Assembly: GCA_963621535.1 (NCBI GenBank) | Contig: CAVFEQ010000003.1 | Location: forward strand, 5,926 to 69,925 | DNA from: Paludibacteraceae bacterium | GTDB lineage: Bacteria; Bacillota_I; Bacilli_A; RFN20; CAG-826 | Direction of reading: 5' to 3' | Length of the DNA stretch: 64,000 bases | Shown here: one piece after another, positions 1 to 64,000 of the stretch | How positions within the stretch are numbered: the first letter of the stretch is position 1 | Layout: every line of letters starts with the position of its first letter | Translations under genes and position numbers: made by a program | The notes under the pieces: model-generated | What the model saw: only the letters and a program-made list of their open reading frames with translations | The model's database searches: none | Told to the model about the DNA's origin: nothing

Positions 1-1721
1 TATTCGGTAACCATGGAACGGGCAAGGCGGGTGGCTTCCTGAATGTCGTTGCTGGCCCCAGTCGTCACATCGCCAAAGAAGATCTCTTCCGAAGCGCGTC
101 CGCCGAGCAAGCCGACGATGCGGGCGATCATCTCGTTTTTCGTCAGCAGGAAGCGATCATCTTCCGGGGTCATGAGGACGTGGCCGCCCGTGTTGCCGCG
201 AGGAATGATCGTAATCTTCTGCACTTTGTCGCTATAAGGGAGATTGATGCCAATAACGGCGTGGCCGGCTTCATGGTAAGCGACCTCTTCCCTTTCATGG
301 GCCGAGAGCCCTTTGGAATTCTTCGCTGGACCGGAGATGCGCCGATCAACCGCCTCATCGATTTCGGCCATGCCGATGTCGGGCTTGTTCTCACGAACCG
401 CCAAGATGGCGGCTTCATTAAGAACGTTGTCCAAGTCCGCGCCGGAGAAGCCGACGGTTCGCTTAGAAAGAGCTTTGAAGTCGACGCTGGGGCTGATTTT
501 CTTATTCCTAGCATGCACTTTAAGAATTGCCTCACGCCCAGCGGCATCAGGCAAAGAAACGGTGATGGTCCTATCGAAACGCCCAGCGCGGCGAAGCGCG
601 GGGTCAAGGATGTCGTCGCGGTTGGTCGCGGCGATGACCAAGATGCCAGAGTTCGCTTCGAACCCGTCCATTTCAACGAGCAGTTGATTCAAGGTTTGCT
701 CGCGCTCATCGTTGCCTCCGCCTAAGCCGGCGCCTCTTTGACGTCCGACGGCGTCGATTTCATCAATGAAGATAAGGCAGGGGGCGCTTTGCTTGGCCTT
801 CTTGAAAAGGTCGCGGACACGCCCGGCGCCGACGCCGACATACATTTCGACGAAGTCCGAGCCGGAGATGGAATAGAAAGGGACGCCCGCTTCGCCGGCG
901 ACGGCTTTAGCAAGCAAGGTTTTACCGGTGCCAGGCGGGCCGATAAGGAGAACGCCTTTAGGCAAGCGCGCGCCGAATTGAGAATATTTCTTGGGATCCT
1001 TCAAATAGGCGACAAGCTCAACCATTTCGGCCTTTTCAGCGTCGCAGCCAGCGACATCGGCGAAGCGGACTTTCGAAGAATCCGTCCTTCTTGCCGGCGA
1101 TTTGTTGAATGACATCACCTGGCCGTTGGCGCCGTTGACCGAGGAATTAAGTCTCCAGAAGAGGTAGACGCCAAGGATCAAGACCACGCCTGTAGAGAGG
1201 ATGGTCGGTCCCCAAGTGTCCCACCAGGTAACTTGGAAGGCATCCGAGGTCGCCATTTTCGGCGTCAGGTTCGGATTGTCTTTGTAATGGACTTTGGCCT
1301 GTTCGATGACGGAGCGGAAGAGCTCTTGGTAGGAAACGTGGGTTCTTCCAGAGACCGTGAAAGAGGTCTCCCATTCGCTTTGGCCGATGACCGAGGTGAA
1401 TCTAACATAGTTGTTGGACCCATTGACGTAAGTGCCGCTGACGGTCACCGCGCGGTAATTCTGCGAAACGTCCACGCTGACGACCTTCTTTTCAGACGAG
1501 GCATAGTCAGAATACTCGTAGGTCTTGTATGCCGTGGCGTCACTATCATCAATCACGTAGCCTACATTGCTATCGATATCGGATTCGGCCCAGGTTTCGC
1601 TTCCTGAAGAAAGCCTTGAAACGATTAGATAAACAAAAACACCAATGGTGGCGGCAATAAGAACGTAGGGCAACAGGTAGGAGAATATGCTTCTTTTGCG
1701 AGGCGCGTTTCCGTCATTCAT
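1..1721 (-). CDS. ftsH: ATP-dependent zinc metalloprotease FtsH (3' end runs off window)
   Basis: Minus-strand translation from ATG at about 1721: [10 protein letters not shown]... with one N-terminal TM segment. AAA Walker A (GPPGTGKT) and the HEAGH zinc motif are present. Not listed as one ORF in the track because it is truncated at the window edge. Confidence 0.9.
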
Positions 1722-1826
1722 ATAGTTTTATCCTTTCTCTTCCTAAGTATTAGGAAGCACTTTAATTTTTCAGCGTGAGTAAATGTAAAGCAATTTCGCG
1801 TTTATGCAAGGAAATTAGGGGCGATT

Positions 1827-3089
1827 TCAGTCATTGGTTGACTTTTTTACGACCAACTTCGAAACGTGGTATTCCGAGAAATTCCTGCGGTAACGGGGAA
1901 CGTAGACGATTTTGCCTTCCTTATTCACGAAAACAGGCCAGGTCTCGCGGAGATCAATCGGCATGTTCCACATCGAATAAAGTTTGCGCACAGGTTCGAC
2001 GTAACCGTGGATTTTCGCGATGTCAGACTGCACGGCGTTACGGATGGTCAAAGGATAATCTTCAGGGTGAATCCCACGGTCTTCCGCACCCATAGAGAAG
2101 TCGATTGAGAGTTCATCGGTCTCTAGTTCCCCGGGGGAAGATAAGGTGTAGGAATAATGGATGACATTGATGTTCTTCTCTAAAGTCAAGACATCATAGT
2201 CTTTGACCAAGGAAAACCCATCCTTCAAGGGATAGACCGAATTCGTGGTCATATCAAGGCAAAAGGCGCGAATCGCTTCGAAATCCTTTGGGGTTAAGGT
2301 GATGGAGGGGACCTTCTGAACGAATTTGATCAAAGCGGCGGCGAAATCGTCTTTCGCTAACGCGATCAGGGGACGGATTTCCAGCTCGCCCGCTTCTTCG
2401 CCATCGTTCTTGATTGTCTCAACGGATTTGATGAGCCCTAAGCTCTCATCCGCTTCTTTGAGCATCTGGGAAAGGATGTTCTCGCGTTCGATTTCATTCA
2501 TTTTCGATACACGGTCCTTGCGGATTGCGGAACGGGTCGTCTGATCAAGGGCGGTCTCCGTGCCAGGATTGAAGGGAACGTTGTTTTCTAGGTTATAGTC
2601 GAGGAGGTCTTGCTTGGAGTATTCAAGAACCGGGCGGAGGAGCAGCATTCCGTTCAGCGTGCTCACCTTGCTATAACTGACGCTGTTGCCTTTTTTCTTA
2701 TGGTCGATCGCCTTAAGGTAGGCCTCGATCATGTCGTCTTGGACATGCGCAAGCAAAAGAGCCGAGGCGTTATACTCATCATAAAGTTTCTTATACCAGT
2801 CATAACGCATGCGCTTGGCCCAATCGTGGAAAGTCTCCTCGAGGTGAAGCTGCTCGTTTTGCGGCAAAGTCGCGGTGTCCAAAAGCCTGAAGATCAAGCC
2901 TTTTTCCCGGCAATACTCCCCTAATTTGGTCATGTCGTCGGTTGAGAAATCGAATTTGTGGTAGTCGATCGCGGCAACGATTGGCTTGATGCCTTCTTTC
3001 TGGAGCATGTCGAGCATCGCCATAGAATCGGAGCCATAGCTTACCGCGGCGATGTAATTGGCTTTGGGGTCAAATCTGAATTCAAGCAT
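1827..3089 (-). CDS. tilS: tRNA(Ile)-lysidine synthetase
   Basis: 420 aa. N-terminal PP-loop ATPase motif (VSYGSDSM). Lies immediately upstream of ftsH, the conserved tilS-(hpt)-ftsH neighbourhood; no hpt between them here. Confidence 0.85.
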   Translation of the reverse strand: MLEFRFDPKANYIAAVSYGSDSMAMLDMLQKEGIKPIVAAIDYHKFDFSTDDMTKLGEYCREKGLIFRLLDTATLPQNEQLHLEETFHDWAKRMRYDWYKKLYDEYNASALLLAHVQDDMIEAYLKAIDHKKKGNSVSYSKVSTLNGMLLLRPVLEYSKQDLLDYNLENNVPFNPGTETALDQTTRSAIRKDRVSKMNEIERENILSQMLKEADESLGLIKSVETIKNDGEEAGELEIRPLIALAKDDFAAALIKFVQKVPSITLTPKDFEAIRAFCLDMTTNSVYPLKDGFSLVKDYDVLTLEKNINVIHYSYTLSSPGELETDELSIDFSMGAEDRGIHPEDYPLTIRNAVQSDIAKIHGYVEPVRKLYSMWNMPIDLRETWPVFVNKEGKIVYVPRYRRNFSEYHVSKLVVKKSTND

Positions 3090-3354
3090 GGTTCGTTCCT
3101 CCTAATGATTCATCGGATATGATTTCGTAGAGATTAGCGGCGTCGCTTTTAGAGGCGAAGGGTCGCACTTCCTTAATCGATACGATCACTTTCCTTCTCC
3201 CCAAGGAGAGAGTCAAGGTATCGCCAGGAGCGATTTCGCTTGAAGGCTTAGCCTGCTTGCCGTTGAGAAGGACATCTCCATCGTCGCAGAGCTTCTTGGC
3301 GACTTCTCTTCGAAGCACTAGGCGCGAAACTTTAAGGAACTTGTCAATTCTCAC
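3082..3354 (-). CDS. S4-domain RNA-binding protein (Hsp15/YabO-like)
   Basis: 90 aa. MRIDKFLKVSRLV...LLNGK... is typical of an S4 fold. Overlaps the tilS start by 8 nt. Confidence 0.7.
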   Translation of the reverse strand: MRIDKFLKVSRLVLRREVAKKLCDDGDVLLNGKQAKPSSEIAPGDTLTLSLGRRKVIVSIKEVRPFASKSDAANLYEIISDESLGGTNHA

Positions 3355-3387
3355 GCCGCTAATCCTACCACAAATCCCTTCTAGGGA

Positions 3388-6300
3388 TTACTTGCACAAA
3401 CCATGTTTGACAGCGAGAAGATGAATGATGTTCATGATGCTCTCCAAATCATCAAGCCACTTCTCGCGCTTGGTTAGAATTAGACGCAGCTTCTTTTGCA
3501 AATAGGACATCCGGATAACCTCAAGGTAGCCGCTTAAAGCGTTGAAAAGTTCATACCCCATGCCGTCTTGTGAAGAAAAGAGGTCGGAGAGGTAAATATC
3601 AACGGTCTTGCCATTCTCATCAAGCGACCCAAATTCAGGGGAGTTCAGCAGGATATCAATCCGCTTCTTTTGCAGAAGTAAGGCCACTTCTGCGGGGATT
3701 TTGCCGTAAATGTCCTTCATTTTCTTGGCGCAGGCATCCAAATCTTGTTTCGTCTCCACATCATCTAACTCTTGGTAAAGCTCAATCTTGTCGCCGTCGT
3801 CAGCATACTTTTGCGGAATGTAAGCGTCGATTTTGAAAAGCTTCCGGGCAGTCCTATCCTTAGGCTTGATGCCTTTGGTTTTTTCGTCCACCGCTTCATT
3901 GAGCATCTTTAAGTACAAGTCCAAACCAACCGAATCAATGAACCCGGCCTGCTCAGGACCCAAGATATCCCCAGCCCCGCGGATCATGAGGTCGCGTTGG
4001 GCGATTTTGTAGCCGCTTCCTAGCTCGGTGAATTCCTGAATCGCTTTGAGCCTTTTAGCGGCGTCCTCATTCATGTTCTTCGACGGCTTATACATCAAAT
4101 AAGCATAGGCGATGCGGTTCCCTCGTCCGACGCGCCCTTTGATTTGGTAAAGCTGAGCTAAGCCAAAACGATCGGCGTCCTCGACGATGATCATGTTCGC
4201 GTTTGGGACGTCGATGCCATTTTCCACGATGGAGGTGCACACCAAAACATTGATGTCCCCATCGTAAAATCGACTCATCACCTCTTCTGACTCTTCCCGG
4301 TCCATTTGCCCGTGGACAACGCCTATTTTGGCATTGGGGATGCGCTTGGACATTTTGGTGGCGACGTTATAGATCGTCTCAACATTATTGTGCACATAAA
4401 AGGCTTGACCGCCTCTAGCGAGTTCTTTTTCCACCAATTCATCCGCGACGTCTTGTTTGAAAGGGGTGACGTAGGTTTGGATTGGCATGCGGCTAGGCGG
4501 AGCGGTATTGATTTCCGAAATCGGGCGGATGCCCACTAAGGACATTTGCAATGTCCGCGGGATCGGGGTCGCGGAAAGAGTGAGGACGTCTACGTCTTTT
4601 TTGAGCTCTTTGATCTTTTCCTTTTGCTCAACGCCGAACCTTTGCTCCTCATCGACAATCAATAAGCCCAAGTCTTTATAGGCGATGGTTTTGGACAAAA
4701 GACGATGGGTGCCGATGACAAAATCCAGGTTCCCGTCTGCAAGGTCTTTGATGATTTTCTTTTGCTCGTTGGGCGGAACAAGGCGAGAAAGCAGGCCAAG
4801 ACGGATCCCAAATGAGGCAAAACGATTCTGGGCAACCTCAAAGTGCTGCCTAGCCAAAAGGGTGGTCGGGACGAGCATCGCGACCTGTTTGCCGGAGTCG
4901 ATCGCTTTGAAAGCCGCCCGGAAGGCAATCTCGGTCTTGCCGAATCCGACGTCTCCGCAGACAAGGCGGTCCATGATTTCTGGCGACTCCATGTCGTGTT
5001 TTATTTCGTCCACCACCTTTTGCTGATCCGGAGTCAGCTCATAAGGGAATTCCCCCTCGAACTGCCTTTGCAAATCATCGTCTTCAGGGAAAGAGAACCC
5101 GCGCAGTTTCGCTCTGGCCCCATAAAGCGCGATCAAACGCTCAGCCAGCTTGTTGATTTTTTCCTGAATCTTGCCCTTCTGCTTTTTCCACTCGCCGCTA
5201 GAAAGGCGGTTCAACCTAGGCGCGGCGCCTTCTCTGCCCGCGTATTTCCTCACCAAGCGAAACTGCTCAAGAGGGACGTAAAGCGATTCATTTCCCGCGT
5301 AGGCGATATGCAAGAAGTCACGATGAATCCCATCGATCTCAATGGTCTTCACGCCTAAAAACTGGCCGATTCCATTATGCTCGTGAACCACATAATCACC
5401 CGGTCTAAGGTCTTCATAACTCCGCAAAACCTGGGAATTTTTGAATCTTGCGGTGAATCTCGTGTTGATAGAGCGGTGGCCGAAAAGCTCTGCGCTGGTT
5501 AAGCAGGCAAGCTTCAAGGAAGGGATCTCGAAGCCTTCCGCGATAGGCGTGCTCGTCAAGCCGATCTTTTCATCTATCGGCAGCGATAGCCCCTCAACCT
5601 CTTCATAAGAGAGCCCCGCGTCTTTTAAGAAAGAAACGATGGTCAGCCTTTGGTGAGGGTCGGGCAAAGAAATCAGCAATTTGTCATTTCCGTTAAGGTA
5701 ATTCTTGATGAGCTGAATGACATAGGCGAGATTCCGCGAAGGGACGTTGATGGGATGGACCAAGAATTCTTTAACGCCGAAAGAGGAGGCGAAAGCAGTC
5801 CCGTAAGCCACTTTCCGCGCATCGCCAAACGCCTGATCAAGGCTCATATACAAACTTAGACGAGAAAGGTTGAAACCCTTTAAAAAGGATTCCGCCAAAT
5901 AATCCGTAGCCTCTTGGTAAAGCTGGCTGGTGGCCTTTTGGAAATTCTCTTTGTTGGCTACAAAAATGAGTTCGGGATTGAAATATTCCAAAACGGAATG
6001 GGCTTCGCCAAGAGCGAATCCGTAGTAACGGTAAAGCTCGTTTCGATAATTCCGCGAGATGAAATTCTCAAGAGCGATCGGGAAGTTTTGCTTTAGCATC
6101 TCCGCGGATTCTGGCTTAAGGAGAAGGCAATCTTTCTGCATCCGATCATTGCCCTTTTGGGCGAAAGAGGCCAATTCATCCTCATTCAAAAACAAATCGG
6201 TTGCAGGGAGAATGGAAACCTCGTCTATTTTCTTGTTGGATTCCTGCGATCTCGGATTGAAAAAGCGGATCGATTCAATCTCATCGCCAAAAAACTCCAG

Positions 6301-6867
6301 ACGAATCGGATCCAAATAGGAAACGGAATAAATATCCAAGATGTCTCCGCGCGAGGCGAACTGCAGACTTTTCTCAACGTGGGAAGTCCCTTGGTAGCCA
6401 AGATTGACCAGTTTCTCTTTTAAGGTCGCCAAATCATAGGAATCACCTACTTTGAAACGAATCGTCTCCTCTTTGAATCTTTCGGGGGAAGGCAAGTAGC
6501 GAAGCAAACCGGAAGGGTGGGTGATCAAGATCTTGGGGCCGGGTTCGCCTAGCTGCCCAAGCGCATAAAGCCTTTGCGAAAGCAATTCCCTAGAAGAGGA
6601 AAGGGCCTCCGCTCTTAATAGCTCGTCATTTGGAAAAAAGACAATTTGGTTTTCGCTCGCGAAGTTGAGCAGAAATTCATAGAGCTTCTGCGCGTTATAT
6701 TGATTAGAGCAAACAATCGCGTAATTCCCGGGTCTTTTTTTGAAAATCGCCGCAAAAGCCAGCCCAACGCCTAAAGTCTCATCAATTACTAGATCCCCTT
6801 TTTTCTGCAAAAGAGGGGAAACAAAATCCAAATCGTATATCTTGCTTAAGAGTTCGCTTTGATCCAT
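3388..6867 (-). CDS. mfd: transcription-repair coupling factor
   Basis: 1159 aa. UvrB-homology N-terminus, superfamily-2 helicase motifs (GDVGFGKTE, DEEQRFG) and a TRCF C-terminal domain. Confidence 0.95.
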   Translation of the reverse strand: MDQSELLSKIYDLDFVSPLLQKKGDLVIDETLGVGLAFAAIFKKRPGNYAIVCSNQYNAQKLYEFLLNFASENQIVFFPNDELLRAEALSSSRELLSQRLYALGQLGEPGPKILITHPSGLLRYLPSPERFKEETIRFKVGDSYDLATLKEKLVNLGYQGTSHVEKSLQFASRGDILDIYSVSYLDPIRLEFFGDEIESIRFFNPRSQESNKKIDEVSILPATDLFLNEDELASFAQKGNDRMQKDCLLLKPESAEMLKQNFPIALENFISRNYRNELYRYYGFALGEAHSVLEYFNPELIFVANKENFQKATSQLYQEATDYLAESFLKGFNLSRLSLYMSLDQAFGDARKVAYGTAFASSFGVKEFLVHPINVPSRNLAYVIQLIKNYLNGNDKLLISLPDPHQRLTIVSFLKDAGLSYEEVEGLSLPIDEKIGLTSTPIAEGFEIPSLKLACLTSAELFGHRSINTRFTARFKNSQVLRSYEDLRPGDYVVHEHNGIGQFLGVKTIEIDGIHRDFLHIAYAGNESLYVPLEQFRLVRKYAGREGAAPRLNRLSSGEWKKQKGKIQEKINKLAERLIALYGARAKLRGFSFPEDDDLQRQFEGEFPYELTPDQQKVVDEIKHDMESPEIMDRLVCGDVGFGKTEIAFRAAFKAIDSGKQVAMLVPTTLLARQHFEVAQNRFASFGIRLGLLSRLVPPNEQKKIIKDLADGNLDFVIGTHRLLSKTIAYKDLGLLIVDEEQRFGVEQKEKIKELKKDVDVLTLSATPIPRTLQMSLVGIRPISEINTAPPSRMPIQTYVTPFKQDVADELVEKELARGGQAFYVHNNVETIYNVATKMSKRIPNAKIGVVHGQMDREESEEVMSRFYDGDINVLVCTSIVENGIDVPNANMIIVEDADRFGLAQLYQIKGRVGRGNRIAYAYLMYKPSKNMNEDAAKRLKAIQEFTELGSGYKIAQRDLMIRGAGDILGPEQAGFIDSVGLDLYLKMLNEAVDEKTKGIKPKDRTARKLFKIDAYIPQKYADDGDKIELYQELDDVETKQDLDACAKKMKDIYGKIPAEVALLLQKKRIDILLNSPEFGSLDENGKTVDIYLSDLFSSQDGMGYELFNALSGYLEVIRMSYLQKKLRLILTKREKWLDDLESIMNIIHLLAVKHGLCK

Positions 6868-6874
6868 GACTTAT

Positions 6875-7435
6875 TCATCTGTTGTAGTGGTTCATAGCGT
6901 AGGTAAACCCTTTTTGCAAAGCGTCCCTAATGGCTTTCGATGCGTTTTCGATTCCTTCTTCCACCAGCGTCTTTTCTTCGCCGCTAGGTTTGCCAAGAAC
7001 CCAATCGACCCCTGAATGAGGCGGCTCGCCGATGCCGATTCGAATGCGTGGGAAGGCTTCGCTCTTTATGCTTGCGATGATCGAGCGCATTCCATTATGC
7101 GATCCGCTGCTCCCCGATGGACGAAGGCGAATCTTGCCAGGGGGCAAGGCCATATCATCGTAAACGACGATCAAATCAGCGGGAGCGATTTTGTAGTAAT
7201 CCATCAAGGGCCGAACGAAATCGCCGGAAAGGTTCATAAACGTTTCAGGCTTAGCAATAATAAGAGGTTCAGGGAAGGAGGGATCTTTGACGATGGCGTA
7301 AACGCCGCTAAATTTTTGGTGGTCGAAATCAACTTTGCACATTTCCGCAAACTTATCCACCGCCATAAAACCCATGTTGTGACGGGTTGATTCGTATTGC
7401 TTTCCCGGATTGCCGAGCCCAACGACTAATTTCAT
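6875..7435 (-). CDS. pth: peptidyl-tRNA hydrolase
   Basis: 186 aa. MKLVVGLGNPG...TRHNMGF matches the canonical Pth N-terminus. pth-mfd is a conserved pair. Confidence 0.95.
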   Translation of the reverse strand: MKLVVGLGNPGKQYESTRHNMGFMAVDKFAEMCKVDFDHQKFSGVYAIVKDPSFPEPLIIAKPETFMNLSGDFVRPLMDYYKIAPADLIVVYDDMALPPGKIRLRPSGSSGSHNGMRSIIASIKSEAFPRIRIGIGEPPHSGVDWVLGKPSGEEKTLVEEGIENASKAIRDALQKGFTYAMNHYNR

Positions 7436-7971
7436 GCTTTATTTCCAATTGCGGAAAGACGGTGCAACACTGAAAGAATCTTATCGATACCTTGGGCATC
7501 ATAAAATTCCAAAGGATGGTCTTTAAACGACTCGATCATGTCCGCCTGCTCTTCCATGCCAGGGGCTCCGCGCATCTGGCGCAAAGAGGCCTTCATCATG
7601 AGGTTATAAGGAAAGCGCAGTTTGGAGAAATCAAAAGAGCCGCGCAGCTGATAGAAACGGATGTGGTAGATGTCGAGGACGTTCGTTGAAATCAAGCTGT
7701 CCCTAGATTCGGGAGTAGGAAAGCCCATCCCTGAAGCGAAGATCAAGACGTTTTTGTTTTCCATCTCGTCGAAATGAGCCAGGAAGTTATCAATCCCTTG
7801 GATTTTATTCCCCATAACCCAGCCGCCATAAACGACCGTGTCATAATCGTCGATGTTCTTCCATTTATATTTCTTTAATGGGAGCGCATCTCCCTGAATG
7901 CCCGCGGCGATATCTTCCGCGTATTTCTTCGTTCCGCCTGTAGCGGAGGTATAGAGAATAAGAGTTCGCAT
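7432..7971 (-). CDS. flavodoxin-like protein
   Basis: 179 aa. ILYTSATGGTKKYAE flavodoxin phosphate-binding loop. 4-nt overlap with pth. Confidence 0.6.
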   Translation of the reverse strand: MRTLILYTSATGGTKKYAEDIAAGIQGDALPLKKYKWKNIDDYDTVVYGGWVMGNKIQGIDNFLAHFDEMENKNVLIFASGMGFPTPESRDSLISTNVLDIYHIRFYQLRGSFDFSKLRFPYNLMMKASLRQMRGAPGMEEQADMIESFKDHPLEFYDAQGIDKILSVLHRLSAIGNKA

Positions 7972-8117
7972 AGCGAAAGGATATTACCATAGGCAATAAA
8001 AATGAGGGATTTCTTTTTACGACCAAAGAAGAAATTTGACGCTAAAAACAGCCATAAAAGAGTTTTTAATTGACAATTTTCCGCCCGTTTTTACGATACT
8101 CAAAAAGGAGCCGACTT

Positions 8118-8729
8118 ATGCCTAGAACTGCCGAACAGAACAAAGCCTTAAAAGAGAAAAGGAAGAATCGCCTTCTCAACGTTTCGCTTAAGATGTTCGC
8201 CACAAAAGGGTATGCGCTTGTCACGACCGACAGCATCAGCAGAGGGGCGCGCATTTCTCATGGCCTCTTCTACCATTACTTCTCTTCCAAAGACGATGCC
8301 TTTCAGGAAACGGTTCGCCATTTCCTTCTCGGCTCAAACAGTCCCTTTTTAAGCGCGGCGAATATGAAAGCCTACCATGGAGTCGATGGCCTTAAGAAAT
8401 TTTTCGAAATCGCAGATCTTGTCCAAAAAGGGGATCAGACCAACCTTTACATGGCGAAAATCATCCTCGACATCGAAAAAGGATCGGCCAAGGGACCTGC
8501 CATAAAAGAAGCGAAAGAACGTTTCGATTTCCCCGGAACTTTCGAAAGGCTCATCTCCGAAGGCCAAAAGGAAGGCGAGGTAATCGCGGGAGACCCAAAG
8601 GAAATCACCTCGGCTTTCTACAACATGTTCGTCGGGCTTATTGATAGTTTGCTGGCGGGGGAAGAGAAAACGAAAAAGCCCGTCTCCAAAGACACTTTGC
8701 TCGCGATGGCGTTAAAAAAGCCTCTCTAA
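8118..8729 (+). CDS. TetR/AcrR family transcriptional regulator
   Basis: Start set at ATG 8118, after RBS AAAAGGAG. N-terminal HTH (LKMFATKGYALVTTDSISRGARISHGLFYHYFSSKDDAF) fits the TetR family. TTGACA -35 near 8071. Confidence 0.75.
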   Translation: MPRTAEQNKALKEKRKNRLLNVSLKMFATKGYALVTTDSISRGARISHGLFYHYFSSKDDAFQETVRHFLLGSNSPFLSAANMKAYHGVDGLKKFFEIADLVQKGDQTNLYMAKIILDIEKGSAKGPAIKEAKERFDFPGTFERLISEGQKEGEVIAGDPKEITSAFYNMFVGLIDSLLAGEEKTKKPVSKDTLLAMALKKPL

Positions 8730-8785
8730 AAACGAAGATTTCTCTGTTCTTAGCAAAAACAAGGAGTGCAGCGAGAAAGAGTAGG

Positions 8786-9625
8786 CTAATTCTTTTTGAT
8801 GTTCCTGGCTTTGCTCGGGGTCATGCCCGTGGTCTTTAAGAAAAGCTTATAGAAATAGGATAGATTTGTGTAACCAACAAAGTCGCAGATTTCCTCTACG
8901 GTATAGTCCGTCCTTTGCAATAGATAATTGGCGTAGTTGATTTTCTGTTTGTTGAAGTAATCCGTCATGGTCATATGGAAGGCTTTTTTAAAAGATCGAC
9001 GGATATAATCCGGAGTAAAAGCGATATCCTTGATCAACTCGGAGCAATCGTATTTGAAGTTGTCAGAAGTCGACAAACGCGTGGCTATATTATTCAGCCA
9101 GTTGGGAATGGCCGGGCTTGATTCCTTAAGGTTATAGGACACCAGCAAGTTCACTAAATAAGTCACCAGCATTTTTGCCGCTAAAGCGTATTCTTTGGTG
9201 TTCGGGTTTAAGAATAAAGACGGAGCCAGGCTTTCAATAGAATAGATTTCCTCACTCGAAAAACGAATTTTCCGATTGTATTTATCGCTTGTTATGTCCT
9301 GGAAAAGAGTCGGCGAGAAGAAGTCGCAAACCCCTTTAAAGTAAGGCGTCGAAATCAAAATATCGCGCCTAAGAAACGACCCGTCGTCACGTTTATAGAA
9401 ACCATGGACGTCGCTAGGAATCAAAAGGCGGGCATCTCCTCTTTTCAGTTGCAGCCTTTCTCCATTGAACTCTTCGTCACCGCCGCCATCGTAAACATAA
9501 AAGATCTCAATGTAAGTGTGACGATGGAGCGGCACCCTTTCATTTTGGGCGCTCTGCGTGAATACGGGAGCCTCATTTTGAACCGTGCACTTTAAGCCCA
9601 GGACGATAACTTCGTTGTTTTCCAT
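8786..9625 (-). CDS. AraC/XylS family transcriptional regulator (cupin N-domain plus HTH)
   Basis: 279 aa. C-terminal AraC-type double HTH (ICDFVGYTNLSYFYKLFLKTTGMTPSKAR). Divergent from surface-protein gene A. Confidence 0.85.
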   Translation of the reverse strand: MENNEVIVLGLKCTVQNEAPVFTQSAQNERVPLHRHTYIEIFYVYDGGGDEEFNGERLQLKRGDARLLIPSDVHGFYKRDDGSFLRRDILISTPYFKGVCDFFSPTLFQDITSDKYNRKIRFSSEEIYSIESLAPSLFLNPNTKEYALAAKMLVTYLVNLLVSYNLKESSPAIPNWLNNIATRLSTSDNFKYDCSELIKDIAFTPDYIRRSFKKAFHMTMTDYFNKQKINYANYLLQRTDYTVEEICDFVGYTNLSYFYKLFLKTTGMTPSKARNIKKN

Positions 9626-9793
9626 GTAACTAAAGTATCACCCAAAAAGGGTTTATCCAAAGAAAATTGGTCGTTCTAGAACATTTTCGATGCGCTTTAG
9701 TTCATTTTTATGACCAATGTAAGCGCTTTATAATTTGACTAATCAATTTTATTTAGGCCGTCCTATTGGGCGGCCAGTTAAGGAGAAATGCCT

Positions 9794-11164
9794 ATGATGA
9801 GCAAGAAAGCGAGCAAGCGCCTGCTTCTGGCGGGGCTTTGCGCCGCCGGGGCCCTCAGCGCCGCCCTCGGGGCCGCGCGTTGGGCGGAGACAGTCCCCGC
9901 CTTCGCCGAATCGTCTTTGACCGAGACCACGATCTCTTTGACCGGCGTGCAGATCAGGGCAGGCCAGCTGGTCCTGCTCTCGGATTCCTACAGCAGCGTG
10001 GCTACCAACGACAACGTCGAGAACGGCGCCGCCAACAGCGACCTCTCCGGAATCAGGCTCTACACTGTCAAAGACGGGTCCTTCGTGGAGAACTCGATCA
10101 CGTGGACGGGTATCATGAACTCGATATGGGGTCAGGCCGGTGGCTTCGTCACCTTCCCCGAGTTCAACAACGGTCTCGACGGCGAGAAGGTCTACAAGGC
10201 GTTCGTCCCGGGGGGCACGAAGATCGCCGTCTCATCGACGGAGGCCTTCGTCGTCGACAAGGACTACACCTTCTTCAACAAGAACTACGGGAACACGGGG
10301 GACGCTTTCTTTTGGACCACCACCCCGTACCTGCCCTACACAAACGTCTGCCCGGAGCTCTCCCTGACCGGCGTCCAGATGCGCTGTGTCGATATTACGA
10401 ACGACAATTACAACTTCCTAGTCCTGATCTCCAGTTCGCACGAAGGGACGATCGCCAACGCGGACCTTGAGAACGGGCTGGCTTGCAGCGACCTCTCCGG
10501 GATCAGGCTCTACACCGTTGGTTCAGACGGCGAGCTCGTGGGGAACGCGATCACACCGAACCACCTCGCCCAAAACTGGTGGGGCCAGCCCGGCGCCTTC
10601 ATCGCCTTCAACGAATACAGCAAAGGGGTGGATGGGTCGAGCGTCTACAAGATCTACGTGCCGAAGGGCACGAAGCTCTTCCTCGCCGACGCGGAAAAAG
10701 GCCAGACCTACACCGTTGACAAGGACTACACCTTTTACAACCTCAATTACGGAGACGAATCGAAAAAGACCGGATCCTTCGATTGGACCAGCAACGGAGA
10801 GAGTTGGGATGTTGAGGCTTTTGTTAATAATTATATGCATCCAGAAATAGTCGATACTGAATCTGGTGCGGGCGCTTGCTTGGGAGAAGGCGGCTATTAC
10901 GCCAAAGCCAAAGCCGCTTACGACAAGCTTTCAGATGTTGCCAAGAACCTCTTCGACACCGGTTCTGCCTACGCCGCTTATAAGCAGCGTTTCGATGCTT
11001 GGGCTACCGCAAACGGGGATGTCGCCAACAAGTCTGGCGTTCTCTCTTTGCTTTCTAAAAACGGCAGCAGCGACACCCTTGGCATTACTGTTGTTGCTAT
11101 TGCCGCAGGAATTACCGCATTGGCTGCTTCCTTGCTCGTTTTTTATAAGAAAAAGCATCAATAA
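9794..11164 (+). CDS. membrane-anchored cell-surface repeat protein, paralog A
   Basis: RBS AAGGAGA sits 7 nt before ATG 9794 (MMSKKASKR...). The signal peptide is followed by two ~150-aa repeats (SLTGVQxR...SDLSGIRLYTV...QPGGF...KGTKIAVSST..VDKDYTFYN.NYG) and a C-terminal TM helix plus KKK tail. No LPXTG. About 60% GC. Confidence 0.8.
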   Translation: MMSKKASKRLLLAGLCAAGALSAALGAARWAETVPAFAESSLTETTISLTGVQIRAGQLVLLSDSYSSVATNDNVENGAANSDLSGIRLYTVKDGSFVENSITWTGIMNSIWGQAGGFVTFPEFNNGLDGEKVYKAFVPGGTKIAVSSTEAFVVDKDYTFFNKNYGNTGDAFFWTTTPYLPYTNVCPELSLTGVQMRCVDITNDNYNFLVLISSSHEGTIANADLENGLACSDLSGIRLYTVGSDGELVGNAITPNHLAQNWWGQPGAFIAFNEYSKGVDGSSVYKIYVPKGTKLFLADAEKGQTYTVDKDYTFYNLNYGDESKKTGSFDWTSNGESWDVEAFVNNYMHPEIVDTESGAGACLGEGGYYAKAKAAYDKLSDVAKNLFDTGSAYAAYKQRFDAWATANGDVANKSGVLSLLSKNGSSDTLGITVVAIAAGITALAASLLVFYKKKHQ

Positions 11165-11601
11165 TCTTACAAAGGTGCTTCTTGCCCCGGGCTTACCGGG
11201 GCTTTTGATTTTGAGAACTAGGCTCAATCGCCATTATGAAATCATCCGTTTGGATAACACCCATGCGACTTCAAAAAACCTTCTATCCGAAAACCGAAGG
11301 AAGCAGAACAACTTTTAAAACGCATCCGGTTCTCTTCTGTTATTTTAGAGTGTTGAAACGTTATTGAACGGAGACTTTTTGTGTATGGAGACATGAGGAA
11401 CTTTTGAAGTCAAAAAGACGGCCGCTCAAGACCGTCGACGGCCTTTGAAATAAAAGCCAAAAGATTTTAAATTGGTTAAAAAGTCGTTATAGGACATTTT
11501 CGATGCGCTTTAGTTCATTTTTATCGATGATGTAAGCGCTTTATAATCTACTAAATCAATTTTAGGCCGTCCCGGTGGCGGCCAGTTAAGGAGAAAAGCC
11601 T

Positions 11602-13953
11602 ATGATGAGCAAGAAAGCGAGCAAGCGCGTGCTTCTGGCGGGGCTTTGCGCCGCCGGGGCCCTCGGCGCCGCCCTCGGGGCCGCGCGCTGGGCGGAAACA
11701 GTCCCCGCCTCCGCCGAATCGTCTTTGACCGAGACCGAGATCTCTTTGACCGGCATCCAGCTTAGGGCGCTGAACCTCGACAGCCCACGGTACACCTATC
11801 TGGTCCTGCTCTCGCCTTCCTACGCCGAAGTGGCCGCCAACGAAGAAGTCACGGACGGCTTAGCCAATAGCGACCTCTCCGGGATCAGGCTCTACACCGT
11901 CGACGAGGACGGGGAGCTCGCGGGGAAGACGATCACGCCCAACCACATCGAGACCACAAAATGGACACAGCCCGGCGGCTTCGTCGCCTTCAACGAGTTC
12001 AAGAATGGCCTCGACGGTGAGAAGGTCTACAAGGCGTTCATCCCAAAGGGCACGAAGATCGCCGTCTCATCGACGCAGGCCTTCGTCGTCGACAAGGACT
12101 ACACCTTCTTCAACAAGAACTACGGGAACGCGGAAGCTAAGCTTGAATCCTTTGCTTGGGCCGCCACTCCCTGCGCCCCCTACACAGACGTCTGCCCGGA
12201 GCTCTCCCTGACCGGCGTCCAGATGCGCTGCCTGGACGGCGTCACCACGAATGACTATTACAACTATCTCGTCCTGATCTCCAGTTCGCACGAAGGGATG
12301 ATCAGCGCCGAAAACCTCGAGAACGGGCTGCTCTATAGCGACCTCTCCGGGATCAGGCTCTACACCGTTGGTTCAGACGGCGAGCTCGTGGGGAACGCGA
12401 TCACACCGAACCACCTCGCCCAAAACTGGTGGGGCCAGCCCGGCGCCTTCATCGCCTTCAACGAATACAGCAAAGGGGTGGATGGGTCGAGCGTCTACAA
12501 GATCTACGTGCCGAAGGGCACGAAGCTCTTCCTCGCCGACGCGGAGAAAGGCCAAGTCTACTCCGTCGACCAGGACTACGCCTTCTACAACGTCAATTAT
12601 AGGAATGAGGAGAAAAAGGGCGAATCCTTGGATTGGTGCCCAACGCCCAGCACGCTACCTACTTTCGAGGAGACCGAGATCTCTTTGACCGGCATCCAGC
12701 TTAGGGCGCCAGGCCTCGAAAGCCCATGGTACACCTATCTGGTCCTGCTCTCGCCTTCCTACGCCGAAGTGGCCGCAAACGAAGAAGTCGCAAGCGGCTT
12801 GGCCAATAGCGACCTCTCCGGGATCAGGCTCTACACCGTCGACGAGGACGGTGAGCTCGTGGGGAACGCGATCACGCCCAACCACATCGAGACCACGAAA
12901 TGGGGCCAGCCCGGCGGCTTCATCGGTTTCGACGAGTTCAAGGACGGCCTCGACGGCGAGAAGGTCTACAAGGCGTTCATCCCAAAGGGCACGAAGATCG
13001 CCGTCTCCTCGACGCAGGCCTTCGTCATTGACAGAGACTACACCTTCTACAACACGAACTATGGGAATGAGAAAGCGAAGCTCGAGTCCTTCTCCTGGCA
13101 GGAAACATCTCTGCCCTACGAAGTGGAAAATACAGGCTCCATACACATTAGGGGCGTCACCAACCAATCCGACGGGGATAGCCGTTGGCTAATCGTCTAT
13201 CTTGACGATAAACAATATCCAGAAACCAACAAGGACGGGACTTTCTACGATGCGCTTGGGCTAAGCAATGTTCTCGACAAGATTTACCTCTATTCTTCTA
13301 GCGACATCAGCAAAGAACCCATCAAACTGAGGGATATCTTCACGGGCTTTATCACTCTTGGCCAGTTTAGTTCCAAAGACGCCTTGGGCTTCACCATTAA
13401 AAACGACGAAAGCGTGAATGGGACCAATCTTTACGCGGTGAGCATCGAAGAAGGCTGCGAGATTCCTCTTGAAGAAGACGGGGCCTACACCAAACGCACC
13501 GTTGCTTCCAAAGTCACGTTCTTGAACAACAACTATGGCAAGAGCGGCGATATCCCAGGGGAGACAGGCAAAGACAAACGCACCTACGAAGATTGGTCCA
13601 TTGATTGGACCAAGGGCGCCTTCCTGACTTACACGGTTGTTGGAGCGGATTTAAGCTTCCAAAAAGTTTGCCTGCCCGTTGGCTCGCAAATCGATGCGTC
13701 TTCCTTCGCCTTAGACGGTTACGAAGTGACGATCCAAGACAATCTTGGCTACACCTACTACGAGCAGATCATCGTTCCTGAAAGTGATGCGGTGATCACC
13801 TTGACCTATAGCAAGAAAACGATCGAGCCTGAGGAAACGCCAAAAGAATCCTCTTCTAACTGGGTTGTATGGGCTTTTGTTGGGGTCGGAGCCGCGCTCG
13901 GCGCGGGTCTAGTTGCCGTCTTGGTGGTAGTCATCAAGAAAAAGAAGGCGTAA
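11602..13953 (+). CDS. membrane-anchored cell-surface repeat protein, paralog B
   Basis: 783 aa. Signal peptide nearly identical to paralog A. Three repeats, with an A-type repeat at 11740-12200 and again at 12680-13130 flanking a B-type repeat at 12200-12670. These are followed by a unique ~250-aa lower-GC domain and a C-terminal TM plus KKKK tail. Confidence 0.8.
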   Translation: MMSKKASKRVLLAGLCAAGALGAALGAARWAETVPASAESSLTETEISLTGIQLRALNLDSPRYTYLVLLSPSYAEVAANEEVTDGLANSDLSGIRLYTVDEDGELAGKTITPNHIETTKWTQPGGFVAFNEFKNGLDGEKVYKAFIPKGTKIAVSSTQAFVVDKDYTFFNKNYGNAEAKLESFAWAATPCAPYTDVCPELSLTGVQMRCLDGVTTNDYYNYLVLISSSHEGMISAENLENGLLYSDLSGIRLYTVGSDGELVGNAITPNHLAQNWWGQPGAFIAFNEYSKGVDGSSVYKIYVPKGTKLFLADAEKGQVYSVDQDYAFYNVNYRNEEKKGESLDWCPTPSTLPTFEETEISLTGIQLRAPGLESPWYTYLVLLSPSYAEVAANEEVASGLANSDLSGIRLYTVDEDGELVGNAITPNHIETTKWGQPGGFIGFDEFKDGLDGEKVYKAFIPKGTKIAVSSTQAFVIDRDYTFYNTNYGNEKAKLESFSWQETSLPYEVENTGSIHIRGVTNQSDGDSRWLIVYLDDKQYPETNKDGTFYDALGLSNVLDKIYLYSSSDISKEPIKLRDIFTGFITLGQFSSKDALGFTIKNDESVNGTNLYAVSIEEGCEIPLEEDGAYTKRTVASKVTFLNNNYGKSGDIPGETGKDKRTYEDWSIDWTKGAFLTYTVVGADLSFQKVCLPVGSQIDASSFALDGYEVTIQDNLGYTYYEQIIVPESDAVITLTYSKKTIEPEETPKESSSNWVVWAFVGVGAALGAGLVAVLVVVIKKKKA

Positions 13954-13961
13954 GGAAAGGG

Positions 13962-16469
13962 ATGGTTATGAACATGAAAAACAACAAATTCGGTAAACGC
14001 ATTTACTTTGTCGCCCTTTTGCTCCCCTGCATCTGCGCCTGTTCCAACTCCGGAAGCAAAGGAGGGGACGAGCCGCTTGCTGTCTATGAAGGCAAGGACT
14101 TCCATTTCTCTTCCAGCAAAGGCGATGACCTTGATTGCCTTAACGAACTCAATAAGCGGATGCTCCGCTATGACGAAGACACGCGGGTCGGGGATATCGA
14201 GATTCCTGAAGGGGTCGCGTTCAACATGGGTTGGGAGACTTCAGCCCTTGTTTGGCATAACGCCACCGAGGAAGGGGTCGGCAAAGACTGCTTCTCACCC
14301 ATTTACAGCTTCCTCCAAAATGCCGGGCAAGATGATTACGGCTATGTTTACGACCTAAGCCTCTTCCGCGAATCCAGTTTTCAAGTCAACAACTCAGGGC
14401 TTTGGAACCTCCCTCAGGGATGGCCTTTCCCCTATTGGAAAACCTCCGTCGACAATCTTCTCACCGATTCCGCGGATTACGACAACGTCCATTTCACGAC
14501 CTTCGAATTTGACTCGGCCAACGAACCAACGAGCAAAAACTGGGAATGCGAGAACGGGAAGGCGGAGATTGGCTACGACGGCTATATGAACCTCTCTTTG
14601 GATTCCTCCATCGAAAAAGGGAAATCCTTGACCGTCACGAACACCCGCTTAAGCGACTACCTTCGCCTGTGCGGAGGCATCGATACCACGCACGCCTCCT
14701 TCATTGAGATCGACCTTGATTTTTCTTCCACGAATCTCGACGATTTCTATTTCCTTTGGCAGACAAAAGAGGGGGGCGACACTTGGTATCGCGCCTCAAG
14801 CAAAGAATACATGACGGTCTATAACGATTCTTTCGCTTCTTATGGCGCCCACACCTACTGGCCGATGTACCTTGATGAGAACTGGGCCGGCAAGACCGTG
14901 ACTTCCATCGGAATCGAGTTCGCCCCGAAAGAAGGCGAAGCGTTGAACCTAAGCAACGCGCGCATCAATTACATTCGCCCCGCCTACGATACCCGTCAGC
15001 CACAATTCACATTCCAGTGGCTCGACTCTTTCTATGATTACGTCGTCTACAAAAGGGATCTCGACGCTTTGACGAAGCTCATGCCCAAGGCGCGGAGGGC
15101 GCTTCTTAATCTCACCCACTGCCTCAAAGGCGAATCCGGCCTTTTGAATTTGGACTACCTTTATGGCCATAACGGCATCGGGACCACGATCAACGAGGAT
15201 GGCACGCTGGAGATTCATCCTGGGCAAGGGATCGGCTCAAGCTATTGGGACGTCCTTGCTCTCCCTACCATCAACCTTGAATCCAACGCCTACTTCTATG
15301 GCTGCGTCAAGAAGATGGCCGTCTTGGAGAAAGCCTGCGAAGATTACAACCTGGACATCGAAGGCACTTCCATCAAAAACCGTTCCCTAGGCCAGGAGAA
15401 AGTCGTCTACGACTACACTTCCAGCAAGCTCACCGAGCTCGCCTCGCTCATCAAAGCGACGTTTGAAAAAGACATAAAACCCGCGCAGCAAGCCGATGGA
15501 AGCTGGGTGAATGAGGGAGGGCTTTGGAACCCTGCGACCGGGCGTTTCGCCTTGGGGGTGAGGGAAAGCGATGGCGCTATCCTCGACCATGGCTACATCT
15601 ACTTCAATGAGCAAGCGATCTGCGCAGGCTTAGGGAGTTCCTCCCAGCGCCTTTCGACGATGAATTGGATCGACGGGAAAAGGATCGTTGAAGGAGATGA
15701 TTCCACCGGAGAGGACATCTATTTCTACGAATTCGCCCCCCGCTTCACAACCAAAGACAACAGCGAGCAAATCAATTTCACTTTGGTGAACACTTTCTTT
15801 GAAGAGGGCGGCTATTACGATGAATACGGCAGCCTTTTCTCTAGGCAAGTCCAATGCGGAGGGGCCGTCCTCTGCTGGAGCTATTATGACCTCCTCGCCC
15901 GCGCAGAGGTTCTTGGAAGAGAGAACGCCTTAAGCCGCCTTGAAGGAGTCGCCTCTTGGTATAAGAAAGTCCAAGAGGGAACAAGCGGGACAGGCACGGA
16001 TTTCTTCGCCGACTATTATGAGATCTTAGAAAGCGAGGATTGGAAAGGATATTACGTCCTGCAAAACGCGGAGGGCGGAGGCCCTGGCGCACTTGGCCTA
16101 GACGGGGAATTCCTTGAAAACAGCCTCTTCGCGCGCTCGCTTCCTAGCGCAATCCTCGGGATGGAGGTCGATTCCTTCGATCATCTAAGCTTCTGCAACG
16201 ATTCTTTAGAGGGGCTAAACGCGATCCGCGCGGACAACCTTAAATTCGGAAACGCGACTTATAGCGTGAAAATGGACGCCACCTCCTTTGAAATCTCTAA
16301 CCTCAAAGGAGGCGTGTTCGAGAAAACAAAGCTTTCCCTTCGCTTCAAAAAGCCTGGTGGCAGTTTCACCGTGGAAGTCGATGGGAAAATAAGCACGGAT
16401 TATGCAGTTGAAGGCGACTATATCTCTATGGAGCTGCCTTTAACGAATATCGTGGTAAACGTAAAATAA
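13962..16469 (+). CDS. large predicted lipoprotein of unknown family (possible extracellular glycan-active enzyme)
   Basis: Start chosen at ATG 13962, after AGGAAAGGG. The N-terminus MVMNMKNNKFGKRIYFVALLLPCICACSNSG looks like a lipoprotein signal. No family motif recognised by eye. It is the first gene of the carbohydrate operon. Confidence 0.6.
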   Translation: MVMNMKNNKFGKRIYFVALLLPCICACSNSGSKGGDEPLAVYEGKDFHFSSSKGDDLDCLNELNKRMLRYDEDTRVGDIEIPEGVAFNMGWETSALVWHNATEEGVGKDCFSPIYSFLQNAGQDDYGYVYDLSLFRESSFQVNNSGLWNLPQGWPFPYWKTSVDNLLTDSADYDNVHFTTFEFDSANEPTSKNWECENGKAEIGYDGYMNLSLDSSIEKGKSLTVTNTRLSDYLRLCGGIDTTHASFIEIDLDFSSTNLDDFYFLWQTKEGGDTWYRASSKEYMTVYNDSFASYGAHTYWPMYLDENWAGKTVTSIGIEFAPKEGEALNLSNARINYIRPAYDTRQPQFTFQWLDSFYDYVVYKRDLDALTKLMPKARRALLNLTHCLKGESGLLNLDYLYGHNGIGTTINEDGTLEIHPGQGIGSSYWDVLALPTINLESNAYFYGCVKKMAVLEKACEDYNLDIEGTSIKNRSLGQEKVVYDYTSSKLTELASLIKATFEKDIKPAQQADGSWVNEGGLWNPATGRFALGVRESDGAILDHGYIYFNEQAICAGLGSSSQRLSTMNWIDGKRIVEGDDSTGEDIYFYEFAPRFTTKDNSEQINFTLVNTFFEEGGYYDEYGSLFSRQVQCGGAVLCWSYYDLLARAEVLGRENALSRLEGVASWYKKVQEGTSGTGTDFFADYYEILESEDWKGYYVLQNAEGGGPGALGLDGEFLENSLFARSLPSAILGMEVDSFDHLSFCNDSLEGLNAIRADNLKFGNATYSVKMDATSFEISNLKGGVFEKTKLSLRFKKPGGSFTVEVDGKISTDYAVEGDYISMELPLTNIVVNVK

Positions 16470-16485
16470 GGAAAGGAACATCACC

Positions 16486-17850
16486 ATGAACAAACAAAGC
16501 AAAATCATTCTTCTTAGCTCTACTCTTTTGGCAACGGCCCTTACCGTTGCTAGCTGCGGAGGAGATCAGAATACCGGCGATAGCGCCAACCCGGCGGTGA
16601 ACCTCAAAATCGCCGTCACCAGCGATAAGACCGAGACCAGCATCGCAGAAGCCCTCATCAAGGGCTTCAACCAGACCGAAGGCAACAAGAACGTCAAAAT
16701 CTCCGTCGTGAAAATCACCCAGGGCTATGACAGCTACATCCAGAAGAACTGGGGCAAGTCCACGATGGCCGATCTCATCTCCGTTTACGACTACAACGCC
16801 GAATACTGGACTTCAATGAACCTCTTCAAGCCCCTTTCCACCTACATGGAAAGAGATGGCGTTAACGAGGAAGATTACGTCTCCTCCATGTTCAACTTAG
16901 GGAAATCCGGGACCGATGACACTTATTATTGGCTCCCTCGCGATTACAACAAAGTCGTCGTTTGCTACAACACCGAGATCTTTGAGGCGGCCGGGATCAG
17001 CAAGCCTAGCGACAACTGGACGATGGAGGATTTCGAGCAGACCTGCAAGACGCTTTTGGAGAAGAGCGAAGAAATCAAGAAGGTCACCGGCAAGTACGAC
17101 TTCTGGCCGGCGGAGATGAACCTCAAATGGACCGCGGTTTATTATCCCTACATCAAATCCTATGGCGGCGGCTTCCTTGCGGACGATGGGACTTGCTTCA
17201 AAAACCCGGACATCGTGAAATCCTCCCTTCTCAAACTTTTGAAATACGCAGACCCGACCGACAGCGCGAACTATCCCGGTCTTGGCTATAGCAACCCCAT
17301 CGGGCAAGCCGACGATCAGGCCTGCTTCGTCAATAAAAAAGCGGCGATGATTTTCACGGTGCGCCCGAACATCCAGAGCTTTGCAAAGAATCTGAATAAC
17401 AACATCGACTTCGTTTCCTTGCCCTCAATCACCGATAACGACGGAAAGACATCGTATATCGGCTCGGGCTGCTCAGGGTATACCATCACAACCAACTGCA
17501 GCGACGATAAAGTCGAGGCCGCTTGGCGTTTCTTGAAATACATCGTTTCGAAGGAAGGCCAGGAAGTTCTTGGCAAAACCGGCAGCGGCATCCCCGTGCT
17601 TTCCTCTCTTCTAAACGATTCCTCTTCCGCATGGAAAAACTTCATCTCGAAGGATCTCAATCACGACGCCTTCACCAAGTTCCCTGAGCGCGACCTCTCC
17701 ATGAATTACGTTCATGGCTTCAAAGCCAACAAGCAGCTCACCATTTATAAGGAATTCAAAGACAGTCTGATCTTCTCCATGTACAACAGCGAAGACCGCG
17801 ACGAGGAATTCGCTGCCTTCAAAGCCAAAATTGACGCGCTGATTGCCTAA
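16486..17850 (+). CDS. ABC transporter extracellular solute-binding lipoprotein (CUT1 sugar family)
   Basis: 454 aa. Lipobox LTVASCGG. Length and composition typical of a sugar-binding protein. Followed by MalF/MalG-like permeases. Confidence 0.85.
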   Translation: MNKQSKIILLSSTLLATALTVASCGGDQNTGDSANPAVNLKIAVTSDKTETSIAEALIKGFNQTEGNKNVKISVVKITQGYDSYIQKNWGKSTMADLISVYDYNAEYWTSMNLFKPLSTYMERDGVNEEDYVSSMFNLGKSGTDDTYYWLPRDYNKVVVCYNTEIFEAAGISKPSDNWTMEDFEQTCKTLLEKSEEIKKVTGKYDFWPAEMNLKWTAVYYPYIKSYGGGFLADDGTCFKNPDIVKSSLLKLLKYADPTDSANYPGLGYSNPIGQADDQACFVNKKAAMIFTVRPNIQSFAKNLNNNIDFVSLPSITDNDGKTSYIGSGCSGYTITTNCSDDKVEAAWRFLKYIVSKEGQEVLGKTGSGIPVLSSLLNDSSSAWKNFISKDLNHDAFTKFPERDLSMNYVHGFKANKQLTIYKEFKDSLIFSMYNSEDRDEEFAAFKAKIDALIA

Positions 17851-17903
17851 AAAGCCTCACCTTCGAAGGCATTCTTCGAAGGTTTTGCCGTGGAAGGAGG
17901 GTT

Positions 17904-18815
17904 ATGAAAGCCTCTACGAAGAAAATAATAAAAAACAACGTTACAGGATACTTGCTTCTGCTGCCGTTTTTAGTTGGGCTAATCGGCTTCACGGCCTATC
18001 CCTTGCTTTTGGCGTTATGGCAGAGCTTTTTCAAAGACTATAGCCCCGTGACGGGATATGACTTCGCCGACTTCGGATTCGAGAATTACATCAACGCATT
18101 TACGAGCCAAAGCGTGCAGCGTTCCATTTGTCTCACTCTTGTCTATGCGGCGATTACGATCCCCTTTGGGCTCGTCGTCTCCTTCCTCCTCGCCTATTTG
18201 CTCAGTTTGCCAATCAAAGGCACTAAAATATTCCGCGTTTTGGTCTACTTGCCAGCGTTGATCCCTAGCATCGTCTCCGCTTCTATCTACAAGTACATGT
18301 TCGGTCCTGACGAATTCGGGCTGATCAATCAGCTTCTTATTGGCCTAGGAAGAGAGCCGAGCAAGCTTTTGGAATCGCCTGAGCAAAGCATCGCGGTGCT
18401 GAGCTTATTCTTAACCGGCATCTTCGGCTACGGCTGCAGCTCGCCGATGTGGATCGCAGGGTTCAACAGCGTTCCAACTGACGTCTACGAAGCGGCGTTC
18501 GTCGATGGATCTTCCAAACCGAGAACCTTTTTCAAAATCACCATCCCCCTCATGGGAAGATTCATTTTCTTCCAACTGCTTGGCTCCCTCATCGGGACTT
18601 TGCAGATCGGGGAATCCGTCCTCATGCTTTCAAGCAGAGGAGGCTTCGGAGAGAACCTCAACTTCTATGGCTTGATGATCTATAACCAAACCACAGACGG
18701 CATCGGGAACTATGGCTTTGCAAGCGCTTTGTCCTATCTCCTCTTCATTGTGATCGCCTTGCTTTCCATCGCGACGTTCCAAGCGAATAAAAAAACCTAC
18801 ATGGAGGGCATTTGA
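17904..18815 (+). CDS. ABC sugar transporter permease (MalF/UgpA-like)
   Basis: 303 aa. Six TMs and an EAA-like loop region (EAAFVDGSS). Confidence 0.85.
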   Translation: MKASTKKIIKNNVTGYLLLLPFLVGLIGFTAYPLLLALWQSFFKDYSPVTGYDFADFGFENYINAFTSQSVQRSICLTLVYAAITIPFGLVVSFLLAYLLSLPIKGTKIFRVLVYLPALIPSIVSASIYKYMFGPDEFGLINQLLIGLGREPSKLLESPEQSIAVLSLFLTGIFGYGCSSPMWIAGFNSVPTDVYEAAFVDGSSKPRTFFKITIPLMGRFIFFQLLGSLIGTLQIGESVLMLSSRGGFGENLNFYGLMIYNQTTDGIGNYGFASALSYLLFIVIALLSIATFQANKKTYMEGI

Positions 18816-18816
18816 G

Positions 18817-19665
18817 ATGGAGCATTTCAAAATGAAATTTTGGGAGAAGGCCATCATTTACGTTATTTTGACCTTCTTCTCCCTCTTGGCTATCGTCCCC
18901 ACCTTTGTTCTGGTTTCTAGAAGTTTTTTCTCCCTTGATGAGATCACTAGCCTTGGGGCGGGGGTCTTCCCTCATAGTCCCACTCTCGACGCCTATGTGA
19001 CGGCCTTTACCGACGAGGGTTTCTTGACGTCTTTAAAAAACACTCTTCTTACCTGTCTATGCGCGGTCATCGGGGTGCCTTTAACCGCCTTCATGGCCGC
19101 TTACGCCTTCACGCGCATCAAATTCTTCGGCCGGAGATTTTGGTTCCTCTTGGGGCTTGGCACCATCATGATCCCAAGCATCTTGCTCTTGATTCCCGTC
19201 TATTCGATCTTCGTGGATATGGGATGGACCAACACCCTGCTGCCCCTTACCGTGACTTATTTCTTCGGCGGAGGCATCATGAACATCTTCCTCATCATGC
19301 AGTTCATACGCGGATTGCCAAAAGACATGTATGAGGCCGCCGAAATCGACGGCGCAGGGACGTTGCGTCAGATGTTCCAGCTTACCTTGCCTTTGGTGAA
19401 GCCTGTGGTTGCTTATGCTGCCGTCACCGCCTTTATCGGCGCCTGGAATGACGTCATGCGCCCATTGATGTACAACGATTTATCCGAATATTACACGGTC
19501 AACCAATACATCTACATCACTTATCTGCAGCAAACCGCGACGATGGATGCGCTGCCAAACGTCCAAATGGCCCTTGGGGTCATCCTCATGATTCCGATGC
19601 TCATCATTTTCATCGTCTTCCAAAAGCAACTGATTGAGGGCATCCGCCTCTCGGGAGAGAAATAA
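18817..19665 (+). CDS. ABC sugar transporter permease (MalG/UgpE-like)
   Basis: 282 aa. EAA motif (YEAAEIDGAGTLRQMFQLTLPL). 2-nt gap to the previous gene. Confidence 0.85.
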   Translation: MEHFKMKFWEKAIIYVILTFFSLLAIVPTFVLVSRSFFSLDEITSLGAGVFPHSPTLDAYVTAFTDEGFLTSLKNTLLTCLCAVIGVPLTAFMAAYAFTRIKFFGRRFWFLLGLGTIMIPSILLLIPVYSIFVDMGWTNTLLPLTVTYFFGGGIMNIFLIMQFIRGLPKDMYEAAEIDGAGTLRQMFQLTLPLVKPVVAYAAVTAFIGAWNDVMRPLMYNDLSEYYTVNQYIYITYLQQTATMDALPNVQMALGVILMIPMLIIFIVFQKQLIEGIRLSGEK

Positions 19666-19667
19666 CC

Positions 19668-20951
19668 ATGAAAAAGAAAATCGTCGTTGTTGGCTGCGGG
19701 GACCGCGCCACCGTATATTGTCAAGAAGGGGTGAATAACCTTAAAGGAATGGAAGTTGTCGCCTGCGTCGATCCGAATGAGGAAAGGCTAAGGTTCATGC
19801 ACGAACATTTCGCTGTGCCTTCTTCGATGTGTTTCCATAGCATCGAAGAAGTGCTGAAGCTAGGAAAAATCGGGGATGCGGTGATTAATGGCACGATGGA
19901 TACCTTGCACCTGCAGACCGCACTGCCTTTCTTAAAGCAAGGCTACCACATGCTTTTGGAGAAGCCTCTTACCAACAACAAAGAGGATCTTCTTTTGCTT
20001 AAAAAGGTGGCTGAAGAAAATAACGTCAAACTGATGACCTGCCACGTCCTCCGTTACGCGCCCTTCTATCGCAAAATCAAGGAAATGATCCTCAATGGAG
20101 AAATCGGCAGCATCCAAAGCATCGCCACTTCCGAACGCGTCGGCGCCTATCATTCCTCGGTGAGCTATCTCCGAGGCAAGTGGAGCAAGCAAAGCGAATG
20201 CGGCTCCTCCTTGCTTTTAGCAAAATGCTGCCACGATCTCGATTTGCTTTGCTGGCTCAATAACAGCACCAAGCCCGTTGAGGTCTATAGCAACGGAGGG
20301 AGAACCTATTTCACAAAGGAAAACGCCCCAAAGGGCAGCGGAAACCGCTGCCTTGTGGACTGCCCAAAGGAAATCAGAGACAAGTGCATCTACGAAGCGG
20401 AAGCGATGTATATCAAAAACACCGTTTTGCCTTGGTATCCTTGGCAGTGCACAGGGAAAAATTACGAGGACGTCACCGAGGAAGAGAAATACGAATCCTT
20501 GCGGACGAACAATCCGCACGGACGTTGCATCTTCAAATGCGACGGCGATTTGCTTGACCACCAAAACGTCGTGGTGAAATTCGCAAACGGAAGCACCGCG
20601 AGCCATCTTCTGGTTTTAGGCGCGATGAAGCCGACGCGGACGATCTTCATCACCGGGACGGAAGGCGAAATCGAAGGCGATCCTAGCGGGGAACTCATTC
20701 TCCGCAAATTCGACAAGAATAGCGATTTCTTCACCGAGACTAAGGTGAGCTTCGAAGACAAACAAGGCGAGACCGGCGGGCATTATGGGGGCGACAGGGG
20801 CCTTATCGCCGACTTCCTGAACGTTCTTTCAGGAGTTGTCCCGTCAATCTCTTGCACCGCGATTGAAGATTCCATCAATGGGCATTGCCTGGTCTATGGG
20901 GCCGACCAATCCATAGCCAGCCTCAAGCCTGAGAACATCGAAACCGAATGA
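19668..20951 (+). CDS. Gfo/Idh/MocA family NAD(P)-dependent oxidoreductase
   Basis: 427 aa. N-terminal Rossmann KIVVVGCGDRA and a central EKP motif (LLEKPLTNN). Cys-rich insert CLVDCPKEIRDKCIYEAE. Overlaps the next gene by 4 nt. Confidence 0.8.
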   Translation: MKKKIVVVGCGDRATVYCQEGVNNLKGMEVVACVDPNEERLRFMHEHFAVPSSMCFHSIEEVLKLGKIGDAVINGTMDTLHLQTALPFLKQGYHMLLEKPLTNNKEDLLLLKKVAEENNVKLMTCHVLRYAPFYRKIKEMILNGEIGSIQSIATSERVGAYHSSVSYLRGKWSKQSECGSSLLLAKCCHDLDLLCWLNNSTKPVEVYSNGGRTYFTKENAPKGSGNRCLVDCPKEIRDKCIYEAEAMYIKNTVLPWYPWQCTGKNYEDVTEEEKYESLRTNNPHGRCIFKCDGDLLDHQNVVVKFANGSTASHLLVLGAMKPTRTIFITGTEGEIEGDPSGELILRKFDKNSDFFTETKVSFEDKQGETGGHYGGDRGLIADFLNVLSGVVPSISCTAIEDSINGHCLVYGADQSIASLKPENIETE

Positions 20952-23140
20952 GTAAAATGAGCAAAGGAAGAATCACGATTCCCACCGATTCCACTTACGT
21001 CGAGGGGACGAAAAAATATATCGAGCTTTGGGGCGCCGACGCGGTGAGAGATTGTGACGGGGTCAGTTTGCCTAAAGACGTGAAGCAATTTGGCACAGAC
21101 GTCTATAAGGCTTATTTCATCGTAAGGGAAGACCACGATTATGCCTTGAAACATAAGGAATATTGGCAGAACGTCGCTTTGATGAGCCAAAGGAAGATTG
21201 CTTATGGAAACGAGCTCGTGATCGATTTGCTGGAGAACACGTTCAAAGACGCCCTCGAGCCCAACGAGACGGATTACCGCAAATGGTGGCAGGTCATCGA
21301 CCGAACGACGGGCCGCATTCACGAAGACTACGACTACCTAGGCTCAGGGAAAGTCCGCATCAATAGCTGCCTCCCCTACCACGAATACACGGTGAACTTC
21401 TTTGCCAGAAACACCTGGGACCCCGTGCAAATCTATAACTATCACGTGAACAATTGGACTTGCCCGAAAGACATCGATCTTGATCCGGTATATCCAGAAG
21501 CGCTTCAGCATATGCTTGAGAGAATGGAACTATGGCTGAAGGCGAATCCCGATGTAACGGTGGTCCGTTTCACTACTTTTTTCTATAACTTCTTCATTGT
21601 GAACGTCACCGGTACCAAGCAACGCATTTGGGACTGGCACTGCTATGCGATGAGCGCCTCCCCCGCGATGTTCGAATTGTTCAAAAAAGAAAAAGGCGTT
21701 GAAATGAGCCTGGAGGATCTAATCGGCGAGGGCTACTATTCCAACCGCTTCGTTATCCCCGGCAAGAAGCAGTTGGCTTACGAAGACTTCGTGGAAGAAA
21801 AATGCGCCGCTTGGGCAAAGCGATTCGTCGATCTGTGCCATAAATACAGCAAGAAAGCCTTGATGTTCGATGGGGATCATCGCGTTGGCGTGGAACCTTA
21901 TTCTCCTTATTTCCCCTCGATTGGGCTAGACGGGGTGGTCGGGGCTCCAAGCGGAGCCATCTACATCAGCCAAGTGGCGAATATCAAAGGAGTGAAATTC
22001 ACCGAAGGTAGGCTGAATCCTTATTTCTTCCCGAATGAATGCCCTAGCGACGAGAAAGGGAAGCAAATCCTTCTTTCTTGCTGGAACAACATGCGGAGAG
22101 GGCTGCTGAAGAAATCCATTGATCGCATTGGTTTTGGAGGATACCTCAAGCAAATCGAGAACTACCCTTTGTTGACTGCGGCAATTAAAGACGTATGCGA
22201 CGAATTCAGGGGCATCGCGGATGCTCTTGGCCATTCCTCTTGCTCTAGCAAAGGGAGGATCGCCGTGCTCAGTTACAGGGGCAGGCGCGATTCTTGGATG
22301 ATGAATGGGACGTTCGTCGACGATGCGAGGCAAGGGGGCTGCTACTACCATTCCCTTTTCGACGCTTTGGCGGTTTTGCCTTTTGAGGTCGAGTTCATTT
22401 CCTTTGAAGAAGCTTCCAAAACGGATTTAAGCACATACGACTGCCTTCTTTCTTGCGGGGTGCCGAATACGAGCTTCGCCGGAGGCAAGGCATGGGAGAA
22501 CCCTGAGCTTGTTTCCAATATCAGGAGATACGTGCACGAAGGGGGCGCCTTCTTTGGGGTCGGGGAGCCGACCGCCAGCCAACATCAGGGAAGGTTTTTC
22601 CAGTTAAGCGACGTGCTTGGCGTAGAGAAGGAATGCGAGTTCACCCATTTTGAGAAACGCAACCCATTCAAAACGTTAGAAAATCACTGGATTAAGGAGG
22701 ACGTGGATATGTCTTTGGTTGGTTATAACCGTTTCCAAAGAAACGTTTACCCCCTCACCGCGACGGTTTTGGCCAACGAATTCGATTGGGAATATCCAGA
22801 AGGCCAGCAAAATGCCGCGAACGTGCATTTTGCGATCAATGAGTATGGAAAGGGGAGAAGCGTCTATCTTTCTGGAATCACCTGTAACGACGAGACCATT
22901 CGTCTCTTATATCGCGCTTTCCTTTGGGCGATGAAGAAAGAAGACGAGACGAAGCGGCTTTATGCGTTAGCGAGCTCCGTGGATGTTTTCTATTATGAAG
23001 AGAAGCGGATGTACGCTTTGTACAACGATTCCGAAAAAGAAGTCGCGACAAGTTACTATGACCTGCAAGGAAATTTGAAGAACGTTTTCTTGAAAGGAAA
23101 AGAGATTGTCTGGCTGGACGAAAAGGGGCTGAAATTATGA
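20948..23140 (+). CDS. GH112 beta-galactoside phosphorylase (lacto-N-biose/galacto-N-biose or Gal-beta1,4-L-Rha phosphorylase family)
   Basis: 730 aa. Blocks recalled from Bifidobacterium LnpA are conserved: ELWGADAVRDCDG, WQVIDRTTGRI, HEYTVNFFA, WDPVQIYNY, VVRFTTFFYNF, GRFFQLSDVLGVEKE. Confidence 0.8.
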   Translation: MSKMSKGRITIPTDSTYVEGTKKYIELWGADAVRDCDGVSLPKDVKQFGTDVYKAYFIVREDHDYALKHKEYWQNVALMSQRKIAYGNELVIDLLENTFKDALEPNETDYRKWWQVIDRTTGRIHEDYDYLGSGKVRINSCLPYHEYTVNFFARNTWDPVQIYNYHVNNWTCPKDIDLDPVYPEALQHMLERMELWLKANPDVTVVRFTTFFYNFFIVNVTGTKQRIWDWHCYAMSASPAMFELFKKEKGVEMSLEDLIGEGYYSNRFVIPGKKQLAYEDFVEEKCAAWAKRFVDLCHKYSKKALMFDGDHRVGVEPYSPYFPSIGLDGVVGAPSGAIYISQVANIKGVKFTEGRLNPYFFPNECPSDEKGKQILLSCWNNMRRGLLKKSIDRIGFGGYLKQIENYPLLTAAIKDVCDEFRGIADALGHSSCSSKGRIAVLSYRGRRDSWMMNGTFVDDARQGGCYYHSLFDALAVLPFEVEFISFEEASKTDLSTYDCLLSCGVPNTSFAGGKAWENPELVSNIRRYVHEGGAFFGVGEPTASQHQGRFFQLSDVLGVEKECEFTHFEKRNPFKTLENHWIKEDVDMSLVGYNRFQRNVYPLTATVLANEFDWEYPEGQQNAANVHFAINEYGKGRSVYLSGITCNDETIRLLYRAFLWAMKKEDETKRLYALASSVDVFYYEEKRMYALYNDSEKEVATSYYDLQGNLKNVFLKGKEIVWLDEKGLKL

Positions 23141-24744
23141 GAAAGTGCAATTACACAAAGGTCATTGATAGTCATTTGGTGAAGGACGTGGATAGATTAT
23201 CCGCGAATTTTACCTCCGGAGAGCATATTTTCGTCGCCCCGGTTTGCTCCATCCAAAAGGGCGGTTATTTGATCCTAGATTTCGGCAAGGAGATTTGCGG
23301 AAGGGTCCATGTGGTCTTCGGCTTCTCGGAAAATTCAAAAATCAGAATCAGGACCGGGGAGAGCGTCGATGAAGCCTGCGCAGAGCTCAATGAGAAGAAC
23401 GCCGGGAATCACCATTCGTTGAGGGATGCTGTTTATCCCGTGGTCTTTTGGAGCGATTTCTCTACAAGCGAGACCGGCTTCCGTTTCGTGCGGATCGATG
23501 TTCTAGGCGAAGAGAAGGTGGATATAACCTCGATCTACGCCGAAGAAAGTGAGAACGGGCTTACCAAAAGGGGGTCGTTCCTTTCAAGCGATAAAAGGTT
23601 GAACGACATCTATGAGGTGGCTTCTAGGACCATTGAACTTTGCGTTCGTCCCGAAGCGATTTGGGACGGCGTGAAAAGGGACCGCGTGGCCTGGATTGGC
23701 GATTTCTATCCCGAACTGTTAAGCGCATATCTCATCTATGGGAACATCCCTCAGATGGAGAGCATGCTCGATTACGTTTCTTCCTTCGAAGGAAAATGGG
23801 TCAATAGCATCCCCGCCTATTCCGCTTGGTGGATCGTTTGCTTTGAGAAGTATTACCAGCTAAGTGGAAATGAAGCCTATCTGCAAAAGATGCTTCATTA
23901 TTTAAAAGACATCGTAAAGGAATTCTCCAAGATTATTTTCCCTGGCGGGAAGGTGTCTTTCGCCAATTCCACGCTTGGCTTCTTTGATGGGAACGAGCTT
24001 TTCCTTGATTGGCCAACCCACACGACCCCTGACGCGGAAATTGGCTGGCGTTACCTTCTTCTTTACGCGATGAAACGGGCGAGCGTTCTTCTTAGCTCCT
24101 TAGGCGAGGACGCGTCTTTAGCGGATAACATCATCAAGAACCTTAATGAATATTCCTATCCAGCGTCTTCCTTTAAGCAAGTGACCGCTTTAGGAGTGCT
24201 TGCTGGGAAAATCGACCCCAAGGAGGCCGCGCCTTTATTGAAAGAGGGCGGCGCGAAGGGCATGACCTGCTTCCTTAGCTTCGCTATTGTTGAAGCGCTA
24301 AGCTTGGCCAATGAAGGCGACGAGGCGCTTAATCTTATTAAAGAATACTATGGGGCGATGCTGGATTTGGGCGCGACAACATTTTGGGAAGATTTCGATG
24401 TCGATTGGTTAAATGACCATCCAGATGGCGTTTCCGCGCTACCGAACGCTAAGACCAAAAACATCCATGCGGATTATGGCAAATTTTGTTATTTAGGGCT
24501 GCGCCATAGCCTGTGCCACGGCTGGTCGACGGGCTTCCTTGATTTTTACGCATCCTATCTTCTTGGGGTCGTTGCTATAGAACCTGGCTACAAATCGATT
24601 AAAGTCGAACCGCATTTATGCGGACTGAGTTTCGTTGAGGGCACCATACCGACCCCTTATGGTGACATATGGGTCCATCACGAGAATAAAAAAGGCCAGA
24701 TTGAGACCTGCTTGAAGTGCCCGGAAGGCGTTGTGTTAAAATGA
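23137..24744 (+). CDS. six-hairpin glycoside hydrolase, alpha-L-rhamnosidase-like (GH78 catalytic and C-terminal domains only)
   Basis: 535 aa. DGVKRDRVAWIGD and SLCHGWSTGF motifs resemble the GH78 (alpha/alpha)6 catalytic domain. The usual N-terminal beta-sandwich domains are absent. 4-nt overlap on both sides. Confidence 0.55.
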   Translation: MRKCNYTKVIDSHLVKDVDRLSANFTSGEHIFVAPVCSIQKGGYLILDFGKEICGRVHVVFGFSENSKIRIRTGESVDEACAELNEKNAGNHHSLRDAVYPVVFWSDFSTSETGFRFVRIDVLGEEKVDITSIYAEESENGLTKRGSFLSSDKRLNDIYEVASRTIELCVRPEAIWDGVKRDRVAWIGDFYPELLSAYLIYGNIPQMESMLDYVSSFEGKWVNSIPAYSAWWIVCFEKYYQLSGNEAYLQKMLHYLKDIVKEFSKIIFPGGKVSFANSTLGFFDGNELFLDWPTHTTPDAEIGWRYLLLYAMKRASVLLSSLGEDASLADNIIKNLNEYSYPASSFKQVTALGVLAGKIDPKEAAPLLKEGGAKGMTCFLSFAIVEALSLANEGDEALNLIKEYYGAMLDLGATTFWEDFDVDWLNDHPDGVSALPNAKTKNIHADYGKFCYLGLRHSLCHGWSTGFLDFYASYLLGVVAIEPGYKSIKVEPHLCGLSFVEGTIPTPYGDIWVHHENKKGQIETCLKCPEGVVLK

Positions 24745-25658
24745 GAAAATTCATCGTCGACACCGACATCGGAGCCGATTGCGACGACATGGTCGCCCTT
24801 GCTTATTTATTGGGGAAAAGTTCAAAAAAGGAATGCGAGCTGCTTGCGATTACTTTAAGCACCGGGCGCGAGTTCGCCCCTAATTGCGCGCTTTCCCTTT
24901 TGAAAGAACGGGGGTTCACCTCGATTCCTGTTGGACAATATAAAGGGAATCCCTTGCCTTGTGACCGTTTTGACCATTACGCGAAGGCGTTATCAAAAAA
25001 GAATCCCATCAAAGTCGAAAACGCAACGACGCTCATGCGCTCCGTTTTATCTAGCAACGAGAAATGCGACATCATTTGCATCGGACCGCTCTGCAACATC
25101 GCCTCTTTTTTGAAAAGTCAGGCGGATGACATCTCTTCCTTGGACGGAATCAGCTTAGCAAAAGAAAAAATCGGGACCCTTTACCTTATGGGCGGCGCGT
25201 TCGATTTCGGGTCAGGGATTCCATTCCCGGAATGGAACATCGAGCAAGACATCGATAGCGCCCGTTTCGTTTTTGCCTCCTTTCCTCGCCCCATCAAAGC
25301 CATCCCTTTTGAAACGGGTGCAATCGTCAAAACGAGCATTGATTCTACCGAAGGAATTGTCCGCTCATCCATGGAAGCCTTCTTCGAAAGCATTCAAAAC
25401 CCTTCTTTGAAGAGCCGACCAAGTTGGGATCCTCTCACAGCGATGGTTTCACTTAACGAGGAAGGATTTCGTTTTTCCTCTACTGGAAAAATCTCAATTT
25501 CCCCTAAAGGCATCAGTGAGTTCCATGCTTGCGAAGAAGGGAACGCCTCTTATCTTCTGCTGAGCAACGATTTCCCAAAAATCGAAGCAAAACTGAACGC
25601 TTTTTTAAGCGAAATGCACACCTACAAAGGAGATACCGAAAATGAGAAAGATTTATGA
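24741..25658 (+). CDS. inosine-uridine-preferring nucleoside hydrolase family protein
   Basis: The start overlaps the upstream stop (ATGA). The N-terminal fingerprint FIVDTDIGADCDDMVAL matches the DxDxxxDD motif. Confidence 0.8.
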   Translation: MRKFIVDTDIGADCDDMVALAYLLGKSSKKECELLAITLSTGREFAPNCALSLLKERGFTSIPVGQYKGNPLPCDRFDHYAKALSKKNPIKVENATTLMRSVLSSNEKCDIICIGPLCNIASFLKSQADDISSLDGISLAKEKIGTLYLMGGAFDFGSGIPFPEWNIEQDIDSARFVFASFPRPIKAIPFETGAIVKTSIDSTEGIVRSSMEAFFESIQNPSLKSRPSWDPLTAMVSLNEEGFRFSSTGKISISPKGISEFHACEEGNASYLLLSNDFPKIEAKLNAFLSEMHTYKGDTENEKDL

Positions 25659-26514
25659 ACTCGGCTCCATCAACATGGATGTTTCCATTTGCGCCCCCAC
25701 CTTCCCCCAAAAAGGCGAGACGGTTAATGGGAATAATCTTAAGGTGAGCCTCGGCGGGAAAGGGGCGAACCAAGCGATTGCGATCACCAAAGCTGGCTAT
25801 CAGGTTTCTTTTTTAGCGAAACTCGGCGACGATGGTTATGGCAAAGAGGCCTTAGAAACAATTAAGGGATTCGGCTTGAATATCACCGATATTCAGATAG
25901 ACGAAAGCCACCCCACCGGCGTGGCTGTTATTTTGCTTAGCCAAGGAGACAACCGAATCATCATCGAGCATGGGGCGAATTACGCTCTTGGAGAAAAAGA
26001 TGTTGATGAATTTTTGCGACAAGCGAAAGCAAACGATATTTTCTTCACCCAATACGAAAATAGACCAGACATCGTTGCTTATGCCTTGAAGAAAGCCAAA
26101 AGCAAGGGGATGTTCACCGTTTGGAACCCCTCGCCAATCGGAGACTATTCTCCCGATCTTCTTTCCTGTGTTGACTTGCTTGTTGTGAATGAGAACGAAG
26201 CAAAGGCGATTTTATCCAAGGAAAAGGCGACTTCTTTAAAGGAATTGCCAGTAGGAGACATTTTGCTTACGCTCGGTGAGCAAGGTTCAAAATATTATCG
26301 TAAAGATGAGATGATTGAGATTCCGGCGAAGCGAGTGGAAGCAATCGACACCACCGGTGCCGGCGACACCTTTTTAGGCTATTTTTTAGCGTATTACGCC
26401 AGAGAGAAGCCATTAGAAACTTGTCTTCGCATGGCCACAAAGGCAAGCGCAATCGCCTGCACTAGACGCGGAGCCTCATCTTCGATTCCTTTGGATTACG
26501 AAGTGAGGAAGTGA
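25642..26514 (+). CDS. rbsK: ribokinase
   Basis: 290 aa. Both ribokinase signatures are present: VSLGGKGANQAIA (N-terminal) and DTTGAGDTF (C-terminal). 17-nt overlap with the nucleoside hydrolase gene. Confidence 0.85.
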   Translation: MRKIYELGSINMDVSICAPTFPQKGETVNGNNLKVSLGGKGANQAIAITKAGYQVSFLAKLGDDGYGKEALETIKGFGLNITDIQIDESHPTGVAVILLSQGDNRIIIEHGANYALGEKDVDEFLRQAKANDIFFTQYENRPDIVAYALKKAKSKGMFTVWNPSPIGDYSPDLLSCVDLLVVNENEAKAILSKEKATSLKELPVGDILLTLGEQGSKYYRKDEMIEIPAKRVEAIDTTGAGDTFLGYFLAYYAREKPLETCLRMATKASAIACTRRGASSSIPLDYEVRK

Positions 26515-26715
26515 TTCCTCAATACCGTTTCGTTCTCCTTTTTGCCAGTTGTTGAAGCTAAATCGTTTCTTCCGATTTCCTTTTCCCTTATAGCCCGAGC
26601 AACTTCATCCATGTCGGTTTGATGGTCGTTGCCCTTGTTCAAGTTCAACTGCTGAAAAAAATCCTCGCCGCCCCATCGAGAAGACCAAAAAGAGTTCAAA
26701 GGCGGGACAAGTAAG

Positions 26716-26738
26716 GCGGCCAAAAAGGCCGCTTTTTA
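26716..26738. terminator. bidirectional hairpin GCGGCC-AAAAA-GGCCGC followed by TTTTT
   Basis: Seen between the convergent rbsK (+) and FGGY kinase (-) genes. A T-run follows on the plus strand. Confidence 0.6.
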
Positions 26739-28295
26739 TTCGCGTTTAGAATAATGATAGAGATACTTAAGCTCGTCTTTTAGTTTCGGATATAACTTAA
26801 GGTAGACGTTTTTATAAAGCTTATCGTAGGTCGCCGCTTCTTCCGGGCGAGGCATAAACTCTTTCGCGGGATGGATCATTTCCGCCACCGCTTCCTTCGC
26901 GTCTTTGAAGGCGCCGATTGAGAGGAATCCGGAAATAGCAGCACCTAAGGAAGAATTCTCATTCGTCTGCACCTTAACGACTTTCTTTCCGAGAATATCG
27001 GCTGCAATTTGGCAGACCTCATCCGAGTTGGATCCACCTCCAGACACACGGATTTCTTTGAATTTGGTATGTAACAATTTCTCGAAGCGTTCCATGCCGA
27101 AGCGAAGCTCATAATCGATACCCTCTAATATCGCCCGATAGACATGGAACCTGGTCGTCATGTCGGAAAACCCAACGATGGTCCCACGGACTTCCGGTTT
27201 CTCAAGTTCAGAGCCCCAGTAAGGCTGAAGAATCAGCCCGTCGCATCCAGGAGGAACGTCTTTAAGATGTTCATTGAACACGTTCGGGGTCAGCTCATCC
27301 GACATCATTTCCTTTACTTGGGTGGCGCCGAACTCCTTCAAAAACCAATTAAGCATCCAATATCCGCGATAGATTTGGAGGTCCAAATTGTAATAATCGG
27401 GGAGAACAGAGGGATAAGCGGGGAGAAAAGGGAAGGGCGAGATGTATTTTTTGGTAAGGGCCTCAATCGTGCACGCCGTGCCGAAAGAAATAGAGGCAAT
27501 GGAATCATCGACGACGCCCGTCCCCAAAGTTTCGCAAGACTTGTCGCTCCCGGCGGCATAAACAGGAATGCCGCTTGGCAGCCCAAGAGCAGAAGAAGCC
27601 TCATCAGAAAGGTTTCCGATCTGGCTTTGGCTAGGGACTAATTCGCAAAGTTGGTCTTTTCTCACTGAGAAAATACGGCCTTGGAAATGTTTCATCGGGT
27701 CGGAATACCAAGACTTCTTTGAATAGTTAATCGGATAATGCCCCGTGAAATCAGAGGGGCAATCTTTAAGTCGGCCAGTCAGGCGATGTAAGAAATAAGT
27801 GGAAACTGCAACATATTTGTCCGTTTTGGCCCAGTTTTCAGGTTCGTTTTCTTTAACCCAGTTGGCCGCGGTCCTGATGCGGTTTAAATGAATGGTCTCG
27901 GTTTTGCCCACCAAAGCAAATAAAAAGCGAGAGGACCATGGAAGGGGATCTTTACACTTAGCGGTCCTTTGATCGAGCCAAAGGATCATTGGGCGGACGG
28001 GGTGAAAATCGGCATCGAGCAAAACGGCGGAATCACGAAAGCAGGTTTGGGTAATGCCGGCAATAAAAGGAACCAAGTTAGAATTTTTGTCGGCTAAACG
28101 CCTAACGGCTTTGCATAGGCAATCGAAATAATAATCAGGGTCTTGTTCGGCCCAACCGGGCTTAGGGGAAACATAAGCGGGGTCGTAGCTTTCCTTTTCG
28201 CCTGCTAGAAGGTTTCCTTTTTTGTCGAATATGCTGGCACGAACGGACTGGGTCCCAAAATCCAGAGCAAGAATCAAAGCGGAGTTAACGTCCAT
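26736..28295 (-). CDS. FGGY-family carbohydrate kinase (xylulo-/rhamnulo-/glycerol-kinase-like)
   Basis: N-terminus ALDFGTQSVRASIFD and the phrase GWAEQDPDYYF are typical of FGGY kinases. Start set at ATG 28295 (MDVNSALI) with an upstream AAGGA. Confidence 0.8.
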   Translation of the reverse strand: MDVNSALILALDFGTQSVRASIFDKKGNLLAGEKESYDPAYVSPKPGWAEQDPDYYFDCLCKAVRRLADKNSNLVPFIAGITQTCFRDSAVLLDADFHPVRPMILWLDQRTAKCKDPLPWSSRFLFALVGKTETIHLNRIRTAANWVKENEPENWAKTDKYVAVSTYFLHRLTGRLKDCPSDFTGHYPINYSKKSWYSDPMKHFQGRIFSVRKDQLCELVPSQSQIGNLSDEASSALGLPSGIPVYAAGSDKSCETLGTGVVDDSIASISFGTACTIEALTKKYISPFPFLPAYPSVLPDYYNLDLQIYRGYWMLNWFLKEFGATQVKEMMSDELTPNVFNEHLKDVPPGCDGLILQPYWGSELEKPEVRGTIVGFSDMTTRFHVYRAILEGIDYELRFGMERFEKLLHTKFKEIRVSGGGSNSDEVCQIAADILGKKVVKVQTNENSSLGAAISGFLSIGAFKDAKEAVAEMIHPAKEFMPRPEEAATYDKLYKNVYLKLYPKLKDELKYLYHYSKRE

Positions 28296-28565
28296 GGTTT
28301 TTCCTTTTTTCGCAACAAATGATAACACCGCAGAAAACCAGGCGCATTCCGTCAAAATACAAAAAGTCCTAAATTTGCACAAGTTTTTGTCAATTAACGA
28401 AAAGGTTCATGTTTATTTTAAGGAAAACGAGAATTGAAAGATTTGTCGTGAAACAAAACCAAACGCTTGTCTCGACGTTTTATTTTCAAAGAAAAGACCA
28501 TTGGAAGGTCTTTTTGTTGCCCAGCATTTCGTTCAAATCTAAAATAGGCCAGAAAAGAGCGAAAA

Positions 28566-29546
28566 ATGATTATTTCCAGAGCGCCATTCCGAGTTTCCTT
28601 CTGCGGTGGAGGGAGCGATATACCCTCTTTCTATGAGAAGTACACGGGGTGCGTATTGTCGACCACGATACGCAAATACGTCTATATCACGATAAACAAG
28701 GCCTTTAACAAAGACTCCATAACGTTGAAGTACTCCCAAACGGAAGTCGTGAACGACCCTTCCCAAATTCAGCACCGAATTTTCAAACAAGTTCTGAGCG
28801 ATTTTGGCACGAAAGGCGTCGAAATCACCTCAATGGCGGACATTCCTGCCGGAACCGGCCTTGGCTCATCCAGCTCATTCACGGTCGCCCTTATAAAAGC
28901 TCTCTACGCTTTTAATTCCAACTCCGTTTCGGCCTATAAAGTGGCGAAAGAAGCGTGTGATGTAGAGATTAATCAATTGGGAAACCCCATTGGGAAGCAA
29001 GATCAATTCGCCGCGGCCTTCGGCGGTATTCGTTACTATGAGTTCGAGCCCGACGGATTCGTGAAAGTCGAGCCGATCATCATGAGCAAGTCAGCGCGAA
29101 ATCACCTAGAAGCCTCGATGATGCTCTTTTACACTGGGGCGTTGCATGATGCGAACAAAATCCTTGGCGAGGAGAGCAAAAACCTAGCCTCCGCCAACGA
29201 AAAAATAAACGCAACGAAAACCCTTTGCGACATGACGAAAGAACTGAAAATCAGTCTTGAGGAAAATGACGTAGACGCCATAGGCCCATGCCTAAAAAGA
29301 GGTTGGGAAATCAAGAAAAGCTTGGCTTCAGGCATCACTAGTCCCCTCATCGATCATTGCTATGAACTCGGGATTAAGGCCGGCGCAACAGGAGGCAAAC
29401 TATTAGGTGCCGGCGGAGGCGGATTTTTGCTTTTCTATGTCCCTGATTCTTCAAAAAGGGCGCAAATCCGGGCTGCTTTGCACGATTTAAAGGAAATGCC
29501 GTTCGAATTAGACCAATCGGGCGTAAGCATTATTTATACAGAATGA
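28566..29546 (+). CDS. hddA: D-glycero-alpha-D-manno-heptose 7-phosphate kinase (GHMP kinase)
   Basis: 326 aa. GHMP motif PAGTGLGSSSS. Glycine-rich C-terminal GATGGKLLGAGGGGF. First gene of the heptose trio. Confidence 0.75.
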   Translation: MIISRAPFRVSFCGGGSDIPSFYEKYTGCVLSTTIRKYVYITINKAFNKDSITLKYSQTEVVNDPSQIQHRIFKQVLSDFGTKGVEITSMADIPAGTGLGSSSSFTVALIKALYAFNSNSVSAYKVAKEACDVEINQLGNPIGKQDQFAAAFGGIRYYEFEPDGFVKVEPIIMSKSARNHLEASMMLFYTGALHDANKILGEESKNLASANEKINATKTLCDMTKELKISLEENDVDAIGPCLKRGWEIKKSLASGITSPLIDHCYELGIKAGATGGKLLGAGGGGFLLFYVPDSSKRAQIRAALHDLKEMPFELDQSGVSIIYTE

Positions 29547-30850
29547 TCGCCTTGATTCAAGCCGGCGGGGCCGGCACAAGATTAAAGTCAATCACCGGCG
29601 ATTTGCCAAAGCCAATGGTGAGCATTTGTGGCAAACCAATTTTGCAATGGCAAATCGAATCAATGATATCTTCAGGGATCGACCATTTCATTTTGGTCGT
29701 TTCCAACAAGTCGACCGCCGTTCAGGACTATTTTGGGGATGGCTCAAAATTAGGCTGTGAAATCGACTACATCATTGAAACTTCCCCTTTGGGATCAGGT
29801 GGGGCGCTCGCTTTGGTTGCCTCTAAAATCAAAGAAGATTTCATTCTCTGTTTCGGCGATTTGATGCTCGATATCGATTGGCAAAGATTCATGGAGTTTC
29901 ATAAGAAAAGCGGCTCCATCATCACTGCTTTTTGCCATCCGAATTCCCACCCATACGACTCTGACATCTTAATCGCTAACAAAAGCGGAAAGATCATTAG
30001 CATCCTTCCCAAAAGCCAACCGCGGGACTTTTTCTACGCCAATCTCACAAACGCCGGAATCTATTGCGTTTCGCCTGATCTTCTAGAGACGTTCGATGAT
30101 GAACAACCCATCAAAATGGATTTCGAAAAAGACCTTTTGATTCCGACAATCGCTTGTGAAGGAGCGTTCGCTTATCGCAGTTCCGAATACGTAAAAGACG
30201 CCGGAACGCCCGATAGATTCGCCTCCGTCACTGAGGACTGTCAAAAAGGCATTATCTCCGCAAAAAGTTTAAAAAACCCGCAAAAAGCCATTTTTTTGGA
30301 TCGCGATGGGACGATAAACGTCTTCGGAAGTTTTGTGACAGAGCCGTCAAAGCTAAACCTTATGCCGCAAGCGCCTTCGGCAATCAAACGCATCAATCGC
30401 TCATCTTATTTAGCGATTTGCGTCACCAATCAGCCCGTTGTCGCAAGAGGAGAAACCAGTTTCGAAGTCCTCCACGAGATTCACTGCAAAATGGAAGATC
30501 TGTTAGGGAATGAAGACGCTTATCTTGACGACATCTATTTTTGTCCCCACCACCCAGACAAAGGCTTCCCCGGCGAAGTTCCAAGCCTAAAAATCCATTG
30601 CGATTGCAGAAAGCCAAAAATCGGAATGCTTTTAAAGGCAAAAGCCAAATACAACATCGATTTGTCAAAATCCTGGTTCGTCGGAGACACGTGCCAAGAT
30701 GTGCAAACAGGCATAAACGCCGGCTGCAAAACAATCCTGCTTCTCGGCGGAGATCCCCATCCATACGCTAAATACGGCGACGCCAAGCCGGATTTTATAT
30801 GCAACACGATTGACGAGGCCATTGATTACATTCTCGCGAAGGAGGAATGA
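29543..30850 (+). CDS. bifunctional D-glycero-alpha-D-manno-heptose-1-phosphate guanylyltransferase / D,D-heptose-1,7-bisphosphate phosphatase
   Basis: N-terminal nucleotidyltransferase (QAGGAGTRL). C-terminal HAD GmhB signature FLDRDGTIN plus Zn-binding CPHHPDKGF...CDCRKP. Confidence 0.75.
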   Translation: MIALIQAGGAGTRLKSITGDLPKPMVSICGKPILQWQIESMISSGIDHFILVVSNKSTAVQDYFGDGSKLGCEIDYIIETSPLGSGGALALVASKIKEDFILCFGDLMLDIDWQRFMEFHKKSGSIITAFCHPNSHPYDSDILIANKSGKIISILPKSQPRDFFYANLTNAGIYCVSPDLLETFDDEQPIKMDFEKDLLIPTIACEGAFAYRSSEYVKDAGTPDRFASVTEDCQKGIISAKSLKNPQKAIFLDRDGTINVFGSFVTEPSKLNLMPQAPSAIKRINRSSYLAICVTNQPVVARGETSFEVLHEIHCKMEDLLGNEDAYLDDIYFCPHHPDKGFPGEVPSLKIHCDCRKPKIGMLLKAKAKYNIDLSKSWFVGDTCQDVQTGINAGCKTILLLGGDPHPYAKYGDAKPDFICNTIDEAIDYILAKEE

Positions 30851-31458
30851 CCATGGATTTCAAAAACAAGATCAAAAATTACCTAGACAACGAAACCAAA
30901 GTCATCGCCGCTTTGGACACCGAGGAAATCAACAAAACAATGAATGCCCTCCTCGATTGCTATAACCGCGGGGGCACCGTCTACACCTGTGGAAACGGAG
31001 GCAGCGCCTCCACCGCTACCCACATGGTGTGCGATTTTGGCAAGGGAACATGCTATGACTTGGAAAAAAAGTTCCATTTCGTTTGCCTGAACGACAACAT
31101 CCCCACCATTTTGGCGATCGCCAACGACGACTCTTACGACAACGTCTTTGTCTATCAGCTTAAAGATCGGCTTACCAAAAACGATATATTGCTCGCCATC
31201 TCCGGCTCAGGAAACAGCCACAACATCATCAAGGCCGTAGATTACGCAAAAGAAGTCGGCGCAAAAGTCATCGGCATGACCGGCTATAACGGCGGCAAGC
31301 TCATGAAAGCGGCCGATTATCACCTTCACGCCCCGATTGACGACATGCAGATCACCGAAGACGTGCATTTGATTTTCAATCACATGATGATGCAGATATT
31401 TTGGCAGTACCTCCAAGAAATAAACGGCAAAGAAGCCATTTACAAAATCAATCAATAA
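30847..31458 (+). CDS. gmhA: phosphoheptose (sedoheptulose-7-phosphate) isomerase, SIS domain
   Basis: 203 aa. SIS motifs CGNGGSASTATH and AISGSGNS. Confidence 0.8.
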   Translation: MTMDFKNKIKNYLDNETKVIAALDTEEINKTMNALLDCYNRGGTVYTCGNGGSASTATHMVCDFGKGTCYDLEKKFHFVCLNDNIPTILAIANDDSYDNVFVYQLKDRLTKNDILLAISGSGNSHNIIKAVDYAKEVGAKVIGMTGYNGGKLMKAADYHLHAPIDDMQITEDVHLIFNHMMMQIFWQYLQEINGKEAIYKINQ

Positions 31459-31621
31459 GGACGCGAAATCGTTAGAAACCAAGCGGAAAACGATTCGTTT
31501 CGCTTATTTTCTTTTACTTTGCCGCTTTTTGGTTATTTTTGGTTCCTCTAAGGCGTTGGAAGTGCTACCATTCCACCGCTAGGGCTTTATAAAAGCCCTT
31601 AATTGTCTTTAGGAGGACAAC

Positions 31622-34267
31622 ATGGCAGAAAAGAAGTACGTCTATTCCTTCAAGGAAGCCCACGAGTACAAACTCGGCAAGGATATCCTTGGCGGAAAAG
31701 GTTTCGGACTTGCTGAAATGACCGCCGCAGGGGTCAACATCCCCGCTGGTTTCACCATTTCCACCGAAGCCTGCACCCTTTATTACGATTCCGGGAAAGC
31801 CATCCCTGATTTCGTGTGGGATGACATCGTGAACCACCTTCACGAAGTCGAAAAAATCAATGGCAAATCCTTCGGCGGAGGCACCGGCGTGCCTTTGCTC
31901 GTCTCGGTCCGTTCTGGCGCCCGTCAGTCCATGCCGGGCATGATGGACACCATCCTCAACCTCGGCCTTAACGACAAGACCGTCGATGAGCTCGCCAAAG
32001 CCGCCAACAACGAGCGCTTTGCTTGGGATTCCTATCGCCGCTTCATGTTGATGTTCACCAATATTGCCAAAGGACATCCGCGCACCGAAATGGATGCGAT
32101 GCTCGACAAGATCAAGACCGACAACGGCTACAAGCTCGACACCGAAGTCACCACCGATCAGCTCAAAGGTCTCGTCAAAGATTACAAAGCTTATTACAAG
32201 AAGATCTTCGGCGAAGACTTCCCGACCGATCCTTACGTTCAGCTCAAAGAAGCCGTCGCCGCCGTTTTCCGCAGCTGGGACAACCCCCGCGCGAACGTCT
32301 ATCGTCAAATGAACGGCATCCCCTATGAATGGGGCACCGCCGTCAACGTTCAGACCATGGTCTTCGGCAATATGGGCGAAGATTCTGGCACCGGCGTCGC
32401 TTTCTCCCGTGACCCCGGCACCGGCGAAAAGAAAATCTACGCCGAATTCCTTCCCAACGCCCAAGGCGAAGACGTCGTCGCTGGCGTCCGCACGCCTCTT
32501 CACATCGACGCTCTCAAAGAGAGAATGCCGAAAGTCTATGACGAATTCCTCGCGACCATCACCCGCATGGAAAATTATTTCCACGATATGCAGGATATGG
32601 AATACACCGTCGAGCACGAGAAGCTTTACTTCCTCCAGGCCCGTAACGGCAAGCGCACCGCGCGTGCCGCCCTCAAGATCGCTTGCGACCTTGTCGACGA
32701 AGGCTTGATCGACGAAAAAGAAGCGGTCCTCCGCGTCGAGCCGAAGCAGCTCAATGACTTGCTCCACCCGACCTTCGACACCGCTGACCTCAAAGCTCAC
32801 GACGCCGTCATCCACGGCCTCCCCGCCTCTCCGGGTGCTGGCACTGGCGCCATCGTCTTCACTGCCGATGAGTGCAAAGAGTGGCACGACGCTGGCAAGA
32901 AAGTCATCCTTGTCCGTTCCGAAACCTCCCCTGAGGACATCATCGGCATGGTCAACTCCGAGGCTATCCTCACCGCTCGTGGCGGCATGACCTCCCACGC
33001 CGCGGTCGTTGCTCGTTCCATGGGCAAATGCTGCGTCGCCGGCGCGACCGAAATCGTCGTCAACGAAGAAGCCAAGACCGTCACCGTCGGCAACAAGGTC
33101 TATCACGAAGGCGACATCCTCTCCGTCAACGGATCCACTGGTCTTGTTTACGAAGGCGCCATCAAGATGGTCCCCGCCGACCTCGGTGGAGACTTCGGCC
33201 GTCTCATGGGCTGGGCCGACAAATATCGTCGCCTCAAAGTCCGCGTCAACGCCAACACCGTCGCTGACGCCAATAATGGCAACCGCTTCGGCGCCGAAGG
33301 CATTGGCCTTTGCCGCACTGAGCGTATGTTCTTCGCCCCTGAGCGCATCCTCCACATGCGTGAGATGATCCTCTCCGACACGACCGAACAACGCGAAGCC
33401 GCTCTTGAGAAGATTCGTCCTTTCCTCGCGGATGACTTCCGCCAGATGTACGAAGCGAATCCCGACACCCTCGTCAATATTCGTCTTCTCGACCCCCCGC
33501 TACACGAATTCCTCCCCGAAATCCACGATGACAAAACCATCGCCGAAATCGCGGGTCAGCTCGGTGTCAGCGAACAAAAGGTCCGTGACCGCATCAATCA
33601 GCTCCACCAGGCCAACCCGATGATGGGCTTCCGCGGCGTTCGTCTCTGCGTTGCCTATCCGGAAATCTACGCTGTCCTTGCGCGCGCCATTATCCAGGCT
33701 GCCATCGAGGCCAGCAAGAAAGTCGGCAAAGACATCGAGCCCGAGATCATGATCCCTCTCTGCGGCGAGCTCAAAGAGTATCGCTGGGCGAAGAAAACCG
33801 TCATCGACACCGTCGAAGACGAAATGGCCAAAGAAGGCAAGAAACTCGTCTACCACATCGGTATGATGATCGAAATTCCACGCGCTTGCATCCGCGCCGG
33901 TGAACTTGCCAAAGAGGCTGAATTCTTCTCCTTCGGGACCAACGACCTCACCCAGCTCACCATGGGCTTCTCCCGCGATGACTCTGGTCAGTTCCTCCCT
34001 TACTACTACGATCGCAAGATTTACGAATTCGATCCGTTCCAGACCGTCGACATCGACGGCGTCGGCGAACTCGTGAAGATGGCCGTCGAACGTGGCCGCG
34101 CCTCCAACAAAGACCTCCTTATCGGTGTTTGCGGTGAGACCGGTGGTGATGCCGCCTCCATCGAATTCTACGATGCTGTCGGTCTTGACTACGTTTCTTG
34201 CTCGCCCTTCCGCGTCCCGCTTGCCCGCCTTGCTGCAGCCCAAGCTGCGATCAAGCACAGCAAGTAA
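31622..34267 (+). CDS. ppdK: pyruvate, phosphate dikinase
   Basis: 881 aa. Phosphohistidine region GGMTSHAAVVAR, PEP-utilising TIM-barrel C-terminus. Strongly biased towards C/G-ending codons. Confidence 0.95.
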   Translation: MAEKKYVYSFKEAHEYKLGKDILGGKGFGLAEMTAAGVNIPAGFTISTEACTLYYDSGKAIPDFVWDDIVNHLHEVEKINGKSFGGGTGVPLLVSVRSGARQSMPGMMDTILNLGLNDKTVDELAKAANNERFAWDSYRRFMLMFTNIAKGHPRTEMDAMLDKIKTDNGYKLDTEVTTDQLKGLVKDYKAYYKKIFGEDFPTDPYVQLKEAVAAVFRSWDNPRANVYRQMNGIPYEWGTAVNVQTMVFGNMGEDSGTGVAFSRDPGTGEKKIYAEFLPNAQGEDVVAGVRTPLHIDALKERMPKVYDEFLATITRMENYFHDMQDMEYTVEHEKLYFLQARNGKRTARAALKIACDLVDEGLIDEKEAVLRVEPKQLNDLLHPTFDTADLKAHDAVIHGLPASPGAGTGAIVFTADECKEWHDAGKKVILVRSETSPEDIIGMVNSEAILTARGGMTSHAAVVARSMGKCCVAGATEIVVNEEAKTVTVGNKVYHEGDILSVNGSTGLVYEGAIKMVPADLGGDFGRLMGWADKYRRLKVRVNANTVADANNGNRFGAEGIGLCRTERMFFAPERILHMREMILSDTTEQREAALEKIRPFLADDFRQMYEANPDTLVNIRLLDPPLHEFLPEIHDDKTIAEIAGQLGVSEQKVRDRINQLHQANPMMGFRGVRLCVAYPEIYAVLARAIIQAAIEASKKVGKDIEPEIMIPLCGELKEYRWAKKTVIDTVEDEMAKEGKKLVYHIGMMIEIPRACIRAGELAKEAEFFSFGTNDLTQLTMGFSRDDSGQFLPYYYDRKIYEFDPFQTVDIDGVGELVKMAVERGRASNKDLLIGVCGETGGDAASIEFYDAVGLDYVSCSPFRVPLARLAAAQAAIKHSK

Positions 34268-34290
34268 TCTGCTTTAAATAGCAAAACAAA

Positions 34291-34325
34291 AGCACGATTC
34301 TCCAAAAGGGAATTCGTGCTTTTTT
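34291..34325 (+). terminator. rho-independent terminator after ppdK
   Basis: AGCACGA(TTC)...(GAATTC)TCGTGCT stem followed by TTTTTT. Confidence 0.65.
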
Positions 34326-34411
34326 ATATTTTTCGTAACTTTTAGAAGGAAAATTTCAAAAATTCGAGTTTTTTAAGGGTGCAGAAAAGTCGCCTTGTAA
34401 TATCACTTCAA

Positions 34412-34675
34412 TCAAAGCTCGTCGCCATAGAAGACGAAATCGTTGTTCGCATCGATTTCGCCAACCATGCGATTATTGAAATAAATCTCGCCGATATCGC
34501 TTATTTCGCCGATTTTCGCGCCGTTTCTTAATAGAAGTCCGTCGCTAGTGAGCCTAGCAAAGTTTTTTCCAGAGATCGTAATCGCCGCGTCTCCATCGCC
34601 TAGACGTTCGATATAGCCGACAAGCTGCTCGCCGATATAGACGTCATGTCCATAACTTGATGTGCAATCCAACAT
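34412..34675 (-). CDS. small hypothetical protein with about five short Gly/Ile-rich repeats
   Basis: 87 aa. Repeats such as AKIGEISDIGEIYFNNRMVGEIDANNDFVFYGDEL. No recognisable family. Confidence 0.4.
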   Translation of the reverse strand: MLDCTSSYGHDVYIGEQLVGYIERLGDGDAAITISGKNFARLTSDGLLLRNGAKIGEISDIGEIYFNNRMVGEIDANNDFVFYGDEL

Positions 34676-34705
34676 AAATTCTCTCCTTTAAAGAAAAAGA
34701 CCCTT

Positions 34706-35554
34706 TCAGACAAGGATCTTGGTAAGACGAACGATATACCCCATTCTATCTAGCTTGCGATAAGCTTCGCGGCAGAGGGAATCCGATTTAGACATGGCGA
34801 AGCAGCAAGAGCCAGAGCCGGACATCGAAACGATGGGGAAGCCGAATTTCCTTAGAGCGGAATAGACTTCGCCAATTTCAGGCAACAAGCTTTCCGCGGG
34901 GGCCATAAGGTCGTTGCCGATTCCTCTAGCGATCTTGTTCTCGTCATATTCAGCGAGGCCTTCTTCCACCAAGGCGGTATTCACGTTCGTCTTGGGGAAA
35001 TTGTCGCAAACGCGATAAACATCCGAGGTGGAAACTCCCTGTTTTGGTTTAACAAGAAGTACATTCCAGTTTTTCTTTACCTCGATTTCTTTCATCGTCT
35101 CGCCGATGCCGCCCACTTCCATCGGGCGGTTTTTCAAAAAGAAAGGGACATCCGCGCCGATTTTTAGGCCAATCTCGGAAAGTTCTTCAATACTCGCATT
35201 CAAGCGAAGGATTTTGTTCAGGCCAAGAAGAACGGTGGCCGCGTTGCTTGATCCTCCGCCTAAACCTGCCGCGAAGGGGATCTCTTTATGGATCTTGATC
35301 AAGAAATGGTCTTCGAAGCCATATTTCTCCTTCATCAAATTGAAGGCTTTGGAACATAGGTTGTGTTTCAACGCGGAAAGGCCGGGATCATCGCAGGTGA
35401 TATGCGTCTCAATACGCTTTGGAAGACGTTCGAAGACGATGATGTCATGCAACATCAAAGGGAGATTCACCATTTCTAATAGGTGATAGCCATCATCTCT
35501 GGTGCCCAAGACCTTCAGGCTGAGATTGATTTTGGCGAAAGATTTGCTAATCAT
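34706..35554 (-). CDS. ispE: 4-diphosphocytidyl-2-C-methyl-D-erythritol kinase
   Basis: 282 aa. N-terminus KINLSLKVLGTRDDGYH and GHMP motif PFAAGLGGGSSNAA. Confidence 0.9.
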   Translation of the reverse strand: MISKSFAKINLSLKVLGTRDDGYHLLEMVNLPLMLHDIIVFERLPKRIETHITCDDPGLSALKHNLCSKAFNLMKEKYGFEDHFLIKIHKEIPFAAGLGGGSSNAATVLLGLNKILRLNASIEELSEIGLKIGADVPFFLKNRPMEVGGIGETMKEIEVKKNWNVLLVKPKQGVSTSDVYRVCDNFPKTNVNTALVEEGLAEYDENKIARGIGNDLMAPAESLLPEIGEVYSALRKFGFPIVSMSGSGSCCFAMSKSDSLCREAYRKLDRMGYIVRLTKILV

Positions 35555-36354
35555 AAGCTTGCTTTTGTTAAGGCTAGATACTCTTCGGGAGTTAATTGCT
35601 CCGGGCGCTTGTTCGGGTCGATATTTGCCGCAAGGAGAATATTAGTTGCTTTTGCTTGGTCTTTCATCACCGTTTTTAAATTATTCGCGATTGTTTTCCT
35701 TCTTTGCAGGAACAAAGAGGAAGCAAGAGAATAAACCTTCCCCAGCAATTCAAGATTCCTATTGTCTTTGTAAGTGTAAGAAAGGACTGCGCTATCAACG
35801 TGCGGAGATGGGGCAAAGGAGGAGCGAGGGACCTTGAATTCTCTTTTCAAGCAGCCTGAAAGGGATAAAAGGATGTTCAAGGGGCCATAATCTTTGCTGC
35901 CCACTTGGCTAAGCAAGCGCTCAGCGGCCTCTTTTTGCACCATGATGGCCATGCGTTTGCAGCTAGCCGCGCCAAGCAAGATTTTTTCAAGGATCCCCGA
36001 GGTGATGTAATAAGGCAAATTGCCCACGATCTTGGTGTATTTTGCATAATCCCATCTCATCGCGTTCCCTTGAACGAGGTTCATGCTGGATGAAGGGAAG
36101 TCTTTGCGGCATTTTGCAAGCATCGCCTCATCGATGTCGATAGCATCCCCGCACGCTTTGATTTCATCCAAAAAGAAAGTCAAAGACCCCGCACCGCAGC
36201 CGATTTCCAAAACAGAATCCTCACTTTGGACATCTAAAAGCGAGATGATCCTCTCCGCGGCGGATGGATCAATCAGAAAATTCTGCCCCACCTCTTTTTT
36301 GGCAAGGAGCTTATAGGAATTCACTTCTTCAAAGAATCGTTCTTTGTCTTTCAT
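35551..36354 (-). CDS. rsmA: 16S rRNA (adenine1518/1519-N6)-dimethyltransferase
   Basis: 267 aa. SAM motif LEIGCGAGSLT and KsgA motif GNLPYYIT. Confidence 0.9.
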   Translation of the reverse strand: MKDKERFFEEVNSYKLLAKKEVGQNFLIDPSAAERIISLLDVQSEDSVLEIGCGAGSLTFFLDEIKACGDAIDIDEAMLAKCRKDFPSSSMNLVQGNAMRWDYAKYTKIVGNLPYYITSGILEKILLGAASCKRMAIMVQKEAAERLLSQVGSKDYGPLNILLSLSGCLKREFKVPRSSFAPSPHVDSAVLSYTYKDNRNLELLGKVYSLASSLFLQRRKTIANNLKTVMKDQAKATNILLAANIDPNKRPEQLTPEEYLALTKASL

Positions 36355-36887
36355 TTCATCGCCTCTTCTAAATCTTTAACCGACAAGTTGAGCGCGTTCG
36401 CCCTTTTTAGGAACGTCTTCGCGTTCCCGTGCCCTAGATGCAGCTTCTCCTCGACTTCCGCCCGGCGAGTTTCTGATCCAGGCAAACCCGCAAGACCTAA
36501 ATCAAGCAAGTCGCTGGCGGTCAAGTTTCCGCGAATCGGCGGATCTGAGGGAACAACGTGAGACAAAGCAAGAAGCACTTCGTCTTTGCTGCTTTCTGCC
36601 ACGCCTACCTTATGATGTTTGATGGATTTTTCTTTTCGGACAAAGGCGTGCAAGACTCCGGGGACGGCTTCCGCGATCAAATCGCGGATGCGTTTCCCAG
36701 GGGAATCAGGATCGGTCAAAACGACGATCGAACGAGTTTTCGACGCCCGTTGCAGATAATCAATTGTTTCACGTGAAACCTCTGACCCATTCGTGGTAAC
36801 GATGTCAGCATCGATGAAAGAGTGTAGGAATGCCTCATCTGAGGTTCCTTCGACCACGATTATGGAGGAATAAGGGGTCTTACTCAT
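36351..36887 (-). CDS. rnmV: ribonuclease M5 (TOPRIM domain)
   Basis: 178 aa. IIVVEGTSDEA...VTTNGS...VVLTDPDSPGKRIR aligns with B. subtilis RnmV. Sits between tatD and rsmA as in Bacillus. Confidence 0.8.
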   Translation of the reverse strand: MSKTPYSSIIVVEGTSDEAFLHSFIDADIVTTNGSEVSRETIDYLQRASKTRSIVVLTDPDSPGKRIRDLIAEAVPGVLHAFVRKEKSIKHHKVGVAESSKDEVLLALSHVVPSDPPIRGNLTASDLLDLGLAGLPGSETRRAEVEEKLHLGHGNAKTFLKRANALNLSVKDLEEAMK

Positions 36888-37663
36888 AGTTCCACGCGGA
36901 ACAATCTTGTGAAATTCTCATTCATCTTCTCCGCGACCTCTTCGACGCTCATTTTACGGATTTCCGCTATCTTTTCGACCAAAATAGGGATGTTTTTGCT
37001 TTCATTTCGGCTTCCCCGATAAGGCACGGGGGCCAAATAAGGGGAATCTGTTTCTACAAGCAGGCGATCAAGTGGGCAGGCTTCCACGCAAAGCCTCGGC
37101 TCATGCGCGTTTTTGTATGTGATTGGGCCATCAAAGCCAAAATACATACCCAGCTTGGCAAATTCTTTCAAACTCTCAACAGACCCTGAATAACAATGCA
37201 AAACGCCTTTCTTTTTAAGCGGATGGCTTTTCAGGATCTCCAAGGTATCCCCAATAGCTTCCCGGGCATGAATGGAAACAGGCAGCTCAAGCTCGTTGGC
37301 TAAATCGATTTGTTTGATGAACCACTCCTTTTGCCTTTCGTGGTCCTTAGGGTCTTTATACCAGTGATAATCAAGGCCGATTTCCCCAATCCCGACGACT
37401 TTCTCGTCTTTCGCAAGTTCGCGAAAAACGTCCAAGTCGCCTTCAAGCGCCCCTTCCAAATTCTCCGGCTGATAACCGACTAGGGCATAGCAAGAAGGGA
37501 ATTCGTTCGCGATCTCCACCGCCCTTCTGCTCGAAGGAAGGTCATAGCCAATCACTAAGAGTGATTTAACCCCCGCGTCCAAGGCGCGATCAACGACCTC
37601 TTTCCGTTCAAGATAAAGTCCATCGTCATTCAAATGGCAATGCGAATCAAAGTAAACAGCCAT
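36884..37663 (-). CDS. tatD: TatD-family metal-dependent DNase/hydrolase
   Basis: 259 aa. FDSHCHLND and the GEIGLDYHW motif. Confidence 0.85.
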   Translation of the reverse strand: MAVYFDSHCHLNDDGLYLERKEVVDRALDAGVKSLLVIGYDLPSSRRAVEIANEFPSCYALVGYQPENLEGALEGDLDVFRELAKDEKVVGIGEIGLDYHWYKDPKDHERQKEWFIKQIDLANELELPVSIHAREAIGDTLEILKSHPLKKKGVLHCYSGSVESLKEFAKLGMYFGFDGPITYKNAHEPRLCVEACPLDRLLVETDSPYLAPVPYRGSRNESKNIPILVEKIAEIRKMSVEEVAEKMNENFTRLFRVEL

Positions 37664-37664
37664 A

Positions 37665-38993
37665 TCACTTACCCACGCAGAACCTGGAGAAAATCTCCTC
37701 GCTCAAATCTTGGCCGGGATCCGTTCCAAGCAATTTTTGCACGCAATGATAGGCCTCTTGCAAAGGAATCGAGATGAGATCTGCGGATAAATCGTTCTTC
37801 GCCCCTTCTTCTACCTCAGATAAATAGCCATCGATTTCCCGCAAAAGGCCAAGCTCTCTCGCATTAGAGAAAGAAGGTGTCTTAAACGAAGAGGAAGAAA
37901 GCGAAAGCGCATCAAAAACGGCTTCTTTGAGCTTCTCTACCTCGCCGTGCAACGCTGAAACATATAAGGTTTCCTTATCCTTATTATATATAAGGTCTTC
38001 TTTATTGAAGCAGACGATGGTCTTCTTGCCTTTGGCGGCATCAAGAATTTCCTTATCCTCTTCACTCATCCCCTTGTTCGCATCCACGACCAAGATGACA
38101 AGATCAGCATCCTCAATGGCTTTTTTAGACCGTTCCACCCCAATGGATTCAATCTCGTCTTTAGAGGCGCGGATTCCTGCGGTATCAAGCAAATGCAGAG
38201 GAACGCCTTTCACGGAGAGCTCCCCTTCAACGACATCGCGCGTAGTTCCCGGGATAGAGGAGACGATCGCCTTATCTTGTTTCAGCAAAGCATTAAGCAA
38301 ACTCGACTTCCCCGCGTTAGGAGAACCCACCAAGGCGACTTTCACGCCTTCGCGGATGATTCTGCCTTCTTGCCCTTGCTTAATGAGTGAAGCGAGATGG
38401 GCTCTGATTTCTTTGGCTTTGCTCGATAAAAGAAGCGAATTCGCCTCTTCGATGTCGGTGTATTCCGGATAATCGATATTCACTTCGAGCAAAGCAAGGA
38501 GAGAAGCGATTTCCTCTTTCAAAGGATTGACCAGCTTGCTGGTTTCCCCGTTTAAAGAAAGCAAGGCAAGGTTTTTGCTTTCTTCCGTCGTCGCATTGAT
38601 CAGATCATTGACAGCCTCGGCCTCGATGAGGTCCATCTTGCCGTTATAAAAAGCGCGGGAAGAGAATTCTCCGCGACTTGCATAACGGGCGCCGCGACTT
38701 AAAAAAGCCTGAACGATCTCTTCAACGATGAGCATCGAGCCGTGGCAGCAAATCTCAAGAACGTCTTCCCCCGTCATCGTGTTTGGGCCGGGGTAGACCA
38801 GCAAAACAACTTGATCGATTGTCTTATCCTGGTCTTTTAGGTAACCCACCAAAATGGAACGAGTTTTTACTTCGGAGACGTTTTTGCTGAACAAAGAATC
38901 AGCGATTTCAAAAACCCGATTGCCCGAGCAGCGGAGCAAGGCAAGCGCCCCATTTAGCGGCGGGGTAGCAAGGGCGATAATCGGTTCGTTCAT
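37665..38993 (-). CDS. mnmE: tRNA uridine-5-carboxymethylaminomethyl modification GTPase
   Basis: 442 aa. G-domain GSPNAGKSSLLNAL. Terminal CVGK motif. Confidence 0.9.
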   Translation of the reverse strand: MNEPIIALATPPLNGALALLRCSGNRVFEIADSLFSKNVSEVKTRSILVGYLKDQDKTIDQVVLLVYPGPNTMTGEDVLEICCHGSMLIVEEIVQAFLSRGARYASRGEFSSRAFYNGKMDLIEAEAVNDLINATTEESKNLALLSLNGETSKLVNPLKEEIASLLALLEVNIDYPEYTDIEEANSLLLSSKAKEIRAHLASLIKQGQEGRIIREGVKVALVGSPNAGKSSLLNALLKQDKAIVSSIPGTTRDVVEGELSVKGVPLHLLDTAGIRASKDEIESIGVERSKKAIEDADLVILVVDANKGMSEEDKEILDAAKGKKTIVCFNKEDLIYNKDKETLYVSALHGEVEKLKEAVFDALSLSSSSFKTPSFSNARELGLLREIDGYLSEVEEGAKNDLSADLISIPLQEAYHCVQKLLGTDPGQDLSEEIFSRFCVGK

Positions 38994-39061
38994 AACAAAA
39001 GGGATTATACCTTTTTCCTTTTCCGGATGAAGAAAAGGCGCCCTTTCAAGCGCCTATATCG

Positions 39062-39661
39062 TCAGTCGACGTAGCGGATCCACACAGCGCGGTCATTGCC
39101 TTCGCCGGTTGATTCGGTTTTGATATGCTCCATATCCGACAAAGCGTTATGGATGACCCTTCTCTCATCCGGGGTCATCGGATCGAGCTGGATGTCAGAA
39201 TGGGAAGCAAGGACGTCTCGCGCAGCCCTTTTAGCAATGCGCGTCACCTTCTCATATTTGTCTTCTTTGTAGCTCCCAACATCAAGCAAGACGCGATAAC
39301 GATGACGGAACTTATTGCTGACGGCGAGCTTGGTGAGCTCGTTCAAGCTCTGCAGCGTCCTTCCCCCGCGCCCAATGAGGATCGGGTTGCGCGGGGAATC
39401 AATCGAGACTTTGATGATATCGTCTTCGATTCTAGCCTCAACGATGGTTTCCACGCCGAGGGCTTTCAAGGAATTGGAGAGGTATTCTTTCGCGTAAGTG
39501 GCGGCATCGTCCTGATCATAAACGGCGATGGTCGCGCTCTTCTTGAAGAGCCCCTTCTTTTCCTCGACGACCGTATAAATCAGTTTTTTAGCGTCGAGCT
39601 GGAGTTCGGCGGAAGCGGCAGAGACGGCCTCTTCCACGGTTTTACCGGTGAATTCTTTCAT
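39062..39661 (-). CDS. jag: Jag/KhpB RNA-binding protein (KH and R3H domains)
   Basis: 199 aa. C-terminal R3H motif. Conserved position downstream of yidC. Confidence 0.8.
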   Translation of the reverse strand: MKEFTGKTVEEAVSAASAELQLDAKKLIYTVVEEKKGLFKKSATIAVYDQDDAATYAKEYLSNSLKALGVETIVEARIEDDIIKVSIDSPRNPILIGRGGRTLQSLNELTKLAVSNKFRHRYRVLLDVGSYKEDKYEKVTRIAKRAARDVLASHSDIQLDPMTPDERRVIHNALSDMEHIKTESTGEGNDRAVWIRYVD

Positions 39662-39664
39662 GTT

Positions 39665-41428
39665 TTATCCTCTTTTCTTAGATTTGCGGGAAAGCACGAC
39701 TTGCGAGATCAAGGTCTGGACCATCGACATCAAGCCGCCGATGAGCCAGTAAATGCCCATGGCCGCCGGCAGCATGAAACCCATGAAGATGGTGAAGATC
39801 AGCATGACGATCATCATGATCTTCCCTTGCTTGTTGGCGTCATTCGCCGCGGGGTTCTTACCCATTTTGCTGATGTTTTTCGTCTTCATCTTGGCGATGA
39901 TGCGCGGAAGCATCATGGCCATGATCTGGACCCCGGCCATCAAGACGAAGAGAACCAAAGCGGTCCACCATCCGCTGGTATTGGCATACCAGGTCCCGGA
40001 GACGTTGAACAAAGTCTCGCGAATGGTGTCAGACAGACGCAGATTGAGCATCTGGCCTGAGGATAGCGCGGCGCTTCCTTGCAAGCCCGACCACACGCAG
40101 ATGAAGACCGGGAATTGGATGATCAGCACCAAGAACTGGCTGAGCGGATTGATTTTGTTGCGGCGGTAAAGGGCCATTTGCTCTTGGCTCAGGCGTGCCT
40201 TATCCGCTTGATTGGTGTTGGAATTAGGATATTTCTCCTGCAGTTTCGCAAGCTGAGGCTGCAGATTCTGCATTTTCTGCTGATCAAGCGTGCTCTTGAA
40301 GGTCGCGGCCATAAGAAGCAGACGCACGATCACCGTAACGAAGACCAAAGCAAGCAGCTGGCTCCACCCGGCAAGAGAGGAATCCATCCCGAAGGCGAAG
40401 GTATCGACCATCCAGGAAATCGGATAGACCAAAAGCCCCTCGAGGAAGCCTTTGCTCCAAGCATATCCCCAATCCTTGGCTTCGATGTTGACTTCCCAGT
40501 CGCGGCTTGGGCCATAATGACCATAGGTTCCGCTGCGGGTCGCAATGCAGGTGCTGATGCTGCTGACCTTGGATTGGATGTTGTTCTTATAAGCGGTCAA
40601 GAACGTGGAAGTCGGGCAGCCGTCAATCCCTAAGCCGGCGTCAATGGACTGCTGCAAAGAGGTGCACCATGAATCAAAGTAGCCGAACAAGGCGCTGTTG
40701 ATGCCCGAGAATTTCAAATAGCCGTAGCGGCGGAAAAGCGAATGGTCGTAATCGATGGAGGTGGCATCGCTTCCATCGGTGTCGCTTTCGATGTAGGGAT
40801 TGATGTAGAAAGTCCCTTCTTCAGAAGCGATCGCCTCGGCTTTGTTCTTGTCCTCGGTTTTATCGCCTGTAGAAGAGGCAATTTTCAAAGAGGATTCGAA
40901 ACTTGCGACTGCGCTAGAATAATCCGCCGTGGAGGTGTAGCCAGAGGAGATGATATTCTTCTCATAAGCCCCTTGCACGAGAGCTGCTTTCAATGCGTAA
41001 TCATCGATCGCCGCCCAGAATTGGATTGAGGGCAAAGCGTAGCCGCTTTTAGCAGCGCTAGTTAAAATCGTCCCTTGCAAGAGGGAGGAGGCTTTTTTGG
41101 CGGTATAGGTGTAGACCGTCCCGCTTTTGGTGGCGGGGACGTACTTATAGATGTCGTCGTTATTCTCGAGAGCTTTCCCAGCGACGGTGGTGTTCCCGAT
41201 GACCATGCTCTCTTCTTCTTCGATGAGGGCTTTGGTGGACTCATTGGTTTTTAAAGCGTCATATTCGTCTTTTGTGACGTAGACAGTAACGCCCTGTTCG
41301 TAGGGATAAAGCATTTGGGCCTTATCGGTATCGGAACAGAAATTCTGCGTGCACGAAGAAAGAAGCAAAGCGGCGAGTCCGACGCCTGCGATCCCCAGCA
41401 GTTTCTTTTTCGAGTTGTGCTTATTCAA
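39665..41428 (-). CDS. yidC: membrane protein insertase YidC/Oxa1 with long N-terminal lipoprotein extension
   Basis: 587 aa. Lipobox LLSSC. A low-complexity Ser/Thr/Ala/Tyr-rich domain of about 330 aa is extracytoplasmic. The YidC core is at the C-terminus, with a basic tail RKSKKRG. Confidence 0.8.
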   Translation of the reverse strand: MNKHNSKKKLLGIAGVGLAALLLSSCTQNFCSDTDKAQMLYPYEQGVTVYVTKDEYDALKTNESTKALIEEEESMVIGNTTVAGKALENNDDIYKYVPATKSGTVYTYTAKKASSLLQGTILTSAAKSGYALPSIQFWAAIDDYALKAALVQGAYEKNIISSGYTSTADYSSAVASFESSLKIASSTGDKTEDKNKAEAIASEEGTFYINPYIESDTDGSDATSIDYDHSLFRRYGYLKFSGINSALFGYFDSWCTSLQQSIDAGLGIDGCPTSTFLTAYKNNIQSKVSSISTCIATRSGTYGHYGPSRDWEVNIEAKDWGYAWSKGFLEGLLVYPISWMVDTFAFGMDSSLAGWSQLLALVFVTVIVRLLLMAATFKSTLDQQKMQNLQPQLAKLQEKYPNSNTNQADKARLSQEQMALYRRNKINPLSQFLVLIIQFPVFICVWSGLQGSAALSSGQMLNLRLSDTIRETLFNVSGTWYANTSGWWTALVLFVLMAGVQIMAMMLPRIIAKMKTKNISKMGKNPAANDANKQGKIMMIVMLIFTIFMGFMLPAAMGIYWLIGGLMSMVQTLISQVVLSRKSKKRG

Positions 41429-41762
41429 TTGCGTTGTCCTTTATTTCATCAAGCGCTTTGGCGAGCTCTTCTTCGTTGGCCTTAGCATCGAGCGGGTTGT
41501 AGCTAGGGCGAATCACGATGATCAAGTTCAAGCGTCTGGAAGCGTCGAAGCAGCGGGAGACCATCGCCCGGACCTGCCTTTTGATGCGGACCCTGGTGAC
41601 GGCGTTCCCATTGCGTTTGGATACGGCCAGCCCGATGCGGGCGTGGCCTTGCTCAGGATTAGGTTCGACGTAGATGGTGTAATGCGCGGCCTTTATTTTG
41701 CGCCCGGCATGAATGATGCGATCGAATTCGCTATGCTTTTTGACGCGATATTCTCTCTTCAT
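41421..41762 (-). CDS. rnpA: ribonuclease P protein component
   Basis: 113 aa. Basic RNR-like region NAVTRVRIKRQVR. Confidence 0.9.
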   Translation of the reverse strand: MKREYRVKKHSEFDRIIHAGRKIKAAHYTIYVEPNPEQGHARIGLAVSKRNGNAVTRVRIKRQVRAMVSRCFDASRRLNLIIVIRPSYNPLDAKANEEELAKALDEIKDNAIE

Positions 41763-41779
41763 GCGGGCACAGTAAAAGC

Positions 41780-41917
41780 TTAGGCGGAAAGACGAGCGCG
41801 GCCCTTGGCGCGGCGACGAGCCAAGACGCGGCGTCCACCAGCGGTAGACATGCGAGCGCGGAACCCGTTGACGTTAATGTGCTTCCTTTTGGAAGGCTGA
41901 TACGTTTTCTTACCCAT
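41780..41917 (-). CDS. rpmH: 50S ribosomal protein L34
   Basis: [45 protein letters not shown]. Start set at the internal ATG 41917, after RBS AAGGAGA. Confidence 0.9.
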
Positions 41918-41951
41918 GATAATTTTCTCCTTTTCAGCGGTAGCGGTGTCT

Positions 41952-41980
41952 ATTATACGAACCGACCCCCACAAGGACAA
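41952..41980 (-). promoter_or_regulatory. sigma-A-type promoter for rpmH (-35 TTGTCC, 17-bp spacer, -10 TATAAT)
   Basis: On the minus strand: TTGTCC-ttgtgggggtcggttcg-TATAAT, about 35 nt upstream of the rpmH start. Confidence 0.6.
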
Positions 41981-41981
41981 T

Positions 41982-42010
41982 AAAAAACGCACGCGCCCTT
42001 ACGCGCGCGA
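41982..42010 (-). terminator. GC-rich hairpin plus T6 (minus-strand terminator) immediately upstream of the rpmH promoter
   Basis: Minus strand reads CGCGCGCG-taagg-GCGCGTGCG-TTTTTT. Confidence 0.45.
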
Positions 42011-42059
42011 AAATCCATTGACGCAGCCCGGATAATTTAGAAATCAACGGGCGGCCATG

Positions 42060-42360
42060 AAAATAGTTTCAATCCACAGACCTTGGGAAAAGCCTTGTTA
42101 AAAAAGAGGATAAAAAGGAAAAGAGGCGATGCCCTTGCGCTTTTTTCAAAAGCCAGGGAAGTGAAGGAAGAAGTAAGCGTTACCGTTTTTCCACAAAGCA
42201 AAAAACCGCCTAAAGTTTTCCACAATTTGTCCACATTTTCATTTTGTGGAAAACCAAAATAAAGGCGATTGCTAGCCTTTTCCGTCCTTGGATTGTGGAC
42301 AAATCAAAATTGCGCTCATTTTTAATGAAAAGCACTGTGGAAAATGCTTTAATCTTGTGC
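42060..42360. other. oriC, upstream DnaA-box cluster
   Basis: Seven or more 9-mers within two mismatches of TTATCCACA. Plus-strand boxes at 42071, 42187, 42216 and 42227; complementary-strand boxes at 42245, 42294 and 42336. Located in the rpmH-dnaA intergenic region. Confidence 0.8.
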
Positions 42361-42374
42361 AGGAAAAATCGCTT

Positions 42375-43742
42375 ATGTCCGAAACAATCTCTCAACTCAC
42401 GGCCATCTGGAACCGTTCGCTCCAACGCATCAAGAAAAACTTGGGCGACAACCACATCTACGACACCTTCTTCGGGGGCAGCTACATTGACTCCGTCCAA
42501 GGGGATACTTTGGTGGTGATCGTCAATTCCGAGCTCGCCGCGATGGTTTTGACGAATTCCTACACAAGCCTAGTCGAGGAATGCGTCCAGGCGGAGACCT
42601 CGACCAATTACAAAGTGACTTTCCTTAGCCAAAGTAATGGAGTTTCCCAAACCAGCAAGGAAAAAGCCCCGGAGAAGCCGCTTTTCTTCCAAGAGGCCAA
42701 ACTGGACCCCCGCTACACGTTTGACAGCTTCGTCGTCGGGGCCAGCAACCGCGAAGCCTACCAAGCCTCTTTGATGATTTCCAGAAACCCGGGGAATTTA
42801 TACAACCCGCTTCTTTTGCATTCCCAGTCTGGGTTAGGTAAAACCCATCTGCTCCAGGCAATCGGCAACGAAATCAAAACCCTGCGCCCGATGGCCAAGG
42901 TGCTTTATATCTCCGCCGCGGATTTCGTCGACGAATACATCAAATTCGCCACCGGCTACAAGCAAGGCCAAACCCTCACCCAATATTTCAAAAACGACGT
43001 CGACGCCCTTTTGATTGACGATATCCAGTTCTTAATCGGAAAAGCCAAAACGATGGAGATGTTCTTCGTCGTTTTCCAAAGCCTCTACACTCAAGGGAAG
43101 CAGATCGTCATCACCAGTGACCAAGACCCAAGCAAGTTAGATGGGCTCGATGAGCGCCTTAAAACCCGCTTTTCCAGCGGGCTGGTGCTCCCGATCCAAA
43201 AGCCGGATTTGCAGACTTCGCAGGCGATTCTCCGTTCCAAAATCGAGGCGAACAACCTCAGTGTGAGCGATTTCGATGAGGATGTGATCGAGTTTTTGGC
43301 CTCGCGCTTCTCTTCAAGCGTCCGCGACCTAGAAGGCGCTTTGAACCGCTTGCTTTTCTACACGGTCAATCTTGAGCCGACCAAGCACATCGACTTGCCC
43401 ACCGCGAAGAAAGCGATATCCTCTCTTATTTCCGCGCAGGACGAAGCCGGGAAGCTAAGCGAAGAGAAAATCATCTCCGTCGTCGCGGATTATTACTCCC
43501 TGCCCCCAGCCCAAATCACAGGCAAATTGCGCACAAGCCGCATCGCGATGGCTAGACACATCGCAATGTACCTGATCCGCACCCTTCTAGACACCCCGTT
43601 CACGAAAATCGGCCAGACCTTCGGAGGCAAAGACCACGCGACGGTGATGAACGGTGTGAACAAAGTGGAGAAATCGTTGAAAAGCGACCCCGACATGAAG
43701 AAAGCCGTCGACGAGCTTATTGCTCGCTTGAAAGCTAAATAA
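42375..43742 (+). CDS. dnaA: chromosomal replication initiator protein DnaA
   Basis: Start set at ATG 42375 (MSETISQLTAIWN). AAA+ Walker A GLGKTHLL. C-terminal DNA-binding helix. Flanked by DnaA boxes. Confidence 0.95.
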   Translation: MSETISQLTAIWNRSLQRIKKNLGDNHIYDTFFGGSYIDSVQGDTLVVIVNSELAAMVLTNSYTSLVEECVQAETSTNYKVTFLSQSNGVSQTSKEKAPEKPLFFQEAKLDPRYTFDSFVVGASNREAYQASLMISRNPGNLYNPLLLHSQSGLGKTHLLQAIGNEIKTLRPMAKVLYISAADFVDEYIKFATGYKQGQTLTQYFKNDVDALLIDDIQFLIGKAKTMEMFFVVFQSLYTQGKQIVITSDQDPSKLDGLDERLKTRFSSGLVLPIQKPDLQTSQAILRSKIEANNLSVSDFDEDVIEFLASRFSSSVRDLEGALNRLLFYTVNLEPTKHIDLPTAKKAISSLISAQDEAGKLSEEKIISVVADYYSLPPAQITGKLRTSRIAMARHIAMYLIRTLLDTPFTKIGQTFGGKDHATVMNGVNKVEKSLKSDPDMKKAVDELIARLKAK

Positions 43743-43759
43743 TCAGCGAAGCAAAGGCC

Positions 43760-43860
43760 TGGCTGTGGTAAACTATTTCCTAGCAGAAAAGGGAGTTATC
43801 CACAATTTCCACCGACCTTATTATTGTTAAATAAAATCCGTAAACGAATTTAAATAAGGA
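43760..43860. other. oriC downstream element: DnaA boxes plus AT-rich unwinding region
   Basis: Perfect TTATCCACA at 43796-43804 and TGTGGTAAA at about 43764. An AT-rich run of about 45 nt (ttattattgttaaataaaatccgtaaacgaatttaaataa) precedes dnaN. Confidence 0.7.
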
Positions 43861-43871
43861 GAATTAACGAT

Positions 43872-44996
43872 ATGCGATTCACCGTTTCCAAAGACCAATT
43901 CCTAAAAGCGTTAAACGCGGCAAGCCACGCCATCGCGCCCAAAAACCCGATTCCAGCTCTAAATAACTTCAAACTCGAACTGAGCGAGAAAGGGCTAGAG
44001 ATTACCGGTTCTAATAGCGAGATCACCATTCGCTCCATCGTTCCTTATCGCAATGGAGAGACGGAAATCATCCGCAACGCGGGGCTAGGCGCGACCCTTG
44101 TGAATTCGCGTCTTCTCCTTGAGAGCGTCCGCCGCATGGGCGGGAACCAGATCACCGTGGACGTGATCGATGAAGCTATTGCCAAGGTAGGCGACGGGAA
44201 GACCTCCTATAAGCTCTCCTGCGTGAAAGCGGACGAATACCCCGATATTGATCTGGAATCCGACGGAGTTAATTTCACGCTTAAGTGCTCTGAATTCACT
44301 TCTCTTGTCGATGCCACCGCTTTCGCTGCCTCCACCAAAGAGCAAGCGCGCCCCGTTTTGACCGCCTTGAAGCTAGAAGCCAATAACGGCGAGCTCTCCG
44401 CGATCGCCACCGACTCCGCTAGGCTCGCCGAGAAAACGATGGCAATCGATATGGACGTCAATTTCCGTGTGAACGCCCCAGCGCGCGTCTTAGTAGACAT
44501 CACCCATCTTCTCGAAGGCGAGGAGAACGTTTCCCTCAGCGTCTCGAACTCCAAAATCCTCTTTCTTTTCGGAAACACGGTCGTCTCTACCCGTTTGATT
44601 GCCGGCGACTACCCCGCCACCAAAGCGATCATCCCTCAGACATTCAACTATTACCTTGAAGTCAACGCCAACGAGCTTCTTTCCGCGATGGGACGCGTTT
44701 CCGTCCTCTCAGTGGACCGCGATCCCATTGTCACCCTCACCATGAAAGACGAGGAAGTGACCGTTTCCTGCCAAAACGCGATGACCGGCAGCGCGGAAGA
44801 GTCGATCACCACTTATAGCTATAATGGCGAGGCTTTGAAAGTCAGCTTCAACGCCCTCTTCGTCAACGACGCCATCAAGGCGCTTAAAAGCGCCGACGTG
44901 ACCCTTTGCTTCCAAGGCGAAATGAAGCCCTTCGTGGTCCGCGACAGCGGAAATCCCTCCGTTATTCAACTGATCACCCCCATGCGCACTTGCTGA
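43872..44996 (+). CDS. dnaN: DNA polymerase III beta sliding clamp
   Basis: 374 aa. MRFTVSKDQFLKALN is the canonical N-terminus. Confidence 0.95.
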   Translation: MRFTVSKDQFLKALNAASHAIAPKNPIPALNNFKLELSEKGLEITGSNSEITIRSIVPYRNGETEIIRNAGLGATLVNSRLLLESVRRMGGNQITVDVIDEAIAKVGDGKTSYKLSCVKADEYPDIDLESDGVNFTLKCSEFTSLVDATAFAASTKEQARPVLTALKLEANNGELSAIATDSARLAEKTMAIDMDVNFRVNAPARVLVDITHLLEGEENVSLSVSNSKILFLFGNTVVSTRLIAGDYPATKAIIPQTFNYYLEVNANELLSAMGRVSVLSVDRDPIVTLTMKDEEVTVSCQNAMTGSAEESITTYSYNGEALKVSFNALFVNDAIKALKSADVTLCFQGEMKPFVVRDSGNPSVIQLITPMRTC

Positions 44997-45025
44997 GCCT
45001 AGAAAAGGCTTTAAAAACACGGAGA

Positions 45026-45053
45026 AAGCGATAGAAAACCCTATCGCTTTTTA
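45026..45053 (+). terminator. rho-independent terminator after dnaN
   Basis: AAGCGATAG-aaaaccc-TATCGCTT followed by TTTTT. Confidence 0.6.
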
Positions 45054-45100
45054 TTACATAGTAATAAAATATTCCCGCTGGGATTTTCAGCGGATTTGCT

Positions 45101-45315
45101 ATGGAAGAAAACGAACGCACCATCAAAATCACGACCGAGTTCATCACGCTCGGGCAGCTTCTTAAACTTGCCTCGATCATCCAAAACGGCGGGCAGGCGA
45201 AAAGCTACCTTGCAGAGAACGAAGTCCTCGTTAACGGCGAGCCCGACCAAAGAAGAGGCAGGAAGCTTCGCCCCAGCGATGAGATCGTGACTTCCGGCGT
45301 CCGCGTAAGACTCCT

Positions 45316-45319
<4 letters not shown>
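45101..45319 (+). CDS. yaaA: S4-domain RNA-binding protein YaaA
   Basis: 72 aa. ITLGQLLKLASIIQNGGQAK...VLVNGE. Conserved position between dnaN and recF. Confidence 0.7.
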
Positions 45320-48433
<3,114 letters not shown>

Positions 48434-48447
48434 TGGGAGGAATCAAA

Positions 48448-51189
48448 ATGGAAAACGACGAAAAGAAAATCTTGCCCGGGGCGGAAGAAAGCCCCGAAAA
48501 CGAGGAAGAGACTCCTACAAACGAAGAAATCAACGAAGAAGCCGCTTCCTTTGCGATGTCGAAAGAAGGCATGCAAAGCGAAGATGCCATGTTCGGCCAT
48601 GAAGCCGCGGTTTCTGGCATCATCCCTGGCTTGACTGACAGAGACGTGGCCCACGAAGTTAAAACCGCCTTCCTCGACTATTCAATGTCGGTCATCATCG
48701 CTCGCGCCATCCCCGACGTCCGCGACGGCTTCAAGCCCGTCCAGCGCCGCATCATCTTCGGCATGAACGAATCCGGCATGCAGCCGAACAAACCCTATAA
48801 GAAATGCGCGCGTATCGTCGGTGACGTCATGGGTAAATATCACCCTCACGGCGACAGCGCTCTTTATGGCGCCTTAGTCCGTTTGGCCCAGGATTTTTCC
48901 CTCCGCTACCCCCTTGTGGATGGCCACGGCAACTTCGGCGACATCGATGGAGATGAAGCCGCCGCCATGCGTTATACCGAGGCGAGGATGAACCGCCTTT
49001 CCCTTGAGCTCGTCCGCGACATCGATTGCGACACGGTCAATTTCGTCGCCAACTACGACGGCACCGAGCAAGAGCCGGAAGTCCTCCCCTGCCGCTTCCC
49101 TAACCTCATCGTAAACGGCTCAGAAGGCATCGCGGTAGGCATGGCTACGAACATGCCTCCTCATAACCTCACCGAGACGATCGATGCGGTTATCGCGGTC
49201 GCCAAAAACCCTGAAATCACCCCCGAAGAGATTATGCAGAGCTACATGCAGGGCCCTGATTTCCCAAGCGGAGGCATCGTGCTTGGAAGAAAGGGCATCT
49301 TGGATTATTTCCGCACCGGCGTTGGCACGGTGACGATCCGCTCCAAATACCATATCGAGGAGATGGATAACGGCAAAACGCGCATCATCGCGACCGAAAT
49401 CCCCTATCAGGTGAACAAGGCGAACATGATTGCCACTATCGCTGATCTCGTCCGTTCCAAGCAAATCGATGGCATCACCGACGTCCGCGACGAATCCAAC
49501 AAAGAAGGCATCCGCGTCGTGATCGAGCTCCGCAAGGACGTGATCCCCGAAGTCGTCGCGAACAACCTTTTGAAACATACGCAGCTGCAAGCCAATTTCG
49601 GCGTCATCAACCTTTGCCTAGTCGACGGCGCCCCAAAAGTCCTTGGCATCGTTCCTCTTCTTAATGGCTATGTCGAATTCCAGGTCGAAGTCCTTACCAG
49701 AAGGACGCAGTTCCTCTTAAAACGCGATGAGGACCGCCTCCATATCGTCAAAGGCCTCATTTTGGCCCACGACAACATCGATGAAGTCATTCATATCATC
49801 CGCTCCTCGAAAGACGACGCGGAAAGCACCGCGCGTCTAGGCGAAGCCTTTGGCCTTGATGAAAAGCAATGCGCCGCCATTTTGGGCATGACGCTCCGCC
49901 GTCTCCAAGGCATGGAACAAGATAAGCTTGCCGCCGAGCGCGATGAGCTTATCGCGAACATCGCCGAGTATAACCGTCTCCTTTCCTCAAGACACAACAT
50001 CGTCGATTTGCTGATCGAGGAAATCGAGGAAGTCAAAAAACGCTTCGGCGACAAAAGACGCACCGAGATCACCGACGAAGCCAGCGACATCGAAAACGAA
50101 GACCTCATCCCGCAGAAAAACATCCTCATCACCCTTACGCGCAACAACTACATCAAGCGCGTGGACGACGATACCTTCGAAGCCCAGCATCGCGGCGGCA
50201 GAGGCATCACCGGCATGAAAACGACCTCCGGCGACACTGTGAGGCTCATGTACCACACCAAAACGCATACCGACATCCTCTTCTTCACCACTTTGGGCAA
50301 GGTCTATCGCATCCGCGGTTACCAAATCCCTGATTCTGGCAGAACGGGTAAAGGGACGCCGGCGCAGAACATCCTTAACCTCGATAAAGACGAAAAAGTC
50401 GTCTCCATCGTCCCTTGCGACGACTATCCGGAAGGAAATTATCTGATCTTCGTCTCGCAAAACGGCTTGATCAAGCGCACCTCCATCTTGGAATACGCCT
50501 CCATCCACCAAAACGGGAAAATCGCCGTCGGTTTGCGCGAAGGGGATGACCTCTTCGACGTCAAACGCACCTCTGGGGATGAAATCATCTCCATCGCCTC
50601 GAGCAACGGCAAACTCGTTTCCTTCAACGAAAACGAAGTCCGTCCGATGGGCCGCACCGCCACCGGGAACAAAGGCATGGACCTCTCCGATGGCTCGGAA
50701 GTCGTCGGCGTGACGACCTCTGGAGAAGGCGACAAGATCCTTGTCTTGACTTCTCTTGGCTATGGGAAGATCAGCTATGCCGCCGATACGGACATCGTCG
50801 ATGAAGATGGTGCCACCCGTCATTATGACGGCTACCGCCTCACTCACCGCGGGGCCAAGGGCGTGACTACGCTTAACATGACCGCGAAAAACGGCGTTCT
50901 TGTGGCCGTCAGGGCGGTGCATGGGGACGAAGATTTGCTAGTCATCGCTAGCAACGGCATCGTGATCCGCACGCCGCTTTCGGAAGTCAAAATCGCCGGC
51001 AGGAATACGCAGGGGGTGAAGATCATTTCCCTTGAAAACTCCGCAAAAGTCGCCTCAATTTCCATTGTTCCTCACGAAGAGCCTTCAAATGAGGGCGAAA
51101 TCGAAGAGGGAGAAACGATTGACGAGACTCTTGTCGACGAGAACCCCGTCACGCCCGATTCCTTGGATGATTCTTTGAAAGAAGAGTGA
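48448..51189 (+). CDS. gyrA: DNA gyrase subunit A
   Basis: Start at ATG 48448, after GGGAGGA. Active-site region [10 protein letters not shown] (Tyr). GyrA-box-like repeats in the C-terminal domain. Acidic C-terminal tail. Confidence 0.95.
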
Positions 51190-51193
51190 TTCC

Positions 51194-52192
51194 TTGATGA
51201 AGGTTTGCATCCATTTTCCTCACCTTCATGGCGCAGACGCTTTCGAGAGCACCCGGCTTAGGAAGACTCTTAAAGGCGCCTGCGAATCCGTGGACATCGC
51301 CTGGGAGGAGGAGCCTTCCTCCTCCACGGAGATCGCCCACTTCTTCTCGCCTTTAGACGAAAAGCTGCTTTTGAAATGCAAAAAGAAGGGCATCAAAACC
51401 GTTCTCTCTTGTTTTTATTGCGAGAACGATTTCCGGGCCGCCTTTTTGCAAGATAAGCAGGGAGAGAAAAAAATCGGCGAAAAAGCCGTGCGTATGATGA
51501 ATGAGGCCGATCTTGTCTTCGTGCCAACAGAAGGCCTAGCTTCCTTAGCGCGTAACGAGGGGGTCACCAGCAAAATCAAGGTTTTGGATGTTGGCGTCAA
51601 TTTGGACCGCTTTTCTTCGAAATCCGTGGAGGCGAACATCTTCCCCCGCTACTTCAGAGTGAGGCCGGATGAGAAGTTCGTCGTGTGCGTCGGCTCCTAT
51701 GAAGACGAGAAGACTTTGACGGCTCTAAAGAAGATTGCCTCGCTCACGCCGAAGATAACCTTCTATTTCTTCGGGTCAAAACGCCGCTTCCCCTTCTATT
51801 TCGGCTTACGAAAATACAAAAAAGATTCGCCTTCGAACTTGATTTATGAGCCGATTGTGGAGGATGACGTCTATCGTAGCGCCTTGATGCACTGCCTTGC
51901 TTATCTATTGCTTGATGATGAGCACCCCGATCAAATGGCTTTGATGGATGCTTTTGCTTCTGGGGCGGAGGTCGTCGCTATCGGCGAGCAAAAGGCGAAT
52001 CCGATTTTAGAAAACGGCAAGAATTGCTTGCTGTTCAAAGACGAGAAAGAGGCTTCGCTTGGCCTTGCTCGTCTCTACCTTGAAAAAGATAAGGCGATTA
52101 TAATGGCGGGGTACGCCATCGCGGAACGCTGCGCGTTACCTTGCTTTGCAAAGCAACTGAAAGAAGCTTACGAAGAGACGTTACAAAACTAA
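51194..52192 (+). CDS. GT-B fold glycosyltransferase (GT4-like)
   Basis: 332 aa. C-terminal sugar-donor-binding motif ALMDAFASGAEVVAIGE. 4-nt gap after gyrA and 9 nt before serS. Confidence 0.6.
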   Translation: MMKVCIHFPHLHGADAFESTRLRKTLKGACESVDIAWEEEPSSSTEIAHFFSPLDEKLLLKCKKKGIKTVLSCFYCENDFRAAFLQDKQGEKKIGEKAVRMMNEADLVFVPTEGLASLARNEGVTSKIKVLDVGVNLDRFSSKSVEANIFPRYFRVRPDEKFVVCVGSYEDEKTLTALKKIASLTPKITFYFFGSKRRFPFYFGLRKYKKDSPSNLIYEPIVEDDVYRSALMHCLAYLLLDDEHPDQMALMDAFASGAEVVAIGEQKANPILENGKNCLLFKDEKEASLGLARLYLEKDKAIIMAGYAIAERCALPCFAKQLKEAYEETLQN

Positions 52193-52201
52193 GGAGATCT
52201 T

Positions 52202-53485
52202 ATGATCGACATCAAATTAATCTTAGAGAAGCCGGATTATGTCGTGGCTGCCCTCAAAAAGAAAGACTGGGACTTTGATCCTAAGCCCATCCAAGAGCTT
52301 TCAGAGAAGCGTTTGACCCTCCTAAAAGAGGTTGAGGCCAGCAAAATGGAGCAAAATCGCCTCTCCAAATCCGTCCCCAGCGTGAAAAAAGAAGGCGGGG
52401 ACGTGCAGGCGATATTCGCGAAAGTCAAAGCCCTAAGCGCCGAGAGCAAAGCTGCCGAGCAAGAGCTTGGGAAAATCGAAGAGGAAATCAAATCCCTCAT
52501 CGAGGTGCTGCCTAATCTTCCTGACGACGATCTCGTCGGCGGAGAGAAAGAGAACAACAAGCCGATCTACCATTTCGGCGCAGAGCCCAAATTCGAAGGC
52601 TTCACCCCGAAAGACCATGTTGCGCTCGCGGAATCTCTTGGCCTTATCGACTACAAACGCGCGGCTAAGATCTCTGGCAGCGGCACCTGGATTTATACCA
52701 ATCTCGGCGCCCGCCTAGAATGGGCGCTTCTTAACTATTTCATGGAGAATCACATCGCCGATGGCTATGAGATGATCCTCCCTCCCCACATCTTGAATTA
52801 CGATTCCGGCTACACTGCTGGCCAGTTCCCCAAATTCAAAGAGGACGTTTTCTGGCTTGAAGGCACCGAACCGCGCAAGTTCCTCCTTCCAACCGCCGAA
52901 ACCGCATTGGTGAATCTTCATCGCAACGAGATTCTTTCTCTTGATGACCTTCCCCGCAAATATTTCGCCTATACCCCCTGCTACCGCAAAGAAGCCGGCT
53001 CTTACCGCACTGAGGAGCGAGGCATGATCCGCGGCTATCAGTTCGATAAGGTCGAGATGGTCCAATACACCACCAAAGAAGGCAGCGATGCCGCTTTTGA
53101 CGAGATGGTGGCTAAAGCCAAACGCCTTGTTGAAGGGCTCGGCCTCTGCTATCAAGTCGACAAGCTCGCCGCAGGCGACTGCTCTCATTCGATGGCGAGG
53201 ACCTATGACATCGAAGTTTGGATCCCCTCCATGCATATCTATAAAGAGGTCTCTTCCGTGTCTAACGCCCGCGACTATCAGGCGCGCCGCGGCATGATCC
53301 GCTATCGCGATGGAGAAGGCAAAGTCCAATTCTGCCACACGCTTAATGGCTCTGGCCTTGCTACTTCGCGCGTTTATCCCGCTATCCTTGAGCAATTCCA
53401 GCAAGCCGACGGCTCCGTCGTTATCCCCGAACCACTTAGAAAGTTCATGGGTGGCATGGAAGTGCTTAAGCCCATCAAAAAATAG
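52202..53485 (+). CDS. serS: seryl-tRNA synthetase
   Basis: 427 aa. N-terminal coiled-coil arm and class-II motifs. Confidence 0.95.
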   Translation: MIDIKLILEKPDYVVAALKKKDWDFDPKPIQELSEKRLTLLKEVEASKMEQNRLSKSVPSVKKEGGDVQAIFAKVKALSAESKAAEQELGKIEEEIKSLIEVLPNLPDDDLVGGEKENNKPIYHFGAEPKFEGFTPKDHVALAESLGLIDYKRAAKISGSGTWIYTNLGARLEWALLNYFMENHIADGYEMILPPHILNYDSGYTAGQFPKFKEDVFWLEGTEPRKFLLPTAETALVNLHRNEILSLDDLPRKYFAYTPCYRKEAGSYRTEERGMIRGYQFDKVEMVQYTTKEGSDAAFDEMVAKAKRLVEGLGLCYQVDKLAAGDCSHSMARTYDIEVWIPSMHIYKEVSSVSNARDYQARRGMIRYRDGEGKVQFCHTLNGSGLATSRVYPAILEQFQQADGSVVIPEPLRKFMGGMEVLKPIKK

Positions 53486-53520
53486 CAGCGTTCGCCTTCC
53501 CGCTCAAAAATAAAGTCTAA

Positions 53521-53566
53521 AAATCCCGTTCCCCTTGTTCTTAACGTGACGGAACGGGATTTTTTA
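53521..53566 (+). terminator. rho-independent terminator after serS
   Basis: ATCCCGTTCC...GGAACGGGAT followed by TTTTT. Confidence 0.65.
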
Positions 53567-53708
53567 GATTCGCTGCAGGGCACGTTTCGTTTTGGCGTGT
53601 TTGGCAATTATTGTCGATAAAGGCTGCTTTCATCAGTCTAATTTGGTGATTCCCGCTCTGATTTAAAGCATTAGCACCTCTTGCTTTAGACGAAACAAAA
53701 AATAAATT

Positions 53709-53793
53709 CATGTTCGAAAATTTGTTAAAACAAAGGATATTTCATGTTCGAAAATTTGTAAAAAACACTGTTTTGTCATGTTCGAAAATTTGT
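53709..53793 (+). repeat. three 17-bp direct repeats CATGTTCGAAAATTTGT spaced exactly 34 bp apart
   Basis: Exact copies at 53709-53725, 53743-53759 and 53777-53793. A secondary CACTGTTTTG repeat occurs at 53767 and 53795. A TATAAT -10 at 53816 and the ATPase start at 53846 follow. Confidence 0.85.
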
Positions 53794-53845
53794 TCACTGT
53801 TTTGTAATAATCCCATATAATCGTTGTTAATAGAGGCGCTTTGGC

Positions 53846-55219
53846 ATGGTTATTCAAAGAAAAGCATACAAAGAATTGGCAAAATGGAAAAATGGCTCCG
53901 ATAAAGGGAAAGCTGTTTTGATAAAGGGGGCCAGACGAGTCGGCAAAAGCTTCCTGGCCGAAGAGTTTGCTAAAAACGAGTATAAAAGTTACATCTTGAT
54001 CGATTTTTCCAGCCCATTGAATGGCACTTTGCAGACCTTCCAAAAATATGGGAACAAGTACAGCCTAGATGAATTTTTCAACCAACTTTCCGTTATATAT
54101 TCAACCCCTCTTTACAGAAGGCAATCTGTTTTCGTTTTTGACGAGGTTCAACGATTTCCAAAGGCGAGGGAATTGATAAAACATCTTGTCGCGGATGGGA
54201 GGTACGATTTCATCGAAACGGGTTCTTTAATAACGATAAAGAAGAACGCGAAAGATATCTTGATTCCATCTGAAGAAGAAGAAATTTCGATGTATCCTTT
54301 GGATTTTGAAGAATTTCTCACCGCTATAGGCGACCAAGTGACTTATCCGACTTTGAAGCAAGCTTATGAAGATCGGAAACCGCTTGGGAATATCCTCAAG
54401 GCTGTGAATGAAAAATTACGACTTTACATGATCATCGGAGGGATGCCGCAGGCTGTCTTGAAATATATCGAAACAAGAAACTATGACGATGTCGAAAAAA
54501 CAAAGAGGAGCATCGTTGGGCTTTATAGAAAAGACATCGTTAAATACGCTGAAGGTTATGTTGCCGAAGCAACCGCGGTGTTCAATGCAATCCCCTCTCA
54601 ACTTTCTCACCATGATAAAAAGATCAAGTATTCATCGCTTAATGAAGGCGACCGTTTTTCGCGCTACAGGGACGCACTTAATTGGATAAACGATTCAATG
54701 GTCGGGCTATTGTGCTATGGATTAGATGAGCCTGGTGCTTTGGATGGTTTTTCGCTGCAAACGAACAAAATTAAATGTTATATGGCGGACACTGGGCTTT
54801 TGCTTACCTTGGCTTCCGGAAACGATTATCTTGGAAGTGAATTCTATAAGTCTTTCGTGCTTGGAAAACTTTCGATCAATAAAGGAATGATGACGGAAAA
54901 CCTAATCGCCCAGATTTTCGCCTCGAATGGCAGGCCTCTGAGATTTTACGAAAACTCCGTTAAGAAAAAGACGAAGCTTGATGAAAGTAATGAAAGAGAA
55001 AAAATCACAAAGCACGAAGTTGATTTTCTTATAAAGCAAAACGGAAAAACTACACCCGTGGAGGTCAAAAGCGGAAATCTCAAAGAACACGCGTCCTTAG
55101 ATTACTTCTTCGATCGTTTCAAAGAGAAAACGAATAAGCCTATCGTTCTGACAAAAGGAGATCTGAAGGAAACGGAAGATTATACGTATCTTCCTTTGCC
55201 GATGGCATATTTCTTGTAA
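53846..55219 (+). CDS. AAA+ ATPase with DUF4143-type C-terminal domain (COG1373 family)
   Basis: 457 aa. Walker A GARRVGKS and Walker B VFVFDEVQ. About 40% GC versus about 52% in the flanks. Confidence 0.75.
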   Translation: MVIQRKAYKELAKWKNGSDKGKAVLIKGARRVGKSFLAEEFAKNEYKSYILIDFSSPLNGTLQTFQKYGNKYSLDEFFNQLSVIYSTPLYRRQSVFVFDEVQRFPKARELIKHLVADGRYDFIETGSLITIKKNAKDILIPSEEEEISMYPLDFEEFLTAIGDQVTYPTLKQAYEDRKPLGNILKAVNEKLRLYMIIGGMPQAVLKYIETRNYDDVEKTKRSIVGLYRKDIVKYAEGYVAEATAVFNAIPSQLSHHDKKIKYSSLNEGDRFSRYRDALNWINDSMVGLLCYGLDEPGALDGFSLQTNKIKCYMADTGLLLTLASGNDYLGSEFYKSFVLGKLSINKGMMTENLIAQIFASNGRPLRFYENSVKKKTKLDESNEREKITKHEVDFLIKQNGKTTPVEVKSGNLKEHASLDYFFDRFKEKTNKPIVLTKGDLKETEDYTYLPLPMAYFL

Positions 55220-55315
55220 TGACGGAGCGTAACCTAAATAGTTTAATTGAATTCTGCTTCTAGGTGGCGCAAGAGAAAACTTAATGCGTTATCTATAGGT
55301 TTTGCTATAATCCTA

Positions 55316-55404
55316 GTGCCATCGCGAGAGATGAGCGACGAACCAGGTCAGGTGGGGAACCAAGCAGCCTTAAATCGTTTGCCCCTGTGCGGTGGTTTTT
55401 TTAT
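55316..55404 (+). ncRNA. ffs: signal recognition particle RNA, short 4.5S-type
   Basis: TATAAT at 55306-55311. Helix-8/domain-IV motif ACCAGGUCAGGU-GGGGAACC-AAGCAGCC matches E. coli ACCAGGUCAGGUCCGGAAGGAAGCAGCC. The GGAA tetraloop-closing pairs are swapped (GG/CC instead of CC/GG), a compensatory covariation. The 5' and 3' ends pair (CCAUCGCGAG with CUGUGCGGUGG). A U-run terminates it. Upstream of tadA. Confidence 0.65.
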
Positions 55405-55414
55405 TATTAGACCC

Positions 55415-55879
55415 ATGGATAAGAAAACAGATATTGCCTTTATGCTTGAGGCCCTAAAAGAAGCACAACTGGCTTATGACGCTGGAGAAGTGCCTGTTGG
55501 AGCAGTTGTAGTTCGAAACGGGGAAATTATCGGCAGAGGCCACAACGAACGAGAGAAAGATCTCGATATTTCCTCTCATGCCGAGATAAACGCCCTAAAA
55601 GAGGCGTCGAAGACACTTAGAAGATGGGATTTAAGCGACTGTTCGCTTTATGTCACTTTAGAGCCTTGCTTAATGTGCGCCGGAGCTATCCTACAAAGCA
55701 AAATTCGCTTTCTGAGTTTTGGAACTTTGGATAAAAAAGCGGGCGCAATTTTGTCAATTTATCATGTCTTCGATACAAATAAAGCATACATGCCCCCGTT
55801 AATTGACAAAGGGCTGTGCGAGGCCTTGTGTTCTGGAATTTTGACGAGATTTTTCACTGAAAAACTGAGATCAAAATAA
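55415..55879 (+). CDS. tadA: tRNA-specific adenosine deaminase
   Basis: Start at ATG 55415 (MDKKTD). CDA zinc motifs HAEINAL and PCLMCAGAI. Confidence 0.9.
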   Translation: MDKKTDIAFMLEALKEAQLAYDAGEVPVGAVVVRNGEIIGRGHNEREKDLDISSHAEINALKEASKTLRRWDLSDCSLYVTLEPCLMCAGAILQSKIRFLSFGTLDKKAGAILSIYHVFDTNKAYMPPLIDKGLCEALCSGILTRFFTEKLRSK

Positions 55880-56011
55880 GCGTCGTTAGCTTCCTTGCCT
55901 CTTTTAAATGGGAAGGCTTTCGCAGGCTCTCCTTTGTTAGCGTTTTACAAAGTCTTTACTTTGTCTAATAAAGCAAAAAAATCTAGCGCGTTATTGAAGA
56001 GATGATATATT

Positions 56012-58927
56012 TTGTTCATGGACCAAAAAAGCGCGTTAAAACTCGATTCACCCCAGGAATTGATCCGCCTGGAACATGTTTTTAAAGAGTATGAGTTTGA
56101 TGGAAAACCATTTTACGCGCTCAAAGATGTCACTCTTTCTTTTCCTTCAAAAGGCATGATCGCCGTATTGGGTCCATCTGGTTGCGGGAAGACAACTTTG
56201 CTTAATTTAATGGCTGGTTTTGACCGAAAATTCTCCGGAAATATTTATATTGATGGTGTTTCTGGCACTGATTTGAAGAAAAAGGATTGGGACGTGTATC
56301 GAAATTCCAAAATAGGCTTCGTTTTTCAAAACTATAATTTAGTCAATTATCGTAATGTAATTCACAACGTCGAACTGCCCTTACAGCTTTCCGGCGTAGG
56401 GAAGAAGAAGCGCAAGGCTTTAGCTCTTGATGCTCTAAAAAAAGTTGGTCTTGAAGGCTTTCAAAAGAAAAAAGTCACCCAGATGTCCGGCGGGCAGCTT
56501 CAGAGAGTGGCCATTGCTAGAGCAATCGTTAATAACCCGTCTTTTATACTTGCAGATGAACCAACTGGAGCTTTGGATTCGGAATCCTCTAAATTGGTTT
56601 TGAACGTCTTAAAAGAGATCTCTCGCGAGAGACTGGTTGTTTTGGTTACTCATAACGAAGAGCTTGCTAACCTTTACGCAGATCGCATTGTTCGAATGAG
56701 AGACGGCCAGATTGTTTCTGACGATTTGCGTTCACCTTGCTCTTGCGATGTTTCTAGCAAGAACGTTGAATCTGTTGAGAAGAAGTTTAAATCTGGCGCT
56801 CTTTCTACTGGCTCCGTCCTTGTTTCCTGCTTTGAAAATCTTGGCCATAAAAAAGTTAGAACGATTCTCACCGCTCTTTCCTGCTCTTTTGGAATCCTGG
56901 GTGTCGCTTTGGTTTTGGCTATTAATAACGGCTTTTCCGGATACGTTGAATCCGTTGAACGTTCTGTGGCTAACTCCGTCCCTATTTCTCTTTCCCCTGT
57001 AACAACAAGGACTCACTACGAAAGCGTAGAAGAGCTTCCTGAGTATCCTGAGGATGAAATCGTCAACGTTTACGATTCTAGAAAGTCTTTCTCCGAGACG
57101 GTTTACAACAACTTCTCCAATGAATACTTCTCCTATTTAGATCAGATCATGGATGACCCCTCTTGCTCAGCTTACGGGTCTGCAATGTCGGTGATGTACT
57201 ATAGGAAAAGCCTTAATTATCACTTCTTGAAAGAAGATCCTTCCGGGACGATTCGGGAAATCAACCAATATACAAACGCCAAATCATCTACCTATACGAT
57301 TGCCTCTTTGACTTCGCTTCCCGGCACCGTGCTTCATGAAATGTATGGGGACGAGGAAAATATGTCTTCCCTTTATGACACCATCGCGGGCAAATTTCCT
57401 ACAGAATCCAATGAACTAGCCCTCATCCTCGATTCTTATAACCGCATCGATTTCTCTACCATGAAAGCGCTCGGCTTTTATGACTCCGACGCCACTCTTG
57501 GCGATGGCAATAAGACCTTGACCTTCGAGGATATGCTTAACGCCGAGTTCAAATGCTATACGAACTCTTCTTTTTACGGGGTCTCTTCCCTTGGAGACTT
57601 AGAAGAGAAAACCGTATCCCTTGGCCAAGACGCCTATTCGAAGCTCTCCGTTTCCATAAAAGACGATGACAAAGATGGGACGTATGAAGCGGTGGTGAGT
57701 GACGAAGATTCTTCAAACCATACGAAGGCTTGCAAAGCCATAGAGACGCCCAAAACCGAGGACGTTTATAAAGACGATACGACATATAAGCCGATAAAAT
57801 GCAAGATTGTCGGTATATTGCGCCCCGTTAAAGGCTCATACCTTCAGCTCATGCCTTCTTCCTTAGCTTACACCCCGGCCCTAAGCAAACTGATGGTCGC
57901 CGATCAGCAAAGCGAGATAACCAAAAAGCTGGCTGAATACCAAAAAGGGAACTGGATAATCCCTTATTCCGAAAGCGGAGACGGCAAAGACAAACTGCAG
58001 AAAGCCTTTGACAATTTGGCGCAAGCGATAACAAAACTCAAAGCAGGCACCAGCTTCGATGATGTGGCCGGCGAATTGTCGAACTTCAAAAGCTACTTAA
58101 ATGGCGCATTTCGCTTTATCTCCGCTACAGGGCATAGGAACGCTAAGACAGGATCGTTCAGTTACACTTACACGACGGGCGTATCTACTTATATGTCTTG
58201 GTGCAAAAACCTGGGCGCGGAGTTTGGAACCATGGATTTCCAATCGATGGTGCTAGAAGCTGCCTTGAACGATTCCATCACGCTGGGCTATGACTTCTTT
58301 GACGGCACGGGCGAGACCAATATCATTGATACTATAGGTTCTTTAAACTCCTACGCTCTGGTTGATTCGATTCTGATCTTCCCGACCTCATTAACGAGCA
58401 AAACGACTTTGAAATCCTATCTCGATGCTTGGAACACCTCTCATCCGGATGCGCGCAACGACTACATCGACATTATGTCTGATTTCACGGGAGAGATAGG
58501 GACCCTGGTTCAGATTGTTTCGATCATATTAGTTATTTTCGCTTCCATATCGTTGCTGGTTTCTTCAATCATGACCGCCATCATCACCTATGTCTCCGTC
58601 GTGGAGCGAACCAAGGAAATCGGCATATTGAGGGCTTGCGGGGCTAAAAGGTTAGATATCGCTAGGCTCTTCGAGTCCGAATGCCTATTCATTGGGTTGG
58701 TGGCAGGCTGCGTCGGTGTTGCCTTAACTTGCCTCGCCTGCATCCCGGTGAACCAGGTCCTCAATAGCCTCTTCCCCTCCAATAATTTGGGCCAAATCGC
58801 GCAGCTAAGCCCCGCCCACGCGTTTATCCTCATAGCCGTTTCGGCTTTACTCGCCTTCCTAAGTGGGCTTTTTCCTTCCCAGATTGCTGCCCGGAAGGAT
58901 CCCGTTGTTTGTTTAAGGAGTGAATAA
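56012..58927 (+). CDS. fused ABC ATPase / FtsX-family permease (MacB-like) with a very large extracytoplasmic domain
   Basis: 971 aa. N-terminal ABC ATPase (GPSGCGKTT, LSGGQLQRVAIARA, ILADEPTGALD). TM1 near residue 290, an extracytoplasmic segment of about 560 aa, and C-terminal FtsX TMs with RTKEIGILRACGAKR. Confidence 0.75.
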   Translation: MFMDQKSALKLDSPQELIRLEHVFKEYEFDGKPFYALKDVTLSFPSKGMIAVLGPSGCGKTTLLNLMAGFDRKFSGNIYIDGVSGTDLKKKDWDVYRNSKIGFVFQNYNLVNYRNVIHNVELPLQLSGVGKKKRKALALDALKKVGLEGFQKKKVTQMSGGQLQRVAIARAIVNNPSFILADEPTGALDSESSKLVLNVLKEISRERLVVLVTHNEELANLYADRIVRMRDGQIVSDDLRSPCSCDVSSKNVESVEKKFKSGALSTGSVLVSCFENLGHKKVRTILTALSCSFGILGVALVLAINNGFSGYVESVERSVANSVPISLSPVTTRTHYESVEELPEYPEDEIVNVYDSRKSFSETVYNNFSNEYFSYLDQIMDDPSCSAYGSAMSVMYYRKSLNYHFLKEDPSGTIREINQYTNAKSSTYTIASLTSLPGTVLHEMYGDEENMSSLYDTIAGKFPTESNELALILDSYNRIDFSTMKALGFYDSDATLGDGNKTLTFEDMLNAEFKCYTNSSFYGVSSLGDLEEKTVSLGQDAYSKLSVSIKDDDKDGTYEAVVSDEDSSNHTKACKAIETPKTEDVYKDDTTYKPIKCKIVGILRPVKGSYLQLMPSSLAYTPALSKLMVADQQSEITKKLAEYQKGNWIIPYSESGDGKDKLQKAFDNLAQAITKLKAGTSFDDVAGELSNFKSYLNGAFRFISATGHRNAKTGSFSYTYTTGVSTYMSWCKNLGAEFGTMDFQSMVLEAALNDSITLGYDFFDGTGETNIIDTIGSLNSYALVDSILIFPTSLTSKTTLKSYLDAWNTSHPDARNDYIDIMSDFTGEIGTLVQIVSIILVIFASISLLVSSIMTAIITYVSVVERTKEIGILRACGAKRLDIARLFESECLFIGLVAGCVGVALTCLACIPVNQVLNSLFPSNNLGQIAQLSPAHAFILIAVSALLAFLSGLFPSQIAARKDPVVCLRSE

Positions 58928-58938
58928 GGAGTTTATCT

Positions 58939-59496
58939 ATGATCACCGAAGCCAAATTTAAGTACGCCTTAAAAAGCATGATGGAGACGATGCCTCTAGA
59001 AGACATCAACGTCACCGCCTTATGCGAGAAGTGCAAGTGCCATAGGCAAACCTTTTATTACCATTACCAAGATATCTACGATTTGATCGCGGCCATCTTT
59101 CTGAACGAGGATCTAACAAGCGTCACTAACGCCAAAGATACTAAAAAAACCCTGACCGCTTTTCTAAGCTATGCGAAAAACAATTTCTCCTTCTTGCGTT
59201 CCACCTATAACTCAGCCGGGAGGGACCTCACCGACGACTTTATTTACGGGAAGATCAACGCGAAGCTCTTTACCCTTTGGGTTGGGGATGAGGCCATAGG
59301 GCTTAAGAAAGAAGGGGTGCGGAACGCCGCCAGGCGTTTCTCACGCCTTTTCGCGGACGAATTTGGCTACTATCTCAAAGATCAAAAGCTGACCCCAGAA
59401 CGCTTCGTCCATCATATGAACAAATTCATCGATAATGCGATCAACATCCTTTTGCCCGCCATCATCGCCCTATCGAAGAAGGAGGAGACAAAATGA
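58939..59496 (+). CDS. TetR-like transcriptional regulator (DhaS/YfiR-type)
   Basis: 185 aa. N-terminal HTH-like EDINVTALCEKCKCHRQTFYYHYQDIYDL. 4-nt overlap with the downstream ADH. Confidence 0.55.
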   Translation: MITEAKFKYALKSMMETMPLEDINVTALCEKCKCHRQTFYYHYQDIYDLIAAIFLNEDLTSVTNAKDTKKTLTAFLSYAKNNFSFLRSTYNSAGRDLTDDFIYGKINAKLFTLWVGDEAIGLKKEGVRNAARRFSRLFADEFGYYLKDQKLTPERFVHHMNKFIDNAINILLPAIIALSKKEETK

Positions 59497-60668
59497 TCGA
59501 TTTTGACTTCGTCGCTCCAACGCGCATTATCTTTGGTCGCTCCGCCGAGAAGCGTTTGTCTGAATTGCTCAGCGCATACAACGTTCATTCCGTTTTGCTC
59601 GTTTATGGTGGTGGATCCATCAAAAGAAGCGGCTTATATGACGCGGTTATCGAGCAGCTAAACCTTGCAAAAGTCACGTTTTTTGAAATTAGCGGAATCC
59701 GCGCAAATCCAACGAAAGAGTCGGTTTTTGCGGGGATAAATATCTTAAGAGAGCACCCTTGCGATCTGATCTTGGCCGTCGGTGGGGGCTCGGTGATCGA
59801 TGCGGCGAAATCCATGGGCGTTGGCTATTACTATGACGGCGAACCCTTTGATTTCAATCTCAAGAAAGCGACCCCTTCGAAGACTCTTCCTCTTGGCGTT
59901 ATTTTGACTATTTCTAGCGCCGGGAGCGAAATGTCCAACTCCTGCGTCATCTCCGATGATGCGAGTGGCATAAAGCTCGGGTTCAACAACGACCTTATTC
60001 GTCCCTTATTCGCCTTGGAGAACCCCGAGCTGACCTTCACGGTTTCTCCCTACCAAACCGCGGTTGGCTTCTCTGACATCATCATGCATTCTTTGGAACG
60101 CTATTGCGGCGAGTCTGACGCGCTTCAACTGGCGGATGAGTGGGCTTTGGATCTCATCAAGAACACGATGGAAGCGGGCAAGAGGGCCTTAGCCAATCCT
60201 GAGGATTACGAAGCCCGCGCCGCCTTGATGCTTAATAGTTCCTTATCGCATAACGGCTATACCGGCATCGGGAAACGCTGCCCATTCGTCGTGCATCCTT
60301 TAGAGCACGCTTTAAGCGGCTATCGCCCTGATATCCCTCACGGGGCAGGCGTCGCCTTGCTTTATTCGGCCTGGGCAAGCTACGTTTGCAGCAAAGCCCC
60401 GGCGAAGTTCGCCTATCTAACTAAGCGTATTTTCAATTTGGAAGCGAAAACGGAATTAGAAACGGCTATAATGGGCGTCGCGGCAATGAAAGACTTCTTT
60501 CATTCCGTTGGAATGCCCACCTCGTTTGCCGAAGTCGGGATCACCAAAAACGACATCCCAAGCCTCGTTCGGTTAGCTAGCGGTAATGGAACACGTGTGA
60601 TTGGCCTTTACCCCCAATCACTGAATGAGCAGGACATCGAAAATATCTATATGAGCCTGCTTTCCTAG
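59493..60668 (+). CDS. iron-containing alcohol dehydrogenase
   Basis: 391 aa. GGGSVIDAAK NAD-binding motif. Metal-binding His residues (HPLEHAL, HGAG). Confidence 0.85.
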   Translation: MIDFDFVAPTRIIFGRSAEKRLSELLSAYNVHSVLLVYGGGSIKRSGLYDAVIEQLNLAKVTFFEISGIRANPTKESVFAGINILREHPCDLILAVGGGSVIDAAKSMGVGYYYDGEPFDFNLKKATPSKTLPLGVILTISSAGSEMSNSCVISDDASGIKLGFNNDLIRPLFALENPELTFTVSPYQTAVGFSDIIMHSLERYCGESDALQLADEWALDLIKNTMEAGKRALANPEDYEARAALMLNSSLSHNGYTGIGKRCPFVVHPLEHALSGYRPDIPHGAGVALLYSAWASYVCSKAPAKFAYLTKRIFNLEAKTELETAIMGVAAMKDFFHSVGMPTSFAEVGITKNDIPSLVRLASGNGTRVIGLYPQSLNEQDIENIYMSLLS

Positions 60669-60689
60669 TTCAGGAGGCTTCCTTCGCTT

Positions 60690-61871
60690 ATGAATGAAAT
60701 TACAAAGAAAAACGATTTCGCCACGTTCTTGGTGTATCTTGGGATGTTCGCCATCGCCTTGCTCGTGGGGCTTTTAGTCATCTCTCCTGCGATCAGGGCG
60801 AATAACATCGCCACCCCGACTGCCATTGTCATCGTGGTGATTTCCGTCCTTGTCGGAGTCATCTTCAATAGCGCCTCCCTCGAGCTTCTTCATATGCTCG
60901 GCGCCGCCGCGGGCGGATATAAGATCCTCAGCGTCTGCATCCTTAGCCTTACCTTCAAAAAGAAGGGGAAAGACGGGAAAAGATTTGTTTTCGCTAGCTT
61001 CGACGGTTTGACCGGCGAGACCAAGATCGTGCCTAAAGACGTTGAGAAATCCTCGCCAAGCGGCATCGTTTTCTTCCCGATGCTTGGCTATCTTTTGGAA
61101 GTCGTTATCCTCTTGATTCTCTCCGCTTGTCTTTCCTCTTATCTCCCCTGGTTCCCCATCGCTTGCTATGTCGTTTTGGCGATCGGCGGCATGATTTTCG
61201 TCTATAACGATTTTCCAGCGCATCTAGACTCCGTGACGGATGGCTATTTGCTTATCTTGCTCACGAAGCCCATCAACCGCATCGCCTATAACCAGATCCT
61301 TGTCGCGGAGAGGAGCGAAAACAAGGAAGAGGCCCTTGCCTCGCTTCCGATTTACGAAGAGCTTTCTGACTTCACCGCGACCCTTAACACCCTCGCCGCC
61401 TACCGCTTGATTTTAAAAGGCGATAACGAAGGGGCCTTGCGCATCTTCACCAAAATCTGCGAGGCGGAGAAAAACGTCAGCAAATCCGTCCGCGAAGAAG
61501 CGCTTTGCCAGCGTCTTGCCTTGTTGCTTCTAATGGAAAAGAAACAAGAGGCCAAAGACTTCTACGAAGGGATGGACGACGCCATGCGCAGGTACATCGC
61601 TTCCTTAGCAAATCTGCCGGCGCTTCGCTGCTACGCCCTCGTCGCAGGCATCGTCGAAGAAAGCGATACCGAAGTGAGCTGGGCCTTCGACAAGGTCGAG
61701 CGCCTTCAAAAGAAGGTCTCCGGAGTGATTCTTCAAGGCGAGAACAAACTTCTCAATGATTCCTTTTTCTATTTGAAAAAGATGCATCCTGGCTGGGACA
61801 TCCAAGCCGATTTCATCGATCATCAAAATAGCGAAGAGAAGAAAGAAGAAAAGAACACCGAAAACAAATAA
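60690..61871 (+). CDS. hypothetical membrane protein (N-terminal ~4 TM helices plus C-terminal helical/TPR-like cytoplasmic domain)
   Basis: 393 aa. Hydrophobic segments up to about residue 200, then a charged helical domain. No catalytic motif seen. Confidence 0.4.
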   Translation: MNEITKKNDFATFLVYLGMFAIALLVGLLVISPAIRANNIATPTAIVIVVISVLVGVIFNSASLELLHMLGAAAGGYKILSVCILSLTFKKKGKDGKRFVFASFDGLTGETKIVPKDVEKSSPSGIVFFPMLGYLLEVVILLILSACLSSYLPWFPIACYVVLAIGGMIFVYNDFPAHLDSVTDGYLLILLTKPINRIAYNQILVAERSENKEEALASLPIYEELSDFTATLNTLAAYRLILKGDNEGALRIFTKICEAEKNVSKSVREEALCQRLALLLLMEKKQEAKDFYEGMDDAMRRYIASLANLPALRCYALVAGIVEESDTEVSWAFDKVERLQKKVSGVILQGENKLLNDSFFYLKKMHPGWDIQADFIDHQNSEEKKEEKNTENK

Positions 61872-61892
61872 AGCGGGCCGACGCCCGCTTTA
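61872..61892. terminator. bidirectional terminator GCGGGC-cgac-GCCCGC flanked by A-run and T-run
   Basis: aaataaaGCGGGCcgacGCCCGCtttatt between convergent genes. Confidence 0.7.
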
Positions 61893-62138
61893 TTCATTAA
61901 CTAGGAAATTGTATTTGATGGCCTCGCCGTCGAATATCTTCGCCTTAAGAAATTCTGCCTTCACCTCATCCTCGCCCTGTCCCCACACATCGAAAACGAC
62001 CTCGTCGTCTTTTCCCTTATCGATTCTCCTAGTGTATATCTCATCAATGATCTCCGCGGGATATTTGCGGATTCTCTTGTGCATTGGTTTTTTCCTTCTC
62101 GAGACCCCAACAAACTTCGCGCCAATTGGTGAAGCCAT
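61890..62138 (-). CDS. hypothetical small protein
   Basis: 82-aa ORF following the terminator. No recognisable domain. An overlapping plus-strand ORF makes the call uncertain. Confidence 0.3.
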   Translation of the reverse strand: MASPIGAKFVGVSRRKKPMHKRIRKYPAEIIDEIYTRRIDKGKDDEVVFDVWGQGEDEVKAEFLKAKIFDGEAIKYNFLVNE

Positions 62139-62266
62139 TTAGGCAGAGAGTCGCCTCGTTAAACTCACTTAAAAAGAGGAGTACTATCCTTTTTTCTCTA
62201 CTTGGATCGGTGTCCGTTGCAAAAAGCCGTGCAAATCAATTAATTAATAATAGGCGATAGGATACG

Positions 62267-63328
62267 CTACTTGATGATTTTATAACGTCTAATTCTTTTA
62301 TGAACAATCATTGGTTCTAAGAATCCATTGTTCGATAACTCAGAACACCAATTAATAATTGTTCTATTTGTAACATTCATTTTCTGAGACATTTCAATCG
62401 GGGTGAATGCTACGACATTATTCTTTGAAAGATAATCAAGAAACAATTTTGCTTTGCTAGATAGATGAGACAGCCGCTCATTAGCGTTATCTTTTGTTTC
62501 GCTTTCAGCGATCGATAATACTTTATTGCTATATAGATTAAATACCTTTAAGAAATACTTAATCCATATTTCTGGATGTGGTGGGTTATTTCTCCCCTCA
62601 TAATAAAGAACCGGTAAGTCCATCTGCAAAGATCGATAATATTCTTCAATGTCGTATGAGATATATTCTTCTAATGAGCCTATATTTTTAAACCCATATC
62701 CACATAAAGATAGATAATAAGAAGACATTATTCTAGCTGTTCTACCATTGCCGTCTTCAAATGGGTGGACAGTCACTAACTGGTAATGAATAGTCGCGGC
62801 TTTAATTAACGGATGATCACTGGAAGAATTAACGTAATTAAATAATTCGTTCAACAAAGATGGCACTTCATTATATTCAGGCGGAATATATGCAGGAGTG
62901 CGGTCTTCGTTCCACACCGCGAATAAAACGCCTGGAGGCATTGAACCTCTAAGGCCAATCTTTTCTTTTGGCTCACCATCGCAAATTTGTTTTTGAACTT
63001 CTAGCAACAATTCAATAGATAGAGGCTCTTTCTTTTCTAATTTATTTTCTAGAAGGTCTAACGCTAAATAATAATTTCTTATTTCTTGTTCAGGTTTTAA
63101 AAAATGCCTATTTTTAGTTTCTATAGCCGCCTCAGCTTGTTCGTATGTTAAAGGATTACCTTCTATTCTATTAGAGGCATATGAAGTTCTTTTCTTAGTA
63201 TTTTTTCGAAATTTATTAGAGATATTAATTGGAATCTTAATCAAATCTAAAGAATCCTTATTCTTTTCTATAGCAAGAATTGAATTTAAGATTTCATTAT
63301 CGATAGTGACTTTGATCATAGAATGCAC
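62267..63328 (-). CDS. Fic-family protein (AMPylase-type, class II with N-terminal inhibitory SxxxEG motif)
   Basis: 353 aa. Fic motif HPFEDGNGRTAR. SNRIEGN upstream of the core matches the [S/T]xxxE[G/N] inhibitory motif. C-terminal winged-HTH-like tail. About 33% GC. The track start is GTG 63328; ATG 63319 is an alternative. Confidence 0.85.
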   Translation of the reverse strand: MHSMIKVTIDNEILNSILAIEKNKDSLDLIKIPINISNKFRKNTKKRTSYASNRIEGNPLTYEQAEAAIETKNRHFLKPEQEIRNYYLALDLLENKLEKKEPLSIELLLEVQKQICDGEPKEKIGLRGSMPPGVLFAVWNEDRTPAYIPPEYNEVPSLLNELFNYVNSSSDHPLIKAATIHYQLVTVHPFEDGNGRTARIMSSYYLSLCGYGFKNIGSLEEYISYDIEEYYRSLQMDLPVLYYEGRNNPPHPEIWIKYFLKVFNLYSNKVLSIAESETKDNANERLSHLSSKAKLFLDYLSKNNVVAFTPIEMSQKMNVTNRTIINWCSELSNNGFLEPMIVHKRIRRYKIIK

Positions 63329-63431
63329 CCCGATAATAGTATGACATTTTTCATTAAACTTTCACTATTTTTTCACTATTTTTCATTAGACGGGAGTGAC
63401 AATAAGTTTGTTTAATTTGGCACGAACGCCT

Positions 63432-63456
63432 TTGTCTGTCGAGCCCGACAGACAAA
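63432..63456. promoter_or_regulatory. perfect 9-bp-arm palindrome TTGTCTGTCG-agcc-CGACAGACAA, with a third TTGTCTGT copy at 63478
   Basis: Seen in the Fic-tldD intergenic region. No adjacent T-run on either strand, so it is more likely an operator than a terminator. Confidence 0.4.
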
Positions 63457-63686
63457 AAGTCGCATAGCCCTTTTGATTTGTCTGTTTGCTACAAATGAAA
63501 GGAGTTATGCGACGTGTCTTTTATACAGTTATTTTCGTCGATGGTGGCCGAGCAGGCGACATGAGAAAGCTCTTCTCCCGGATCGAGTGCGGAGCGCTAT
63601 ACTTTTCGCGACTCGATTGCGGGCTTGCCTACAAAAACGGAATGCTGCCGCGAAATTTATTTCGCCTTTTGTTCTATTGGGATTTT

Positions 63687-64000
63687 TTATTTGCCCCCGA
63701 TGGACATGGATTTCACGCGCATCGAAGCGATAGAAATCATCCCCTCCGTGAGCTTGACGTCGCTTCCAAAGCCCTCGCAATCAAGGAACATCTTCAGCAA
63801 GTTGCCCGATAAGGTGATGAGGCTTAGAGGCTTGGTGATTTTCCCGTTCTCGATCCAATACCCTTCGGCTTGGCAAGAGAAGTCGCCGGAATTGTCATTC
63901 ATCCCCGTGCCTAAGCCGGCGATGTCGGTGATATAGACCCCTTCTTTTATGTCGGAGATCAGTTCATCGAAGCTCTTTTTCCCTGGCTTGACGAAGACAT
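63687..64000 (-). CDS. TldD/PmbA-family metalloprotease, C-terminal ~105 aa (5' part outside window)
   Basis: Minus-strand frame open to the window edge. The tail GDFSCQAEGYWIENGKITKPLSLITLSGNLLKMF...GSDVKL...MRVKSMSIGGK matches the conserved TldD/PmbA C-terminus. Confidence 0.7.
   Translation of the reverse strand, partial: VFVKPGKKSFDELISDIKEGVYITDIAGLGTGMNDNSGDFSCQAEGYWIENGKITKPLSLITLSGNLLKMFLDCEGFGSDVKLTEGMISIASMRVKSMSIGGK

What the first reader, a model, noticed from the sequence alone, without database searches (positions are those of the whole stretch)
53690..55219. Iteron-like array (3 x 17 bp at 34-bp period) in front of a low-GC AAA+/DUF4143 ATPase inserted between serS and ffs-tadA
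Seen in the sequence:
- Exact CATGTTCGAAAATTTGT copies at 53709, 53743 and 53777, each containing the TTCGAA palindrome.
- Secondary CACTGTTTTG copies, then a TATAAT and the ATPase start.
- The ATPase gene is about 40% GC versus about 52% for serS and tadA.

Inference:
- The perfect phasing (34 bp, about 3.2 helical turns) looks like an ordered protein-binding array.
- Such an array could be a repressor or partition-protein site or an origin-like iteron, rather than a chance repeat.
- Together with the compositional shift, the gene plus array may be a horizontally acquired cassette.
- COG1373/DUF4143 ATPases are widespread but functionally uncharacterised.
Basis: partly seen in the sequence, partly recalled or inferred. 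Interest (0 to 1): 0.55.

Follow-up and report, generated by a model that had tools for sequence, protein, structure and literature searches.

The report
Private repeat array of ATPase-nuclease gene
The three evenly spaced 17-bp repeats are real and belong to a conserved 33/34-bp-spaced array found in front of nearly every gene of a very abundant, uncharacterised bacterial ATPase-nuclease family (PADLOC candidate PDC-S01), most likely the protein's own DNA docking and control site.

Summary
CATGTTCGAAAATTTGT occurs exactly at 53709, 53743 and 53777, 34 bp apart, and nowhere else in the window. The third copy abuts the -35 of a TTCACT-17-TATAAT promoter for a 457-aa AAA_14 + DUF4143 protein.

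Relatives with 83-93% identical serS have serS-ffs-tadA with no ATPase, so the array plus gene is an acquired cassette.

The main result is wider. 69 of 79 homologous genes (42-76% identity) carry 2-5 same-strand boxes at a 32-35 bp period just upstream, against 5 of 486 control windows. Arrays also appear at 25-31% identity in other phyla.

- Box sequences differ between subfamilies and between paralogs in one genome.
- All share a W-tract plus (G/T)TG core.
- Boxes are conserved and spacers are not.
- No neighbouring gene is conserved.

The predicted fold is AAA+, lid and probable winged helix, closest to ORC/Cdc6, followed by a PD-(D/E)xK nuclease with invariant D393/E406/K408.

Best reading (inferred): the protein binds its own array cooperatively and controls its promoter. 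Other roles, such as an assembly platform, origin or mobility site, remain open. I found no published description.

The parts
52202..53485 (+). serS, the upstream host gene; the last host-homologous base before the insert is about 53484
   Evidence: Pfam Seryl_tRNA_N + tRNA-synt_2b. blastn to L082/L083 ends at 53484.
53519..53566 (+). serS terminator-like hairpin (14-bp perfect stem, AAAAATCCCGTTCC / GGAACGGGATTTTT) followed by a T-run
   Evidence: Inverted repeat I2, 100% complementary; sequence.
53570..53699 (.). About 130 bp of insert DNA of unknown origin. It has no homology to relatives' serS-ffs spacer or to other cassettes
   Evidence: blastn: host homology stops at 53484 and cassette homology starts at about 53700.
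53707..53808 (+). The array: three 34-bp units, each a conserved box plus a diverged spacer
   Evidence: the repeat finder family D1; TRF period 34. Homologous arrays in 69 of 79 related loci.
53709..53728 (+). Box 1, CATGTTCGAAAATTTGTTAA (17-mer 53709-53725; 20-nt family register)
   Evidence: Gibbs register.
53743..53762 (+). Box 2, CATGTTCGAAAATTTGTAAA
53777..53796 (+). Box 3, CATGTTCGAAAATTTGTTCA; its 3' end overlaps the -35 hexamer
53793..53821 (+). Sigma-70-like promoter: TTCACT (53793-53798), 17-nt spacer, TATAAT (53816-53821)
   Evidence: Consensus scan, 10 of 12 matches. A prediction only; the transcription start is not mapped.
53832..53836 (+). Shine-Dalgarno-like AGAGG, 9 nt before the ATG
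   Evidence: Sequence.
53846..55219 (+). 457-aa AAA_14 + DUF4143 ATPase-nuclease (PADLOC PDC-S01)
   Evidence: Pfam; PADLOC PDLC04786 at E 2.4e-92, full length; AF2 model pLDDT 86, pTM 0.87.
53927..53950 (+). Walker A, G28-A-R-R-V-G-K34-S35. Walker B D99-E100 lies at 54140-54145
   Evidence: Invariant in alignments A1 and A2.
54608..54784 (+). Probable winged-helix region, residues about 255-313: basic HHDKKIK motif, helix 269-284, beta-hairpin 287-293 / 309-313
   Evidence: DSSP of the model. Full-length Foldseek alignments to ORC/Cdc6 chains including DNA-bound archaeal Orc1. The domain assignment is inferred.
54941..55195 (+). PD-(D/E)xK nuclease-like domain, residues 366-450, motif E391-x-D393 ... 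E406-V-K408
   Evidence: D393, E406 and K408 invariant across 41-75% identity to the window protein. Weak SfsA and CARF_PDDEXK hits. DUF4143 is listed in the superfamily (PMC3424549).
55276..55310 (+). Host homology resumes here; ffs promoter with TATAAT at 55306-55311
   Evidence: blastn to L082 from 55276 and to L083/L086 from 55296-55300.
55311..55409 (+). ffs (small SRP RNA), the downstream host gene
   Evidence: Rfam RF00169, 55.5 bits.
55424..55879 (+). tadA (tRNA adenosine deaminase)
   Evidence: Pfam MafB19-deam and dCMP_cyt_deam_1.

Best explanation
Array plus gene form one self-contained, horizontally moving unit (about 53700-55222). The boxes are the cognate DNA sites of the protein encoded right behind them.

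Proposed mechanism: one protomer (or one fixed small oligomer) of the ORC/Cdc6-like AAA+ / winged-helix / nuclease protein binds each asymmetric box of about 17-20 bp. Neighbouring protomers touch each other, which fixes the 33/34-bp spacing and gives cooperative, probably ATP-dependent, assembly of 2-5 units.

In the window the last box abuts the -35 hexamer. In other lineages a box sits in the promoter spacer, on the Bacteroidetes -7 element, or over the leader and ribosome-binding site. The assembly would therefore at least autoregulate transcription, most simply by repression.

Shown here: the array exists, is conserved family-wide, is under purifying selection, travels only with this gene, and overlaps predicted promoter elements. 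Inferred: that this protein is the binder, that binding is cooperative, and the direction of regulation.
For: (a) Family-wide linkage. 69 of 79 upstream regions have a best direct-repeat array at period 32-35 (33 bp in 40, 34 bp in 22), and 46 have >=3 copies. Control windows give 5 of 486. Arrays are also present at 28-45% identity on IMG/VR contigs. At 25-31% identity they occur on plasmids or secondary replicons of Glaesserella, Acinetobacter, Criblamydia, Fusobacterium, Collinsella, Ruminococcus and Parabacteroides.

(b) Reverse test. A DNA-only search for two phased boxes gave 12 loci. Nine have the gene or its remnant directly downstream in the right orientation.

(c) Selection. Between adjacent units, identity is 0.87-1.00 at box positions 5-16 and 0.32-0.58 in spacers, with the period fixed at 33 (81 pairs) or 34 (41 pairs). 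Across orthologous S. copri arrays 5 of 72 box columns vary against 24 of 45 spacer columns, Fisher p = 2e-8.

(d) The binder must travel with the array. Box sequence changes between subfamilies and between paralogs in one genome (L062 vs L063, L061 vs L069, and the two S. copri DSM 18205 copies), while all share a W-tract plus (G/T)TG core (T15 0.97, G16 0.96). No flanking gene is conserved: 60 and 61 clusters among 68 upstream and 68 downstream neighbours, with random strand. DNA homology between cassettes is limited to 53700-55222.

(e) The protein looks like a DNA-site-binding AAA+. The model has pLDDT 86. The top PDB fold matches are Orc4, Orc5, Orc1, Cdc6 and DNA-bound archaeal Orc1 (2v1u, 2qby), E about 1e-5, with 375-430 alignment columns.

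(f) Boxes overlap predicted core promoter elements in several independent arrangements.

(g) On a complete 36-kb plasmid the box occurs only in front of its own gene. In the 64-kb window it occurs only here.
Against: - There are no binding data; the whole argument is comparative.
- Two covariation tests did not point to the predicted recognition helix. Mutual information was dominated by phylogeny. A partial-correlation scan peaked weakly at residues 325-345, 119-139 and 370-401, not 269-284.
- The array's position relative to the promoter is not fixed. It lies wholly upstream in the window and in one S. copri paralog, and wholly downstream in the leader in another. That is unusual for a simple operator and suggests the array has a role beyond transcription.
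- 33/34 bp is not an integral number of 10.5-bp turns, so sites are not on one face of straight B-DNA.
- Promoters are consensus predictions only.
- Linkage of array and gene could partly reflect inheritance as a block. That alone does not explain conserved boxes next to diverged spacers.
Confidence: 0.55

Rival explanations
1. The array is bound by the ATPase, but its main role is not promoter control. It could be an iteron/ORB-like assembly or loading site: a replication-origin-like element, a cis site for cassette mobility or integration, or a storage and arming platform for the nuclease. Transcriptional effects would be secondary.
For: - ORC/Cdc6-like fold. Archaeal orc1/cdc6 and bacterial dnaA also sit next to their own site arrays; in this window dnaA has a DnaA-box cluster at 42187-42344.
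- Conserved nuclease triad.
- Variable position of the array relative to the promoter.
- Presence/absence polymorphism and very diverse contexts.
- COG1373 is listed among genes co-shared between gut genera (PMC10782964).
- Spacers diverge 2.5-4 times faster than third codon positions.
- Assemblies break at the array.
Against: - Only one array per cassette. There is no inverted copy, terminal repeat or target duplication at the 3' side; homology ends at the stop codon.
- No DnaA box in the array (the nearest, one-mismatch, match is at 53612-53620), and no AT-rich unwinding element stands out beyond it.
- The cassette sits about 11.5 kb from the chromosomal oriC, where a second active origin would be odd.
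- No helicase, helicase loader or recombinase is linked.
Confidence: 0.2
2. The boxes are operators for an unlinked host regulator, for example a global regulator of defence or mobile genes. The ATPase does not bind them.
For: Many defence loci are controlled by dedicated repressors, such as RptR (title and abstract listed) and BrxR (title and abstract listed). Boxes overlap predicted promoters.
Against: - Box sequences differ between paralogs inside one genome and follow the ATPase subfamily, not the host taxon.
- The same architecture is seen across at least nine phyla, which would need a matching regulator in each.
- No conserved neighbour encodes a regulator.
- The box is unique to the gene on a complete plasmid.
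Confidence: 0.08
3. The repeats act in the RNA, as protein-binding or structural elements of a 5' leader, or as tandem promoter elements read directly by RNA polymerase.
For: In several lineages one or more boxes lie between the predicted promoter and the ATG, and the last box carries the Shine-Dalgarno sequence. The box 3' end (G/T)TG-YAAAA(T) resembles an extended -10 element.
Against: - In the window and many other loci all boxes are upstream of the -10 and so are not transcribed from the predicted promoter.
- The region has no stable fold, z = +0.67.
- Direct repeats do not pair with each other.
- A promoter element would not need subfamily-specific 5' halves or a fixed 33-bp phase.
Confidence: 0.04
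4. The array is a neutral young tandem duplication, or a chance repeat, with no function.
For: Some arrays have nearly identical 33/34-bp units including spacers (L010, L073, L081). Tandem duplication therefore does generate units.
Against: - 69 of 79 loci against 5 of 486 controls.
- Boxes are conserved while spacers are at random-level identity.
- In the orthologous S. copri comparison boxes vary far less than spacers, p = 2e-8.
- The trait persists down to 25% protein identity.
Confidence: 0.02

Closest known systems
Archaeal Orc1/Cdc6 with ORB (origin recognition box) repeats
   Same: The predicted fold, AAA+ then lid then C-terminal winged helix, gives ORC/Cdc6 chains as the best PDB matches, including DNA-bound archaeal Orc1 2v1u and 2qby. 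From general knowledge: the gene lies next to repeated cognate sites, and each monomer contacts two to three helical turns through two modules.
   Different: - No sequence-level membership: no Cdc6/ORC Pfam hit and no PDB sequence hit.
- Carries an extra C-terminal PD-(D/E)xK nuclease.
- Boxes are all direct and evenly phased at 33/34 bp, rather than flanking an unwinding element.
- It is a stand-alone cassette in bacterial chromosomes and plasmids, often in several paralogous copies.
- Origin function is untested and unlikely in this location.
Plasmid Rep proteins and iterons (pSC101, F, P1, RK2, R6K type)
   Same: Same-strand direct repeats of 17-20 bp sit immediately next to the gene of the presumed binder. 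Autoregulation by binding near the protein's own promoter is the classical arrangement. Different family members have different, private repeat sequences.
   Different: - From general knowledge, iteron period is about 22 bp (two turns); here it is 33/34 bp.
- Rep proteins are paired winged-helix proteins without an ATPase or nuclease; here the protein is an AAA+ ATPase-nuclease.
- There is no DnaA-box or AT-rich origin context in the array; the nearest DnaA-box-like match, with one mismatch, is about 90 bp upstream at 53612-53620.
PADLOC phage-defence candidate PDC-S01 (AAA_14 + DUF4143 = COG1373)
   Same: Full-length HMM match, E 2.4e-92, with the same two Pfam domains. The family is reported as among the most frequent candidate defence genes (PMC12988326 and PMC13356809).
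   Different: The family is defined by the protein alone. No cis element was mentioned in the papers I could search. Defence is unproven: the one PDC-S01 tested against T4, T5 and T7 was not among the protective candidates (bioRxiv 10.1101/2024.09.26.614923). In the window the gene lies between housekeeping genes, not in a defence island.
dnaA with upstream DnaA boxes
   Same: An initiator-type AAA+ gene is preceded by an array of its own asymmetric sites and is autoregulated by them (general knowledge). An example is present in this window at 42187-42344, upstream of dnaA at 42288-43742.
   Different: DnaA boxes are 9-mers in mixed orientation and irregular spacing, shared by all bacteria. 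Here the boxes are 17-20 bp, strictly phased, and private to each subfamily.
STAND NTPases (MalT, NLR/Avs-like)
   Same: Second tier of fold matches (NRC4, WRR4A and a maltose-system regulator entry, 8bob) with the same NTPase, helical and winged-helix order. A fused effector nuclease is typical of prokaryotic STAND defence proteins (general knowledge).
   Different: The protein is only 457 aa, with no sensor repeat domain (TPR, LRR or WD40). An ordered cognate DNA array is not a known STAND feature.

Membership tests
Pfam AAA_14 + DUF4143 architecture (COG1373) | Both domains above Pfam gathering score, in N-to-C order | tested here: met
   AAA_14 84.8 bits (cutoff 27), residues 21-158. DUF4143 71.4 bits (cutoff 28.1), residues 229-410.
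PADLOC PDC-S01 | Full-length match to a PDC-S01 HMM as a single-gene system | tested here: met
   PDLC04786 at E 2.4e-92 (residues 1-455 on profile 1-430 of 439); PDLC04792 at 1.6e-90. Stand-alone gene.
PADLOC PDC-S01 | Confers protection against phage | not testable with these tools
   It is a candidate family found by 'guilt by embedding'. NAR gkag225 says validation is pending for most such candidates. One PDC-S01 member tested against T4, T5 and T7 was not among the protective candidates.
PD-(D/E)xK nuclease superfamily | Conserved D ... (D/E)-x-K catalytic motif on a beta-rich core | tested here: met
   D393, E406 and K408 are invariant and E391 nearly so in A2. Beta-rich region 366-450 in the model. 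DUF4143 is listed in the superfamily (PMC3424549). Catalysis was not tested.
ORC/Cdc6 (initiator-clade AAA+) | AAA+ then lid then C-terminal winged-helix fold | tested here: met
   Top Foldseek PDB hits are Orc4, Orc5, Orc1, Cdc6 and archaeal Orc1, E 3e-6 to 1e-4 with 340-440 alignment columns. TM scores are only 0.25-0.3 because domain orientation differs.
ORC/Cdc6 (initiator-clade AAA+) | Initiator-specific helical insert between beta2 and beta3 that contacts DNA | tested here: inconclusive
ORC/Cdc6 (initiator-clade AAA+) | Sequence-level family membership | tested here: not met
   No Cdc6/ORC Pfam or NCBIfam hit. No PDB sequence hit, even with a profile.
ORC/Cdc6 (initiator-clade AAA+) | Sites define a replication origin | not testable with these tools
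   There is no unwinding element or helicase gene nearby. The cassette lies 11.5 kb from the chromosomal oriC.
Plasmid iteron / Rep system | Several same-strand direct repeats next to the gene of the binder | tested here: met
   Three boxes on the + strand ending 53 bp before the ATG. Family-wide.
Plasmid iteron / Rep system | Period of about 22 bp and a Rep-type (Rep_3/RepA-like) initiator | tested here: not met
   The period is 33/34 bp. The protein is AAA_14 + DUF4143 with no Rep family hit.
CRISPR array | Repeats of 23-50 bp, unique spacers of similar size, usually many units, with cas genes or a leader | tested here: not met
   Boxes of 17-20 bp, spacers of 13-17 bp, 2-5 units. No Rfam hit in the region.
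Transposon / IS end | Terminal inverted repeats or binding sites at both ends, target-site duplication, transposase | tested here: not met
   No reverse-strand copy of the box in the window. Homology between cassettes ends at the stop codon. No linked transposase.

The most novel reading that the evidence does not exclude
PDC-S01 / DUF4143 proteins would be a large, overlooked class of bacterial ORC-like, sequence-specific ATPase-nucleases, each carrying a private 33-bp-phased 'iteron' array. On this reading the array is more than an operator. It would be the platform on which the protein polymerises and is stored or armed, or a cis site for the cassette's own maintenance or movement. The unusually fast-evolving spacers between conserved boxes would then be a footprint of the protein's activity on its own array.
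Probability: 0.25. Interest if true: 0.85.

Novelty: new variant of a known kind. Interest (0 to 1): 0.72.

Why it matters
PDC-S01 (COG1373, AAA_14 + DUF4143) is reported as one of the most common candidate defence genes in prokaryotes. One survey counted about 39,000 copies, and it was the most frequent single locus in rumen genomes (PMC12988326, PMC13356809). Its function and mechanism are unknown, and the one phage test I found was negative.

A conserved, subfamily-specific DNA array in front of the gene gives the first concrete handle on what the protein recognises.
- It predicts sequence-specific, cooperative DNA binding by a bacterial ORC-like ATPase.
- It explains how many paralogs could coexist without cross-talk, because each has private boxes.
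- It supplies ready-made substrates for gel-shift, footprinting, cryo-EM and reporter assays.
- It gives annotators a cis signature (2-5 boxes, 33/34-bp period, W-tract plus GTG core). That signature can flag functional copies, decayed copies and orphan arrays.

Tried and rejected
- Protein-box covariation to locate the reading head. Weighted mutual information with APC correction was dominated by the split at box position 14. A partial-correlation scan gave only weak peaks (r <= 0.23) at residues 325-345, 119-139 and 370-401, and none at the predicted recognition helix. Both are inconclusive.
- PDB sequence searches with the protein and with a 30-sequence profile found nothing.
- The closest homolog, P0001 (98%), sits on a contig that starts inside the array, so no near-identical array could be compared.
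- The 776-bp insert in L082 has no ATPase remnant (best tblastn E = 0.06) and no match in the window.
- Structured RNA or DNA: z = +0.67, rejected.
- A CRISPR-like array, a transposon end and a DnaA-box origin were considered and rejected on the features in the membership table.
- The secondary CACTGTTTTGT repeat is not conserved in any homologous array. I treat it as incidental or a duplication scar.
- The GC shift as proof of transfer is weak, because tadA and the ABC gene are also 43-45% GC.
- NCBIfam gave no informative hit.
- Literature searches for DUF4143, COG1373, PDC-S01, guilt-by-embedding and generic terms found no description of the repeats. Subscription-only papers were not searchable.
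Full report
**1. The observation**

The window reads exactly as described. CATGTTCGAAAATTTGT is at 53709, 53743 and 53777 on the + strand. TRF reports a 34-bp period at 53707-53794. With up to three mismatches there are no other copies on either strand of the 64-kb window. A scan of the whole window for phased repeats finds no other 33/34-bp array.

The spacers between the boxes have diverged: TAAAACAAAGGATATTT, AAAAAACACTGTTTTGT and TCACTGTTTTGTAATAA. The secondary CACTGTTTTGT repeat is real (53766 and 53795).

A sigma-70-like promoter follows: TTCACT at 53793-53798, a 17-nt spacer, then TATAAT at 53816-53821. It is followed by AGAGG and the ATG at 53846. Box 3 therefore ends on the -35 hexamer.

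The ORF 53846-55219 matches AAA_14 and DUF4143. It matches the PADLOC candidate family PDC-S01 over its full length (E 2.4e-92).

The GC statement is only half right. The ATPase is 0.404 and serS 0.524. tadA is 0.428 and the next gene 0.454.

**2. An acquired cassette at a variable site**

The closest serS proteins carry source names such as 'Bacilli bacterium' and 'Mollicutes bacterium'. The window also holds dnaA, dnaN, recF, gyrB and gyrA. A DnaA-box cluster lies at 42187-42344. The locus is therefore about 11.5 kb from oriC.

Relatives compare as follows.

| Locus | serS identity | What follows serS |
|---|---|---|
| L083 / L084 | 93% | short terminator, then the ffs promoter; no ATPase |
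| L085 | 90% | same; no ATPase |
| L086 / L087 | 83% | same; no ATPase |
| L082 | 97% | an unrelated 776-bp, 41% GC, apparently non-coding insert |

Host homology with the window stops at 53484 and resumes at 55276-55300. Homology to other ATPase cassettes spans only about 53700 to 55222, from the first box to the stop codon. The transferable unit is therefore array + promoter + gene. About 130 bp (53570-53699) remain unexplained.

**3. The array is a hallmark of the whole family**

This is the main result. I fetched 80 genomic loci encoding relatives at 42-76% identity. They come from Treponema and other Spirochaetes, Lachnospiraceae and other Clostridia, Bacilli, Bacteroidales, Lentisphaerae, Kiritimatiellia and others.

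- Nearly every locus has 2-5 direct repeats just upstream of the gene on the coding strand.
- A blind detector was applied: 14-nt seed, at least 12 matches, any offset from 20 to 60. It placed the best array at period 32-35 in 69 of 79 upstream regions.
- The period was 33 bp in 40 regions and 34 bp in 22. Forty-six regions had three or more copies.
- The same detector found such arrays in 5 of 486 random 250-bp windows from the same loci.
- Most of the 10 'misses' show degenerate arrays by eye.

The window's own subfamily (60-76% identity) uses YATGTTCRAWWWTTTGT at 34 bp. L004 and L009 carry almost the same 17-mer in three copies. Other subfamilies use different boxes:

| Subfamily | Box |
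|---|---|
| Segatella copri | CTAGGAAACGTGTAAAA |
| several Firmicutes | TTGCTTTTTCGTGCAAA |
| Treponema | TCAAAAAGGTGTATATT |
| others | CTCGAAAACGTGATAAT |

A Gibbs alignment of 213 boxes puts them all in one register, AAWNYTYGRWWWYGTGYAAA. T15 is at 0.97 and G16 at 0.96. The window's box fits this register.

The trait reaches much further.
- Relatives on IMG/VR contigs at 28-45% identity carry arrays.
- Copies on plasmids or secondary replicons at 25-31% identity show 2-4 boxes at 32-33 bp. The hosts are Glaesserella, Acinetobacter, Criblamydia, Fusobacterium, Collinsella and Ruminococcus.
- A Parabacteroides plasmid copy has 2 boxes 66 bp apart, which is twice the 33-bp period.

**4. Reverse test and specificity**

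A DNA-only scan of JGI metagenomes for two boxes 34 bp apart returned 12 loci.
- Nine have the ATPase gene, or a truncated remnant of it, directly downstream in the right orientation. One of them, L098, has the array fused to codon 260 of the gene.
- Two hits are the same orphan two-box array in an intergenic region (L090 = L095).
- One hit (L088) is an unrelated tandem repeat.

On a complete 36-kb Parabacteroides plasmid the local box occurs only in front of its gene.

**5. Evidence of selection**

- Within arrays, identity between adjacent units is 0.87-1.00 at box positions 5-16. It falls to 0.32-0.58 in the spacers. The spacing is held at 33 bp (81 pairs) or 34 bp (41 pairs). The box values are somewhat inflated, because arrays were found by box similarity.
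- An ascertainment-free comparison used orthologous arrays from five S. copri strains. Five of 72 box columns vary, against 24 of 45 spacer columns (Fisher p = 2e-8).
- Unexpectedly, spacer divergence (0.16-0.40) is 2.5-4 times that of third codon positions in the adjoining gene (0.045-0.15).

**6. Who reads the boxes**

No neighbouring gene is conserved. The 68 upstream neighbours fall into 60 clusters and the 68 downstream neighbours into 61. Their strand is random, 35 against 33.

Paralogs in one genome carry different boxes. Examples are L062 and L063, L061 and L069, and the two copies on the S. copri DSM 18205 replicon. A host factor is therefore unlikely. The only protein that always travels with the array is the ATPase itself.

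The AlphaFold2 model has pLDDT 86 and pTM 0.87. It shows:
- an AAA+ core (residues 1-160);
- a helical lid (166-254);
- a probable winged helix (helix 269-284 plus hairpin 287-293 / 309-313);
- two further helices;
- a beta-rich C-terminal domain.

Foldseek against the PDB is led by Orc4, Orc5, Orc1, Cdc6 and DNA-bound archaeal Orc1 (2v1u, 2qby). Clamp-loader and STAND/NLR chains follow. These matches have E about 1e-5 over 340-440 alignment columns. TM scores are low because the domains are oriented differently.

The following are invariant across alignment A2, in which members are 41-75% identical to the window protein:
- Walker A (G28...K34-S35);
- Walker B (D99-E100);
- the PD-(D/E)xK triad (D393, E406, K408).

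The loop 128-144 has low model confidence but contains invariant residues (N134, I138, P141-S142-E143-E144). There is no solved homolog by sequence.

**7. Relation to promoters**

Boxes overlap predicted core promoter elements, but in different ways.
- In the window and in L002/L009, the last box abuts or overlaps the -35.
- In L018, L014 and L046, the last box sits between TTGACA and TATAAT.
- In the 46-48% identity Firmicutes group, the last box occupies the -35 position just before an extended -10 (TGnTATAAT).
- In Bacteroidetes, the GTG of one box is fused to the -7 element TAnnTTTG.

On the S. copri DSM 18205 replicon, one paralog has all three boxes downstream of the -7 element, in the leader. 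The other has all three upstream of it. In several loci the last box carries the Shine-Dalgarno sequence.

This pattern fits occlusion or roadblock repression by a DNA-bound assembly. The lack of a fixed geometry suggests that transcription control may not be the only role.

**8. Mechanism proposed**

- Shown: the array is conserved, selected, gene-specific and promoter-overlapping. The protein is ORC-like with a conserved ATPase and nuclease.
- Inferred: one protomer binds each asymmetric box. Protomer-protomer contacts set the 33/34-bp phase and give cooperative assembly of 2-5 units. The assembly autoregulates the gene.
- 33/34 bp is about 3.1-3.2 turns, so successive sites are rotated by roughly 50-85 degrees. 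A spiral or DNA-wrapping complex would follow. That is speculation.
- Which part of the protein reads the box is unresolved. Both covariation analyses failed to single out the predicted recognition helix.

**9. Comparison with known systems**

- Functionally the closest analogues are initiator-type proteins encoded next to their own site arrays. These are archaeal Orc1/Cdc6 with ORB elements, DnaA with DnaA boxes, and plasmid Rep proteins with iterons.
- Membership of the iteron/Rep family fails on period and protein family. Membership of ORC/Cdc6 is supported by fold but not by sequence or function.
- The gene is a member of PDC-S01 by HMM. That label is a prediction of defence, not a tested function.

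**10. Novelty and limits**

I found no paper that mentions repeats upstream of DUF4143, COG1373 or PDC-S01 genes. The searchable library excludes most subscription journals. All functional statements are comparative inference; nothing was measured. Archaeal members, which are numerous according to PMC12988326, were not sampled.

Noticed in passing
window 42187-42344 (and 43796-43804): Six DnaA-box-like 9-mers (TTTTCCACA / TTGTCCACA) lie within 160 bp, spanning the 5' end of the longest dnaA reading frame (42288-43742); a perfect TTATCCACA lies between dnaA and dnaN. This is probably the chromosomal oriC, about 11.5 kb from the cassette.
   Followed up: partly
L082 6285-7060 (GCA_963658395.1, serS 97% identical): A different 776-bp insert sits at exactly the same serS-ffs site. 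It is 41% GC, has no ORF over 85 aa, no ATPase remnant and no match in the window. The site looks like an insertion hotspot.
   Followed up: partly
L037, L044, L047, L048, L050 (Segatella copri), 130 bp upstream of the gene: Spacers between conserved boxes differ at 16-40% of positions between strains whose adjoining gene differs at only 4.5-15% of third codon positions. Spacers evolve faster than near-neutral sites. The sample is small (45 columns) and the cause is unknown.
   Followed up: partly
L095 5375-5424 (= L090 775-824); L098 8425-8510: Decay forms. One is an orphan two-box array with no gene, in an intergenic region rich in REP-like palindromes. The other is a three-box array fused directly to codon ~260 of the gene, with the promoter and N-terminal 260 codons deleted.
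   Followed up: partly
L003-L009, L020: Homologs at 74-76% identity sit on contigs binned to Bacteroides uniformis, Parasutterella, Acidiphilium, Faecalibacillus, Staphylococcaceae and Clostridia. Most of these contigs are short (2-11 kb), though L009 and L020 lie on 35-kb and 127-kb contigs. This means either very recent transfer between phyla or mis-binning of a hard-to-assemble multi-copy gene.
   Followed up: no
L132 (contig starts 64 nt before the ATG); L084 and L085 (contigs end inside ffs): Assemblies tend to break at the array or at the serS-ffs junction. That fits repeat-induced or strain-heterogeneity breaks.
   Followed up: no
window 54227-54277 (residues 128-144): A loop between beta4 and beta5 of the AAA+ core is modelled with very low confidence (pLDDT about 36). 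It nevertheless contains invariant residues (N134, I138, P141-S142-E143-E144). It is also one of the weak peaks in the protein-box correlation scan, so it may order on DNA or on oligomerisation.
   Followed up: partly
L131 (S. copri DSM 18205 replicon NZ_CP085933.1, 23122-64471): In this genome the ATPase paralogs lie among DUF262, WYL, NACHT and IS21/IS1380 genes, a defence-island-like setting. The window copy, by contrast, lies between housekeeping genes.
   Followed up: no
window 63340-63395: A small AT-rich repeat (ATTTTTCATTAAAC / ATTTTTCATTAGAC 32 bp apart, with TTTCACTATTTTT duplicated in between) lies near the end of the window. It is unrelated to the box motif.
   Followed up: no
window 53570-53699: About 130 bp between the serS terminator and the first box match neither the relatives' intergenic region nor any other cassette. 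Its origin is unknown.
   Followed up: partly

Follow-up and report, generated by a model that had tools for sequence, protein, structure and literature searches.

A fused MacB-type ABC protein with a very large outer domain, encoded in an origin-proximal gene array of uncultured Bacilli

Background

Type VII ABC systems use ATP to power work outside the membrane, be it lipoprotein release, efflux, hydrolase activation or peptide resistance, and to our knowledge it is the outer domain that has set the job in each case studied so far. The best-known fused example is MacB, the subunit of the MacAB-TolC macrolide/enterotoxin pump (PDB 5lil, 5nik, 5gko), in which an ATPase joined N-terminally to a 4-TM FtsX-type permease is combined with long TM1/TM2 stalk helices and a large TM1-TM2 domain of ~200 aa, and whose gene belongs with that of a MacA-type adaptor. 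The lipoprotein extractor LolCDE (PDB 9rlc, 7arh) acts at the outer leaflet as a LolC/LolE heterodimer with a separate LolD, in a Gram-negative pathway that includes the LolA chaperone. In FtsEX the ATPase and the permease are likewise separate, the outer loop is small, and the partner is a cell-wall hydrolase or activator. Among the Firmicutes, the type VII permeases YtrEF (PDB 9o9x), pneumococcal Spr0693-0695 (PDB 5xu1) and YknXYZ work without an outer membrane; they have separate ATPases and permeases, outer domains of normal size and, often, an adaptor (YknX, Spr0693).

Here we analyze a 64,000-nucleotide stretch of DNA from a Paludibacteraceae bacterium (the window), belonging to an uncultured gut/rumen lineage of the Bacilli. 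It encodes a 971-aa protein that shares the fused arrangement of MacB, as well as its large TM1-TM2 domain and long stalk helices, and that is followed by three further genes on the same strand (Table 1). The protein represents more than 1000 sequence clusters, and its large outer domain can be modelled with confidence and matches no solved structure. A functional result would add an entry to the short list of known jobs for MacB-type machines.

Results and discussion

Table 1. Location of the features discussed in the text, in window coordinates
Feature	Position	Strand	Basis
Fused ABC ATPase/FtsX-type permease gene, 971 aa	56012-58927	+	ORF list, sequence, Pfam, homologues
Nucleotide-binding domain, residues ~17-240	56060-56731	+	Pfam, NCBIfam, invariant columns, 5lil alignment
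TM1 and outward helical extension (predicted stalk), residues 278-322	56843-56977	+	Hydropathy; AF2 model
Predicted extracytoplasmic domain, residues 323-821	56978-58474	+	AF2 model; Pfam/PDB/Foldseek negatives; profile
FtsX module TM2-TM4 and stop codon	58475-58927	+	Pfam FtsX; AF2 helices; 5lil alignment
DhaS-type TetR-family regulator, 185 aa	58939-59496	+	Sequence, NCBIfam, PDB profile matches
Iron-containing alcohol dehydrogenase (ADH), 391 aa	59493-60668	+	Pfam, NCBIfam
Membrane protein without family match, 393 aa	60690-61871	+	Hydropathy; alignment with five relatives
Bidirectional intrinsic-terminator hairpin, 12-bp stem, 4-nt loop	61867-61894	.	Sequence, RNA folds

Architecture of the 971-aa protein

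The reading frame of the ABC gene opens with a TTG codon, and the ATG found two codons downstream (56018) is likely to be the true start. Its product is a real member of the MacB/FtsX-type ABC class, and over 100 homologues match it along its full length (38-99% identity). The initial annotation had described a single polypeptide with an N-terminal ABC cassette, one TM and a C-terminal three-TM FtsX module in a MacB-like topology, and the reading frame, the Pfam domains (ABC_tran at residues 37-185, E 1.7e-30; FtsX at 842-964, E 3e-17) and the hydropathy profile (TM1 at ~282-309, then TMs at ~824-865, 886-918 and 929-960) all agree with that description. The ATPase motifs are intact (Walker A GPSGCGKTT, signature SGGQ, Walker B ADEPT and H-loop), and their residues are unchanged across an alignment of 39 homologues. 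In NCBIfam the nucleotide-binding domain yields N-terminal matches to MacB, LolD and FtsE-like models, each under the equivalog cut-off (239 bits vs 966, 173 vs 308 and 177 vs 265, respectively).

An AF2 model of residues 277-971 (pLDDT 81.5) bears out the topology. The TM1 stalk is modelled as a single helix of 45 residues (model positions 2-46), TM2 as a helix of 55 residues (545-599), and TM3 and TM4 occupy positions 604-644 and 658-685. The TM part thus models as a type VII fold (MacB/LolCDE/YtrEF/FtsEX) with long TM1/TM2 stalk helices, and at E<=1e-3 Foldseek matches the model in PDB exclusively to type VII ABC permeases: LolE, the top match, and LolC, MacB, YtrF and the pneumococcal Spr0695-type permease (5xu1), with MacB, YtrF and 5xu1 also among the best. 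FtsX, HrtB and YbbP fall under this threshold. Besides the intact ATPase motifs, the protein has a 4-TM permease with a C-terminal FtsX module, a large TM1-TM2 domain and, in the predicted structure, the stalks, features by which type VII systems are recognized.

By sequence, MacB is the best PDB relative (E 2e-99), but the similarity covers only the nucleotide-binding domain with TM1 and the TM2-TM4 module (5lil aligns to profile positions 5-295 and 806-959). As noted previously for this locus, a gene for a membrane-fusion protein is absent: no HlyD-type adaptor gene was found in the window between 53 and 64 kb, nor in eight related loci. A MacAB-TolC pump was rejected on the lack of an adaptor gene, on the NCBIfam MacB score and on the assignment to the Bacilli, a lineage in which no outer membrane is expected.

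An outer domain without a match among solved structures

The segment between TM1 and TM2 spans ~515 aa (residues ~310-823), somewhat less than the ~560 aa first proposed, yet far above the length of its MacB counterpart. Modelled in isolation (pLDDT 89, pTM 0.87), the outer domain comprises a conserved alpha/beta core with beta-alpha-beta elements at each end, a variable beta insertion (~212-256, domain numbering) and a helical module (~300-460). The segment has zero matches in Pfam even at E<=10, MacB_PCD included, and no match among PDB sequences. Foldseek searches of the isolated model against PDB and BFVD return nothing at E<=1e-3 and match no MacB, Lol or FtsX structure, and a comparison with E. 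coli MacB, LolC and LolE by hhalign, from a thin profile, gives a probability of 0.1%. The standard Porter/Sabre fold of the MacB periplasmic domain, against which the initial annotation had proposed to compare the external domain, is matched by neither Foldseek nor hhalign. On the other hand, the beta-alpha-beta elements of the model flank the domain as in a Porter, and weak MacB_PCD matches in 10 of 33 shorter relatives (best E 0.0023) are the sole hint of kinship with this family. We take the domain to be a family-specific structure, built in the window protein on a ~340-aa core to which the beta insertion and the helical module are added.

A widespread family in Gram-positive bacteria

A profile search with the outer domain gathers 1105 clusters at 50% identity (E<=1e-3). 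Of the 150 best matches, those that are complete consist almost without exception of a fused nucleotide-binding domain and 4 TMs, with outer domains of 330-670 aa; where a source is named, it is a Clostridia MAG, Paenibacillus, Saccharibacillus or Peribacillus. Their annotation is always generic, in line with the earlier statement that no characterised homologue could be recognised. A close known type is a fused 'ABC transporter ATP-binding protein/permease' of ~795 aa, present in Paenibacillus, Saccharibacillus, [Clostridium] fimetarium, Herbinix and many Clostridia MAGs, which shares the fused architecture and whose outer domain is homologous in its core: hhalign aligns the window domain with these shorter Firmicutes proteins at a probability of 100% (E 3.5e-52), and with a Paenibacillus permease at 99.5%. 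Their outer domain is of ~340 aa, whereas the window protein has ~150 aa more, in the form of the beta insertion and a larger helical module. The literature searched holds no experimental work on the ~795-aa relatives or on other members; the family is widespread in Gram-positive bacteria yet unstudied. Since its hosts include cultured Paenibacillus species and at least one cultured Clostridia species ([Clostridium] fimetarium), its function is directly testable.

A putative mechanotransducer encoded by a core gene

In the window lineage the ABC gene holds a fixed position in an origin-proximal array with the order gyrBA, serS, tadA, ABC gene, P-type ATPase gene, pseudouridine-5'-phosphate glycosidase gene (psuG), TetR-like gene, ADH gene and membrane-protein gene. 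The P-type ATPase gene and psuG are missing in the window and kept in more distant relatives, and the whole stretch is part of this lineage-wide array next to dnaA, gyrBA, serS and tadA. With moderate confidence, we favour the view that the protein is a fused MacB-type (type VII) mechanotransducer acting at the outer face of the membrane, and that it is the product of a core gene whose adjacency to its neighbours is no sign of a common function. The 971-aa protein would probably work as a homodimer, in which the cytoplasmic cassette, on binding and hydrolysing ATP, would set the long TM1/TM2 stalk helices in motion, and this motion would be passed on to the very large outer domain. The outer domain would then act on something at the outer face of the membrane, with no solute carried across the bilayer; most likely it would extract or expel an amphipathic molecule (a peptide, a lipid or a lipid-linked compound) or, alternatively, drive a partner protein. 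The gene itself would be a constitutive core gene of the conserved array beside the replication origin. Extraction at the outer leaflet, as performed by LolCDE, is the working model that we favour, even though the isolated outer domain matches neither LolC nor LolE, the LolD score is under its cut-off, and the window protein is fused and lies outside the Gram-negative pathway. Relative to YtrEF, Spr0693-0695 and YknXYZ, it would do such work with ATPase and permease in a single chain and with a much larger outer domain.

A bolder proposal, which we regard as possible but doubtful, is that the ~340-670-aa outer domain constitutes a new fold and sets apart a functional class of its own among the type VII mechanotransducers of the Firmicutes. 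In the small-genome gut and rumen Bacilli, which have its longest form, it might serve an essential envelope task at the outer leaflet, for instance in the handling of lipoproteins, membrane glycolipids or lipid-linked precursors, and the P-type ATPase encoded next to it in most of the lineage might take part.

An unlikely alternative is a resistance module like those of the Bce/Ykn/Vra group, directed against antimicrobial peptides or envelope stress; the large outer domain would then recognise a peptide, alone or complexed with lipid, and clear it from its target or from the membrane. The protein does belong to the type VII family, one family member carries the name 'ABC-type antimicrobial peptide transport system' in its JGI source, and of the three Bacillales loci read, two place the relative next to two-component regulator genes: in Paenibacillus sp. 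JCM 10914 the homologous ABC/permease genes come after histidine kinase and OmpR-type regulator genes, and in Peribacillus loiseleuriae they lie beside a divergently oriented OmpR-type regulator gene. These neighbours hint at a stress role under inducible control, though perhaps not one that holds for the window lineage: such context comes from two genomes, no two-component system was found close to the gene, either in the window or among its closer relatives, and the gene sits at a fixed core position by the origin, not in a variable resistance island. A BceAB-type system proper was rejected on the same lack of kinase and regulator genes and on topology, with 4 TMs here vs ten in the BceB permease.

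Even less probable, in our judgement, is an FtsEX-like role, in which the outer domain would bind and switch on an extracellular enzyme, such as a cell-wall hydrolase, during growth or division. Such a role would explain a conserved core gene near the origin that keeps its place across deep divergence, FtsX structures do appear among the sub-threshold fold matches, and the helical module of the outer domain could, in the model, offer a docking surface. Nonetheless, no hydrolase or coiled-coil partner gene adjoins the ABC gene in the loci read (in the window lineage, adaptor and two-component genes are likewise lacking from the adjoining positions), the FtsE score remains under its cut-off, and FtsX outer domains are much smaller. 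FtsEX itself was rejected on these grounds and on the fusion of ATPase and permease.

The downstream genes and their link to the ABC gene

The ABC gene and its neighbours had also been tentatively read as a single sensing, export or detoxification unit. In such a unit the ABC protein would handle a substrate, the ADH would deal with the aldehyde or alcohol formed from it, and regulation of the whole set would fall to the TetR-like protein. All four genes lie on one strand and are closely packed, with gaps of 11 and 21 nt and a 4-nt overlap in between, up to one terminator, and they are neighbours in three relatives at 61-82% identity, but we consider this reading highly improbable, for the synteny in relatives speaks against it. 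At 39-48% identity, the P-type ATPase gene and psuG separate the ABC gene from the TetR-like gene, the former lying 1-4 nt from the ABC gene, and one relative that has the ATPase and the TetR-like gene lacks the ADH and carries a 370-aa gene of unknown family in place of the membrane-protein gene. The adjacency seen in the window arises because the P-type ATPase gene and psuG are absent here. Moreover, the flanking housekeeping genes (gyrBA, serS, tadA, tldD/pmbA) are equally syntenic, and the adjacency of ABC, TetR-like and ADH genes therefore carries little functional weight; elsewhere, the neighbours of short-domain relatives are unrelated. The four genes do not form a conserved unit, and the link of the ABC gene to the regulator and ADH genes looks accidental, a matter of gene order. 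Close packing on one strand can thus be misleading: the apparent operon is here the product of gene loss within a long syntenic array. Given this spacing and the single terminator, the four genes are nonetheless probably transcribed together in the window genome, and some regulatory coupling among them is possible.

The initial annotation had counted four genes downstream of the ABC gene, spaced by 4-25 nt; they are indeed close-packed on the same strand, but number three (four in total with the ABC gene), with the spacings given above. The first starts 11 nt past the stop codon of the ABC gene and is preceded by the ribosome-binding site AAGGAG. Its assignment as TetR-like holds: family libraries place it below threshold (NCBIfam TIGR02366, DhaS, E 6e-13, 49 bits vs a cut-off of 129; Pfam TetR_C_8, E 0.012 only), whereas profile matches to solved DhaS-type regulators are clear (4mk6, E 3e-9; 2iu5, E 5e-7), and by sequence the protein is assigned to the DhaS sub-type of the TetR family. 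Its identity to the counterpart reaches 56-64% in relatives in which the ABC protein shows 41-48%. The second gene, which overlaps the regulator stop codon by 4 nt, is assigned to the iron-containing (group III) alcohol dehydrogenases, as previously proposed, with both Pfam domains above their curated cut-offs (Fe-ADH, E 2.2e-41, 141.7 bits vs 31.3; ADH_Fe_C, E 1.2e-26, 94.1 bits vs 27). It is closest to YqhD-like enzymes (PRK15138, 208 bits vs 645) and reaches no NCBIfam equivalog cut-off.

The last gene had been labelled a membrane/TPR protein, of which the first half stands. Its product has a hydrophobic N-terminal half, with hydropathy peaks at ~8-68 and 123-175, and a soluble C-terminal part; the TPR label was dropped, as Pfam (E<=10), NCBIfam and PDB sequences yield no match of any kind. 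Alignment with five relatives reveals two conserved motifs, E65-x-x-H68 and N-x-x-P176-x-x-L-D-S-x-x-D-G. The hairpin that follows stands between convergent genes, and its description as a strong bidirectional terminator is a fair one: the RNA fold is predicted at -18.7 kcal/mol for the + strand and at -24.2 kcal/mol for the - strand (z ~-6 for both), and none of 200 shuffles was as stable.

Architecture of the ABC protein

The ABC gene encodes a single polypeptide in which Pfam places an ABC_tran domain at residues 37-185 (E 1.7e-30) and an FtsX domain at residues 842-964 (E 3e-17), and hydropathy yields a single transmembrane (TM) segment at ~282-309 and three further ones at ~824-865, 886-918 and 929-960. 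The ORF, the Pfam matches and the hydropathy profile bear out in substance the fused ABC-FtsX protein with a huge outer segment described in the initial annotation. The segment is indeed large, but its length had been set too high at ~560 aa; with TM1 at ~282-309 and TM2 starting at ~824, it comprises ~515 residues by hydropathy. Across 39 aligned homologues the residues of Walker A, signature, Walker B and H-loop do not vary, and the ATPase should hence be active. A promoter scan returned 11 sites against 12.1 expected in shuffled sequence (i.e. no excess); the motif TTTACA-16 nt-TAATAA upstream of the ABC gene, promoter-like by eye and not satisfying the rule of the scan, could serve as its promoter. 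No riboswitch or leader was detected with Rfam near the ABC gene and its neighbours.

Features of the window and of loci from related genomes (L007-L019)
Feature	Position	Strand	Remarks
ORFs with overlapping ends, 783 and 866 aa	11602-16469	+	
YidC homologue, 587 aa	39665-41428	-	
Glycosyltransferase-like gene, 332 aa	51194-52192	+	gyrA-serS interval
AAA_14/DUF4143 ATPase gene	53846-55219	+	between serS and SRP RNA/tadA
Bacterial small SRP RNA	55311-55409	+	Rfam RF00169, 55.5 bits, E 1.9e-9
Candidate promoter	55944-55971		
ABC ORF, 971 aa	56012-58927	+	TTG start; ATG two codons on
DhaS-type TetR regulator, 185 aa	58939-59496	+	11 nt past ABC stop; AAGGAG site upstream
Iron-type alcohol dehydrogenase (ADH), 391 aa	59493-60668	+	4-nt overlap with regulator gene
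Membrane protein, 393 aa	60690-61871	+	21-nt gap after ADH gene
12-bp hairpin	61867-61894	both	between four-gene array and convergent small ORF
82-aa ORF	61890-62138	-	
Fic-domain protein	62267-63328	-	
P-type ATPase/psuG stretch, L007	10954-14395		
P-type ATPase/psuG stretch, L009	10951-14327		
P-type ATPase/psuG stretch, L011	10892-14282		
P-type ATPase stretch, L010	10771-13260		
Split short-form locus, L019	4852-9458		
Split short-form locus, L018	6264-9383		

A familiar machine with an unfamiliar outer domain

The machine is familiar, whereas its outer domain is unfamiliar and marks a large unstudied family. By sequence, the best solved relative in the PDB is MacB (E 2e-99), and the alignment spans the ATPase and TM1 (profile positions 5-295) and TM2-4 (806-959), with nothing aligned between them. 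In an AlphaFold2 model of residues 277-971 (pLDDT 81.5), TM1 forms one helix of 45 residues and TM2 one of 55, the stalk arrangement typical of MacB-type proteins. A Foldseek search of the PDB with this model returned, at E<=1e-3, type VII (MacB/LolCDE/YtrEF/FtsEX-like) ABC permeases only, namely LolE, MacB, YtrF and the pneumococcal 5xu1; FtsX, HrtB and YbbP were also matched, but below this threshold. The isolated outer domain (residues 323-821) was modelled with high confidence (pLDDT 89, pTM 0.87), and at E<=1e-3 Foldseek retrieved nothing for it in the PDB or BFVD, the outer domains of MacB, LolC/E, YtrF and FtsX included.

Profile searches gave a similar picture. The TM1-TM2 segment has no Pfam match even at E<=10, and in a search of the full set of PDB sequences at the same cut-off the outer-domain profile of the long form (proteins of 920-990 aa, like the one in the window) produced chance matches only and that of the short form (relatives of ~795 aa) none. 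Compared by hhalign with the E. coli MacB/LolC/LolE outer domains, a weak target profile of three sequences, both profiles scored a probability of 0.1%. In the model, beta-alpha-beta units lie at each end of the domain, at the place of the MacB Porter sub-domain, and the middle part combines an alpha/beta core, a variable four-strand insertion and a helical module. Conserved stretches, 'YD.I.G.YPT..NE.VLIVD.YNR' and 'KIVGVLRP...Y..LMPSS.AY' among them, appear by eye to resemble the usual MacB-like outer-domain pattern.

The outer domain was also inspected for a catalytic motif. H442, within 'HE(M/L)YGDE', is invariant across the long form; the short-form alignment contains no invariant histidine, so that the conservation of H442 probably does not extend to the short form. 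Taken together, the long-form and short-form alignments show no family-wide enzyme-like motif, which argues for a binding or extracting role as likelier than an enzymatic one.

Size and distribution of the family

Full-length homologues of 920-990 aa (38-99% identity) make up over a hundred clusters, and the few that are named come from 'Bacilli bacterium' MAGs; three related genomes carry the labels Lachnospiraceae, Erysipelotrichaceae and Bacillales UBA1624. A census with a profile of the outer domain only, run against 1.84 billion representatives, recovered 1105 clusters at E<=1e-3, 463 at E<=1e-10 and 68 at E<=1e-30. Among the best 150 of these 1105 clusters, nearly all complete proteins are fused (NBD plus four TMs), with outer domains of ~330 to ~670 aa. 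The short form (~760-870 aa) aligns end to end with the outer domain of the window (hhalign probability 100%, E 3.5e-52). Named carriers include Paenibacillus spp., Saccharibacillus, Peribacillus, Gorillibacterium, [Clostridium] fimetarium, Herbinix and many Clostridia MAGs, and the protein names among them are all generic. Our literature search found no published study of such a protein. YclHI of B. subtilis, which presumably adjoins the YclJK two-component system, was considered as a lead for a named orthologue of the short form; YclI was not among the 120 matches listed. YclHI is a type VII system of unknown function (PMC11466899).

Neighbouring genes

Three same-strand genes follow the ABC gene, and not four as first counted. 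The product of the first belongs, on its profile matches, to the DhaS-type TetR regulators (among solved structures 4mk6, E 3e-9, and 2iu5, E 5e-7; NCBIfam DhaS, E 6e-13, under the cut-off). It is unusually conserved, at 56-64% identity in an alignment of relatives (A4) where the ABC protein is at 41-48% and the membrane protein at 35-41%. The second product is, by sequence, clearly an iron-type alcohol dehydrogenase, nearest to YqhD-like enzymes and reaching none of the NCBIfam equivalog cut-offs. The third is hydrophobic in its N-terminal half and soluble in its C-terminal part and returned no family (Pfam, NCBIfam), TPR or PDB match, so that its earlier designation as a TPR protein is not upheld. 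Two of its motifs, E65-x-x-H68-x-x-G-A and N-x-x-P176-x-x-L-D-S-x-x-D-G, are kept in all six relatives aligned (A3) and look by eye like the HExxH and NxxPxxxLDG of site-2 (M50) proteases, with Leu/Ile for the first histidine; the protein may be a degenerate or atypical relative of these intramembrane proteases, a reading without library support. For the hairpin beyond it, the folding energy is -18.7 kcal/mol on one strand and -24.2 kcal/mol on the other, with z about -6 for each.

Synteny

In the window, which covers a replication-origin region, the minus-strand genes yidC, jag and mnmE precede dnaA at 42288 (by Pfam) and ORFs sized like dnaN, recF, gyrB and gyrA, the latter assigned by size and by synteny with annotated relatives. 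Past gyrA come a glycolipid-type glycosyltransferase gene, serS, the SRP RNA, tadA and the ABC gene. Matches of the 332-aa glycosyltransferase-like product are to glycolipid-anchor and diacylglycerol glucosyltransferases (IagA/BgsA, E 8e-36; Dgs, E 2.5e-25; neither above cut-off), and its gene is syntenic in most relatives, which suggests that membrane glycolipid synthesis and the ABC protein share one origin-proximal array.

Relatives at 61-82% identity have the same four genes adjacent, with serS and tadA likewise upstream and two convergent minus-strand ORFs (440 and 487-500 aa) downstream, which by size and position match the tldD/pmbA pair annotated in more distant relatives. In those at 39-48% identity, tadA is followed by the ABC gene, P-type ATPase, psuG, TetR-like gene, ADH and membrane protein, and then by tldD/pmbA on the opposite strand, with a gap of merely 1-4 nt between the ABC and ATPase genes. 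The P-type cation ATPase (825-839 aa) matches no specific NCBIfam subtype, and psuG usually comes after it. Neither ATPase nor psuG occurs at this position in the window or in its closer relatives. As both lie between the ABC gene and the other three in distant relatives, these gene orders are most simply read as a loss of the two here from a long lineage-wide array. One relative (L010) has the ABC gene, the ATPase, a DhaS-like gene and a 370-aa gene, the regulator thus being retained without the ADH. With ATPase and psuG intervening at 39-48% identity and the ADH missing once, the four-gene set does not stand as a conserved unit; judged by gene order, what stays together is the TetR-like gene and the gene following it (usually also the ADH), and not the ABC gene and the ADH.

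Elsewhere, the neighbours of the short form vary. Most contigs were too short, and usable context came from Paenibacillus and Peribacillus only. In Paenibacillus sp. JCM 10914 and Peribacillus loiseleuriae the short form consists of two proteins, an ATPase of 280-293 aa and a permease of 460-485 aa; their genes come directly after those of a histidine kinase and an OmpR-type regulator in the former and adjoin a divergently oriented regulator gene in the latter. Because other Paenibacillus species carry a fused form of ~796 aa, the division in two may be due to frameshifts in the draft sequences.

Proposed mechanism

The analysis establishes the architecture of the ABC protein, its TM fold and its intact ATPase. 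We propose that it is a homodimeric type VII mechanotransducer, in which the ATP cycle in the cassette would move the stalk helices and thereby drive the outer domain, which would act upon a target at the membrane's outer surface. Dimerisation, mechanotransmission and site of action would follow for the ABC protein from what is established for MacB, LolCDE, FtsEX, HrtBA and YbbAP (PMC5985334). It would work like MacB, LolCDE and YtrEF, and has the defining type VII features, the Porter/Sabre outer domain aside. It is not a MacAB-TolC system, as there is no adaptor and an outer membrane is not expected; the BceAB type is ruled out by 4 TMs against 10, and FtsEX and LolCDE by their curated NCBIfam thresholds. 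That two Bacillales genomes place two-component genes beside the short form is a hint of an envelope-stress role for it, and the fixed core position of the long form in this lineage is a hint of housekeeping. The existence of such a variant will not surprise the specialist, and its cultured carriers make the function testable.

Other observations in the window

The SRP RNA lies within the 5' part of the ORF at 55247-55879, in which deaminase Pfam matches begin at residue 60; hence, the true tadA start is probably near 55415 (MDKKTD...). The AAA_14/DUF4143 gene lies in a stretch with a G+C content of ~0.39-0.42 against ~0.50 on either flank and looks like an insertion, as no gene of that size occupies this position in five relatives (L001-L003, L007, L010). 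The Fic and 82-aa ORFs, in a stretch (61890-63328) of 0.34-0.43 G+C, separate the membrane-protein gene from the C-terminal end of a gene at the window edge that looks PmbA/TldD-type by eye; in L002, L003, L007 and L011 the genes at the tldD/pmbA position come directly next, and the stretch looks like an inserted cassette. In the YidC homologue the 60KD_IMP domain is confined to residues 359-574, which leaves an N-terminal extension of ~350 aa. Finally, the 783- and 866-aa ORFs, with no Pfam match at E<=1e-5, are directly followed by genes for a sugar ABC importer (SBP, two permeases), a GFO/IDH oxidoreductase, a lacto-N-biose phosphorylase, a rhamnosidase-like protein, a nucleoside hydrolase and a PfkB kinase.
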